A stretch of DNA of 42,712 nucleotides, taken from Candidatus Thorarchaeota archaeon. GTDB taxonomy: Archaea > Asgardarchaeota > Thorarchaeia > Thorarchaeales > Thorarchaeaceae. The notes below the pieces were generated by a model. That model was not told the DNA's origin. It saw only the letters and a program-made list of their open reading frames with translations, and did no database searches. Positions within the stretch are counted from its first letter, which is position 1, and each line of letters starts with the position of its first letter. Positions 1 through 42,712 of the stretch are shown here, piece after piece. The translations under genes and the position numbers were made by a program. The stretch is taken from positions 1 through 42,712 of the forward strand of contig JAEOTX010000013.1 of assembly GCA_016839605.1 (NCBI GenBank), written 5' to 3'.

Positions 1-144
1 AGCTGCATCTTCGCATTTCTTGCACTGTTTGCTCTACTTGCCATTCCAATTTGGGGGTCTCTATTTACACTGCTCTTCCTAGTTGCAGCAATGGTATTGC
101 TAAGGACCTGCTTCACTCATGAGGTATCTTCAGCTGATGAATGA
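1..144 (+). CDS. 3' end of a membrane protein (partial, runs off the window's left edge)
   Basis: Frame 1 reads SCIFAFLALFALLAIPIWGSLFTLLFLVAAMVLLRTCFTHEVSSADE* (two hydrophobic stretches), TGA at 142-144; not in the ORF track. Confidence 0.6.
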   Translation, partial: SCIFAFLALFALLAIPIWGSLFTLLFLVAAMVLLRTCFTHEVSSADE

Positions 145-209
145 GCCATATACACACAAATTGAGGCTGGGAAGAAAGGTTATGTCAGCAAACGTCCAAA
201 TCTCCTTAG

Positions 210-872
210 ATGAGATGCAAAAACTCTGTCCTGAGGTCGAATAAACTTGGCCAAAATGCATTCCTTCTTCTAATCCTAGCAGTATCAATTCCTGCGATAA
301 TACCTGTAGATGCGTTTCTCGATCCCGATGAGCAAGTCACCTTTGACATGGTATATGCCATAGAAGAAACCAGGTATTTTGGATATTCTGGCGAAAGCCA
401 TTATTCGAGTGAAGTGATATTCGACGTAACCATCAGTCGAGATACACTGAACACCACCTTCGCAGATATCACTATACATGGTTACCCTCTTTGGATAGAT
501 GTTAGCTCAATTGAAGAAAATGAGTCATTGGAGATTGATAGAAGGACCTATCTTATGAGCAATACAGGCGACTTTTGGGAGGGATGGACCACGGGTCTCT
601 ATAGAGCAGTGGAGTCAGACATGTATGTCTATTATGATCAGGAACTGGGCTTTCTGGAGAGTGTGATGAAGGAGCATATTCTGGAAGGCGATGAAACATG
701 GACATTGTACATACAGCTTGCAGAATATAGTCTAGAAATTCTTGACGAATTCAGGGACTATCCATCTCCGTCATATAATACCACAGATGTATTTCTCATT
801 GGTATTGTAGGAATTGAAGTCGCCGTCATTATTGTCCTAGTCATGTGGAGTAGAACTAAATCCCGAGAATAA
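210..872 (+). CDS. Secreted/surface protein with N-terminal signal and C-terminal membrane anchor
   Basis: Hydrophobic N-term (AFLLLILAVSIPAII), acidic body, C-terminal TM (VFLIGIVGIEVAVIIVLVMW) followed by basic tail; true start uncertain. Confidence 0.7.
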   Translation: MRCKNSVLRSNKLGQNAFLLLILAVSIPAIIPVDAFLDPDEQVTFDMVYAIEETRYFGYSGESHYSSEVIFDVTISRDTLNTTFADITIHGYPLWIDVSSIEENESLEIDRRTYLMSNTGDFWEGWTTGLYRAVESDMYVYYDQELGFLESVMKEHILEGDETWTLYIQLAEYSLEILDEFRDYPSPSYNTTDVFLIGIVGIEVAVIIVLVMWSRTKSRE

Positions 873-876
873 GTTA

Positions 877-1010
877 GGGTGCCGGTTCAGTTTCAAAAGG
901 AAAGTAGGTATTCGCGTGGTTATTCCCCGAAAGTCGGGTAATCCGACCTTCTGGAGGGGAGATTGTTTTTGAAAATACTGAACCGGTCCCCTGAGGGGTC
1001 CCAGAATGGG
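877..1010. other. Structured intergenic element (long imperfect inverted repeat with nested hairpin)
   Basis: CCGGTTCAGT 882-891 pairs with ACTGAACCGG 977-986; TTCAAAA 892-898 with TTTTGAA 967-973; TCCCC 924-928 with GGGGA 956-960; GTCGG 933-937 with CCGAC 943-947; small hairpins CCCC-tga-GGGG and CCCA-gaa-TGGG follow. Confidence 0.55.
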
Positions 1011-1122
1011 TTTTTCTAATAAAGCTACAGTTTGGGGAAAATCCGGCAAAAGAGGCGCGCGCATCTCAATTATGTCAAAAAGAGAGTCCACTAAGCAGCC
1101 GAGGAAGTGTCCCACGAGGGGA

Positions 1123-1482
1123 CTAGTATCCCCATTCTTGTCCCAGTCTCTGTCTATACCAACGCTGGCCTCGCTTCGTGAGGGAGTATTTGCCTCCGAT
1201 CTCTTGCAGCAGGCCCATTCTGACCATGTTCTCAATCACACCAAAGAGCTTGTCATCTGATGCTCCTGTGGCTTTCTGGAGCATCCCGAAGTCCATGTTT
1301 CCTTCTCTCTTCAGGTGTTGAGCAATATCGAACTTGCCAACAGCCCGAGTCTCTCTTCGAGTCACTACATTGCCGCAGTTAGTACAGAGCAGGTCACCCT
1401 TGAGGTCGTCTCTAGCTACCTCTTTGCTACCACAAATGGGACAAGTCGCCTTTGAGAATCTAAGGCCTCTCTTATGTGACAT
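1123..1482 (-). CDS. TFIIB-type zinc ribbon fused to a winged-helix domain
   Basis: CPICGSKEVARDDLKGDLLCTNCGNVV matches the TFB/TFIIB Zn-ribbon pattern; C-half IAQHLKREGNMDFGMLQKATG...MVRMGLLQEIGGKYSLTKRG is a typical wHTH; ATG at 1482 (GTG 1494 alternative). Confidence 0.8.
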   Translation of the reverse strand: MSHKRGLRFSKATCPICGSKEVARDDLKGDLLCTNCGNVVTRRETRAVGKFDIAQHLKREGNMDFGMLQKATGASDDKLFGVIENMVRMGLLQEIGGKYSLTKRGQRWYRQRLGQEWGY

Positions 1483-1810
1483 TGCTTTGACCACGCGACT
1501 CTGGTTCAGCTCTCTTGATAAAACTAGCGACGTGAACGTTGAATGCGTTATATGCTCATGGCCACCAGGTGACCAGAACTATGGTCACGAGTTCTCAGTA
1601 ATAGCATATCCAGTGACCACTCTATAGTATCTTGTGAACTAATATGGCACATGCAAGTAACGCACGCAAGTCACAGGTTAGGAACATTCGAAAGAATACA
1701 AGGGCTCCATCTACAAGAGCTATAGCGTACGCCTACGCCTATACCGCTTTAATACGATAGAGAGAGCATTGTTTCAATGCTAGCACTTATCTATGGAGCG
1801 ACTTCGCAAA

Positions 1811-3223
1811 ATGACTGACCAGGATGGACTACTATTGGAGAACGAGCCAGTGCAGACACAGGAGACGGAGTCAGCTTATCGCCGAGTCCTTGGACGAAAT
1901 GACTTCACTCGTCTTTGGGGTGGACAGCTCGTATCTAATGCAGGCACATCAATTAGCTATCTAGCACTTCTCTTCTTCGCCTTCGATATTTCAGGAACTG
2001 CCACTGCGATGGCTGTGCTCGCGATGGTAGAGGTGTTTCCACTCATTGCGTTTTCTGGACTTATTGGAGTGTACGTGGACAGATGGGACCGAAAGAAGAT
2101 CATGATAGGTGCTGACTTCTTCAGAGCTGCCCTCATCCTACTCTTCCCGTTTGTCACATTCTTCCCAGGTTATCTACCTCCGATAGTCTGGCTGTACATA
2201 CTGGCCTTCATCTATTCTACAGTAAATGCATTCTTCTATCCAGCACGTAGCGCGGCAATACCATCTCTTGTTGAGACCAAAGATCTTGTCACTGCAAACT
2301 CTCTTTCCACAATGACCTTCCAGATTATCTCCCTTGTCGTGACGCCTCTCGGTGGAGTTCTGGTTGCCCTTCTGAGACCTGATTACTTTCTTGCCTTCTT
2401 TATCGATGCTATGACCTTCATTCTTTCAGTAGTGTTTCTCTGGGGAATCAGAACCTCTCTCGTGCCCGAGAAAGTAGAAGATCGCGAGGCTTCTTTCGTT
2501 GATGAGATTATTGAAGGAGGTCGGATTATTCGCACTAGCGGATTGATGAGCTTCATCATTGGCATGTTCACGGTTCTGAGTCTAGGCTCAGGGATGGTCA
2601 ATGCTCTCGTGATTCCATTCTTTGAAGGCGAGTTGGGATTCGGCTCGATACAGTTTTCATTACTAATTAGTGGGGGTGCAATTTCTGGCCTTCTGTCAGC
2701 TATTTATCTTGGCAACAGGAGTCAATTGTCAAAGCCGCTCTTTCTCATAACGGCAGCAATGATTTGGGCTGGTGTTGTCATCCTTGGAATGTCACTCATA
2801 TCGGACTTTATCAGCGCCCTCTTGCTTTTCTCGTCAATCGGGCTAGTCAACGTGCTTCTTGGAGTGCCTGCCAACGCCTTGATTCAGGAGCTCATTGATC
2901 GAGACAAGCTTGGTCGGGTCTACTCATTCGAGAACATCATGATCAACATAGCTCTTGTCATGGGCATGGGTGTCGGAGGAGTGTGGGCTGATGCAGTTGG
3001 GTCTAGCCGACCGCCATTCTTCCTTGGAGGGCTTGTCATTGCATTGGTTGGTATTGTTGGAGCTCTACTTGTAGTAAGACTGCGTCTACATTCTCAGATT
3101 GATGAAATCAGATTTAAACGAGAAGCACAGATGATTGCGGCGACTCAGCTACAAAAGGAGGCTGTATTGGAGGACCTTCAAGAAATCGCAGATACAACTG
3201 ATGCTGATGCATCGGACTCATGA
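1811..3223 (+). CDS. MFS transporter (MFS_3/DHA3-like)
   Basis: About 12 hydrophobic segments, motif A GVYVDRWDRKK, FFYPARSAAIPSLV, second-half LGRVYS; start 1811 or 1793. Confidence 0.92.
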   Translation: MTDQDGLLLENEPVQTQETESAYRRVLGRNDFTRLWGGQLVSNAGTSISYLALLFFAFDISGTATAMAVLAMVEVFPLIAFSGLIGVYVDRWDRKKIMIGADFFRAALILLFPFVTFFPGYLPPIVWLYILAFIYSTVNAFFYPARSAAIPSLVETKDLVTANSLSTMTFQIISLVVTPLGGVLVALLRPDYFLAFFIDAMTFILSVVFLWGIRTSLVPEKVEDREASFVDEIIEGGRIIRTSGLMSFIIGMFTVLSLGSGMVNALVIPFFEGELGFGSIQFSLLISGGAISGLLSAIYLGNRSQLSKPLFLITAAMIWAGVVILGMSLISDFISALLLFSSIGLVNVLLGVPANALIQELIDRDKLGRVYSFENIMINIALVMGMGVGGVWADAVGSSRPPFFLGGLVIALVGIVGALLVVRLRLHSQIDEIRFKREAQMIAATQLQKEAVLEDLQEIADTTDADASDS

Positions 3224-3724
3224 GTCATTTGCAACGAGCCGCTTGAAGAAGGCCTCGTAATCTATCTCGAAACCCACTCTTGTTCCCGGCCGCACGCGAG
3301 TACCTGTGTCGTCAAACTCTACATAACGTTGTGTGGCCAGTTCCTTGAGATCTCCACGCACACCTCTTCTTGTCTTTCGTCTGAATTCTCGCACTCGATC
3401 TATTGACACCCATCCGCCTTCCTGATAGGAGAGTGTGATAACTACAAGAAGTGTGGCTGCGAGTCGATCTGGCAGAACTGATTCCTCTAGCAGCTGCTCA
3501 CTTCGAACCGTTGTGTCTAGATAGAAGACATGGTCGATTGGATTATGCCTGATCATTAGTCCGACCTCTGATAGTCTTCTGTCAAGGGCGCCTAGTCGCC
3601 GGAATAGGATGTGTCTTCCCGTGTCTTCGGGTAGACCAAGTGCGCCGAGCATGTCCTCAACCCCTGCCCCAATCGGATTTCCTGATCGAGTGAGAAGCCT
3701 CATGAGGATTATGTACTCGTTCAC
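3218..3724 (-). CDS. Kite protein (ScpB/Nse1/Nse3-like tandem winged helix), SMC accessory subunit
   Basis: 168 aa with two wHTH-like halves (LGALDRRLSEVGLMIR...FYL; LAATLLVVITLSY...LKELATQRYVE); GTG start overlaps the kleisin stop (GTGA); last gene of the SMC operon. Confidence 0.7.
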   Translation of the reverse strand: MNEYIILMRLLTRSGNPIGAGVEDMLGALGLPEDTGRHILFRRLGALDRRLSEVGLMIRHNPIDHVFYLDTTVRSEQLLEESVLPDRLAATLLVVITLSYQEGGWVSIDRVREFRRKTRRGVRGDLKELATQRYVEFDDTGTRVRPGTRVGFEIDYEAFFKRLVANDS

Positions 3725-4365
3725 GCTCCAGCCTCCCTTACAACTGTTCTATCCTCAAGATTATACTGGAGGGTGCCCTTTGATATCAGAATCACAAGAT
3801 AGAGAAAACGTTTCAGAAATTCTTCGAAATCGTTGTTAAGTATGAGATCATCAACAGGAATCTTCTCACCTGCAGGAACACCCGCTCCAAACTCTTGAGC
3901 ATCCTCCATTAGAATCGCGTCCTCTGACGGGAATGTGTAGCCGTTCGGTAATGGCGCAATGGCTGGGATTTTATCTTCGGGCGGTTCCATTCCAAGTTTG
4001 TCAATGAATTCCTTGATTCTTACTGATGAGCGGTCAAGCGTGGAATGATCTAGGTGCACTATCCCGATAGGGTGGTGATATGCTATCATTCCTGCCAAAT
4101 CTCGTGCAGATAGCGTCTTTAGCTTCGCCACATAGAGTTCTGGAGATGCAAGGACGCGAGCGAGTTCTTGAACCTTGTTCACCTTGGCTCCCAATACTTC
4201 ATTCAGCATCTCGTCAATGTCCAGTCTACTACTGACTTCAGCTGTGAGCCTCTGGAGCTTCTTGTACTCAGGAGTCAACTGTATCTCAAGTGGGTCGACT
4301 TTGCCAGAACGGACAGACTCAGCAATCCTGAGGATGGCTTCTGTAAAAGATTCGATTCCGCTCAT
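3721..4365 (-). CDS. Kleisin (ScpA-like) subunit of the SMC complex
   Basis: N-terminal ILRIAESVRSGKVDPLEIQL resembles the archaeal ScpA G.iDPw.I motif; C-terminal IPVDDLI...FLKRFLYLVILISKGTLQY resembles the kleisin C-terminal wHTH; GAGGTG SD precedes ATG 4365. Confidence 0.78.
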   Translation of the reverse strand: MSGIESFTEAILRIAESVRSGKVDPLEIQLTPEYKKLQRLTAEVSSRLDIDEMLNEVLGAKVNKVQELARVLASPELYVAKLKTLSARDLAGMIAYHHPIGIVHLDHSTLDRSSVRIKEFIDKLGMEPPEDKIPAIAPLPNGYTFPSEDAILMEDAQEFGAGVPAGEKIPVDDLILNNDFEEFLKRFLYLVILISKGTLQYNLEDRTVVREAGA

Positions 4366-4376
4366 CAGAATACACC

Positions 4377-7300
4377 TCACTGCCCAGAAAACTTAGGACT
4401 CTCCACTATTACTGAAGGGTCTGTTCCGCCAGGAGAGACCACGCCAATTCTCTTGTCAGCGTGTTTCAATAGATGTGTGCTTTTGGCAGGTGTGAAGAGG
4501 ATAAATTGACTCCTGCGAGAAGCATCATAGAGGAGTCTGCTTACCGACTCTGTATTAGTCGCATCCAGAAAGATGTCTACTTCATCCAAGGCATATGTAG
4601 GAGCAGGATTGAATCTTTGGAGAGCTAGTATCAATGCTATTGCAATCAGTGATCGTTCTCCTCCAGAGCCTTGACTTATCTCCCCAAACTCGTCACCTTT
4701 TATTCGAGACTTGAACTCCACACCATAGATTCCATCCCTGAGAGTAAGTGTGAACTTAGCTCGACCTGCAAACTCTGCGGTTGCCAGAATCTTGTTCACA
4801 TTCTTCTCCACTTTTGACAGAGTTGCGTTCATTCCATTATGATACTGATCACGAATGTGCTTCACAGTGGCTTCAGCCTCAAAGAGTTCAACTTTCAGAG
4901 TTTCCACCTGAACTATCAACTCTGAAAGCCGATCTTTGAGTCTAGACTCGGTATGCGCTACGCTCTCGGAAACATCCTCATAGTCATCAAGGAGGTGTCG
5001 AACGCGAATCAGCTCTTGCCGCGCAGTTTCAAGTGGTCTTATTTTGTCTGGTCTGATTGCCTTGTCAAGTTGCTGCAGAAGCCGCTTCTCTTCTTCTTCC
5101 ATGTTTCGCATCTGTTTTTGAGCCTGTAGGACCAATAGCCGATTGTCCTTAATCATGAGATTCAGTTCTACAAGTCGTTCGCCAACTGTCCGAAGTATCT
5201 CATTGATTCCACCAAGTTCTTCTTTCAGCCTGACTTCTTTGTCGTTGGTTTCCAACAGACCTAGCTCGAGGGTCTCGATCAATTCAGTAATGGAGGCTGC
5301 TTCACCCTTAGAATTCTTCATCTCTTCTCTAAGTTCTTTGACTTGTCCTGAAAGCATTCCAATGTTCTCATTGTGCGACTTCAATTCTGCTCTTCGTCGG
5401 TCTTCATCTCGCTCTGTTGCGTGGAGACCGCTCTCGACCTTTGAGAGATCACCTTGGAGTCTTCTTTGCTTCAGTCGAACTGCTGATCTTTGTCCAGCCA
5501 ACCTACTTCTCTCAGGAGGTTGCGAGCTGTCTAACTTTCTCAATTCTCTCTGAGCTTTTCCAATCTCTATCTGTAGGTTCTTTAATTCATCATCAAGGCC
5601 AACAATCTTCTCTTGGACATCTGGTATGCTATCCGAGAGTTTCTTCCTTCGCTCCCAAGTGCTGCTCCAACGTGTCATGTGCCCCTGCAGATCGAGGACT
5701 TCTTCCCTTTCATCGGTTGCTTTCTCGAGTTTGTCCATGACCTCTGTGACTTCCTTTCGAGAAATCGTTAGCTCCCTTTCGAGTTTCAGTAGACGTGTCT
5801 GGAGCGGTGCTGTGGACACTAATCCAGAGGGTTCCTTCCTTGGATGACTTATGACGCTCTTTTGAGTCACGTCTACAACAGACCCATCTCTTGAGACTGC
5901 CATGAGTCCAGCTCGGCTTGCTACACGTGAGGCAACTCTACCAGTGCTAGTGATGACGATATCTCCGAAGGCCTTCTTCAGGAGTTCTTTTTCATCATCA
6001 TCTAGTGCTAGGATATCCCATAGCCATCCTTCAATACCCTTTCCTGAGGGAAGGCTCGGATTTGACGTATCAGCCTCTTCTTTGAGCATGATAATTGGAG
6101 ATGGTGCACCCGACTTGTCTCTAAGCTTCTGTATCAGTGCGTAATCTGTCTGTTCACGCACAATGAATGCAAAGGGAAGATTACCTGAGAAGACCGCCTC
6201 CAGGGCATTTGAGAACTCGTCACTCTTCATTAACAACTCCACAAGCGGCCCGGTGACTGAGGTCAGTTTATGTTCAGTAATCGCTTCTTTCAGGTCTCTT
6301 ACTTCACTAGGGATGCGTTCTGAGGATTCGGAGAGCTTCACCTTGATTTCATCGATTTCTTTCTGAAGCTGCGATACTAGACTTGAGTTCTGAAACCTTT
6401 GTTCATTGAGTGTTGTTATCTCTCTCTCAAGCTGACCCTTTCGTCTAGCAAGTTCCTTTTCATCAGTATCCTCCAGAGCTTCCCATACATGAGCCCATTT
6501 GCTATCAATGCTCTGTAGCTCTGCCTCTTCGTTCTGCAGCCGCTCCTGATAGCTTCTCAACAGTAAGTCTTTCTTCTCAATATCACTCTGAAGTGATTTG
6601 TAGGCAATATATGCATCAGTGCGAACCGCATTCCATTCCTCAAAAGACGAGAGCTCTTGCTCGATTCTGTCTAGGTCAATCTCGATAGATTCTATCTCTG
6701 TACTAATCTCTCTCTTCTCCTCGAGATACTGCTCTTTATTGGCCGCTGCCCTCTCCAGCTCAGCTTTCGCTGCAATCTTCTCACGTTCTACTTTCTTTAC
6801 CTCGCGTTCTAGTTGACTGATCTCATTCACTGTGCCCTTGCTCTCATCCTCTAGCTTCTGCATCCGCCGTCTTTCTTCATCTATTCGTGCTTCTATCCCT
6901 CCGATCTCTCGCTGGAGTGAGTCGAGGCGAGATTCAAGTTTTGATGCTGCTTTTTGATTCTCCTCCATTTGACTTTCCAGTGACTTTTGCTCATCAAGAA
7001 CATCCACTAGACCTGATTCTCTATTCTCAATCTCATCTCTGACCTCTACCATTCTGGTACTGATGTCGTCAAGAGTTGCCCACTTTACCTCAATCTCAAG
7101 CTCTTTCTCCTCATTCTTGAGTGCCCGTTTCTTCTCTAGCCTTGTAAGGTCATGTTTTAGCAGCTCAAGCTCTCTCTCAACTACGCGTGACTCATCGAGT
7201 GCCGCCTGCAGCTTTTGCTGGCTTTGCGCAACTTCAGTTTCTTGAACTGCAATACGGTCCCGAACTTCGCTAAGCCCGGTGCCTTCCTCAACTAGGCGAC

Positions 7301-7745
7301 GAACCTCTATAGGATTCATCTCACGCAGTGCATTGATGCGTTCTTGAGGCATGAATACCAGTGTGTTGTCAATATCAAGACCAAGTGAACTGACAAGCTG
7401 CCTTAGTTCTGCTGCTTTCACACGTTTTCCATCTATGTAGGCCTTAGGTATTCCGTCACGATCAATCCGGCGCAGAAACTTGTGTCTGATTCCTCCATTG
7501 TTCACACTAATCTCAACTTCAGCAGATGTGGCTCCATGCCTGACAAAGTCACTCCATTTCGAGTAGCGCTCTTCTCTTTGATTTGATCCCAGTGCGAACT
7601 TGATTGCGTGAAACACTGAGGTCTTTCCAGAGCCATTTGGGCCAATGATGACAGTGAGTCCAGGATCAAAGCTCACAACTCCCTCATAAAACGAGAGAAA
7701 ATTCTTGAGCCTGACTGAGCCAATGTGGACCTTGGCCTTGCTCAC
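4377..7745 (-). CDS. SMC-family ATPase, SMC5/6-like type
   Basis: Walker A GPNGSGKT, Q-loop FMPQE, long coiled coils, central hinge (GPLVELL...ALEAVF...AFIV...D), signature SGGERS, Walker B/D-loop ALDEVDIFLD, QFILFTP; GGAGG SD before the GTG start. Confidence 0.95.
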   Translation of the reverse strand: MSKAKVHIGSVRLKNFLSFYEGVVSFDPGLTVIIGPNGSGKTSVFHAIKFALGSNQREERYSKWSDFVRHGATSAEVEISVNNGGIRHKFLRRIDRDGIPKAYIDGKRVKAAELRQLVSSLGLDIDNTLVFMPQERINALREMNPIEVRRLVEEGTGLSEVRDRIAVQETEVAQSQQKLQAALDESRVVERELELLKHDLTRLEKKRALKNEEKELEIEVKWATLDDISTRMVEVRDEIENRESGLVDVLDEQKSLESQMEENQKAASKLESRLDSLQREIGGIEARIDEERRRMQKLEDESKGTVNEISQLEREVKKVEREKIAAKAELERAAANKEQYLEEKREISTEIESIEIDLDRIEQELSSFEEWNAVRTDAYIAYKSLQSDIEKKDLLLRSYQERLQNEEAELQSIDSKWAHVWEALEDTDEKELARRKGQLEREITTLNEQRFQNSSLVSQLQKEIDEIKVKLSESSERIPSEVRDLKEAITEHKLTSVTGPLVELLMKSDEFSNALEAVFSGNLPFAFIVREQTDYALIQKLRDKSGAPSPIIMLKEEADTSNPSLPSGKGIEGWLWDILALDDDEKELLKKAFGDIVITSTGRVASRVASRAGLMAVSRDGSVVDVTQKSVISHPRKEPSGLVSTAPLQTRLLKLERELTISRKEVTEVMDKLEKATDEREEVLDLQGHMTRWSSTWERRKKLSDSIPDVQEKIVGLDDELKNLQIEIGKAQRELRKLDSSQPPERSRLAGQRSAVRLKQRRLQGDLSKVESGLHATERDEDRRRAELKSHNENIGMLSGQVKELREEMKNSKGEAASITELIETLELGLLETNDKEVRLKEELGGINEILRTVGERLVELNLMIKDNRLLVLQAQKQMRNMEEEEKRLLQQLDKAIRPDKIRPLETARQELIRVRHLLDDYEDVSESVAHTESRLKDRLSELIVQVETLKVELFEAEATVKHIRDQYHNGMNATLSKVEKNVNKILATAEFAGRAKFTLTLRDGIYGVEFKSRIKGDEFGEISQGSGGERSLIAIALILALQRFNPAPTYALDEVDIFLDATNTESVSRLLYDASRRSQFILFTPAKSTHLLKHADKRIGVVSPGGTDPSVIVESPKFSGQ

Positions 7746-7758
7746 GTGTCTATTCCTC

Positions 7759-8829
7759 CTACCTTCCCATTATTCTCCGAAGTCTGTCATTGTTCTTCTT
7801 TGCCCTCAACAGTCTCGTGAGTCGATCCTCTGGTGTTCCTTTCATCAAGAATGGATACTCGCTTAGATATTCAAGGTCCTTTGAAGACAAAGGTAGACTC
7901 GAATTGAGTGCCTCTATCACTCTTTGAGTTTCAGCGTAGTTCTCTCCAACAGCTAAGAGATAGAGTTGGTCCAGAAACTCGTCAGGATATTCAGTTTCTA
8001 CGGAACTAATGCTGGGGACTTTCAATCCTTGAATTCGGGTTACCATGTGCTCAAATGCCCGCTTTCTTCCCACAGGGAGAACTCCGCTATCAGCAATCAT
8101 CTGCTCCAGCTTTTCTCGAGGGATTTGACCTTCCTCTTGCTTCTGGCATAAGACTAGAGAAACGGCAAGGTGCTGTGTTTCGCTAAAACTCCATCCTTCA
8201 CTGAGTTCTGCAGCGTCTGTTGGACTGAGGTCCTCTCTGTCCTTGAAGGCGGCCTCAAAGAGGCGAACTCGGTCATCTAAGGTAGCAGATTCTGAGACGA
8301 ATGTATGATTGAAGACAGACAAGAGTTCAGCATCCATTAGTTGCGGCGTTGATGTAGAAGCTACAAGAAGCACCTCATCATTGACCCAACTGGTTCCTTC
8401 TGCTTCAATTCCTAGCAAAGCTGATTCTCGGCTCTGTGCGGGAGCAATATACTCAATTTTCTCAAGGTATAGAATTGAAGGGGCATTCCTCTTTGCAAAT
8501 TCGAACCAGAAACTAATGGATTCTCGTGTGCTATCAGGCCGTCCAAGAACTCTCTCCATTCTGGGACGCACAATATTGATTGGAATTTCCAGAGAGAGAT
8601 ATTGCACAAAAGCCTCAAAATCAGTGCCCACTCCACCAATCAATAGCACCCTTCCGCCAAAACTTAGGCCTTTCAACCGTAAATCGTCGCCGATCTTAGC
8701 TAATCGGATTATTGACTCATGGAAAGACTTGGCATTCTCTCTGACTGAATATTGGCCCAGACGGTCAGCATCTAGATCCTCGGGCCTTGACAGAATGACA
8801 GTGTCTGCGTAGATATCATCTTCTCCCAC
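7759..8829 (-). CDS. Degenerate (likely inactive) classical AAA-domain protein
   Basis: GGRVLLIGGVGTDFE (Walker A position, no GKT), FEFAKRNAPSILYLEKIEYIAP (Walker B position, DE replaced by EK), VLLVASTSTPQLMDAELL (sensor I/SRH, no Arg finger), GWSFSET lid; start reassigned to GTG 8829 behind a GAGGT SD (track gives 8958). Confidence 0.75.
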   Translation of the reverse strand: MGEDDIYADTVILSRPEDLDADRLGQYSVRENAKSFHESIIRLAKIGDDLRLKGLSFGGRVLLIGGVGTDFEAFVQYLSLEIPINIVRPRMERVLGRPDSTRESISFWFEFAKRNAPSILYLEKIEYIAPAQSRESALLGIEAEGTSWVNDEVLLVASTSTPQLMDAELLSVFNHTFVSESATLDDRVRLFEAAFKDREDLSPTDAAELSEGWSFSETQHLAVSLVLCQKQEEGQIPREKLEQMIADSGVLPVGRKRAFEHMVTRIQGLKVPSISSVETEYPDEFLDQLYLLAVGENYAETQRVIEALNSSLPLSSKDLEYLSEYPFLMKGTPEDRLTRLLRAKKNNDRLRRIMGR

Positions 8830-8969
8830 AGTATTACCTCTCCGGCAGGCTTGCCAGACCTGACAATTTCTGCAAATAATGTCTTCGAAGTCAACATGAT
8901 TCCGCGCCGTCCCATCGCGCTTATACGCAAGGATTAAGGCATGTCTTGCGACATCCATCTTGATTCGTC
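8830..8969. promoter_or_regulatory. Divergent promoter region shared by the SMC operon and the MoxR-vWA operon
   Basis: 140-bp gap between head-to-head starts; TATA-like TATAAG (minus strand, 8925-8920) and ATTAAG (plus strand, 8933-8938). Confidence 0.4.
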
Positions 8970-10682
8970 ATGAGCACCACGACAAGTAGCCTCCGTGATA
9001 AAGTCTGGAATGCGATTACAACTGTTGAGAGTCGAGGTCTCTTCGTTCATTCCACAGATCTCCCCATTCGGTTCAAGGAGAGAACACGGACTAGTGACAA
9101 GGTAGTAACACGACGTATACCTCAGATTGTTGGTGCCTGCGTTCTTAACACACTCGTGCCTCGTTCTGCAATGCTACTAGTGGGCGGACATGGAGGCGGC
9201 AAGACAACGCTAGTCAAACTTCTTGGGAGGATGATGACCGGGAAGAGTCTAGATGAGATCGATGATGGTATGCTCAGAGGCCACCCACAGCTTACTGAGG
9301 AAAAGATGGTGGCTACTCTTCGTCCTGGACCGCTCATGAAAGACGGTGTAGAGGTAGTAGTTTGGAGGAAGTTCGTGACAGGCTTTTGGAAGATGATTGA
9401 TGAGGTCAATAGGCTAACACCGCATGCCCAGAATATTCTCCTATCGATGCTCGCTGAAGGTGAGCTAAAATACTACGATGAGGTCAAGAAGTGTGAGGAG
9501 TATTGTCTATTCGCCACTCTCAACCCATCTGATGCTGGAACCTTTGATTTGGCTCCTCCTTTTCTGGATAGGTTCGGCATCGCTGTCCCCATAACTATGC
9601 CAACTATCAATGATCTTGAACTTATTCTCACAACACGAGACGAACGACTCTTTGGATATGATGAGTTGTGGCAGGTCCCAGCTATTCTCAGTGAAGAAGA
9701 CCTTCTCACAATCTGGAATCTAGCTGATAAGGTGCCTGTTTCAGCCAGAGCATCAGAATACATGCGCTCGTTGGTAAGGGAGTTTGGCGCTTGCATTCGC
9801 ACAGATAAGAGTCAGACTCATGAGCTAACTGTCGAAACTGGTCTGTGTGATGGCTGTCATTTCAATACAGCAAAGAGTGTCTGCAACAAGGTCATTATCC
9901 CTCTTAGTGTGCGAGCTGTGAAAGATCTAAATCGGTATACAAAGGCTGCGGCTTGGCTAGTTGGTGCTGGTGAGGTGGGTGTCGAGATAGTGAAATCACT
10001 AGCGCCACTTGTATTCTGGCATAGAACGCGTTTTACAGGTGACGAAATGGAACGGTCTCCTTTCTACGGTGATCGGTTCGCTTTCGCAAGTCAACTGGTA
10101 GAGCTTGCATCAACTAGGTTTGCTCAGCGAGAGGCAGCAATAGAGCTCATGGAGAAACTGAGGACTGGAACTGCTGATAAGGAGGCTCTCGATGAGCTTA
10201 AGGAAATGGGCAAGAGCGACCTCCTAGTCAAGATTGACTATGTGAACTTCGCAAAAGAGCTCAAGAAGAAGCGGTATGTGAAAATGATTCAGAGCATAGA
10301 GAAGGGTGTCAAAGACAAGGATGTGAGCAAGCTAACCGAAGTACACCTTGAGTTAATGAAAGACACTGACTTTCCCAACAGGAGTGTTCTGCTGAATAAG
10401 GTATCAGAATCTCTCCATAGACTTACGCTTTCCCAGTTCACCCTCACATTTGAACAATGGCAGGATCTTTGGACTGTAATCAGTCTGCGATATCCCCCAA
10501 TGACGCCCATTTTGAAAGAAACCCTTACACCCCCTAAGCGAAAGGTTGTTCGCACAGATGGACTCACTTTAGTCATCTATGTCACTGGGGATACCCCAGA
10601 ATCATCAGTCTTTCTCGAGATTTCGGGTGGTACTGACGCTTTAGAAATGAAAAAGGAGATTGAGTCAAACCTTAGCGAATAG
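8970..10682 (+). CDS. MoxR-like AAA+ ATPase with C-terminal extension
   Basis: Walker A GGHGGGKTT, Walker B MIDEVNRL, QNILLSML.EG, ATLNP..AGTF.L.PPFLDRF, lid SVRA; extra Cys cluster (C...CDGC...C). Confidence 0.9.
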   Translation: MSTTTSSLRDKVWNAITTVESRGLFVHSTDLPIRFKERTRTSDKVVTRRIPQIVGACVLNTLVPRSAMLLVGGHGGGKTTLVKLLGRMMTGKSLDEIDDGMLRGHPQLTEEKMVATLRPGPLMKDGVEVVVWRKFVTGFWKMIDEVNRLTPHAQNILLSMLAEGELKYYDEVKKCEEYCLFATLNPSDAGTFDLAPPFLDRFGIAVPITMPTINDLELILTTRDERLFGYDELWQVPAILSEEDLLTIWNLADKVPVSARASEYMRSLVREFGACIRTDKSQTHELTVETGLCDGCHFNTAKSVCNKVIIPLSVRAVKDLNRYTKAAAWLVGAGEVGVEIVKSLAPLVFWHRTRFTGDEMERSPFYGDRFAFASQLVELASTRFAQREAAIELMEKLRTGTADKEALDELKEMGKSDLLVKIDYVNFAKELKKKRYVKMIQSIEKGVKDKDVSKLTEVHLELMKDTDFPNRSVLLNKVSESLHRLTLSQFTLTFEQWQDLWTVISLRYPPMTPILKETLTPPKRKVVRTDGLTLVIYVTGDTPESSVFLEISGGTDALEMKKEIESNLSE

Positions 10683-10696
10683 GAGATTGCAGATAG

Positions 10697-12415
10697 TTGA
10701 CGGAAGCTCGTAGCTTGAGCAGAGGCGAATCATTGGGTCAGGTGGCCCGCCGCGCATGGGAAAGCGCTCTTTCAGACTTCTACTATCCACCGTTGCCTGA
10801 CGTTCACGTGGAACACATTGAGAATGCTAGCAGCTACTTCTATATTGAAACGGATGACTGGACTGTTCATCTCAACACTGCTGGTGTCCCACCACATCTT
10901 GATATGAACGAAGCAGAGCCCTATCTAAGGTCAGTCTGTCATCATGAGATTCAACACTACTTGGTCTGCCCCTATGATGCAGTGATGAATGGAATGATGT
11001 TTGCTGCAGCAAGACGTCATGTAAGCGACTCAACTGCATTGTTTGTGTGTAACCTGTTTGCTGACCTTGTAGTTGATTCTGCACTTCTTAAGAGATACAC
11101 CCGAATCACTCATTCTCGAATCACATCGAACATCTTTGGCTCTTCAATGATGGGCGAATCTCATAGTCCCCTGTGGCTATTGATTGTGTCCTGTTACAGA
11201 GCAATGTGGGGTTTTCCACTGCCATCAACCGTCAGTATAGACGAGGATACATACCAGGCTGCAGAGTGCATAATATCGATTAGCCGCAAATACATTGACA
11301 ATGAGAGAAGATGGCCAAAGGCTGTTGAGGAGATTGCAAAGATTGTAGCTGAATGGCAGCCTGATCCTGAAGAGCCCCTTGCAGGCTGCGGAGGACCTGC
11401 TGAGCCAGGTGAAGGAACAGATCCAGGAGCTGTTCTTATTCCTCTGGATGTGGATGCAGTAATGGGAAATCCTGTCGAGATCCGAAATGGTGATCGTGCG
11501 AAACGATGCATGACTGATACTGAGGACGAGGACCTCGAGAAGGAAATGGAGCGGCTAGCGGTTGAGGTGGAGCAAAGGGGTGGGGACCTCAGAGATTTGG
11601 AAGCTGTCTATCTGGTTGCTGGAATTGGTTCGAAACGGAAGCAATGGATTAGGTTCTGGTACAGGGCAAAGGTCCGCGGCCTCCTGAGGTTTGATGTGCG
11701 AGAGAGGAGAATTGCGGGCTCCACACCACTATCCATCCAAGTATGGCGCTTAGGAGATCCCCTTGAAGAGCTTGATGTTGTGCAAAGCCTACAAGCCTTT
11801 CCGATCCTAGTACCCAATATGTCTACTAGGCGTTGGTTCAAGACAGAGATGTATGGGGAGTTTGAATCTGAATCTCTTCCTGATCTGTTACTTGTGATTG
11901 ACTCCAGCGGCTCCATGACATGGTCGATGCGTGGCAAGACCGTATCTGGGCCATATCATACTGCGTTGGTTTCTGCATTTGCTGCAATGGATGTAGCGTT
12001 AAGAAAAGGGAGTAGAGTTGCGGCTATCAACTTCTCTGATGGCACTCGTGTATGTGAATGGACGAGAGAACGCTCAACCGTTGAGAAAATACTTCTTGCA
12101 TATCAGGGTGGAGGTACAGTTGGACCGATTAGGAAGATTTCAGATGCTTGTGATTCAGCTGGTTCAGGAGTAATGGTCCTCCTGATAACTGATGCAGAGA
12201 TAGCAAATTGGGGCCGTCTTGTCAAATCTATCGCCAAACTGACTCGTAGAGGACACAAGTATTTCATGTTTCATATGGAGTCGCCCGGTTATGAGATGGA
12301 AGACTCTATTCACGGTGCTCTTACTAAAGCGGGAGCTCATGCTATTCCGGTTGAGTCCGTGAAAGACTTGCCTGGTCTGGTCGTGAGAGAGGTTCGAAGA
12401 GTTTATGGGTTATAG
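10697..12415 (+). CDS. HExxH metallopeptidase-like domain + C-terminal vWA domain (DUF2201-like MoxR partner)
   Basis: HHEIQHY (HExxH) followed by NLFADLVVD; MIDAS DSSGS, GGT and ITDA motifs; AGGAG SD before the TTG start, 14 bp after the MoxR stop. Confidence 0.85.
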   Translation: MTEARSLSRGESLGQVARRAWESALSDFYYPPLPDVHVEHIENASSYFYIETDDWTVHLNTAGVPPHLDMNEAEPYLRSVCHHEIQHYLVCPYDAVMNGMMFAAARRHVSDSTALFVCNLFADLVVDSALLKRYTRITHSRITSNIFGSSMMGESHSPLWLLIVSCYRAMWGFPLPSTVSIDEDTYQAAECIISISRKYIDNERRWPKAVEEIAKIVAEWQPDPEEPLAGCGGPAEPGEGTDPGAVLIPLDVDAVMGNPVEIRNGDRAKRCMTDTEDEDLEKEMERLAVEVEQRGGDLRDLEAVYLVAGIGSKRKQWIRFWYRAKVRGLLRFDVRERRIAGSTPLSIQVWRLGDPLEELDVVQSLQAFPILVPNMSTRRWFKTEMYGEFESESLPDLLLVIDSSGSMTWSMRGKTVSGPYHTALVSAFAAMDVALRKGSRVAAINFSDGTRVCEWTRERSTVEKILLAYQGGGTVGPIRKISDACDSAGSGVMVLLITDAEIANWGRLVKSIAKLTRRGHKYFMFHMESPGYEMEDSIHGALTKAGAHAIPVESVKDLPGLVVREVRRVYGL

Positions 12416-12424
12416 CTTAGGATT

Positions 12425-13867
12425 TCATTCTTCTTCTTTTTCTGATGTCGGCTGTGGAAGACCCAGCAGCTCTGCATGAATTGAGCGTGCAGCTATTCTT
12501 CCTGCACCCATCGCTTCAATCACTGTGGCGGAGCCAGTCACGATATCTCCACCTGCCCAAACTTTCGAAATGTTTGTGCGATTGTTCTCATCAACAACAA
12601 TGTAACCCCATTTGTTGAGGTCAAGATCTGGCATTGTCTTGGTCAGTAATGGGTTGGCACCTGCACCGATAGAGATGATGACCTGATCACACTCAAATTC
12701 GAAGTTAGACCCCCCGATGGGTATAGGTCTACGTCTGCCACTCGCATCAGGCTCGCCAAGTTCCATGCGGATGCACTCCATTCCGGAAACCTTTCCATCC
12801 TTACCCAGTATTTTCACAGGGTTGGACAAAAGCTGGAACACAATGCCTTCTTCATCAGCATGATGGACTTCTTCTCCTCTTGCTGGTAGTTGTTCCCGTG
12901 CCCGTCTATAGACGATTGTGACCTTCGCACCTAGCCGCTTAGCTGTTCTTGCAGCATCCATTGCAACGTTCCCGCCACCAACAACACAGACGTGCTTTCC
13001 TTGAGGAAGGGGTGAGTCATAATCTGGAAACAGGTACCCCTTCATGAGATTGGACCTAGTGAGATACTCGTTTGCAGACAAGACCCCGTTGAGTTCTTCT
13101 CCTTCAATTCTCATGAACCAAGGAAGACCCGCACCTACCCCAATATAGACCGCATCAAATTCCTCAAGGATTTCATCCATCGTAATGGTCATTCCGGCAA
13201 CTACGTTCAACTCAAAGTTGACTCCTTGCTGGACTAGGTAGTCTACCTCTGCCGCAACAATTTCCTTAGGGAGTCGAAATTCAGGGATTCCATAAACAAG
13301 GACGCCGCCAGCTTCATGGAGTGCTTCAAATACTGTGACTGCATGACCTTGGAGGATGAGGTCTCCTGCTACAGTCAGACCTGAGGGTCCGGATCCAATT
13401 ATTGCTACTTTCTTCCCAGTTGGTTTGGGCTTAGGTGGAATCTCAACCAGATTGTTGTTCCTCTCATAGTCAGCCACAAAACGCTCTAGTGCTCCAATAG
13501 AGACTCCTCCATATTTCTTGAATAGAGTGCAGTCTCCCTCACATTGAGTTTCCTGCGGGCATACTCGTCCAGTGACTGCCGGAAGAACATTCGTTTCCTT
13601 GATTAGTTTGGCTGCTTCTCCAAATTTCCCTTCGCCAACCAGTTTGATGAATTCAGGTATTTGGACAGCAACAGGGCATCCGTGAACACAGGGTTGCTTT
13701 CTGCAATCAAGGCATCTTTTAGCCTCTTCCATAGCCTGTTCAGGGGTAAGCCCCAATGGGACCTCCTCGAAGTTTGCTGCACGTGCTGAAGGGTTCTGCT
13801 CAGGCATTTTGGCTCTGGGGATGGCCATTCGTTCCTTGGGTGTGAGTCCATCTTTCCTCTTGCTCAC
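12425..13867 (-). CDS. nfnB: NfnB/SudA large subunit (GltD-like NADPH flavoprotein)
   Basis: EAKRCLDC...CVHGCP, GRVCPQETQCE, GSGPSGL, YGIPEFRLP, GGGNVAMD, YRR, GGDIVTGSATVI. Confidence 0.93.
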   Translation of the reverse strand: MSKRKDGLTPKERMAIPRAKMPEQNPSARAANFEEVPLGLTPEQAMEEAKRCLDCRKQPCVHGCPVAVQIPEFIKLVGEGKFGEAAKLIKETNVLPAVTGRVCPQETQCEGDCTLFKKYGGVSIGALERFVADYERNNNLVEIPPKPKPTGKKVAIIGSGPSGLTVAGDLILQGHAVTVFEALHEAGGVLVYGIPEFRLPKEIVAAEVDYLVQQGVNFELNVVAGMTITMDEILEEFDAVYIGVGAGLPWFMRIEGEELNGVLSANEYLTRSNLMKGYLFPDYDSPLPQGKHVCVVGGGNVAMDAARTAKRLGAKVTIVYRRAREQLPARGEEVHHADEEGIVFQLLSNPVKILGKDGKVSGMECIRMELGEPDASGRRRPIPIGGSNFEFECDQVIISIGAGANPLLTKTMPDLDLNKWGYIVVDENNRTNISKVWAGGDIVTGSATVIEAMGAGRIAARSIHAELLGLPQPTSEKEEE

Positions 13868-14743
13868 TTAGGCCCCCTCCTTGCGATTCTTTGCACATTT
13901 ATTCACAGCGCCATCCATCTGGGTTCTGTAGAATTGGTATGCCATGTTTTCTTCTGCAACGTACGCATGTTTTCGAGCAAAGACCATGTCCCAGTTCACT
14001 TTGTGACCATCAAAATCTGGACCATCGACACAGGCGAACTTCGTATTGCCATCTACTTCCACCCTACAGATTCCGCACATGCCAGTTCCATCCACCATCA
14101 ACGTGTTCATGGCTACAATAGTAGGGATGTTGTGCTCCTTGGTGCCCCTTGAGGAAACCATCATCATGTATGTACAACCGATGAAATGGGCATAGTCGAT
14201 TTTGCCCTCCTTCTCTAGGATATATGGCAACGCTTCAGGAACATGTCCCCTGAGGCCTCTGGACCCATCAGCCGTTACAATGTATAATTCGTCAACTACT
14301 TCTCGCAGCTTCTCCTCATTATAGACGATATAGGTGGTGCGTGCCTCAAACAGCCCGATGACTCTATTGCCTGCCTCTTTGAATGCCTTTGCCAAAGGAT
14401 AGATGGCACCAAGGCCATAACATCCGCCACCTAAAAGGACAGTTCCGAATTTCTCAATCTTTGATGGTCTTCCTAGTGGTCCAACTAATGTATGAATAAC
14501 ATTGCCTGGTTTCATACGAGTGAGTTTCATTGTAGAAACCCCGGCTTCCTGATAGAAGATGGTGATAGTGCCATCCTCTGGGGACCAATCAGAGAGTGTG
14601 AACGGAATTCTCTCGCCGACCTCATCAGGTATTATTATGACGAACTGACCAGGCTTGGCTCGCTTGGCTATCACTGGCGCAGACAGAACAAGCCTATGCA
14701 CGTTAGGCACTACTTCTTCATTGATTATGATCTCCCCCTTCAT
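13868..14743 (-). CDS. nfnA: NfnA/SudB small subunit (ferredoxin-NADP reductase-like, [2Fe-2S])
   Basis: PGQFVII, GERIPFT, GPLGRP, MVDGTGMCGICRV, CVDGPDFDGH. Confidence 0.93.
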   Translation of the reverse strand: MKGEIIINEEVVPNVHRLVLSAPVIAKRAKPGQFVIIIPDEVGERIPFTLSDWSPEDGTITIFYQEAGVSTMKLTRMKPGNVIHTLVGPLGRPSKIEKFGTVLLGGGCYGLGAIYPLAKAFKEAGNRVIGLFEARTTYIVYNEEKLREVVDELYIVTADGSRGLRGHVPEALPYILEKEGKIDYAHFIGCTYMMMVSSRGTKEHNIPTIVAMNTLMVDGTGMCGICRVEVDGNTKFACVDGPDFDGHKVNWDMVFARKHAYVAEENMAYQFYRTQMDGAVNKCAKNRKEGA

Positions 14744-17049
14744 GAGACCACCTCCTTTGCCCTGGAAGCATGTTCTTTCTGTACTCGTTTGACAAGTTCA
14801 TCAAGCGTCTCATCAGAGAGCGGTGTGTCCCTTCTGGGCAATGCTTTGATGAACGTAGCCAAGTCCTCAATTCTCTCAGGAATGACTGCACCTCGATATC
14901 TCGGATACCAATCATTCTTCTCCTTGGATGCAGGTTTCCACGATGCTCTTCTCTTCTGTCCACCCACCTCAATGCTACGAGTGAAGTGTGAGAGCTCCTC
15001 CCAGATGTCTTCAGATGTTTGGTGGTCAAAGCCATCAGTACCGATTAACCTGCCCAGTTCTGCAAAGATTTGCCAGTCTTGACGAGCAGTACCTGGAGCT
15101 TTAGCAATCGGTTTCATTTTGAGTGGTTTCAACTCGAGATTGATGAATGTCCCACTCTCTTCCACAAAGGTCGTAGAGGGTAAGATCACTGATGCCATAT
15201 CTGACCACTCTGAAGGATAGGGTGACTGGTAGATTATGGTAGGTATCTTCTCAAAGCCCTCAGGTGATATTGAACCGTCTGCAATATAGAGCATGTCTAA
15301 TTCGCCCTTTTGGGCTTTCTGTCGCATTTCCACTAGATGCAGTCCATCTGATAGGTTTCCACCACCCCAGGCCTTCTCCAAGAGTGCTTTGGCCTCTTTG
15401 ACAGTAATGGAAGCAGGACCCGGTAGCATCTCAGGCCGTAATCCTGCCTTTATGACGCCAGCCTCGTTTCCTAATGGAAACAATGGAAACAATGCGCCGT
15501 CAACTCCAGCAAGTCGGACAAGTGCACGAAGTGAGAGGCCTGGTTCTATGCTCTCTAATATCCTTGGTCCAACGAGAACTGCTCCTTTTCCTTTCCCTGT
15601 GATTTCAACAAGCTGCTGAGCCTGAGTATATGATGTCCCCGGAATCTTTTTACTGTGTTCTGCGAGATTGATTAGGAGTTTTTGGATGTCCTTTCCTTGT
15701 ACAGATACATGGACTGTGGACCATCTATGAAGGTTGGCACCTGCATCACCAATTACAATGAGCGGCTTCCCCTGCCTTACTTCTTTGTAGACTTTCTTCG
15801 CCACCACCTGATGGTCTTTTACAAAGTCGCCTCCTACTGAGATGATCCAGTCTACCTCTTTCAAGTAGTCCAGTTCACGGATCCTCGCAAAGTCTTGGTC
15901 CACAGCTAATTCCTTGTGAATCAGTGCGGGGAAGTCTGATCCTTGAAAATCGACGTTAGGACTCTTGACGCCGGCTCTGGCTAGCTTGTGAAAAACGTAT
16001 GCTGATTCTGAACTCATCTGAGGGCTTCCAAGGAATCCAACTCTCTCTGGGCTAGCTTCTTTGAGTAACCGAGATACTTCGCCAAGTGCCTCCTCCCAAG
16101 ATACTGGCACTGAATCTCCTTCTTTCCTCAGATGTGGGCTTTTTATCCTATCCGGAGCATTGACCAAGGAGGGTATACAGAACCTGCCCAAGACGCACAT
16201 ATGTCCGTGATTTGGGGCGCTTTCAAGGGCTCCAGGTTCAGAACCCATCACTCTTTCCCACTTGATGGTAAATTGGGTCTGGCAGCCCATGCTACAGAGC
16301 ACACAGGTTGATTCCTCAACTGAATCAGGTGCTCCAGTCCATTTGGTCATTCGTGGCTTTAGGGATCCTGTGGGACAGACATCTATGCATGCTCCACAGA
16401 ACCAACATCCACTATCAATGTGTGAAACACCAAACGAGGTGTCGACTCTGGTTTCATGGCCTCTTTTTACGAATGTTATTGCTGAAGTTCCCCGCACATC
16501 ATCACAGACTCGAATACATCGAGCGCAGAGGATGCACAGGTTATAATCTCTATCGAAGAAAGGATCTTCACGCTCGACATCAATTTCCTTGTAGCCTGGA
16601 AGATAGTCAAGATCCTTGATACCTAGGAACTCTACGACTTCTCGAAGCTGGCATGTGTAACGGTTAGGACATGTTGTACAGCCTGTGACTCTTCCTGCTT
16701 TGTACGGGTCTGGGCGGTACTTGTTGCAGCCCTCCTGCTCAGCGCAGACCATGCATGCGCTCGGGTGTTCCATCAACAACAGTTGCATGATGTTCCGCTT
16801 GAGAGTCATTAAATTGTCAGTAGCAGTCTTGACCTCCATTCCATCTTTGGCTGCTGTTGTGCAGGCAGGTGGGAATCCTCTCATTCCCTCTACTTCCACA
16901 ATGCACATTCTGCATCCACCATGGGACTCTAGCTCGTCATGGTCACAGAGGGTTGGTATATAGATGCCAGACTCCCTGGCTACATCGAGGATGGTTTTCC
17001 CCTTTTCCTCAAACTCTATCTTCCTACCGTCAATGAATATAGTGGCCAT
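14740..17049 (-). CDS. NuoG/HydA/FdhA-like multi-Fe-S subunit with degenerate molybdopterin-oxidoreductase fold
   Basis: IPTLC, CRMCIVE, ACTT, H..ACMVC, CILCARCIRVC, CWFCGACIDVCP, CVLCSMGC...MCVLGRF; no H-cluster motifs; the FDH catalytic C/U region is replaced by NVDFQGSDF. Confidence 0.88.
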   Translation of the reverse strand: MATIFIDGRKIEFEEKGKTILDVARESGIYIPTLCDHDELESHGGCRMCIVEVEGMRGFPPACTTAAKDGMEVKTATDNLMTLKRNIMQLLLMEHPSACMVCAEQEGCNKYRPDPYKAGRVTGCTTCPNRYTCQLREVVEFLGIKDLDYLPGYKEIDVEREDPFFDRDYNLCILCARCIRVCDDVRGTSAITFVKRGHETRVDTSFGVSHIDSGCWFCGACIDVCPTGSLKPRMTKWTGAPDSVEESTCVLCSMGCQTQFTIKWERVMGSEPGALESAPNHGHMCVLGRFCIPSLVNAPDRIKSPHLRKEGDSVPVSWEEALGEVSRLLKEASPERVGFLGSPQMSSESAYVFHKLARAGVKSPNVDFQGSDFPALIHKELAVDQDFARIRELDYLKEVDWIISVGGDFVKDHQVVAKKVYKEVRQGKPLIVIGDAGANLHRWSTVHVSVQGKDIQKLLINLAEHSKKIPGTSYTQAQQLVEITGKGKGAVLVGPRILESIEPGLSLRALVRLAGVDGALFPLFPLGNEAGVIKAGLRPEMLPGPASITVKEAKALLEKAWGGGNLSDGLHLVEMRQKAQKGELDMLYIADGSISPEGFEKIPTIIYQSPYPSEWSDMASVILPSTTFVEESGTFINLELKPLKMKPIAKAPGTARQDWQIFAELGRLIGTDGFDHQTSEDIWEELSHFTRSIEVGGQKRRASWKPASKEKNDWYPRYRGAVIPERIEDLATFIKALPRRDTPLSDETLDELVKRVQKEHASRAKEVVS

Positions 17050-18890
17050 TATTTGGCACCTCCAATTTCACGAGCCAACTCACTATGAGCTGGTATCTTC
17101 ATCACCGCATCAGCCTTAGGAGGACAGACTTCGTAGCAGGCACCGCATTTGATACAGAGATCCTGCTGGATGTGATGAATCACATCTTTCTTACCCTGCG
17201 CTGCACCTGTTGGGCAGATTCTCTTGCATGCGCCACATGCAGTACACTTCTCGGGGTCAATGACAAACTTCACCAGTTCTTTGCATACCATAGCAGGACA
17301 GGTATTGTCCTTGACGTGAGCTTCGTACTCATCTCTGAAGTACTCAATAGTTGTGAGAACTGGGTTGGGTGCATTCTGACCCAGCCCACAGAGAGAACCG
17401 TTAACAACGGTATCACAGAGCTCGAGAAGTTTCTCGATATCTCCGTCTTCACCTCGCCCTTCTCGAATCTTATCGAGAATGCGAAGCATCTGAAGTGTTC
17501 CCATCCTACAGGGTGTGCACTTGCCGCATGATTCTTGCTGTGTGAACGACAGGAAATATCGTGCGACATCCACCATGCAGGTCGTTTCATCCATGACTAT
17601 CATTCCGCCAGAGCCCATGATAGCTCCAGCTTCTCTAAGAGAATCAAAGTCCACAGGAAGGTCAAGCTTCTCTGCTGGAAGACATCCTCCTGCGGGACCT
17701 CCAGTCTGAACCGCTTTGAAGGTACGATCTTCCTTGACACCACCTCCAACATCAAATATGATGTTTCGAAGTGTCGCTCCCATGGGCACTTCAACTAGAC
17801 CGGTATTCCTGACTTTTCCAGTCAGTGAGAATATTGCAGTTCCAGGACTTCCTTCAGTCCCGATTGACTTGAACCATTCCCACCCCTCCCTTAGGATGAC
17901 TGAGGCATTAGCTAGGCTCTTGACATTGTTGATTACTGTGGGTTTGCCCCATAAGCCCGACTCAGTCGGGAATGGTGGTCTTGGTCTGGGCATTCCTCTT
18001 CGCCCCTCTATGGAAGCCATGAGAGCTGTCTCTTCACCGCAAACGAACGCGCCCGCGCCCTCCATCAGATGAATCTGAAGGCTGAACTTGGAACCCAGAA
18101 TAGACTCTCCCCAGAATTCTCTCTCGTAGGAGTCCTTCAGTGCTTTCTTCAAAGACGCGACTGCAGCTGGATACTCATGTCGAACATAGACATAGGCCTC
18201 ATCTGCTCCAATGGCATAGGCACAGATTGAAAGGCCTTCCAGCACAGAATGGGGGTCCGCCACAAGAATTGAACCATCCATAAAAGCTCCTGGGTCTCCC
18301 TCATCAGCATTACAGATGGCGTACTTCTTATGCCCGGGGGCATTTCGGCCCAGCTTCCATTTCAATCCAGCAGGAAATCCTGCGCCTCCTCGTCCTCTGA
18401 GTCCTGAGTTCAGAACCTCATCTACTACTTCTTCAGGCGACATTTCTTTGAGAGCACGTTCAAGTCCCTTGTACCCTCCAACTGCCAGATAGTCATCAAT
18501 GCTGCCCGGATCAATATGTCCCGAGTTCTTCAACACAACTCTGTGCTGTTTGGAATAGAATGGTATATCCTTGTAGTGGGGGATTCTCTCTCCCTCGGGA
18601 GACTCGTAGTAAAGCCTCTCCACTGGCTCTCCCTTGATGAAGTGTGAAGTGACAATCTCAGCAATGTCGTCATCACCCACCTGGCAATAGAACAATCCCT
18701 CAGGTTCAATGGCAATGACAGGAGCCTGCTGGCATAGACCATGACACCCAATTCTAGTGATCTCGACCTTGTCCCCAAGTTTCTTTTTCTTCACTTGTTC
18801 AGCCAGTTTGTCATAGAGTAAGTCAGACTTGGCGGACTCGCAGCCTGTTCCGAGACATACTAGAACCTCAATTTTCTCAGATTCGGTCAT
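17049..18890 (-). CDS. NuoF/HydB-like NAD(P)H:FMN subunit, electron-bifurcating architecture
   Basis: N-terminal CLGTGC/GCHGLC [2Fe-2S] domain, GLRGRGGAGFP, CNADEGDPG, GAGAFVCGEETAL, SCGKCTPCR, EAH...CPAMVC, C-terminal 2x[4Fe-4S] ferredoxin domain. Confidence 0.93.
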   Translation of the reverse strand: MTESEKIEVLVCLGTGCESAKSDLLYDKLAEQVKKKKLGDKVEITRIGCHGLCQQAPVIAIEPEGLFYCQVGDDDIAEIVTSHFIKGEPVERLYYESPEGERIPHYKDIPFYSKQHRVVLKNSGHIDPGSIDDYLAVGGYKGLERALKEMSPEEVVDEVLNSGLRGRGGAGFPAGLKWKLGRNAPGHKKYAICNADEGDPGAFMDGSILVADPHSVLEGLSICAYAIGADEAYVYVRHEYPAAVASLKKALKDSYEREFWGESILGSKFSLQIHLMEGAGAFVCGEETALMASIEGRRGMPRPRPPFPTESGLWGKPTVINNVKSLANASVILREGWEWFKSIGTEGSPGTAIFSLTGKVRNTGLVEVPMGATLRNIIFDVGGGVKEDRTFKAVQTGGPAGGCLPAEKLDLPVDFDSLREAGAIMGSGGMIVMDETTCMVDVARYFLSFTQQESCGKCTPCRMGTLQMLRILDKIREGRGEDGDIEKLLELCDTVVNGSLCGLGQNAPNPVLTTIEYFRDEYEAHVKDNTCPAMVCKELVKFVIDPEKCTACGACKRICPTGAAQGKKDVIHHIQQDLCIKCGACYEVCPPKADAVMKIPAHSELAREIGGAK

Positions 18891-18903
18891 AGTTCACCCT
18901 CTC

Positions 18904-19371
18904 TTACTCGTCACTTCCCTTAGCGGCTTTCTTGTCCGCTCGATCAACCTTATCCAGGAGGCGTTTGAGTGACCTTTGTGTCATTCTGCCATGTACCTCA
19001 TCATCTAAGAGCACTGCAGGTGCCAACGCACAAGCACCGACACAGGCCACCCTTTCCAGACTGTATCTTTCATCAGCTGTGGTTTCACCTGGCTGGATGC
19101 CTAGTCTTTCACTGAGTGTGTCCAGGATCTTCTCTCCTCCACCAACATGACATGCAGTCCCAAGACAGACTCGAATCTCATGCTTTCCTGGTGGGTTGAA
19201 CCTGAAGTGATTGTAAAAGGTAGCAACTCCGTATATCTCCTGACTGCTCACTTTCAACTGGCTTGAGAGCCACTCAACAGCCTCTTGGGGGATATACCCA
19301 AATTTTTCTTGGATCTCTTGGAGCCTTGGTATCACTTCATGCTGAAGCTCAACGGCAGACTGTTCGGCCAT
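18904..19371 (-). CDS. NuoE/HydC-like [2Fe-2S] subunit
   Basis: GVATFY, VCLGTACH, ACVGACALAP; start likely ATG 19371 (or 19398). Confidence 0.92.
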   Translation of the reverse strand: MAEQSAVELQHEVIPRLQEIQEKFGYIPQEAVEWLSSQLKVSSQEIYGVATFYNHFRFNPPGKHEIRVCLGTACHVGGGEKILDTLSERLGIQPGETTADERYSLERVACVGACALAPAVLLDDEVHGRMTQRSLKRLLDKVDRADKKAAKGSDE

Positions 19372-19497
19372 ACTTTCCCGTCGGCTTTCACTGGTCATAA
19401 AAGGATTTGGAATGAGCCCGAGAGACACATCGACAATTCCATGTATTGTAAGGGTTCATTAGACAACAGAATGCAACACAACCAGAGGTATCCAACG

Positions 19498-21018
19498 ATG
19501 CAGGAATCCCCTCTGACCACTAAAGAGATGCGGGTCTTAGAGCTCAACGCAGCGTACCTGGGTGTTACCCATAGCATGCTCATGCAGAATGCTGGCCGCG
19601 AAGTTGCACGTGTGATCACAACAAACGAGAAGGTACTTGGCAGAGAAATTGTGATTCTCTGCGGTCTCGGAGGTAATGGTGGGGACGGAATGGTGGCTGC
19701 TCGATATCTCCAGGAAGAAGGAGCAATTGTTGAAGTCTATCTTCTAGGTTCTGAGAATGACATATCCAACCGCGAGACAATAATGAACTGGGGAATTCTA
19801 AAGAATCTTCAGGAAATCACAAGAGGTGTTCTGAAGACAGAGTCTTCCATTAAGAAGACAAAGTCCATTCTTGATGCTAACATTGCGATTGATGCCATGA
19901 TGGGATTTGGGCTAAAGAGTCGCCTACGTGAACCTATTCTCTCAGGTGTTACAATGTTCAACAAATCCAAGGCAAAGAAGTATGCAATCGACATCCCTAC
20001 AGGTATTGACTCAGATACTGGGGAGATTCATGGAAGGGCAGTGAAAGCAGACGTGACAATCGCACTTCACGGACCAAAGAAGGGATTTCTAGCCGCAAAA
20101 GAGTTAGTTGGAAAAGTGAATGTTGTTTCAATTGGGATTCCAGCAGAAGCAAACACGGTGTGTGGGCCAGGTGACCTCTCATATTATGTTGCGCCTAGGA
20201 AAACAAGTGCCCGGAAGGGTGACTTTGGGAGAATTCTAGTCGTGGGCGGCAGCGATGTCTATTCAGGAGCACCAGCTCTGGCTGGTCTTGCTGCCCTCAG
20301 GACTGGAGCTGATCTTGTTAGCATTATGACCCCTGAGCCAGTCGTTTCAGCCGTGCGTTCATACAGCCCGAACCTAATGGTCAGAAGCCTTGGGACTCGA
20401 GTGCTAATGCGTGAGTCTGCTGAGTCTATCATTGATGCTGCTTCCAGCCAAGATGTTGTTGCCCTTGGACCTGGCCTGGGTCTTGAACATGATACTGTAT
20501 TGGCTGTCAGAGAAATCGTGAACAAGTTAGTATCTATGGTAAAGCCACATACTCTGGATGCTGACGGGTTGAAAGCGCTGGCTGGTTCAGAGATAATTCT
20601 TAATCCTGGTTTCTCAGTGCTTACTCCTCATTGGGGAGAGCTTTCCATCTTAATGGAGAAGAAACTTGGAATGGCCAGTGATATGACGAATCGAGTAGAC
20701 GCAGCTCTGGAAACGGCAAAGAAGTACAACTCAGTAATCCTCCTCAAGGGTCCAATTGACGTTGTTGCTCATCCTGATGGACGATACAAGCTAAATCGCA
20801 CTGGAGTTCCTGCGATGAGTGTTGGTGGAACAGGTGATGTTCTGTCAGGTATCGTTGCAGCTTTGCTAGCAAGAGGCCATGGAGCGTTTAAAGCGGCGTC
20901 AGCAGCAGCCTTCGTTTCAGGATCAGCTGGAGAGCTTGCTTTCAATGAGCTCGGCGATCACATTATGGCCACTGACTGTATCGACAGAATTCCTGCTGCA
21001 ATGGACTCTCATACTTAA
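19498..21018 (+). CDS. nnr: Bifunctional NAD(P)H-hydrate epimerase/dehydratase
   Basis: LMQNAG, GNGGDG, DIPTG, KGDFG, YSGAP, LGPGLG, DADGL, TPHWGE, LKG, GGTGDVLSG; start trimmed from track's 19285. Confidence 0.95.
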   Translation: MQESPLTTKEMRVLELNAAYLGVTHSMLMQNAGREVARVITTNEKVLGREIVILCGLGGNGGDGMVAARYLQEEGAIVEVYLLGSENDISNRETIMNWGILKNLQEITRGVLKTESSIKKTKSILDANIAIDAMMGFGLKSRLREPILSGVTMFNKSKAKKYAIDIPTGIDSDTGEIHGRAVKADVTIALHGPKKGFLAAKELVGKVNVVSIGIPAEANTVCGPGDLSYYVAPRKTSARKGDFGRILVVGGSDVYSGAPALAGLAALRTGADLVSIMTPEPVVSAVRSYSPNLMVRSLGTRVLMRESAESIIDAASSQDVVALGPGLGLEHDTVLAVREIVNKLVSMVKPHTLDADGLKALAGSEIILNPGFSVLTPHWGELSILMEKKLGMASDMTNRVDAALETAKKYNSVILLKGPIDVVAHPDGRYKLNRTGVPAMSVGGTGDVLSGIVAALLARGHGAFKAASAAAFVSGSAGELAFNELGDHIMATDCIDRIPAAMDSHT

Positions 21019-21995
21019 CGTATGATAGGCATCTTGTCAAGGAGCGACCTGGCCAGCGACTTGTTCTCCTTGTGCACAGGCACCCATACAATCCCGGCAT
21101 CTGGCTGGCCATATAGCATGACCGATCCCTTCGGTGCTAATAGAACGCCTGGGAATCCCATGAGGTCTTCCTCTCCATCAACAAATACCAGCGATTTCTT
21201 CTTGTCATGTATCGCAGTGTTGATTGTGGACCAAGCTTCGGGGTAGAGCACGGCAGCTGGATTGTAAAACGTGTACTCTCGCTCGCCAGTGAAGGTCCCT
21301 TCGAATTTTCCACGTTTTGTTATTCCGTCCACAATTGAAACATCAGGGGCATATCCTTGTTCAATGAGCGTGGCTGCGGTGACATCTCCTACTGCTATCA
21401 CACACTTCGGGGTCTCTTCAACAATCCTTGAAACGATTCGTTCCTCCGGGGAACCATCCTTCTTGTGGTACAGGTCTCCCTTTGGCGATTTCAGGTCGCT
21501 TCTTTGTGAAAAGTCAAGTTTTCGTGGAGGTTCTTTTGTGCCCCTCAAGCGCTTTCCTTCTCTATCTATCTCTCCTTTGCGAACCCTGGCAGACGTGAGC
21601 TTATCTCCGTCGTAGGCTCGAACAGGTTTCAGGTACTTCAAGACATCTTCGTGCTTGGTTCTCTTATCTAATGCACCGGACCTGACCTCATCACAACAGG
21701 GGCCTTGATACATCAAGAATGTAGTTGCTCCTTCTATTGATAGCAGCTCGTCAAACTGAGTCATTGTGATTGCGCTGATGGCGCCGTCCAGCTCCTCACT
21801 CGTCAGGTATTCCTTCAACTTGGCAAGTCGCACCTCAATCGGCTGGATGATGCACTGAAGATCAAGATCCCTGCCAACTATCTCGCCTCCTGTGACGACT
21901 GCAACAGGATTTGGCATATCTGACAATCTATCTATCAAGGCCTGATGTCCTAAATGGAATCTATCAAAGAGGTTCAATGCATAGGTGCTAACCAT
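21015..21995 (-). CDS. Fusion of phosphopantetheine adenylyltransferase (archaeal/eukaryotic type) and GTP-dependent dephospho-CoA kinase (DUF359)
   Basis: N-term FDRFHLGH (HxGH) and KLTSARVRKGEIDREG; C-term LKSPKG, VGDVT, VDGITKR, NPAA, DGEEDL, YGQP..GIV. Confidence 0.85.
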   Translation of the reverse strand: MVSTYALNLFDRFHLGHQALIDRLSDMPNPVAVVTGGEIVGRDLDLQCIIQPIEVRLAKLKEYLTSEELDGAISAITMTQFDELLSIEGATTFLMYQGPCCDEVRSGALDKRTKHEDVLKYLKPVRAYDGDKLTSARVRKGEIDREGKRLRGTKEPPRKLDFSQRSDLKSPKGDLYHKKDGSPEERIVSRIVEETPKCVIAVGDVTAATLIEQGYAPDVSIVDGITKRGKFEGTFTGEREYTFYNPAAVLYPEAWSTINTAIHDKKKSLVFVDGEEDLMGFPGVLLAPKGSVMLYGQPDAGIVWVPVHKENKSLARSLLDKMPIIR

Positions 21996-22081
21996 GAATC
22001 ACACGCTCTAAATGTCTGTTTTGAAACTTTAATATCCTTGTTTAACATGTCTGATTACAATCGTTATGCAGAGCTATCAGA

Positions 22082-22777
22082 ATGAAAATACTAGCGGTCG
22101 CTGACGTACATAGTCCTCGGTTTCATGAAGAGTTCAAACTAGAGATTTCCACGTATTCTGAACCTGACATCTTCCTCATGGCAGGTGACATGATCCACAG
22201 AGGAATCGCTGAAGAGATCGTTCGTGTTCTCGATACTATAGAAGAAACCCTTGGCCTCGGATTCCCCATTATTGGTTGTTTTGGAAATGAGGAATATGCT
22301 GAGATTCGAAAGACGCTTGTAAATCTCGTTGAAGGAAGAATGACTTTTCTAGATGAGCAAAGTTTCTCTGTGAATTCAGATGGCAAAACAATAGGTGTTG
22401 TGGGTACTCAGGGCTCTCTCGATAAGGCAACTACTTGGCAAAGGAGAAATATCCCCGGCGTGAAGAGAGTCTTCGAAAGGCGTGCAAGAAGAGCTTCATC
22501 CCTTCTCAAGGGATTGATGAAGAAAGTGGACCACACCATCCTCCTCATGCATTACAGTCCATGCCTAGAGACCTGCGAGGGTGAAATAGACAAAGCATTC
22601 GCGTGGCTGGGAAGTAGGAAATTCTATAGTGTTGTCGAGAAACGCCAACCAGACTTGGTGATTCATGGTCATGTCCATAATTCCTGGACGCATGAGGCCA
22701 TGATAGGACGTACTCTGGTTCGAAACGTTGCCTTTCCAGCTGTGGGAACGGTTACTGAGCTGGACCTTTGGAGCTAG
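22082..22777 (+). CDS. Calcineurin-like metallophosphoesterase
   Basis: DVH, GD, GNEE, HYSP, HGHVH motifs. Confidence 0.9.
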   Translation: MKILAVADVHSPRFHEEFKLEISTYSEPDIFLMAGDMIHRGIAEEIVRVLDTIEETLGLGFPIIGCFGNEEYAEIRKTLVNLVEGRMTFLDEQSFSVNSDGKTIGVVGTQGSLDKATTWQRRNIPGVKRVFERRARRASSLLKGLMKKVDHTILLMHYSPCLETCEGEIDKAFAWLGSRKFYSVVEKRQPDLVIHGHVHNSWTHEAMIGRTLVRNVAFPAVGTVTELDLWS

Positions 22778-22779
22778 TT

Positions 22780-23208
22780 TTACGGATACGAATGTCCAGT
22801 TACCTTTAGCACTGGTTCGAACTTGTAGCCATAGACGATGACTCCCGCGGTACCAGCCTGAGTGATCTTGCGGAAACATGCTCTGACTCTCATTCCAATC
22901 TCGACTTCTTCTGGATCTATATTGACAATCTGAGCTGTCACTCGTGCTCCCTCGTCAAGCTCCACTTGTGCGATGACGTAGGGGATTTGTCGCTTGAAGT
23001 CATCTGGTGCTTGCCGAACTACTGCAAAAGTATGAATCTTACCTAGTCCCTTGAATTTGTGATCCTCTAAGACTCCCTTTCTTCTGCAAGTTGGGCAAAC
23101 AGGTCTAGGCGGAAAGTAGTATGTATCACATGTTTTGCAGGTATTGCCTTCGATGTTGTAAATTGCTCTAATTCTTCTCCAGATCTGTGCAACTCCATGT
23201 TGTGCCAT
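22780..23208 (-). CDS. DUF35 Zn-ribbon/OB-fold scaffold of the thiolase-HMGCS complex
   Basis: CKTC...FPPRPVCPTC, PYVIAQVELDEG, YGYKF; downstream of thiolase. Confidence 0.92.
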   Translation of the reverse strand: MAQHGVAQIWRRIRAIYNIEGNTCKTCDTYYFPPRPVCPTCRRKGVLEDHKFKGLGKIHTFAVVRQAPDDFKRQIPYVIAQVELDEGARVTAQIVNIDPEEVEIGMRVRACFRKITQAGTAGVIVYGYKFEPVLKVTGHSYP

Positions 23209-23214
23209 TCTTTT

Positions 23215-24375
23215 CTACCTCCCTAAGATGTGCACTATAGATGTGGCTCCAGTGCCTCCGATGTTGACAGCAAGTCCTCTTTCAGCGCCATCAACTTGTC
23301 TTCCACCGCCTTGCTCCCTGAGCTGGAGAGCAAGCTCTACAATCTGCGCAACTCCCGTGGCTCCTATCGGGTGGCCGCGTGCCTTGAGGCCGCCAGAAGT
23401 ATTCACAGGGAACTTTCCTCCAATCTCCGTTAGACCATCACTTAATGTTTGACCGCCCTCTCCTTTCTTAGCAATGCCCACATCTTCTGTGAGAGTAATC
23501 TCACCGATTGTGAAGCTATCGTGAAGCTCGAAGACATCAATGTCCTTTATTTCGACTTTCGCCTTCTCCAATGCTTCCTTAGATGATTTGACTACTGCAT
23601 CCATTGTGCATATGTCTCTTCTGTCATGAAGTGCCAAAGTGTCACTGGCTTGAGTCGAAGACTCGATGTATACTGGAGTATCAGTATACTCCTTTGCTTT
23701 TTCTTCAGAACACATGATGAGCCCAGCTGCGCCATCTGTCACAGGTGATGAATGAAGCACTCGAATGGGATCTGCTAACATCCCTGAACCCATGACTACC
23801 TTTAGAGGAACTGGACGCTGAAACTGCGCGTACGGATTATGAGCAGCATTTGCATGATTCTTCACTGTGGGCAGGCTAAGCTGCTCCTCAGTGGTTCCAT
23901 ATTCCTTCATATGACGACGAGCAATGAATGCATAGAGGGCTGGGAATGTTGCTCCAAACATGCCCTCCCATTCCCAATCGCTAGCGACACTGATGGTATT
24001 CATTGCCTCTGTCTGGTTGACATCGCTCATTTTCTCAGTGCCCAGGACCATCATGACATCGTGTTCGCCGGAACGAATGGCCATGTATGCCTGTCTGACA
24101 GCTGCGCCTCCGCTAGCGCATGCTGCTTCAACGCTATATGCTGGGACACCACCGAGACCACCTGCATCAACAGCAAGGGCTCCGAGGTGCTCCTGACCAG
24201 TGAACCTGCCCGCACTCATGTTTCCTATACAGACAGCTTCTATGTCAGCTCCTCGAACACCTGAATCGAAAATAGCGACCATGGCCGCCTCGAGTGTGAT
24301 ATCAACGATGCTCTGTTCCCATAGTTCTCCGAATTTACTTAGCCCTACTCCAATAATTGCCACTCTATTACTCAT
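23215..24375 (-). CDS. Acetoacetyl-CoA thiolase (archaeal type)
   Basis: EAACASG, ELHDSF, GHPIGATG. Confidence 0.95.
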   Translation of the reverse strand: MSNRVAIIGVGLSKFGELWEQSIVDITLEAAMVAIFDSGVRGADIEAVCIGNMSAGRFTGQEHLGALAVDAGGLGGVPAYSVEAACASGGAAVRQAYMAIRSGEHDVMMVLGTEKMSDVNQTEAMNTISVASDWEWEGMFGATFPALYAFIARRHMKEYGTTEEQLSLPTVKNHANAAHNPYAQFQRPVPLKVVMGSGMLADPIRVLHSSPVTDGAAGLIMCSEEKAKEYTDTPVYIESSTQASDTLALHDRRDICTMDAVVKSSKEALEKAKVEIKDIDVFELHDSFTIGEITLTEDVGIAKKGEGGQTLSDGLTEIGGKFPVNTSGGLKARGHPIGATGVAQIVELALQLREQGGGRQVDGAERGLAVNIGGTGATSIVHILGR

Positions 24376-24384
24376 TTGATCACC

Positions 24385-25428
24385 TCACCCAAGTGCCACA
24401 ATTTTCCGTCTGTATTTTGCATAGACGGCATAGCTAACGTATGTCTTTCTCGCAATGTAGTCATCCATAGTTGGGACTTCACCCCGGCGACTCTCAATCT
24501 CCTCTTCCACTTTGATTGAGAATGCGTCACTTCCTGCTCCTGAACCATAAGCCACCATGAATATCTTTGAGTCAGGATCGGCAATATCCAATATCCTGGC
24601 CAGTCCCATCATGGCAGAACCAGAATAGGTATTGCCTATCTGTCTGACTATAAGACTATCTTCTAGCTTCTCTGGCGGGACGCCTAGCTGCCTGCCCATT
24701 GCGATCGGGAATTTGCCATTGGGCATGTGAAACACAAAATAATCATAATCCTCTACTGTGGTCTTTGTCTTTTTCAGCAGAGATTTCGCTCCTGCTCCTA
24801 CATGTCGGAAATATGCTGGCTCACCTGTGAATCTCGCTCCATGACTAGGAAAGTCTTCACCCTCTCTTCGCCAGAAGTCTGGAGTGTCAGTTGTAAATGA
24901 AACCGTTTCTTCAATTGTTGCTACCGGCTTCTTTTTACCAATCAGAAACGCAGCTCCTCCCGCAGCAGCTGAATACTCAAGGGCATCGCCAGGACGGCCT
25001 TGTGCAGTATCAGAACCTATTGCTAGTCCGATTTTAATCATCTTTGAGTCCACTAGACCCATGCATGTCTGGACTGCAGCTGTTCCTGCTTTGCAGGCGA
25101 ACTCAAAGTCTGCACAAGTGATGTCATGTGTGCATCCAATAGATTCCGCAACAATCGTGCCAGTAGGCTTGACCGCATAGGGGTGTGACTCTGAGCCTAC
25201 ATACACTGCCCCTATATCAGTAGGGTCAATATCTCCTTGTTTGATAGCATTTCGTGCGGCTTCCACCGAGATCGTAGCCACATCTTCATCAGGTCCTGGT
25301 ACCGACTTCTCAAACACACCAAGACCCTTTGCCAGTTTGGGCCCATCTTCACCCCAAACAGCAGCAATTTCTTCAGTCTTGATGCGATAGCGTGGTACGT
25401 AGACTCCATAGCCAACAATACCTACCAT
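24385..25428 (-). CDS. Hydroxymethylglutaryl-CoA synthase
   Basis: [39 protein letters not shown]; ATG 25428 (or 25443). Confidence 0.95.
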
Positions 25429-25731
25429 TTGCGCTCTCTCCATTTCGATTCGGTGATTGTCGAATCATGTTACGTCATTTTAATTGGAACTTAGACTTCT
25501 CGTCATCGAGCCTCTTAAGAACATTATTGAAGGGCTCTTTCCTTGTAACGACTATCACCGAATGTCACTCATCACTTCGGTTGATGCCGATAATTCCGTC
25601 TTCTAGCCTGCTATTTATGACTAGCGTTGGAACATCTGAGTGTGTTGAAGCATCGAAATGGTCTTGACGACAACTTGCCGAGCGAATTAAGGATATAAGC
25701 GTAAATTTCCGAGTATGACCAGGCGAGTTCA

Positions 25732-25920
25732 ATGTCAATCATGAGTACTAAATTCCAACGCATCACTGTGGAGGAACGCAAAACAGCAAGGGAGCTTCTT
25801 GTGGATTTGGAGCTGTCCACGGATCATGTAGTACTTGTTGAAGGGAAACGAATTGAGCTTGATGAAGCAATTGATGAGAATACTCTGGTGATTGTTCTCC
25901 CCCTCATTGCAGGCGGATGA
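25732..25920 (+). CDS. Ubiquitin-like sulfur carrier/modifier (ThiS/MoaD/SAMP family)
   Basis: 62 aa beta-grasp pattern (TARELL..L, VVLVEG) ending in C-terminal IAGG; TATA-like ATATAA about 30 bp upstream. Confidence 0.85.
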   Translation: MSIMSTKFQRITVEERKTARELLVDLELSTDHVVLVEGKRIELDEAIDENTLVIVLPLIAGG

Positions 25921-25943
25921 GTTTCCAAACTAGCTGGATCTAT

Positions 25944-27311
25944 TCACTTTTTGATGATTGCATCGTGCATATCTAATTCTGAGGCTAAGCTAAGCAAATA
26001 CTCCTGAGCTTTCGATCTCTGCTCTCTCCTTGTGGTATTCTTCATTTTCTTGACATTCTCTACTAAGCTCTTCATCAAGATTTTGCTCGAACCAGAGCTA
26101 TACTGTGTAGCCTTTTTCGGTAAAACACAGATGCTCTCTGGCAATCCCAATTGGCGAGCAAGTTCTCTAAAGATGACTTTCCTTTCAGGTTGATCCCCAA
26201 GACGGACTTTCCAATCCGAAGGAATCGAAAGTGCTAGGTCAACAAACTCACTAGAAAGGTAAGGGAAGTATGCCTCTATACCATGGACTGCAATGGCTCT
26301 TTCATCCCTTTCGATATTGGTTTCATGTGTTGCCATTACCTCTCTCCACAGCTGGTTGTCAAGTGCTTCTTTTCCTTTGCTCTCAAAGAGTCTTACATGC
26401 CTGGCGTAACCAGCAAACAACTCATCTGGTCCCTGCCCTGATAGAACAAGTGAGATGCCATCTGCTGATGCCTGGCTAGAAGCCAGATAAAATGGCATTG
26501 CAATCTCTACATCCATTAGATGTGCACTCTCAATGGCATACAGAAGATGCGGCAGTGCTTCCCAGACTACATCCGTATTGATCTCTACGCGGTTGAGGTT
26601 CATGTCTAAATCTTGTGCCGCACTCGCTGCCGCAACTTGGTCATGAAATGGCTGAGAAGAAGCGGAGTAAAGCTGCACATCTTCACACACCTCCTTCGCG
26701 AGAAGAGCGACAAGAGAGCTATCAATACCTCCCGAAAACAAGACTCCGACACGTCTGCCCACAATTCTCGTAAATGAATCCCTGAGAGTGACTTCCAATT
26801 GTCTAATGACGTCGTCTTGAGAAATATCTCGTACAATAGCTGGACGACGTTCCTTATCATCTATGACGCTGGGTTCGTTGATTCCCTTCATCTTGAGCCT
26901 TTGTCCTGGTTGAAGGGACTTGGTACTCTGAATTCCGATTTTCCAAAGGGCTTTTCTCTCATTGGAGAAGAAGATAGCTTGATTCGTTTTGGCATAATAG
27001 AGAGGTTTCATCGATAGTGAGTGACGTCTAAACTCGACTTCGTCAAGACTCACGGTCATTAGTAACGAATTCGCTTGCTCCCCTCCTTCTACAAGCAGAA
27101 TTCCATTCGAATCCTCCTTTCTGATAAGTGACTCTTGTTGGTGGGATCTAGTGCGAATAATGACGGTAGAGCCATCCTTGAGAGTGAAACTGAGAGTTGT
27201 TTCTTCTCCTCTATGGGAGAGCGTTTCAGACATTCTCTTTACAATATCTAGAGAGTCTTCGGTTGCCTGCTTTGAAATAAGTCCAGCAATGCCTACCAAT
27301 ACATTACTCAC
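25944..27311 (-). CDS. Asparagine synthetase B-like amidoligase
   Basis: RG, KPLYY, FSGGIDSS PP-loop, SGQGPDELFAGY, NIERD, PYL, KKATQYSSG; N-terminal catalytic Cys absent. Confidence 0.88.
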   Translation of the reverse strand: MSNVLVGIAGLISKQATEDSLDIVKRMSETLSHRGEETTLSFTLKDGSTVIIRTRSHQQESLIRKEDSNGILLVEGGEQANSLLMTVSLDEVEFRRHSLSMKPLYYAKTNQAIFFSNERKALWKIGIQSTKSLQPGQRLKMKGINEPSVIDDKERRPAIVRDISQDDVIRQLEVTLRDSFTRIVGRRVGVLFSGGIDSSLVALLAKEVCEDVQLYSASSQPFHDQVAAASAAQDLDMNLNRVEINTDVVWEALPHLLYAIESAHLMDVEIAMPFYLASSQASADGISLVLSGQGPDELFAGYARHVRLFESKGKEALDNQLWREVMATHETNIERDERAIAVHGIEAYFPYLSSEFVDLALSIPSDWKVRLGDQPERKVIFRELARQLGLPESICVLPKKATQYSSGSSKILMKSLVENVKKMKNTTRREQRSKAQEYLLSLASELDMHDAIIKK

Positions 27312-27386
27312 GCTCCTTCCGTAGAGAAGGGGTATTTCCTACGCGCAGTTGGGAGGCAATCGAGTTGCGCCGTGTTTGAGAGTTCT

Positions 27387-27791
27387 TCACTCGCCAACTG
27401 GCACCTGCTCAAGCACGACTTTCTGGACCCCGGTGATTCCATTCAATAGGTCATCTAGTTCCTTTACTTCAACAGCGAGCTGTTGAGGAGTGAAGTAGCA
27501 TTCATAGTAGCATTGGTCAGCTGCTTGACATATGCCGCTTGTGAACAGAATATCGTCGAGACCTGCTTTCATGAAGATGGTCGTCAGTTCTTCAAGGAAG
27601 CTCTTGCTCAGTTTCTCGATCTCTAGTTTGAGATACATCACAACCTCGCTGTCAACGGGATAGAGCTTGACATTCTTGTCCTTCATTACAAGAATAGCAA
27701 GACCATACGGTTGTTTTATTCCATCAACGAACTCCTTTGGGAGCGTGACAACATTTCCAGTATTAATCTCGAGGACCCTTGCTCGTGTCAT
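27387..27791 (-). CDS. Hypothetical protein (possible AbrB-like N-term + ACT-like C-term)
   Basis: Coding-like composition; VTLPKEF motif, ILFTSGIC...CYYECY; ferredoxin-fold-like end (LNGITGVQKVVL). Confidence 0.65.
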   Translation of the reverse strand: MTRARVLEINTGNVVTLPKEFVDGIKQPYGLAILVMKDKNVKLYPVDSEVVMYLKLEIEKLSKSFLEELTTIFMKAGLDDILFTSGICQAADQCYYECYFTPQQLAVEVKELDDLLNGITGVQKVVLEQVPVGE

Positions 27792-27878
27792 GTCGGCTTG
27801 TATCAATTTCTCACCCTCTTGGGTACAACAGCAGAAGTGAGTGCTCTCAATTTATCTCTTACGGGCAAGCCAAAATGC

Positions 27879-29468
27879 TCATCTCTTTCGGAACCAAGAG
27901 CGTAATTTTGCAATTGCGGCCGGTTCTGGCCTCTCAACTTCATGAAGTTTCCAGAGATTTTCCTCAGAACCGTCAAATTCTAGGAACGCAACACCACCTT
28001 TTGACCTCAAGTGTTCCATTTCTTGGAGTTTACTCAAGAGCCATGCCTTTCTCGATACTGGCATTCGAGCGGTTGCGAGGTCAAACAGATATGGATGGAT
28101 ATCAAAGACCAATGCTCTCTCACTCAAATACTCAAGAGCGCCATCTTCCAGTGTCTTGCTAATCTTCTCTCTATCAGTGAAGAACGATGCCGCTACTGAC
28201 ATGTTTGGATACTTTTCGGGGAGATTCATTGCGAACTTGAATGACTTTCTGAACTTGGACAAGTGAGTGGCTGCATCAAGAATGAGAATGGTATCAGGTT
28301 TACCCTCAAACTCCTCCTCTGACATCTCCACATCAGTTCTCATCTCAAGGTCCTGCTGCTCTATGACTTCCTGAATAAGCTGATCTGTGACTGGAGGAAG
28401 ATCACTGTCTTTGATCTCAGTCAAATCCTCATATGCCATGGGAACATCATCTAGCTCATCTGCTCCCTTTTTCTCCTTTCCCTTCTTGTCATCGAGCTGG
28501 GGGTCTCTCCGAGGGCGTCTATGAGCTGGAATGTAGCCAACTTCTTCAACTAAGTGCTGCAAAACAAGTGGAAGGAAGAGGTCGTAGAGTGTTCCCCTAG
28601 TTTCAAGAATGAGCAGCACTGGTGTATAATCAGAAACAGCTTCAATCAATCCAGACTGATAGTCTTCGTCAATGATGAAGAACTTCTCAAGATTCTCCTT
28701 CGAATACCCGTCTTCAACGCGTATGGTCCAATCTGCGTATACATCCTTGACCTCTTGCTTTCTTCTATCACGTACCAGACTCATGAACTTACCGAGATAC
28801 TTAACGCCCCTTGAAACCGCTGTTGTTGGACTAATGAACACCGTCATGAGACCCACTGCTTCACCTGCATATTCACTAGCCTCCGCATCGCGCATCTTAC
28901 CCATGACTTCTTCTGTGAGTGAAGGAGGCCCTAGTTTTTCAACAAGGACTTCTATCATCCCCGGTACATCTTCAAAAGAGGCGTCCCCGGGTCCAATTCT
29001 CTCTCCAATTGGAGAGGCATCGGAAAGGACCTCGGCGAACACATTCGGTCGTCTGATGAGCCAGTTGAGCGGAATCTTCAAAGAGGTATAGTCATGCAGC
29101 CAGGTTCTGTCTGAGTCCTTGAGCCCGAAATAGAACTTGGTTGACTCTGGAAAGACATCATCAAACTCTTCCATAAATTGGTCGAACCCTGCTTTGGTGC
29201 TAAGTCCCATCTCTCCCTTTTCCATTGAATCAACTACAAAGACGAGACCCTGTTCTTTCTTCTTGGCTTCACCTGCTAGAGCGAGCATCACCTGCTTTGG
29301 GGACAGGTATAAGCGATCACTCTCTGCATAAGGCGCATCAAAGAATGAGAATAATCCCATTCTACGCCATGGCTTCCCCGATAAGTCCTCTTTGACTAGA
29401 TGTGAGAACCACTCGAATCCGCGCTTGTACCTTGGAATACTATCGTCGTCAGTTTCTGGAGTTGGCAT
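27879..29468 (-). CDS. Large soluble hypothetical protein, possibly a degenerate HerA/DUF87-like P-loop protein
   Basis: Long ORF; start at ATG 29468 avoids overlap with the neighbouring gene; VFVVD...GE, LKIPL, ILILDAA Walker-B-like; no GKT. Confidence 0.7.
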   Translation of the reverse strand: MPTPETDDDSIPRYKRGFEWFSHLVKEDLSGKPWRRMGLFSFFDAPYAESDRLYLSPKQVMLALAGEAKKKEQGLVFVVDSMEKGEMGLSTKAGFDQFMEEFDDVFPESTKFYFGLKDSDRTWLHDYTSLKIPLNWLIRRPNVFAEVLSDASPIGERIGPGDASFEDVPGMIEVLVEKLGPPSLTEEVMGKMRDAEASEYAGEAVGLMTVFISPTTAVSRGVKYLGKFMSLVRDRRKQEVKDVYADWTIRVEDGYSKENLEKFFIIDEDYQSGLIEAVSDYTPVLLILETRGTLYDLFLPLVLQHLVEEVGYIPAHRRPRRDPQLDDKKGKEKKGADELDDVPMAYEDLTEIKDSDLPPVTDQLIQEVIEQQDLEMRTDVEMSEEEFEGKPDTILILDAATHLSKFRKSFKFAMNLPEKYPNMSVAASFFTDREKISKTLEDGALEYLSERALVFDIHPYLFDLATARMPVSRKAWLLSKLQEMEHLRSKGGVAFLEFDGSEENLWKLHEVERPEPAAIAKLRSWFRKR

Positions 29469-29548
29469 GCGGAGCACCTTCAGAATTGTATACTGAGTCG
29501 TTTCTATTGAGTACCTCATATGTGCTGAGATAAACCTATTGAAACAGA

Positions 29549-30745
29549 TTAGTCCATTCTGAGTGCGTAAAGTCCGCCAACTGCAGCTATAACAATGATT
29601 GCTAGGATGAGACCCCATCTCCAGTCAATGAGTGGTGGAGGCGGGTTGTTTGGATCCTCCTCTTGCATGAGGTTCTCGTGCTCAGTACCCAAGTAACTCA
29701 GGGCTTTGATGGCATAGGAGGAGTAGTATAGCGAACCTGTGTCTGCATCAGGTATGAGCGCGAAGCTGCCATCAGCAGCTTGACAGTCAACGATGAATCG
29801 GGATACTAGATCCGCATCTACCGAAGCCAAGCCACCAAGCAGATCAAGTGCACGAAGCGCCCAGTATGTACTTGCCACGTTGGTGTCGTTTGTCAGAAAG
29901 CTTTCCTCAAAACCACCCACAAATAGATTGGTCTCACTGGAGATTACTTGTCTGTCCAGAAGCCAGTTAACGATGCCTTGAAGGTTGGGGATAGCTTCTC
30001 CAAGAATTGTAAGTGCCAAGACTGCAGCTGCAGTAGCCGTTGCTCCCGGTATGTTCGATTCAGGACTTAACTTGAATCCGTCGCCATCTCTACAACTGAG
30101 AATCCACTCTACCGTGGCAGTCGAGTTCCATAGCCACTTCTCCCAAGTATCATTCTCGGAAGTCTCTAGTGAAATCTCAATTGAATTAAGCGCATAGAAT
30201 GTTGAGACCAAATCCGGCGAATTGCCAACTTGGTCAGAAAAGCCGCCTGACTCAGTCTGCGTCTGGTTGATCCAGAATAGTGCTGCAGTTCCATTGAATA
30301 CAATTGCGTCCATGTTGGGTATATCACCCAACACATCTTGACTCAGGAGATCAAACATATTGATTGCGTCAAAAGCGTTCTGCTGGTCTACAGGGCCCGC
30401 AATGTACTTTCCAAATCCCCCGTATTTATCGGTTGTTTCAGGTACCAGAGTCCAATGAAGCTTTTGGGTGAAATTCTTCATTCTGTGGAAATCTATGACA
30501 GGAGGTCTGACTCCCAATAGGTCCCAATCGTCGAAGATTGATAATGCGCCAAAGGTTGTATCAACGTAGGACGCTTGTTGGTCAGGGAGCGTGTAGCCAC
30601 CCTCGACTGAATCATAAGTCTCGTCTATGTATGCCCTAAGGGACTGGCTACGAGTTGTCGGGTTTGCTGAAACTGGCTGAGCTACAAGAGTCAGCACAAC
30701 CAGTGCAACAGCTATTGTTACTGCCGCGATCTTCACGCTTCTCAT
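29549..30745 (-). CDS. Membrane-anchored extracellular prenyltransferase/squalene-cyclase repeat protein
   Basis: Signal peptide (AVTIAVALVVLTLVAQPVSA), repeated Q...GGF/DGSF + TFYAL/TYWAL units, Pro linker and C-terminal TM. Confidence 0.85.
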   Translation of the reverse strand: MRSVKIAAVTIAVALVVLTLVAQPVSANPTTRSQSLRAYIDETYDSVEGGYTLPDQQASYVDTTFGALSIFDDWDLLGVRPPVIDFHRMKNFTQKLHWTLVPETTDKYGGFGKYIAGPVDQQNAFDAINMFDLLSQDVLGDIPNMDAIVFNGTAALFWINQTQTESGGFSDQVGNSPDLVSTFYALNSIEISLETSENDTWEKWLWNSTATVEWILSCRDGDGFKLSPESNIPGATATAAAVLALTILGEAIPNLQGIVNWLLDRQVISSETNLFVGGFEESFLTNDTNVASTYWALRALDLLGGLASVDADLVSRFIVDCQAADGSFALIPDADTGSLYYSSYAIKALSYLGTEHENLMQEEDPNNPPPPLIDWRWGLILAIIVIAAVGGLYALRMD

Positions 30746-30862
30746 ACGGACATCCCGTCTAGATATGATATCGCCGAGCATTTCTACTCTGCGCGAGGAG
30801 CCACGGACTGAAGAGCGGTTATTAACGTTTCCCCAAGTGGGAGATTGTACTATGATATGAAA

Positions 30863-31807
30863 CTAAAGTGGACCTCTCTGCACCTCGCGGATATGCCTGT
30901 ACGCTGAGTCAGCGGCAATGGCACCTTGTCCAGCCGCAACTACAATCTGTTTCAGAGATTCAACTACGTCTCCAGCTGCAAATAGACCTGGAACATTGGT
31001 CTTTTGCTCACCGTCTGCGTAGATTTCGCCTCGCTTGTTCATCTCGACGCCGAGTGGTTTAGCGAGTTTACTTTCTGGGTCCGAACCTAATGCCACAAAG
31101 GCTCCATCAACTGCTAGAGTCCTTTTCTGGCCATTCTTCACGTTCTCTAGTTCCATCTCTCTTAGAAGCTGATCATCGCCCCGAAACTCATTCACAACGG
31201 TGTCCCATAAGATTTCAACATGAGTGTCGAATAACATCTGTTGGATAATGTGCTCTGCCCTTAACCGATTGCGACGGTGAATTAGATAGAGCGTGTCTGT
31301 TAGTTCTGACAAATATAATGCTTCGGTGACTGCTGTGTTTCCACCACCAACAATTGCTAGTGTCTTATTTCGAAATAGGGGCCCGTCGCAGGTGGCACAA
31401 TAAGAGACCCCTCGTCCCGTATATTGGTCTTCTCCTGGCAAGTTAAGTTTTCTGTGCCCTCCGCCAGTGGCGAGCACAACTGCCTGAGCTTGATACACCC
31501 CGCGTCTTGTATCCAGCTTAAACCCTCCACCATCATCTATTTCGATGCTCTTGACCTCTGTTATTTCTTTGATAGATGCGCCGCTTTTCCTGACTTGCTC
31601 TTTCATCTTTTCTGCTAGTTCTATGCCAGAGATGAAGGTGTATCCTGGATAGTTTTCAATACCTGGAGATGTCGCCTGAGCCCCTCCAAGGACTTTCGAC
31701 TCAAGAAGCATTGTCTTCAGTCCATATCGTGAGCCATAGATGGCAGCTGTCATGCCTGCGGGCCCGCCACCTACTACGATAAGTTCCCAGGTCAAGTCTT
31801 CGGTCAT
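30863..31807 (-). CDS. trxB: Thioredoxin reductase
   Basis: GGGPAG, IENYPG, GVSYCATCDG, GGGNTA, HRR, FAAGD. Confidence 0.95.
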   Translation of the reverse strand: MTEDLTWELIVVGGGPAGMTAAIYGSRYGLKTMLLESKVLGGAQATSPGIENYPGYTFISGIELAEKMKEQVRKSGASIKEITEVKSIEIDDGGGFKLDTRRGVYQAQAVVLATGGGHRKLNLPGEDQYTGRGVSYCATCDGPLFRNKTLAIVGGGNTAVTEALYLSELTDTLYLIHRRNRLRAEHIIQQMLFDTHVEILWDTVVNEFRGDDQLLREMELENVKNGQKRTLAVDGAFVALGSDPESKLAKPLGVEMNKRGEIYADGEQKTNVPGLFAAGDVVESLKQIVVAAGQGAIAADSAYRHIREVQRGPL

Positions 31808-31886
31808 ATTGGTCCTCCATGCAATGGAGCTTGGCGCAACTCACCCAACTCCTCTCTACTAATTAAGACTTGTTTGGCGGTCCTCA

Positions 31887-32732
31887 TTAGAATACACCGC
31901 TCAACATGTCAGTGGTTTCTAAGCCCAACGGAGACCAGGTATCACGACTAAGGGGTTTGAGCAAGTCATTGACTCTCCTAAAGGTCACTTCTCTTATTGG
32001 CATGCTAGGCAGCTTTTGGAGAAAGGCAGCTTTCCTGAAGCGTTCAGGTTCGTAGCTGAAGACCTGTCCTGGCCCAACAACAAGGACAAGATCCACACTG
32101 TCCAAGCCTTCCCAAATCCATGCTGTATCATTGAAAGATTCTATCACCACAACGTCTGTTCCATCTTCCACATGAGAGAAAGAAGAGCTCACATAATTCT
32201 CCAAATTCTCGTTCTCATACTGTTGGATTTCCTCAAGCGAGTTGACTGCTTCCTTCTCTATGCCTAGGGTAAGTACCTGTAACTGTTCATAGGTGAGGAG
32301 AAGATCCCCCCGCTTTACAAGATGCTCCGCAACAAGAGCTGTCGAGCGAACCTCCTTTCCTGCAGGCCAGCTGAATCTCTGCAACGCAATAATTGAATCT
32401 GGACCAGCAAGACCAAGAGTGCCTGGCAAATTGGACAGTGGTCTCTCAGACGAGGTTGGTACATACAATCTGTGTACTGGATTCAGAATATACTCATCCT
32501 TCTGCGAATTTATCTTGGTCTTGATAGATGCAAGGTCAGCAGAGAATATTCGTTTCTGTTCAAGTAGCTGCTGAGTATGTGCGAACCTCTGCCAATAGTT
32601 GTGCGCACTTATTGGCTTGAAATACTCGATGGACTTGCTGTATTGACGAATCTCATCTATCAGCAGTCCTGCGAACGTAGTCTTTCCTGAGTCGAAAGAA
32701 CTCATGCCCACTAGCAGAATCCGCGTTGACAT
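31887..32732 (-). CDS. Archaeal P-loop ATPase/GTPase-like protein (COG4028-like)
   Basis: DSGKTT, FKPISAHNYW, NPV, VIESFND. Confidence 0.8.
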   Translation of the reverse strand: MSTRILLVGMSSFDSGKTTFAGLLIDEIRQYSKSIEYFKPISAHNYWQRFAHTQQLLEQKRIFSADLASIKTKINSQKDEYILNPVHRLYVPTSSERPLSNLPGTLGLAGPDSIIALQRFSWPAGKEVRSTALVAEHLVKRGDLLLTYEQLQVLTLGIEKEAVNSLEEIQQYENENLENYVSSSFSHVEDGTDVVVIESFNDTAWIWEGLDSVDLVLVVGPGQVFSYEPERFRKAAFLQKLPSMPIREVTFRRVNDLLKPLSRDTWSPLGLETTDMLSGVF

Positions 32733-32748
32733 TGGAGTAATGCTCCCG

Positions 32749-32779
32749 AAAAAGAATAGAGAAGGAGCCCGTAGGCTCC
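32749..32779 (-). terminator. Hairpin plus U-rich tract after the thermosome gene
   Basis: Minus strand reads GGAGCC-TACG-GGCTCC followed by TTCTCTATTCTTTTT, 17 nt after the stop codon. Confidence 0.6.
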
Positions 32780-32796
32780 CTATATCGTTAGATTTT

Positions 32797-34455
32797 CTAC
32801 ATCATGCCGGGCATTCCGCCCATGCCACCCATGCCGCCCATACCGCCTGGTGGTCCAGCAGCTGGTGGAGGACCTGCCTTGGCGGCAATCACGTCATCGA
32901 TCCTGAGGATCATCTGTGCAGTTTCAGCTGCAGAGCGAATCGCCTGGCTCTTGACACGTGAGGGCTCGATAACTCCAGCCTTCATCATATCGGTAGACTT
33001 CCCCTTGAACACATCAACGCCATGCCAGAGTCCGGTCTCCTTGGAGTGTTCCTTCTTCAGGTCCGCAATGATGTCAATGGGGTCATGTCCGCCATTCTCA
33101 GCAAGGGTCTTGGGCACGATTCGTAGTGCTTCAGCAAAGGCTTCAATAGCTAACTGCTCTCGGCCTTTGACTTTTTCAGCAAAGGAATCTAGACGCTTGG
33201 ATATCTCAGACTCAGTGGAACCACCGCCAGCGACGTAAGTACCGTCCTCAACAACATTTCTCACGACGCATAGGGCATCATGTAGTGCCCTGTCGGCCTC
33301 ATCCACAACGTGTTCTGTCCCGCCTCTGATGACTACTGATACAGCCTTGGGATCCTTGCAGTCTCTGACATACACAAGCTTGTCATCAGCAATCCTTACC
33401 TCCTCGACAAGTCCTGCCTTACCCAAGTTGTCTGCAGATAGTTCACTCAGATTAGTAGCAATCTGTGCACCTGTGGCTTTTGCTAGCTTCTCCAGTGTGC
33501 TCTTCTTGGCTCTCCGGAGCGCCAACACACCTGCCTTTGCCAGGTAGTGCTGAGCTACGTCATCTATGCCCTTCTGACAGACGAGCACAGTTGCACCTGA
33601 GTCAATGACCTTATCGACCATTGTCTTCAGCATGCGCTCTTCCTCATCAAGGAATGCCTTGATCTGGTCAGGGCTGTCAATCTTGATTTCTGCATCAAAC
33701 TCGGTCTTCTCGACCTCGATAGCCGCGTTGACCAGCGCAATCTTAGCGTTCTCGACCTTTCTTGGCATTGCCGCATGTACGACCTCTTTGTCTATAACCA
33801 TGCCCTTAACGAGCTCGGTTTCTATGAGGCTCTTGCCCTGTTTCTTGATTATCTCAATCATGTCAACGTCAGCAGTGATTACATCGTTGTTATCTTCGAC
33901 AATCTGCAGAACAGCGTCTACTGCAATCTTGGCGAAGTGACCCTTAAAACCAGAAATTGATTTGCTGTTCATTGAAGTTTCTGCGATTCCATTCAGGACC
34001 TTCTTGTCCTTTCCTGTCATTGAGACTGAGATCTCATCGAGAATCCTTGTTGCCTCTTCAGCAGCTTTCTGATAACCGCTCACAAGAATGGTCGGATGGA
34101 TCTTCTTCTCGAGTAAATCCTGCGCCCTCTTGAGTAGCTCTCCAGCAATCACGACCGATGTGGTTGTACCATCACCGGTCTCTTGGTCCTGGCTCTTTGC
34201 AACCTCAACAAGCATCTTTGCAGCAGGATGTTGTACGTCAATCTCTTTTAGGATTGATGCACCATCGTTGGTGATTGTGACATCGCCCAACGAATCGACG
34301 AGCATCTTGTCCATTCCGCGAGGTCCGAGTGTGGACTTCACAGCATCAGAGATGACGATACCTGCCATGATGTTGTTGGCCTGTGCTGACTTTCCTCTGG
34401 TACGAGATGTACCTTCCTTGAGGATAAGCACTGGTGTTCCAGACATCTGTGCCAT
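32797..34455 (-). CDS. Thermosome (group II chaperonin) subunit
   Basis: TLGPRGMDKM, ITNDGA, GDGTTT, QKGIDD, IRGG, ILRIDD, GGM tail. Confidence 0.98.
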   Translation of the reverse strand: MAQMSGTPVLILKEGTSRTRGKSAQANNIMAGIVISDAVKSTLGPRGMDKMLVDSLGDVTITNDGASILKEIDVQHPAAKMLVEVAKSQDQETGDGTTTSVVIAGELLKRAQDLLEKKIHPTILVSGYQKAAEEATRILDEISVSMTGKDKKVLNGIAETSMNSKSISGFKGHFAKIAVDAVLQIVEDNNDVITADVDMIEIIKKQGKSLIETELVKGMVIDKEVVHAAMPRKVENAKIALVNAAIEVEKTEFDAEIKIDSPDQIKAFLDEEERMLKTMVDKVIDSGATVLVCQKGIDDVAQHYLAKAGVLALRRAKKSTLEKLAKATGAQIATNLSELSADNLGKAGLVEEVRIADDKLVYVRDCKDPKAVSVVIRGGTEHVVDEADRALHDALCVVRNVVEDGTYVAGGGSTESEISKRLDSFAEKVKGREQLAIEAFAEALRIVPKTLAENGGHDPIDIIADLKKEHSKETGLWHGVDVFKGKSTDMMKAGVIEPSRVKSQAIRSAAETAQMILRIDDVIAAKAGPPPAAGPPGGMGGMGGMGGMPGMM

Positions 34456-34622
34456 TTTACTTTCCTCTAATGGTTATTTAAATGATAAAAGTGTACATAC
34501 ACTTCGTATGCACTTCTACTGAAACTGCCCTTAGACTTTGCATAAAAACTTTCCCAAATGTGAATGTATGAATAGAAAGACCCAATTGCGTTTTACGCCT
34601 TTTTCGCGGTGAGGAACGAAGA

Positions 34623-35084
34623 ATGGTCTCTACAGCGCGGCGTGCATTGATTGTCATAGTTCTGATTGCTATGATCGTAGGTGTGGGATTTGCAGTCTTG
34701 GACTACAACTATCTGGGCATCGGTCAGGTCGATGAACACGGACTGTTCTATATCAGTGGGATTCAGGACACGAATAGCAATGAGTCATACACTGTTGAGT
34801 TCCATGGTGTTAGCTTCACCTTCTTGCATTACAATCCTCCAGGATTCTATGTCAATGGAACATTCTACACAGCACCTGATGCTCCTAACACTGCTCACTT
34901 CATGTTAACATATCCTGACAATGAGGTGGAATATCTTAGCCTCAGTGTGGGAGGATTTGTTGCTGTTCGACCAGGCTCTCCATTACGCCCGATTCTAGGA
35001 AATCATATCGCTCCAACAGCTGGAGTTGCTACTGCATTCACAGCGCAGCTGCATTTCAAGTGGGTCTATCTTGTGGCTTTCTAG
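34623..35084 (+). CDS. Membrane-anchored extracellular hypothetical protein
   Basis: N-terminal basic residues + TM, beta-rich body with N-x-S/T sequons. Confidence 0.7.
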   Translation: MVSTARRALIVIVLIAMIVGVGFAVLDYNYLGIGQVDEHGLFYISGIQDTNSNESYTVEFHGVSFTFLHYNPPGFYVNGTFYTAPDAPNTAHFMLTYPDNEVEYLSLSVGGFVAVRPGSPLRPILGNHIAPTAGVATAFTAQLHFKWVYLVAF

Positions 35085-35186
35085 TTCTTAGATTCGTGAG
35101 ATCTTTTTCCTATGAGGCAAAGATGATAAGTGAGAGGCAATATCACAGCCGAACCAGATGCCCAAGTGAATTCTGGAGGCAAAAGA

Positions 35187-36905
35187 TTGGACATCACATT
35201 AAACATAGGCGGTGAAGCTGGACAAGGAATTGACACCATTGGTGACTTGCTCACACAGGTCTTTGTCCAGTCTGGCTTCTACACCTTCACCGTAAAGGAC
35301 TTCGAGTCAAGGATACGGGGTGGGTACAACTTCAGTCAAATCAGAATCTCTGATAGTCCTGTGCATGCTCCTGTTGATGATATAGATCTCATAGTGGCTC
35401 TATCTCATGATGCTATAGTAGGAAAGCGCAATCAGCTTGTGGACGGAGGAGTCATCATCTTCAATAACACCATTGATTTTGAAGAGCTTGATGCCTGTCA
35501 TTATCCTGCACCTCTTGAGAAAACCGCAAAGGAAGTCGGTGGCAACATCAGGATGATGAATGCGGCCGCTCTTGGGGCTGTTCTGGCTGTCACAAAGTTT
35601 CCCTTCAAACTGGCTGATGAAGCTCTTACAGGGATCTTTCTGAGAAAGGGTCGTAAAATTGTCGATGCCAACGTGGAAGTAGCGAAGGCACTTTATGACT
35701 TGACTATGGAGAAATGGACAGGACCCTGCGTTCAAGATATGAGTGATGTCAAGACAGGTCCTTGTAAGGACCGCCTTATTGTCACAGGAAATCGTGCTAT
35801 CGCATTAGGAGCTATGGCTGCGAATCTCAAATGGATGTCGTCATATCCAATGAGTCCATCCACGGCTTGCTTCCAAGATGTTGTGAGTAATGCTCAACGG
35901 TTGAAAATCGGTACTCTCCAGACGGAAGATGAAATTGCATCAATTACTATGGCGATAGGAGCCTCCTTTGCTGGGGCGCGTAGTATGGTTACGACTTCGG
36001 GTGGTGGCTTCTCTTTGATGGTAGAAGGCCTCGGATTGGCCGCGATGACAGAAACGCCCATTGTAATATATAACGCTCAGCGTCCTGGACCAAGCACTGG
36101 TCTGCCGACACGAACGGAACAAGCTGACCTTCTATTCATGCTAACTTCCAGTCAAGGTGAATTTCCGAGAATCATGCTCGCACCAAAGGATCCAATCGAA
36201 GCCTTTGAAACAACAACCAGAGCGTTCAATCTTGCCGATAGATTCCAGGTTCCAGTCATGATTCTAGGTGACCAATACTTCTCTGACTCTGTCATGAATG
36301 TGCCGCGATTTGATTCTTCTAAGGTGAAGATTGATAGAGGGAAGAGAGCTCCGGAGAAGATGTCCGAACCTTATGGTCGATACAAACTATCAGAGGACGG
36401 AGTATCCCCGATTGCATTCCCAGGCGACAAGGGTAGATTCGTAGTTGCCTCAGGAAATGTGCACCTTGAGGATGGTCACCTTACAGAAGACCCCGAGATG
36501 CGGAATGCGATGGTTGAGAAATTCATGAAGAAGATTCCATATATTCTGAAAGCACTCAATCCTCCCGAGGTCTTTGGAGGCAGGGGCGCAGAAACTACGC
36601 TGCTGACTTGGGGGTCAACGTGGGGGGCTGCCAATGAGGCAGTAAAGCGTCTCTCAAATAAGGGAGTATCTATCAATCTGCTGCACTATTGCGACGTATT
36701 TCCGTTGAAGACTCATACCTTGACTGAAGCATTCAATGATGCCAAGAGAGTAGTTGCTGTTGAACAGAACGCGACCTCGCAGTTTGCAAAACTTGTAAGG
36801 ATGGAAACTGGACTCACAGTTGATCAACATATCAATAAGTATGACGGGAGGCCGATGACACCGCGATTCATTATGGATCGTCTTAGGGAGGGTGGTATCT
36901 CTTGA
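35187..36905 (+). CDS. korA: 2-oxoacid:ferredoxin oxidoreductase alpha subunit (fused gamma-alpha)
   Basis: GGEAGQG, SRIRGG, YPMSP, EDEI, TTSGGGFSLM, QRPGPSTGLPTRTEQ; TTG 35187 behind GGAGG. Confidence 0.93.
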   Translation: MDITLNIGGEAGQGIDTIGDLLTQVFVQSGFYTFTVKDFESRIRGGYNFSQIRISDSPVHAPVDDIDLIVALSHDAIVGKRNQLVDGGVIIFNNTIDFEELDACHYPAPLEKTAKEVGGNIRMMNAAALGAVLAVTKFPFKLADEALTGIFLRKGRKIVDANVEVAKALYDLTMEKWTGPCVQDMSDVKTGPCKDRLIVTGNRAIALGAMAANLKWMSSYPMSPSTACFQDVVSNAQRLKIGTLQTEDEIASITMAIGASFAGARSMVTTSGGGFSLMVEGLGLAAMTETPIVIYNAQRPGPSTGLPTRTEQADLLFMLTSSQGEFPRIMLAPKDPIEAFETTTRAFNLADRFQVPVMILGDQYFSDSVMNVPRFDSSKVKIDRGKRAPEKMSEPYGRYKLSEDGVSPIAFPGDKGRFVVASGNVHLEDGHLTEDPEMRNAMVEKFMKKIPYILKALNPPEVFGGRGAETTLLTWGSTWGAANEAVKRLSNKGVSINLLHYCDVFPLKTHTLTEAFNDAKRVVAVEQNATSQFAKLVRMETGLTVDQHINKYDGRPMTPRFIMDRLREGGIS

Positions 36906-37768
36906 TTACAAAGGAGCAACTCGAAGGTCCTAAGAAAATAACGTGGTGCATAGGATGCGGCAACTTTGGAATTCTAGCATCGCTTAAGAAAGCGATAGGT
37001 GAATTGGGAGTTCCTCAGAATGAATTTGTAATCGTGTCTGGGATTGGTTGTGGCAGCAAGATTCCGCACTACATCAATCTGAATGCGATACATACACTGC
37101 ATGGCAGAGCAATGGCTGTTGCTCAAGGTGTACATCTTGCGAATCTTGACCTGGAAGTTCTTGTTCATGTTGGGGATGGTGATACATTAGGAGAGGGGTT
37201 GGGTCATCTGATGCACGCAGCGAGGCGAAATGTAGACATCTCAGTGTTTCTCCATAACAATGGTGTAATGGGGCTAACCAAAGGCCAATTCTCACCATCT
37301 GCCCCAAGAGGATATGTTTCGAGGACCTCGCCGCCCGAAGCCGGGGCTCCGATGAATCCTGTAAACATAGTTGCATATGCTTTGACTGCTGGTGCTACTT
37401 TCGTGGCACGTGGCTTCTCGGGTGATCAGAAGGGTCTTGTTGCATTGATGAGGAAGGCAATGAAGCACAAGGGATTTGCCCTAGTTGATATCCTACAGCC
37501 ATGTCAAACTTGGAATCGAGTATTGAACTGGAAGTTCTACAACGAACATACATACTCGTTGCAGGATAATGGACATGATATCAATAACAGGATGGCGGCT
37601 CTTGAGAAAGCGTTCAGCAATGGCGACAAGATTCCAATTGGAGTTTTCTATCAAGAGAAGGCACCTACGTTAGCAGAGAGTCTTGCTTTGCCTGTAGATG
37701 GACGTCTGCGTGACCATAAGACGGATAGCAAAGAGGTTCAATCTATTATTGATGAGTTTATCCTCTAG
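36902..37768 (+). CDS. korB: 2-oxoacid:ferredoxin oxidoreductase beta subunit
   Basis: WCIGCG, SGIGC, TLHGR, GDGD, GLTKGQFSP, ILQPC; TTGA overlap with the alpha stop. Confidence 0.93.
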   Translation: MITKEQLEGPKKITWCIGCGNFGILASLKKAIGELGVPQNEFVIVSGIGCGSKIPHYINLNAIHTLHGRAMAVAQGVHLANLDLEVLVHVGDGDTLGEGLGHLMHAARRNVDISVFLHNNGVMGLTKGQFSPSAPRGYVSRTSPPEAGAPMNPVNIVAYALTAGATFVARGFSGDQKGLVALMRKAMKHKGFALVDILQPCQTWNRVLNWKFYNEHTYSLQDNGHDINNRMAALEKAFSNGDKIPIGVFYQEKAPTLAESLALPVDGRLRDHKTDSKEVQSIIDEFIL

Positions 37769-37798
37769 ACTAGGAGCATTTTGAGGCTGTGGTTTCGA

Positions 37799-39187
37799 AT
37801 GACGAAGACCAGGACTGAGAAGGATGTTCTCGGAGAAGTGGAAGTTCCTTCAGAAGCATATTGGGGAATTAGCACTCAGCGTGCCCTTACCAATTTCAAA
37901 ATTAGTGGTCGAAGAATGCCAGAGCAATTCATTGTAGCCCTAGCTACGGTGAAGAAAGCGTGTCTGTTGGCGAATATGGATCTGGGCGCGATCCCATCAG
38001 ACATTGGAAAACCGATTCAGAAGGCTGTGGATGAGATTATCAGAGATGGAAAGATGCTGGACCAGTTTCCAATCGATATCTTTCAAACTGGCTCAGGAAC
38101 TCAGACTAATATGAACATGAATGAGGTTCTGGCCAATAGGGCTAATGAAATCTTGGATCAACCTCGAGGAAAGAAGGCACCGGTCCATCCCAATGATCAT
38201 GTCAACTTCGGACAGTCTTCCAATGATGCCATTCCTACAGCAATGCATGTCGCAGCACTTCTAGCAATTACTAACGAACTGATGCCTGCAATGGATAAAC
38301 TGATTCAGAGTTTGGACAAAAAAGTGAAGGAATTCAATGACATTGTAAAGGTTGGCCGCACTCATCTTCAAGACGCAGTGCCCATTCCACTATCAATGGA
38401 GTTCGATGTCTATAGAACGCAGATGGTTAATAATATGAGCGATCTGCAGGCGGCCCGTGATGAGCTTGTTGTTGTTCCCATTGGAGGGACTGCACTCGGA
38501 ACTGGTCTAAATGCTCCTGAGGGATTTGCTGAGAAAGCTGTTGGGTATCTGAGTAAATTCACGAATCTCCCGATTCGGACTCATTCCGTTAAAGCTGAAG
38601 GGATATCCTCACACCGTGCGATGGTGCGTCTTAGTTCAAGTCTACGACTCCTAGCGCTTTCATGTATTAAGATGGCCAATGATATTCGATGGATGGGCAG
38701 CGGTCCGCGAGCTGGGCTTGGCGAACTCATCCTTCCTCAGAATGAGCCTGGATCCTCTCTCATGCCAGGTAAGATTAATCCAACTCAATCAGAGGCCCTG
38801 ATACAGGTATGTGCACAAGTAATAGGTCATGATACTGTCGTGTCATTTGCAGAGAGTCATGGGAGCATTCTTGACTTAAATATGTCAAAGCCTGTAGTCA
38901 TTGTCAACATACTTGATGCGATAACAATTCTTTCAAACAGCATTCATTCGTTCAGACTGCATTGCCTTTCAGGACTCAAGGTAAATGAAAGCGCAATTAA
39001 GGACCATCTTGAGCGGAGCCTGATGATTGTTACAAGACTGACACCAGTCATCGGGTATGACAAGGCTGGAGAAGTCGCAAGAAGAGCCTATGAAACTGGG
39101 CAGACAATTCGAGAGACCATTAAGGATATGGGAATCGAGATAGAGGGGAATCTCGATGAACTACTTGATCCGAAGAAGATGGTCTGA
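37799..39187 (+). CDS. fumC: Class II fumarate hydratase
   Basis: [42 protein letters not shown]. Confidence 0.92.
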
Positions 39188-39198
39188 AAGAGGAGGTT

Positions 39199-40884
39199 AT
39201 GAAGACGAATCATAATCATGATATTCTGGTCATTGGGGCTGGGCTTTCCGGTTTGCGTGTTGCCATAGAGCTAACTGACCGGTACGATGTGGCAGTCCTG
39301 ACAAAGGTGCATCCACTGAGGTCTCACTCTGTGGCTGCCCAGGGGGGGATCAATGCCTCACTAAGCCCTGAAGACTCTTGGGAGTCGCATGCTTTTGACA
39401 CTGTCAAGGGCTCAGATTATCTGGCTGACCAAGATGTGGTCGAGTTGATGGCCAAGGGGGCACCAAGCGCTGTGATTGAGAATGAGCAGTGGGGCACAGC
39501 ATTTTCAAGGACCGAAGATGGAAGCATTGCTCAACGTCCTTTTGGTGGGGCTGCGTATCCCCGTACATGTTATGCTGCCGATAGGACCGGGCACAACTTA
39601 CTCCATACCACTTTCGAGCAGGCACTCCGAAAAGGAGTCAAGTTCTATCATGAGTGGTTTGTTACTTCTCTTGTTAAGACAGAAGATCGAGTCTGTGGGG
39701 TGACTGCTCTTGAGATTGCCACAGGTGAGATACATGGCTTTACCGCCAAGGCTGTAGTTCTAGCCACAGGTGGGTTTGGTCGGATCTATGGCCATTCTAC
39801 CAACGCTCTCATCAACACTGGCGATGGTGCTGCTATTGCATTACGGGCAGGAGTCCCGCTCAAGGATATGGAGTTCGTTCAGTTCCATCCTACAACTTTA
39901 GTGCCATCAAGCATCCTCATTACTGAGGGTGCCCGGGGCGAAGGAGGGTATCTCTTCAACAGTGAAGGCAAGAGGTTCATGGACAAGTATGCACCAAAGG
40001 ACATGGAACTTGCTCCACGGGATATTGTGGCAAGAGCTATTCAGACTGAGATAAATGAAGGTAGAGGATTTGGTTCCAACTACGTCCACCTTGATTTGAG
40101 GCACCTAGGCAAAGAGAAGATTATGGAACGACTTCCCGGGATACGGGAGATATCCATGTTTTTCGCTGGGGTTGACCCAATTGACGAGCCTATCCCAGTA
40201 CGTCCTGGGCAACACTACTCAATGGGCGGCATTCATTGTAACAAGAATGGGGCGACGCTGCTCGATGGTCTTTTCACAGTAGGAGAAACAGCGTGCATGA
40301 GTGTTCATGGCGCAAACAGGCTTGGAGGCAACTCACTCCTAGAAACCCTTGTATTTGGTAGATTTGTTGGTCAGAAGGTCGGTGAGTATGCTGCGGATGC
40401 GGAAGATTTTGATGAATGCACTGTAGATGATGCTGCTTTCGCTATGCGGGAGAAGATTCAGTCAATTCTTCTGAGAGAATCAGGAGAGTCACATGCTGAA
40501 TTAAAGGAAGAGATGGGCAGAATCATGGATAATGAAGTCGGAGTGTTTAGAGAACAAGAGACCTTGGAGTCGGCTCTCAAAGCGATTCGCTTCTTGAAAG
40601 AACGCTATGAGAATATTGCATTGCCAAGATGCGACACTCAATTCAACTACTCACTTGTCAGAGCCCTGGAACTGGAGAATCTGCTTCACCTTGCCGAAGT
40701 CATTACTATGACTGCGCTCATGAGACGCGAGAGCAGGGGTGCCCATTGGCGAACCGATTATGGATCTCGGGACGACGAGAATTTCCTGAAGCATTCATTG
40801 GTATCCATGGTTGAGGACTTTCTGAAGACCGAATATATCGATGTCAACCTCGGGATGTTTGAGGTAAAGGAGAGGAAGTATTGA
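39199..40884 (+). CDS. sdhA: Succinate dehydrogenase/fumarate reductase flavoprotein
   Basis: [10 protein letters not shown] (covalent-FAD His), [42 protein letters not shown]. Confidence 0.95.
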
Positions 40885-41615
40885 TGATGTTTAGAGTGGC
40901 ACGCAGTCGTGAAGGAATGAAGATCACTCATTATGACCTCTACAAGGTCGACCTTCGCAAAGGGATGACAGTATTGGATGTACTCTTTCAGATTCAGGAT
41001 TACATGGACGAGTCTCTTGCATTCAGATATTCATGCAGAGGTGCGGTATGTGGAAGCTGTGCAATGCTCGTGAACAAGATTCCAGTCCTTGCTTGCAGGA
41101 CTCAAGTGAGTTCATTGAAGAAGGCTCCCCCAAAGCTCAAACCTTTTGCGGCAATGACTGATTCTCCCACAGGCTGGAATCCAGAAACCGAGGTCCTTGT
41201 TGAACCTTTGCCGAATCTGCCTATCTTAAAGGACCTGGTCGTTGACATGACACAATTCTATGATGCACTGGAATCCTTGAAGCTCTGGGCAGATCCCGCA
41301 AAAGGCGATGATCCACGAATCCAGAGTCCAACAGACCGGAAAAAGATTGAGCGCTATGTGAACTGCATCATGTGCGCGCTCTGCTTTGGTTCTTGTCCTA
41401 TCAACGCAGAAAAGGAAGAATACCTTGGCCCGGCCGCATTAGCAAAAGCGTGGCGATTCTCCGAAGACTCTAGAACGGAGGAGTCCAAGAAATATCTTGA
41501 AGCTGCGAAAGCCCCTGAGGGGTCGCCATTATGTGATCTAATCTACAATTGTGTGAAGGTATGTCCAAAAGGAGTAGCGCCAGGTGGGGCGATCAGGAAG
41601 ATAAAGGAATCATAA
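40884..41615 (+). CDS. sdhB: Succinate dehydrogenase/fumarate reductase iron-sulfur subunit
   Basis: SCRGAVCGSC, LAC, CIMCALCFGSCP, GPAAL, CDLIYNCVKVCP. Confidence 0.93.
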   Translation: MMFRVARSREGMKITHYDLYKVDLRKGMTVLDVLFQIQDYMDESLAFRYSCRGAVCGSCAMLVNKIPVLACRTQVSSLKKAPPKLKPFAAMTDSPTGWNPETEVLVEPLPNLPILKDLVVDMTQFYDALESLKLWADPAKGDDPRIQSPTDRKKIERYVNCIMCALCFGSCPINAEKEEYLGPAALAKAWRFSEDSRTEESKKYLEAAKAPEGSPLCDLIYNCVKVCPKGVAPGGAIRKIKES

Positions 41616-41625
41616 CTCAGCAGTA

Positions 41626-41850
41626 TTATGCCCCGCCCAATTGCTTCGTTCGATTCATTGCTTCAGCATAGTCCTCGGATGCGCCGTCAAAGAATGCTAT
41701 GTCCTGAGTTTTAGAGTAGTGTAGCTTTCCTGATGTAGTGGCCTTGATTTTTACACTTTCCTCTCCCCTTGGAAAATGACCTGAGACTCTCATAACGATA
41801 TAAAGAAGTCCCAATGTGAGAAGCGCAGCTGTTAAGATTTCTGGGATCAA
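41626..41850 (-). CDS. Small single-pass membrane protein
   Basis: N-terminal TM ILTAALLTLGLLYIVM; fills the gap between neighbouring genes. Confidence 0.55.
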   Translation of the reverse strand: MIPEILTAALLTLGLLYIVMRVSGHFPRGEESVKIKATTSGKLHYSKTQDIAFFDGASEDYAEAMNRTKQLGGA

Positions 41851-41926
41851 TTTTATTCACGCCAATAGGTTTTCTGAAATGAATCATTGGATTATAAGGA
41901 GTGAAAGCATATAGGGTCTTTGAACA

Positions 41927-42394
41927 CTAGGCATCTCTTGCCATCCTAAGTAGAAGCGCCACTTGTCCTGCGTGATGAGTCACATGGTATCCGGCGATAA
42001 TTCGTAAGATAATTTCTAGTGACCCTTGTTTCAGAAGAGATGGAGGCGGCAGATTCATCTCTTCATCTAGGTTCTCATCCGTCAAGTGTTCGTATATCTC
42101 TCTAAATGTCTGGTACACTGCACGAACATTCACCTTCAGCCTGCCCTCAATTGTATCCGCATCCTTCTCCTCTTGCTTTGCTAGGGTAATTCCTAGGAGA
42201 TCAGCTATCTCACTGCATACCAACATTAAGACAATGGTGGCATGATACACCACTTCGGAAGCTGAAGGACCCCCTTCTGATGGAGTCCACTCTAGTTCTT
42301 CATCACTACCATTAATCTGCGTAATAAGCCAGTTACGTGCGCCCAAACCCAACCTCAGTAAGTCGCCTTGCTTTCCAGAAAGCTCCTTTTTCAT
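41927..42394 (-). CDS. DinB-superfamily protein
   Basis: W.P..GGPSASEVVYH and C-terminal HVTHHAGQ metal-binding His pattern. Confidence 0.85.
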   Translation of the reverse strand: MKKELSGKQGDLLRLGLGARNWLITQINGSDEELEWTPSEGGPSASEVVYHATIVLMLVCSEIADLLGITLAKQEEKDADTIEGRLKVNVRAVYQTFREIYEHLTDENLDEEMNLPPPSLLKQGSLEIILRIIAGYHVTHHAGQVALLLRMARDA

Positions 42395-42581
42395 CTTCTA
42401 TCGACCAAAATCGCCTTGTGAGACCCCCATAAGTAGAAACCTGTTTACGAAAAATCGTCGAGCGTGACTAATGACAGACCATGAATGAGTTATTATGGGT
42501 ATTCAACCTACCGTGACGAGCGCGTAGACGATGGAAGACGTGGTTTCCATCTTTCATACATGCCTGAGGAGGATGTTCTCA

Positions 42582-42712
42582 TTGGTCAGAGCTCGAATTG
42601 TAATTCTTCTTGTTCCCATTCTATTGCTTACAAGCGCGATTATTGCTCAAGAGCCACAAGGGTTACTGAATCATAGTCAATCCGATTTTGAAATTACGAA
42701 TGGAGCTCTACT
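42582..42712 (+). CDS. 5' end of a secreted protein (partial, runs off the window's right edge)
   Basis: GGAGG SD at 42568-42572 then TTG 42582 (ATG 42573 in frame): (M)VRARIVILLVPILLLTSAIIAQEPQ... is signal-peptide-like and open to the window end. Confidence 0.6.
   Translation, partial: MVRARIVILLVPILLLTSAIIAQEPQGLLNHSQSDFEITNGAL

Follow-up and report, generated by a model that had tools for sequence, protein, structure and literature searches.

An SMC–kleisin-like–kite operon led by a putatively inactive AAA protein, and a neighbouring MoxR/vWA gene pair, in Asgard archaea

The window, the whole stretch of 42,712 nucleotides that was analysed, comes from a Thorarchaeota (Asgard) MAG. Positions 3218–12415 hold six genes in two divergent groups. 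On the minus strand, in reading order, lie an AAA-like gene (ORF 7759–8958, or 7759–8829 from a GTG start, the short form encoding 356 aa), a gene for a second SMC paralogue of putative SMC5/6-related type (4377–7745; 1122 aa), a kleisin-like gene (3721–4380; 214–219 aa, with a probable ATG start at 4365) and a kite-like gene (3218–3724; 168 aa, predicted tandem winged helix). On the plus strand lie a gene for a MoxR-class AAA+ ATPase (8970–10682; 570 aa) and one for a protein with an HExxH N-terminal domain and a C-terminal vWA/MIDAS domain (10697–12415; 572 aa). All six ORFs of the initial annotation are present, and orthologues in dozens of related genomes, at identities of 29–93%, show the genes to be real.

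The minus-strand junctions read as originally described. The AAA stop and the SMC start are 13 bp apart, 11 bp separate the SMC stop from the kleisin ATG at 4365 (the start used in the 214-aa database entry P0008) and the kleisin and kite genes overlap by 4 bp; the spacing from MoxR to vWA is 14 bp. The reported divergent gap of 140 bp (8830–8969) presupposes GTG 8829 as the start of the AAA gene. The frame remains open as far as ATG 8958, and a start there would leave 11 bp to the MoxR ATG (8970). The 43 extra N-terminal residues of the longer form are partially conserved inside the genus; the short form of about 356 aa is found in most other genera. Inspection of the divergent region by eye revealed no obvious TATA-like AT-rich box, and the nucleotide composition of the window carries no island signature.

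The four minus-strand genes form one conserved unit, as had been proposed. All Asgard families in which the SMC was found, f22 aside, share the order AAA > SMC > kleisin > kite: Thorarchaeia (f1; 49 loci), f2, f7, the Baldrarchaeum family f8, the Lokiarchaeia-type families f9 and f24, and f19. Two unplaced metagenome contigs have it as well; in f22 only AAA > SMC was detected. A kleisin-like gene lies between SMC and kite in every lineage, the kite gene following it in all of them. The junctions that were read in the Thorarchaeial window and in Loki-type, f19 and metagenome loci are tight, from an overlap of 4 bp up to spacers of about 20 bp.

The SMC protein belongs to its family by an SMC_N match (PF02463) of 142 bits over residues 8–1104 and an SMC_hinge match (PF06470) of 30.8 bits, against a cut-off of 22.5, over residues 496–608. 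Walker A (GPNGSGKT), the Q-loop (PQE), the signature (SGGE) and Walker B (LDEVD) are visible in the translation. Against TIGR02169 it reaches 286 bits, well below the cut-off of 729 for canonical Smc. The other SMC of the genome, on contig C106, scores 857 bits against this model, and C106 also encodes ScpA (28.9 bits) and ScpB (114 bits). The canonical Smc–ScpA–ScpB operon is therefore on a separate contig, and the SMC set of the window is the second in the genome. The literature and the Nse4-like lead from the kleisin described below suggest that the window SMC is SMC5/6-related, a putative label for which clade membership is taken from the literature; raw scores of the SMC profile against the PDB favour Smc2 (217 bits) and Smc3 (195 bits) over Smc5 (141 bits) and Smc6 (128 bits). 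At E ≤ 1e-20 neither the canonical paralogue nor the window SMC (single-sequence query) matches Smc5/6.

The kite protein is best characterized by its AlphaFold model (pLDDT 85). In a Foldseek search of the PDB the best 21 matches are kite-family chains, one unnamed C. tepidum protein among them, with E values from 5.7e-5 to 5.8e-3; they include ScpB (3w6j, 2z99, 4i98), JetB (8as8_C, 8dk1_E), MAGE-G1/Nse3 (5hvq_D), MukE and Nse1/Nse3 (7dg2). These matches verify the tandem winged-helix kite fold of the model. Sequence models are weak, with ScpB matching at 3e-4 in one of 14 members and DUF4194 likewise in one of 14. The kleisin-like protein has no direct Pfam match, PF08743 and PF02616 both being without a hit. 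In an atlas feature search its nearest named clusters carry Nse4_C (Bathyarchaeota, 0.94; eukaryotic Nse4, 0.85), and an hhalign comparison with the ScpA of its own genome gave an E value of 5.7e-4, at a probability of only 29.5%, co-linear across the C-terminal winged-helix part. Position, Nse4_C-linked features and this low-probability alignment together suggest that the third gene encodes a kleisin.

The product of the leading gene matches PF00004 weakly (21.5 bits), and its model (pLDDT 86.6) has the fold of FtsH, VCP D2, PAN, Vps4 and spastin. Walker A reads GGVGTDFE and Walker B LYLEKIE, both degenerate, and further AAA motifs read STSTP and LSVFNH, which is not the motif set of an active classic-clade AAA ATPase. 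The Walker A lysine, the Walker B DE, the sensor-1 asparagine and the arginine fingers are all replaced in the Thorarchaeial, f2, Baldrarchaeum, f7 and Loki-type proteins. The degeneracy noted in the initial annotation is hence borne out, and from its motifs we predict the window protein to be a catalytically dead classic-clade AAA protein, as are its counterparts in f1, f2, f7, f8, f9 and f24. The positional orthologues in f19 and f22 carry all the motifs (GTGKT, IDEFD) and score 76 and 124 bits against PF00004. Since Walker A and Walker B are intact in these two families, the proteins of the Thorarchaeial, Baldrarchaeum and Loki-type lineages are probably decayed descendants of an active ATPase. 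What the latter have kept is the fold and a well-conserved C-terminal domain of three to four helices, the hallmark of the dead AAA, which occurs in only 109 clusters among 1.84 billion proteins and is nearly always at the C-terminal end.

The plus-strand pair is intact and slow-evolving. The MoxR protein matches AAA_5 (48.6 bits; cut-off 22), AAA_3 (27.7 bits; cut-off 27) and AAA_lid_2, as expected of the MoxR class, and its profile matches midasin AAA domains and the MoxR structure 2r44 in the PDB. Walker A (GGHGGGKT) and Walker B (IDEVNR) are intact, as first described, and, like an inserted Cys/His cluster (C-x17-CxxCH-x7-C), are kept in all lineages; identity across Asgard is 49–93%. In the partner protein, which carries the motifs HEIQH and DSSGS, the MIDAS residues DxSxS...T...D (DSSGS, GGGT, ITDA) are conserved and define the vWA domain. 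VWA_2 is matched in nine of ten orthologues (best E value 8.5e-6); the window protein itself reaches 19.6 bits where the cut-off is 27. The HExxH motif (H83, E84, H87) is invariant in Thorarchaeia and f2, kept in Baldrarchaeum, f7 and Loki-type loci and lost in family f20. The earlier name metallopeptidase keeps this motif but gains no family, as neither Pfam nor PDB sequences gave a match for the domain; DUF2201_N is without hits in the genome, and the atlas yields weak leads in viral clusters, one of them named M48. The MoxR/vWA family was not found outside Asgard MAGs.

We read the locus as two separate conserved units that are neighbours by chance in the Thorarchaeota lineage, and put the probability of this at roughly 60%; the MoxR/vWA pair would be a conserved unit of its own, with a working link to the SMC ring possible. 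The initial annotation had all six genes as one module. In such a module the pair would work on the SMC5/6-like ring with the dead AAA protein as recruiting adaptor, which we consider a tenable proposal but a doubtful one. Its details are just as tentative: MoxR might replace the ATPase activity that the AAA protein has lost while the MIDAS grips an acidic stretch in the kleisin or in the AAA protein, and, with similar reserve, the HExxH domain might cut the kleisin and so open the ring. The neighbourhood and co-occurrence data divide on this point. The units adjoin in four families and two arrangements, divergent in f1 and f2 and as an uninterrupted co-directional string, MoxR > vWA > AAA > SMC > kleisin > kite, in f7 and f8. 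In f9 and f24, however, at least ten genomes have them on separate contigs. MoxR was not found in eight f9 genomes that retain the SMC operon, four of which are 99–100% complete, f20 has the pair without a window-type SMC, and in f24 the pair adjoins the canonical Smc–ScpB instead. Unrelated genes also separate the units in places, TauE in one Thorarchaeial genus and, in f2, CGGC together with a 1164-aa protein; in f2 the MoxR–vWA pair is itself interrupted. A single local inversion can account for both orientations.

Several co-occurrence patterns count for the six-gene module. A MoxR/vWA pair with intact HExxH is found only in genomes that also carry the SMC operon, and f20, where the pair stands without a window-type SMC, is the family whose vWA protein lacks HExxH. 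All families with a dead AAA protein have the pair; those with a live one do not (none of six in f19, none of nine in f22). In G018 all six genes have gone, together with an MFS gene, in one clean deletion. Nevertheless, because the families are related, the co-occurrence may reflect merely one or two evolutionary events. Some observations count against our two-unit reading: adjacency in four families and two orientations exceeds what is usual for unrelated neighbours at such distance, the dead-AAA families coincide with the MoxR/vWA families and six genes were lost together in one Thorarchaeial genus.

MoxR–vWA pairs occur in conflict systems. The locus might be viewed as a defence system in which the SMC complex senses extrachromosomal or viral DNA in the manner of Wadjet and the AAA, MoxR, vWA and HExxH components are effectors replacing JetD. 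The module is indeed dispensable, being cleanly absent from the Thorarchaeial genus g3 and not found in genomes G137 and G259, and SMC5/6 of eukaryotes acts as a restriction factor against viral and episomal DNA (PMC9458440). Yet there is no nuclease at the locus, JetD-like or other, as already noted for JetD, and PADLOC names no defence protein: five of the six proteins are without hits and the SMC has only generic ABC/SMC-head matches. JetC models reach only 1e-8 to 1e-9 against the SMC, which does not place it in Wadjet/JetABCD. Moreover, the SMC operon is present once per genome beside the same housekeeping neighbours (GltD/DHODB-like) throughout the family, and it spans several Asgard classes with a divergence that tracks taxonomy and a plain composition, all atypical of mobile defence islands. 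We regard a defence role as highly improbable.

From the observed gene content, folds, motif states, gene order and distribution we infer the following contacts and activities for the two units. The minus-strand operon would encode a second, SMC5/6-related ring complex, in which the SMC presumably homodimerizes via its hinge, the kleisin would bridge both ATPase heads and a kite dimer would sit on the kleisin. The AAA-fold protein would no longer bind or hydrolyse ATP and may be a non-catalytic accessory subunit attached to the ring by its C-terminal domain, as an adaptor or a regulator. Repair, junction resolution or organisation of chromosomal DNA is the most likely task of the complex, which would work beside the canonical Smc–ScpAB and be dispensable, since one Thorarchaeial genus has cleanly deleted it. 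The plus-strand unit, an Asgard-specific MoxR ATPase with a zincin-like HExxH/MIDAS vWA partner, may be a self-contained ATP-driven remodeller and possibly a protease. An unlikely history would have the AAA protein begin as an active loader or unloader of the ring and die into an adaptor in the Loki–Thor–Baldr lineages, where MoxR and the MIDAS/zincin protein would have taken over ATP-driven remodelling or proteolytic opening. If true, this handover from AAA to MoxR would give the archaea most closely related to eukaryotes a prokaryotic counterpart of regulated kleisin release.

With Wadjet (JetABCD) and MksBEFG the locus shares SMC, kleisin-like and kite components and an extra accessory gene, and JetB chains figure among the Foldseek matches of the kite; the locus differs in having AAA and MoxR/vWA genes as the extras in place of a JetD or MksG nuclease, and in its weak JetC matches. 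The plus-strand pair resembles RavA–ViaA, CbbQ–CbbO, NorQ–NorD, CobS–CobT and the chelatases, and midasin as a fused form, in that an AAA_5/AAA_3 ATPase adjoins a MIDAS vWA protein. Unlike in these remodellers, the MoxR of the window has the Cys/His cluster insert and a C-terminal extension of roughly 200 aa, and the N-terminal domain of its partner is an unclassified HExxH domain and not DUF2201_N.

Smc–ScpAB would share its three-part ring with the predicted complex; the kite model is closest to ScpB and the kleisin-like protein gives a weak alignment to ScpA, but the true Smc–ScpA–ScpB is encoded elsewhere in the genome and the window proteins fall below the thresholds of TIGR02169, PF02616 and PF04079. 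Eukaryotic SMC5/6 (Smc5/6, Nse4, Nse1/Nse3, Nse2, Nse5/6) likewise combines a kleisin and kites with ring-regulating accessory subunits that differ between lineages, whereas here there is a presumed SMC homodimer and a single kite gene, and no RING, SUMO-ligase or alpha-solenoid subunit. We know of no SMC5/6 complex with an AAA-fold subunit.

The closest relatives are the 'SMC5/6-related' SMC–kleisin–kite operons of TACK and Asgard archaea (van Hooff et al., bioRxiv 10.1101/2024.01.07.573240; Yoshinaga & Inagaki, PMC8665677). The Asgard core is thus already published, and the novelty that the initial annotation saw in an SMC complex with accessory genes narrows to the AAA partner, on which our literature search found no paper; a text search of both publications returned no AAA, MoxR or neighbouring genes. 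Shared with the published operons are a second SMC beside the canonical one, a putative Nse4-like kleisin that is not ScpA and a kite that is not ScpB, all in one Asgard operon. The papers describe three genes; here a fourth, the AAA gene, dead or alive, always leads.

The six genes of the locus, which lies on a contig (C61) of a 3.08 Mb MAG that is 80% complete, were confirmed by ORF listing and translation at the places given in the initial annotation. The minus strand carries genes for a kite protein (3218–3724), a kleisin-like protein (3721–4380), an SMC protein (4377–7745) and an AAA protein with degenerate ATPase motifs, here called the dead AAA (7759–8829). The junctions that had been claimed on this strand are correct, namely 13 bp between AAA and SMC, 11 bp between SMC and kleisin (kleisin ATG at 4365) and a 4 bp overlap of kleisin and kite. 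The plus strand carries a MoxR gene (8970–10682) followed after 14 bp by its HExxH/vWA partner (10697–12415). The divergent gap of 140 bp reported between the two units holds only if the AAA protein starts at GTG 8829; no stop codon interrupts its frame as far as ATG 8958, a start that would leave just 11 bp to the ATG of MoxR. The resulting N-terminal extension is partially conserved within the genus, and most genera have the 356-residue form. All of the genes involved are annotated solely as hypothetical proteins in public records, and the PADLOC and NCBIfam models gave no name for five of the six products.

The SMC protein has SMC_N and hinge domains and scores 286 bits against the canonical Smc model, for which the cut-off is 729. 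On another contig (C106) the same genome encodes the canonical set, with Smc at 857 bits and, after it, ScpA at 28.9 bits and ScpB at 114 bits. The window therefore holds a second, paralogous SMC set. Raw PDB scores do not decide the SMC5/6 affinity of this protein. The kite (168 residues) has a confidently predicted fold (pLDDT 85), the best structural matches of which are exclusively kites: ScpB, JetB, MAGE-G1/Nse3, MukE and Nse1. The kleisin-like protein (219 residues) occupies the kleisin position in the operon everywhere. It has no Pfam match, nor did any of 12 kleisins scanned singly against Pfam, and it was not among the matches when the genome was searched with the Nse4_C and ScpA models. 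In a protein atlas the nearest named clusters carry Nse4_C. With the ScpA of the same genome it shares a co-linear but weak alignment across the C-terminal winged-helix region, for which hhalign gives E = 5.7e-4 and a probability of 29.5%. A homologue search with the kleisin profile returned full-length, apparently Thorarchaeia-type hypothetical proteins without a Pfam domain and no bridge to Nse4.

The AAA model (pLDDT 86.6) matches the structures of FtsH, VCP D2, PAN, Vps4 and spastin. Substitutions have removed Walker A, Walker B, sensor-1 and the arginine fingers alike, in line with the degenerate AAA noted in the initial annotation. The order of the four minus-strand genes was assessed using profiles built from orthologues and neighbourhoods read across many genomes, and it recurs across Asgard families (f-numbers). 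AAA, SMC, kleisin and kite follow one another in the Thorarchaeia (f1; 49 loci), their sister family f2, Baldrarchaeum (f8), f7, the Lokiarchaeia-type families f9 and f24, and a complete genome of f19; in f22 the AAA–SMC pair alone was detected. The last ~85 residues of the AAA protein, its C-terminal domain, form the most conserved stretch. A search of 1.84 billion representatives with a profile of this domain yielded just 109 clusters, with the domain nearly always C-terminal, and the two most divergent long members that we looked up are encoded directly upstream of SMC, kleisin and kite genes. We conclude with high confidence that the AAA–SMC–kleisin–kite genes work as one unit. The simplest reading of the dead AAA is as a non-catalytic accessory subunit. 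A complex prediction with the N- and C-terminal halves of the SMC head, the kleisin and the dead AAA scored 0.00, which counts neither for nor against an interaction.

The positional orthologues in f19 and f22 are normal AAA proteins that carry GTGKT and IDEFD motifs and reach 76 and 124 bits against PF00004. These intact motifs show that the family started as an active ATPase and turned into a pseudoenzyme later in the Thorarchaeia, f2, f7, f8, f9 and f24. The f19 SMC that follows the live AAA (L138:7070–9577 in the complete genome G063) is only 835 residues long, with much shorter coiled-coil arms; the hinge is kept and kleisin and kite genes follow.

MoxR passes the AAA_5 and AAA_3 cut-offs, and its Walker A and B motifs and a C-x17-CxxCH-x7-C cluster are kept across all lineages. 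In the PDB its profile matches one MoxR structure and eukaryotic midasin, whose AAA modules score best at 49.9 bits. Midasin itself unites an AAA_5 array and a MIDAS domain in a single fusion, and an Asgard-specific pair of MoxR and MIDAS proteins is perhaps worth setting against its origin. The partner has a conserved MIDAS vWA domain and an HExxH motif that is kept outside f20; in the f20 orthologues (loci L130 and L131) the motif reads RRGIAYY or RRIIAYY and a downstream FADLVVD motif is also altered. The HExxH N-terminal domain is recognized by no peptidase family, DUF2201_N is absent from the genome and a PDB profile search with the partner gave nothing useful. In one f2 locus a gene for a 1164-residue DUF7743-domain protein (L041:12896–16390, minus strand) sits inside the MoxR–vWA pair; elsewhere the spacing is at most ~220 bp and usually below 40 bp or overlapping.

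It had been proposed that this pair and the SMC operon form one six-gene module, a reading that is possible but less likely than not. In its favour, the two units are adjacent in four families, divergently in f1 and f2 and, in f7 and f8, as an unbroken run of six genes on one strand, and the dead-AAA families coincide with the MoxR-bearing families. Among 150 Asgard genomes, each at least 85% complete, the pair is present in f1 (33 of 37), f2, f7, f8, f9 (24 of 34), f20 (two of four) and f24, and turned up in none of 16 other families. The pair is much better conserved than the SMC genes, with sequence identities of 49–93% as against 29–86%. However, the units lie on different contigs in f9 and f24, and eight f9 genomes, four of them 99–100% complete, keep the SMC operon with no MoxR found. 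Conversely, f20 has the pair, with HExxH lost, and no SMC5/6-like SMC (none at E ≤ 1e-70 in the genomes of L130 and L131). In f24 (L113, L118, L119 and L132) the pair is convergent to canonical Smc–ScpB, a few hundred base pairs to ~1.8 kb away; this placement also counts against the module, and it may be coincidental or may point to a relation of the pair to SMC complexes generally. Unrelated insertions are tolerated between the units, a TauE gene in one Thorarchaeial genus and a CGGC protein gene in f2, and the 1164-residue protein gene inside the f2 pair speaks in the same direction. The families also share ancestry. In most Thorarchaeial genomes the immediate neighbours of the vWA gene encode a GltD-like Fer4_20/pyridine-nucleotide oxidoreductase and a DHODB-type Fe–S subunit (12425–14743, minus strand), so that much local synteny is simply inherited. 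The AAA gene precedes the SMC gene in every family in which this SMC was found; the place of MoxR/vWA depends on the lineage.

Loss was seen in one Thorarchaeial genus. Comparison of L043 (G018:C7:31000–50000; genome 96% complete) with positions 1600–12425 of the window reveals a clean deletion of ~10.8 kb that removes all six genes and the MFS gene (1793–3223), which in the window separates the kite from a small minus-strand ORF (1123–1494, also given as 1123–1482). In G018 the homologue of this ORF is kept despite loss of the SMC module and directly adjoins that of GltD; the ORF encodes a TFIIB-type zinc ribbon (CPICG...CTNCG; PF08271, 32 bits) and a probable winged helix. Two further genomes of the genus (G104 and G196) lack both MoxR and the SMC5/6-like SMC. 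Another genome, G004, had appeared to combine a truncated MoxR with no SMC and was dropped as evidence because of a 100-N scaffold gap.

The proposal that the locus is an SMC-based sensor of extrachromosomal DNA with an effector fared poorly. Defence is improbable as the principal reading: inheritance is vertical, housekeeping synteny is stable and there is no effector nuclease, and for these reasons we rejected a defence island in that capacity. In addition, no defence models matched and the sequence composition is ordinary. The functional four-gene operon is the reading that we retain.

No known prokaryotes are more closely related to eukaryotes than the Asgard archaea, and SMC5/6 has been proposed to derive from their second SMC complex. 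We know of no described SMC complex with an AAA partner that is live in some lineages and a pseudoenzyme in others. The contrast is a natural experiment, and the lead gene provides a testable handle on ring loading, regulation or release. The adjacency of MoxR/vWA makes the pair a specific candidate for replacement of the lost AAA activity. Operons that combine a second SMC, an Nse4-like kleisin and an Nse1/3-like kite are already on record in TACK and Asgard archaea (van Hooff et al., bioRxiv 10.1101/2024.01.07.573240; Yoshinaga and Inagaki, PMC8665677). Both papers are silent on AAA and MoxR genes, and wider literature searches found no report of either with the Asgard/TACK SMC operon. The SMC–kleisin–kite core in Asgard archaea is thus already published; the live-AAA lineages and the distribution of MoxR are added here.

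Follow-up and report, generated by a model that had tools for sequence, protein, structure and literature searches.

An archaeal lineage of 'SMC5/6-related' SMC proteins has already been described (Yoshinaga & Inagaki 2021, PMC8665677; van Hooff, Raas, Tromer & Eme, bioRxiv 10.1101/2024.01.07.573240). In P. syntrophicum, genes 495-497 encode an SMC5/6-related SMC, an Nse4-related kleisin and an Nse1-3-related kite (van Hooff et al., 10.1101/2024.01.07.573240), and among the listed genomes is one of Thorarchaeaceae that has an Nse1-3-related kite (PMC8665677; 10.1101/2024.01.07.573240). The published phylogenies name the Asgard SMC-kleisin-kite operon of the type studied here SMC5/6-related and place it with SMC5/6 (PMC8665677; 10.1101/2024.01.07.573240). 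Our subject, P0001, is the SMC gene of such an operon in a stretch of 42,712 nucleotides from Candidatus Thorarchaeota archaeon (GCA_016839605.1, contig JAEOTX010000013.1; hereafter the window), and its assignment is an annotation within this published lineage, not a discovery. The pseudo-AAA gene upstream of the SMC gene is mentioned in neither of the two papers; 'AAA' occurs in their supplements within taxon names only.

The frame of P0001 is open over the whole of positions 4377..7745 on the minus strand, where all features described below also lie, and encodes 1122 residues arranged as N-head, coiled coil, hinge, coiled coil and C-head, with a GGAGG about 9 nt 5' of the GTG start. Pfam recognizes SMC_N (142 bits) and SMC_hinge (30.8 bits) in the protein, and its homologues at 50-96% identity bear the name Thorarchaeota. 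Databases label the gene 'AAA family ATPase' or 'chromosome segregation protein'. Re-translation of the DNA, from which the motif coordinates were obtained, confirmed the reading frame and returned every motif quoted in an earlier note on this sequence. The head is of the full ABC type expected of an SMC proper and carries the Walker A motif GPNGSGKT (7620..7643; G35, N37, G40 and K41 are invariant in alignment A3), the Q-loop FMPQE (7341..7355), the signature QGSGGERS (4650..4673) and the Walker B motif with D-loop LDEVDIFLD (4563..4589), followed by the switch region QFILFTP (4488..4508). In an Asgard-wide alignment of 17 sequences (23-67% identity) Q134, S1027-G-G1029, D1054-E1055, D1061, Q1080 and P1086 are invariant, therefore the motif set is not due to chance. 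Judged by sequence, the ATPase motifs are intact.

P0001 adjoins a kleisin gene, recognized by profile, and a kite gene, recognized by fold, as an SMC proper should, and the gene arrangement indicates that it is translationally coupled to both. The kleisin-like gene P0002 (3721..4380, 219 aa), which is syntenic across Asgard archaea, overlaps the SMC stop by 4 nt, and the kite gene P0003 (3218..3724, 168 aa, tandem winged helix) overlaps the kleisin stop by 4 nt. The first gene of the operon (7759..8958), located 13 nt before the SMC start, encodes a pseudo-AAA protein of CDC48-type fold with a Walker A motif devoid of Lys; its family profile matches CDC48/p97 in the PDB at E ~1e-39. The order pseudo-AAA, SMC, kleisin, kite was kept in every Asgard locus examined. 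Pfam and NCBIfam gave nothing usable for the kleisin and the kite: the ScpA/ScpB Pfam models did not recognize them, and no Pfam match to Nse4, Nse1 or MAGE was found among the operon partners. The P0002 family profile matches the C-terminal winged helix of Pyrococcus ScpA weakly (E 0.03 and 0.075), and a PDB profile search with the kite returned generic winged helices only. The AlphaFold2 (AF2) model of P0003 (pLDDT 83.8) has its best Foldseek matches in ScpB, MukE, MAGE-G1/Nse3, JetB and Nse1/Nse3, with ScpB first and Nse3/Nse1 lower. In profile-profile comparison by hhalign, the kleisin matches the kleisins of Bathyarchaeia operons at Prob 94.9 versus 79.8 for ScpA, and the kite matches the Bathyarchaeia kites at Prob 90 versus 20 for ScpB.

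A separate canonical smc, whose presence the earlier note had proposed to check, is indeed found in the same metagenome-assembled genome (MAG), in an operon with scpA and scpB on contig C106; P0001 is therefore the second SMC of this organism. The canonical protein scores 857 bits on TIGR02169, while P0001 stays below the canonical prokaryotic Smc thresholds of both TIGR02169 (286 bits, cut-off 729) and TIGR02168 (252 bits, cut-off 567). P0001 is single-copy, and no third SMC was detected in the assembly (MAG 80% complete). Since the genome retains a full canonical Smc-ScpAB as well, the two complexes most probably serve different functions, and for the complex of P0001 we favour, purely by analogy with Smc5/6, a role in repair, replication stress or the handling of DNA junctions over bulk chromosome folding.

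The earlier note had pointed out that the hinge (5796..6272, with AFIV and SRDG inside) lacks the Gx6Gx3GG dimer motif, and this holds for the whole clade: in an alignment with canonical hinges the first Gly alone is retained, and among 150 scanned representatives the motif (GX5-6[G]GX3GG) was found in 0 clade members versus about 90 of the 113 high-scoring canonical ones. The aligned canonical Asgard SMCs carry G-x6-SG-x3-GG, with the exception of a 1155-aa paralogue (CAN_L067) and 1485-aa forms. Prediction of the hinge structure, the second check proposed, gave an SMC hinge fold with pLDDT 87.6, and Foldseek matched the model to cohesin, T. maritima, Pyrococcus and Smc5/6 hinges at E 1e-7. 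Cohesin and T. maritima came first, but Foldseek does not discriminate here, as all SMC hinges were matched, just as all kite families were matched by the kite. The predicted structure indicates that the P0001 hinge folds as a genuine SMC hinge; it contains no Cys. The hinge is also predicted to pair with itself, with an ipSAE of 0.68 versus 0.01 for the best control, at least 81% of contacts in common between runs and a partner pLDDT of at least 76. Of 30 proteins solved as one-chain pairs, 20 reach the ipSAE mark used, compared with 1 among 23 proteins solved as single chains. SMC hinge dimers have already been solved, and the pass may reflect likeness to them.

Comparison of the motifs shows that three of the five signatures listed in the earlier note separate the clade from canonical Smc, namely the switch proline, the lead into the Q-loop and the glycine-less hinge. 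In the Q-loop, the contrast between FLPQD(R/K) of SMC5 (animals, plants, fungi, Dictyostelium) and xLQG of canonical SMCs was drawn correctly; however, PQE itself is a Thorarchaeial trait, and other clade members have PQG or SQG. The clade-wide character is a DN placed seven residues before the Gln (DN-x7-Q) together with one extra residue in the lead. This lead is common to SMC5, the SMC6-like protein and the short Bathyarchaeia-type proteins, whereas canonical SMCs have (E/D)GY-N. The proline that replaces the His/Leu of the H-loop is invariant in the clade, occurs in SMC5 (TP/SP) and in the Bathyarchaeia-type proteins (ITP), and was seen in none of the 108 high-scoring canonical representatives (out of 113) whose switch motif could be located. 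The residue it was said to replace has to be corrected: His is the state in bacterial SMCs and Rad50, while canonical archaeal SMCs have Leu (QFIVITLR in Pyrococcus, QFIVVSLR in the Smc of the same genome). An Arg or Lys in the FI(R/K)xG motif is likewise common to the clade, SMC5/6 and the Bathyarchaeia-type proteins. The two other signatures do not discriminate. SGGERS, taken as an SMC5/6 feature, is also found in canonical SMCs of bacterial type, and P0001 lacks the 2-residue insertion (QSGGE) present in SMC5 and the Bathyarchaeia-type proteins. The Phe of LDEVDIFLD is not specific to Smc6 either, as canonical archaeal SMCs often have Phe or His following the Asp of the D-loop (DE[VI]DMFLD, DEIDAHLD). 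Thus the claim that P0001 mixes Smc5 and Smc6 traits draws in part on non-diagnostic motifs. Three characters of SMC5/6 and the Bathyarchaeia-type proteins, namely PFR-x-x-DE, an MD following the D-loop and the pre-SGGE insertion, are all absent in P0001, which reads APTYALDEVDIFLD.

The clade to which P0001 belongs is spread across Asgard archaea (about 37 clusters at 50% identity in Thor-, Loki-, Odin-, Hod- and Promethearchaeota, including Lokiarchaeum ossiferum). It is sharply bounded, its members scoring at least 472 bits on the clade profile and canonical SMCs starting at 383 bits. All 85 genomes of the family to which the window belongs have the gene, and so do 133 of 135 genomes of another family. 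We placed the clade by a maximum-likelihood tree of the head domains (LG+C20+F+G4) built from one alignment method, with coiled coil and hinge left out; SMC1-4, MukB and JetC were not included, SMC6 was represented by one C-terminally truncated SMC6-like sequence, and the outgroup was a single long Rad50-like sequence. In this tree the canonical clade (99/100) excludes the clade of P0001, whose own support is 95/37 and rises to 99/93 once the Odin sequence is removed. Together with the Bathyarchaeia-type proteins and a Freyarchaeum protein (P0197/P0247), SMC5 and the SMC6-like protein form a group (99/96) to which the clade of P0001 does not belong. This head-domain phylogeny, with a narrower sampling than the one suggested in the earlier note, confirms a position outside canonical Smc but gives the nest with SMC5/6 to the Bathyarchaeia-type proteins instead. 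Uniting the clade of P0001 with SMC5/6 and the Bathyarchaeia type costs 2.05 lnL (AU p 0.434) and a union with the canonical clade 0.70 lnL (AU p 0.472); the order of the three big clades is indistinguishable by the AU tests (p 0.434, 0.472, 0.196). Sisterhood of the Asgard clade to the SMC5/6 group is neither supported nor rejected. The sole non-canonical SMC of Freyarchaeum stands in the same pseudo-AAA/SMC/kleisin/kite operon, yet it branches at the base of the SMC5/6 and Bathyarchaeia clade, so operon and tree position together link the clade of P0001 to that group.

Raw similarity was also tried as a test of kinship to SMC5/6. In searches of solved structures the whole protein, the N-head (1-200), the C-block and the family profile all favour canonical SMCs or SMC1-4 over Smc5/6. 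The best PDB matches of P0001 are Pyrococcus Smc (110 bits) and Smc2 (100), with Smc5 at 65 and Smc6 at 38.5, and the C-terminal motif block (1022-1112) matches Pyrococcus Smc at 60 bits and about 50% identity versus 33 bits for Smc5 and 29 for Smc6. Given the rapid evolution of SMC5/6, we reject this ranking as evidence on phylogeny; it does show that the motif block of P0001 is not specially SMC5/6-like. Profile scores point the other way. SMC5 reaches 168 bits on a head-only profile of the clade versus 126 on its canonical counterpart; on full-length profiles the scores are 174 versus 72 for SMC5 (P0381) and 126 versus 70 for the SMC6-like protein (P0379). An SMC5 profile run against this genome finds P0001 best (105.8 bits), ahead of the canonical Smc (78.9 bits). 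Together with the kleisin and kite profile comparisons, these scores make us lean towards the SMC5/6-related side.

We consider it probable that P0001 provides the SMC of a second SMC-kleisin-kite complex, one that is not canonical, and belongs to an ancient Asgard paralogue clade, the 'SMC5/6-related' one of the literature. Two copies would pair via the hinge into a homodimer, the kleisin, with a kite dimer sitting on it, would connect one head at its neck with the other at its cap, and ATP-driven head engagement would clamp and translocate DNA, as in Smc-ScpAB and Smc5/6. Of the homodimeric SMC5/6 relative proposed in the earlier note there remain the position outside canonical Smc, the single copy, the predicted self-pairing and three common characters, while the sisterhood is left unsupported by the tree. 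One could argue that P0001 is instead an old Asgard-specific duplicate of canonical Smc-ScpAB that gained its SMC5/6-like residues independently and is not particularly related to SMC5/6; the genuine archaeal relatives of SMC5/6 would then be the short Bathyarchaeia/Freyarchaeum-type proteins. The low cost of joining the clade to canonical Smc, the nesting of SMC5 and the SMC6-like protein with the Bathyarchaeia type and P0197/P0247, the C-terminal block half identical to that of Pyrococcus Smc, the missing PFR, MD and QSGGE characters and a kleisin profile that still detects ScpA all suit such a duplicate. However, it requires that the TP switch and the Q-loop indel arose, and the hinge glycines were lost, in parallel, and the partners match the Bathyarchaeia operon better than ScpA and ScpB. 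SMC5 also scores higher on the clade profile than on the canonical one, the positional orthologue of Freyarchaeum branches with the SMC5/6 group, and in published trees such Asgard operons group with SMC5/6. We therefore regard such a duplicate as unlikely.

Two further explanations fare much worse. A defence-type SMC (Wadjet JetC/MksB or Lamassu LmuB-like) restricting foreign DNA could be suspected from the PADLOC matches of the ATPase head (LmuB 85 bits, mad3 115 bits, JetC ~32 bits), from a kite-family member that matches DUF4194 of MksE/JetB (E 0.0018) and from the kite fold, which is also JetB/MukE-like. These PADLOC matches are confined to the generic head, and the JetC score is small beside the 286 bits on TIGR02169. 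The three neighbours have no PADLOC matches, no nuclease of JetD/MksG type was found among them, and the gene is core and syntenic phylum-wide, unlike a patchy defence island. We reject a defence system as very improbable, and by these profile scores P0001 is not MksB/JetC-like, a placement that the earlier note had named as one that would refute its reading. Membership in the ClsN/Sph family (ASRPs), with which the earlier note had grouped P0001, or a Rad50-like repair ATPase is hardly credible. The NCBIfam ASRP model NF045487 does give 125.7 bits and the Rad50 models 40-70 bits on the N-terminal head, but the cut-offs are 300 and 700-1087, respectively. ASRPs such as ClsN and Rad50 dimerise via a zinc hook instead of a hinge, whereas P0001 has a folded, Cys-free SMC hinge; a separate Rad50-like gene lies on contig C28 of the same assembly, and the adjacent genes encode a kleisin and a kite instead of Mre11. 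Hinge fold and family scores refute both.

The preferred reading gives a clean annotation, that of an Asgard SMC5/6-related SMC whose genome retains Smc-ScpAB as well, and usable discriminating characters: the switch proline, the Q-loop lead indel and the glycine-less hinge, not SGGERS or the D-loop Phe. By head domains alone, SMC5/SMC6 attach to the short Bathyarchaeia type and not to the full-length Asgard clade. With little confidence we consider that the clade is either a third ancient SMC lineage or a slow-evolving SMC5/6 stem keeping the pre-duplication state. If it were a third lineage, the SMC5/6 stem would be Bathyarchaeia/Freyarchaeum-type and the archaeal ancestor of eukaryotes would have had three SMC complexes, one of which was lost; if a slow stem, the clade would preserve a dedicated pseudo-AAA subunit that was replaced in eukaryotes. 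Since Lokiarchaeum ossiferum and reportedly P. syntrophicum have such an SMC, the biology is testable in cultured Asgard archaea.

Compared with the published SMC5/6-related picture, P0001 is alike in its coexistence with canonical Smc, its own kleisin and kite operon and its proposed homodimer; the difference is that in our head tree the full-arm Asgard clade is separate from the Bathyarchaeia type that nests with SMC5/SMC6. With eukaryotic Smc5/Smc6 it shares the TP/SP switch, the FLPQD-type Q-loop (of SMC5) with DN upstream, kite and not hawk partners, a comparable arm length and a hinge without GX6GX3GG (Alt 2017). Unlike these proteins, it is encoded by one gene (a homodimer versus a heterodimer), lacks PFR-x-x-DE...MD and the pre-SGGE insertion, and has a pairwise similarity to them below that to canonical SMCs; Nse2, Nse5 and Nse6 were not found for the P0001 system. 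Canonical archaeal Smc-ScpAB (Pyrococcus Smc and the organism's own operon) has the same architecture and smc-kleisin-kite gene order, and P-x-Y before Walker B and LD after the D-loop are also found in the C-block of P0001, which differs in lacking the hinge glycines, in the switch Pro and in the Q-loop lead longer by one residue. The short SMC-like proteins of Bathyarchaeia/Nitrososphaerota (617-690 aa, some ~980 aa) stand in SMC-kleisin-kite operons as well, and have the TP switch, DN-x7-Q and a kleisin and kite of related families. However, their arms are much shorter, they mostly have no Pfam hinge and no upstream pseudo-AAA, and they carry the SMC6-like SPFRAVDEYDVHMD, unlike P0001.

Our analysis indicates that the window encodes a second type of SMC protein (P0001). 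Its gene occupies 4377-7745 on the minus strand as one uninterrupted frame of 1122 amino acids, which starts with a GTG codon and has GGAGG ahead of it. The product matches Pfam SMC_N across both ends (142 bits) and SMC_hinge weakly (30.8 bits), and it falls far under the cut-off of the NCBIfam model of prokaryotic SMC, TIGR02169 (286 vs 729 bits). Re-translation of the coordinates recovered all motifs quoted in the earlier note, and places on the minus strand the Walker A GPNGSGKT (7620-7643), the Q-loop FMPQE (7341-7355), the hinge with AFIV and SRDG inside (5796-6272), the signature QGSGGERS (4650-4673), the Walker B/D-loop LDEVDIFLD (4563-4589) and the switch QFILFTP (4488-4508). The source MAG (3.08 Mb, 259 contigs, 80% complete) also holds the separate canonical smc that the note had suggested looking for: it lies on contig C106, scores 857 bits on TIGR02169, has the motifs LVLQGE, MSGGEKT, FDEIDAALD and QFIVVSLR with GDLVERSGLITGG within the hinge, and is followed by ScpA (Pfam, weak) and ScpB (Pfam, 114 bits). 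When all ORFs of the assembly were searched by profile, only these two SMCs and one Rad50-like protein came out. Therefore, the P0001 gene is a second SMC, distinct from the organism's Smc. Homologues of P0001 with 50-96% identity carry the name Thorarchaeota.

The SMC5/6-type character of P0001 had been proposed from its motifs, and we examined them in an alignment of SMC5 from many eukaryotes, one SMC6-like protein, the full-length Asgard clade containing P0001 (hereafter our clade), canonical SMCs and the short SMC-like proteins of Bathyarchaeia/Nitrososphaerota (Bathy-type). Three characters discriminate: the switch, the lead of the Q-loop and the hinge. The switch is Q-h-h-h-h-T-P in our clade; SMC5 has QYFLITP and the Bathy-type QYI-ITP, and every canonical SMC in which the motif could be located has [ST]L or [ST]H. 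The proline noticed in P0001 is invariant in its clade, but histidine is not the general canonical state, as archaeal canonical Smc (Pyrococcus included) has leucine and histidine belongs only to bacterial Smc and Rad50. A DN pair seven residues ahead of the Q-loop glutamine is common to our clade, SMC5, the SMC6-like protein and the Bathy-type; the lead of these groups exceeds by one residue that of canonical SMCs, where (E/D)GY-N is found instead. FLPQD does belong to the Q-loop of SMC5, but PQE is not a trait of the whole clade: it is confined to the Thorarchaeial members, the rest having PQG or SQG. The absence of the hinge glycine motif was borne out, our clade retaining its first glycine only, unlike the aligned canonical Asgard SMCs, among which the exceptions are two divergent extra paralogues; Smc5 likewise has no such motif and Smc6 only a partial one (Alt et al., 2017). 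Two further signatures had to be given up as non-discriminating: SGGERS is also found in canonical SMCs, and, as to the supposedly Smc6-like D-loop, DE-x-D-[MA]-[FH]-LD is frequent among canonical archaeal SMCs. In addition, three features that SMC5/6 and the Bathy-type have in common are missing from P0001: PFR ahead of Walker B, MD following the D-loop and two inserted residues ahead of SGGE.

The limits of this clade are sharp. A profile built from 17 diverse members was run on 1.84 billion cluster representatives and gave about 37 clusters of clade members at 472 bits or more, nothing between 472 and 383 bits, and from 383 bits down proteins scoring 2-4 times higher on the canonical Smc profile. 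The members that carry names belong to Lokiarchaeum ossiferum and to Odin-, Hod- and Promethearchaeota; the Helarchaeota match (P0271) belongs to the canonical clade. P0001 has matches in 85 of the 85 genomes of its own family and in 133 of 135 of another Asgard family. A tree restricted to Asgard SMCs separates our clade (99) cleanly from the canonical one (99) and puts the extra paralogues of certain Asgard lineages with the latter. Several individual cases were recorded along the way. Two unnamed proteins inside our clade (P0165 and P0205, 1155-1161 aa) have lost the Q-loop glutamine and show SSGE and DELVMHLD, perhaps as an offshoot with a degenerate ATPase. Genome G005 (locus L049; family f5, 96% complete) has the SMC5/6-related type only, with no canonical smc above the TIGR02169 cut-off. 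Genome G114 of one Asgard lineage carries a third SMC operon (L067:1456-4923, minus strand), whose SMC of 1155 aa scores 657 bits on TIGR02169 and falls with canonical SMCs in the tree, and whose neighbours (438 aa upstream, 221 and 184 aa downstream) resemble the four-gene layout described below. Genomes of family f22 (L086, L087 and L088) have an additional SMC of about 1485 aa, also on the canonical side, the middle region of which aligns to no hinge.

The gene of P0001 is followed on the same strand by genes of 219 and 168 aa, with a 4-nt overlap at each junction, and is preceded at 13 nt by a gene for a 399-aa protein (7759-8958, minus strand). This layout of a large ORF, SMC, about 215 aa and about 170 aa was present in all Asgard loci fetched, down to 23% SMC identity. 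The 168-aa partner is predicted to fold as tandem winged helices (pLDDT 83.8), and its top Foldseek matches are almost exclusively kites: ScpB (first), MukE, MAGE-G1/Nse3, JetB and Nse1/Nse3. The family profile of the 219-aa partner weakly matches the C-terminal winged helix of Pyrococcus ScpA (E 0.03 and 0.075) in structures that are co-crystals with Smc heads. The 399-aa protein folds as an AAA of the CDC48/p97 type (family profile E ~1e-39) in which the Walker A lysine and the Walker B acid are gone, and its C-terminal domain, conserved and about 100 aa long, is helical (LDQLYLMAV...KAKK..DRL). This pseudo-AAA opens the operon in all Asgard lineages sampled, Freyarchaeum included (counterparts at L090:3625-5004 and as upstream ORFs of L018-L061), and none was found in the Bathyarchaeia operons; the papers on SMC evolution (Yoshinaga and Inagaki, 2021; van Hooff et al.) do not mention it. 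Divergent from the operon are two ORFs of 570 and 572 aa (8970-12415, plus strand).

The hinge of P0001 (residues 470-672) was modeled with a pLDDT of 87.6 and matches SMC hinges of every kind in Foldseek, led by cohesin, T. maritima and Pyrococcus, with S. pombe Smc5/6 at rank 24. Two copies are predicted to form a symmetric pair via strands 546-555 and 628-636, in line with the homodimer suggested earlier. The ipSAE was 0.68 vs 0.01 for the best control, a mark reached by 20 of 30 proteins whose solved structures are pairs of one chain and by 1 of 23 whose structures are single chains; at least 81% of contacts agreed between runs and partner pLDDT was at least 76. Because SMC hinge dimers have already been solved, this score may reflect likeness to them rather than evidence on P0001.

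Whether P0001 stands with SMC5/6 or with canonical SMC was addressed by a maximum likelihood tree of head domains (62 sequences, 329 columns, LG+C20+F+G4 with PMSF; ultrafast bootstrap and SH-aLRT), built without SMC1-4, MukB and JetC, with one truncated SMC6-like sequence and one long Rad50-like outgroup. It contains three groups, the branching order of which is not fixed: canonical SMC (99/100); our clade (95/37, or 99/93 if the Odin sequence is removed); and a group (99/96) of the Freyarchaeum SMC P0197, the SMC P0247, the Bathy-type, SMC5 and the SMC6-like protein, in which the Bathy-type is the closest archaeal kin of the latter two. Forcing our clade with the SMC5/6 group costs 2.05 lnL (AU p 0.434) and forcing it with canonical SMC costs 0.70 lnL (AU p 0.472). 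Neither is rejected, and therefore P0001 is not robustly nested in canonical Smc, the outcome named in the note as grounds for refutation, but the positive placement with SMC5/6 was not obtained either.

The profiles and the operon partners tip the balance towards SMC5/6. With head-only profiles, the scores of SMC5 are 199 for the Bathy-type, 168 for our clade and 126 for canonical SMC, and those of our clade are 194 for the Bathy-type and 181 for canonical SMC. P0001 is the best match within its genome to both the SMC5 profile (105.8 vs 78.9) and the Bathy-type profile (189.6 vs 147.0). In all four neighbourhoods fetched, the Bathy-type gene has behind it one gene of about 253-280 aa and another of about 181-203 aa. 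In hhalign, our kleisin family matches the Bathy-operon kleisins with Prob 94.9 (E 4e-8) and Asgard ScpA with Prob 79.8, our kite family has Prob 90 to the Bathy-operon kites vs 20 to ScpB, and the Bathy-operon kleisin and kite families detected no ScpA or ScpB. In the complete genome of Freyarchaeum deiterrae the sole non-canonical SMC is P0197 (835 aa), in an operon of pseudo-AAA, SMC, kleisin and kite, whose partners score 112, 27 and 76 bits on our family profiles; it takes a basal position in the SMC5/6 group despite this pseudo-AAA-type operon, and its placement with our clade is not rejected (AU p 0.196). Taken together, the profile scores, the partner profiles and the Freyarchaeum operon suggest that a single SMC5/6-related super-clade, with a slow-evolving full-length Asgard branch, would probably be the more economical reading. 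The Bathy-type proteins themselves (L089, L095, L096 and L097) have 617-690 aa, some about 980 aa, with the Pfam hinge mostly missing, SMC6-like SPFRAVDEYDVHMD and ITP, and kleisin-like and kite-like genes downstream of them.

ClsN, which had been counted in the group of P0001, does not belong there: together with Sph it forms the ASRP family, whose members have a zinc hook and stand apart from both canonical SMC and SMC5/6-related SMC. On the ASRP model, with its cut-off of 300 bits, P0001 reaches 125.7, and its hinge is folded and Cys-free. PADLOC gave head-level matches only for P0001 (JetC ~32 bits) and none for its operon neighbours. The SMC5/6-related aSMC was defined by Yoshinaga and Inagaki (2021; PMC8665677) from 80 homologues, mainly of TACK with some of Asgard, and canonical SMC was also present in 44 genomes that have it. 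In P. syntrophicum, genes 495-497 are described as an SMC5/6-related SMC, an Nse4-related kleisin and an Nse1-3-related kite, and a Thorarchaeaceae genome is listed with an Nse1-3-related kite (van Hooff et al.; 10.1101/2024.01.07.573240). The lineage has thus been described, and P0001 is a correctly recognised member of it in a new genome. What is added here to the known systems is the set of discriminating characters, the position relative to the Bathy-type, which the tree leaves unordered, and the link via the Freyarchaeum operon.
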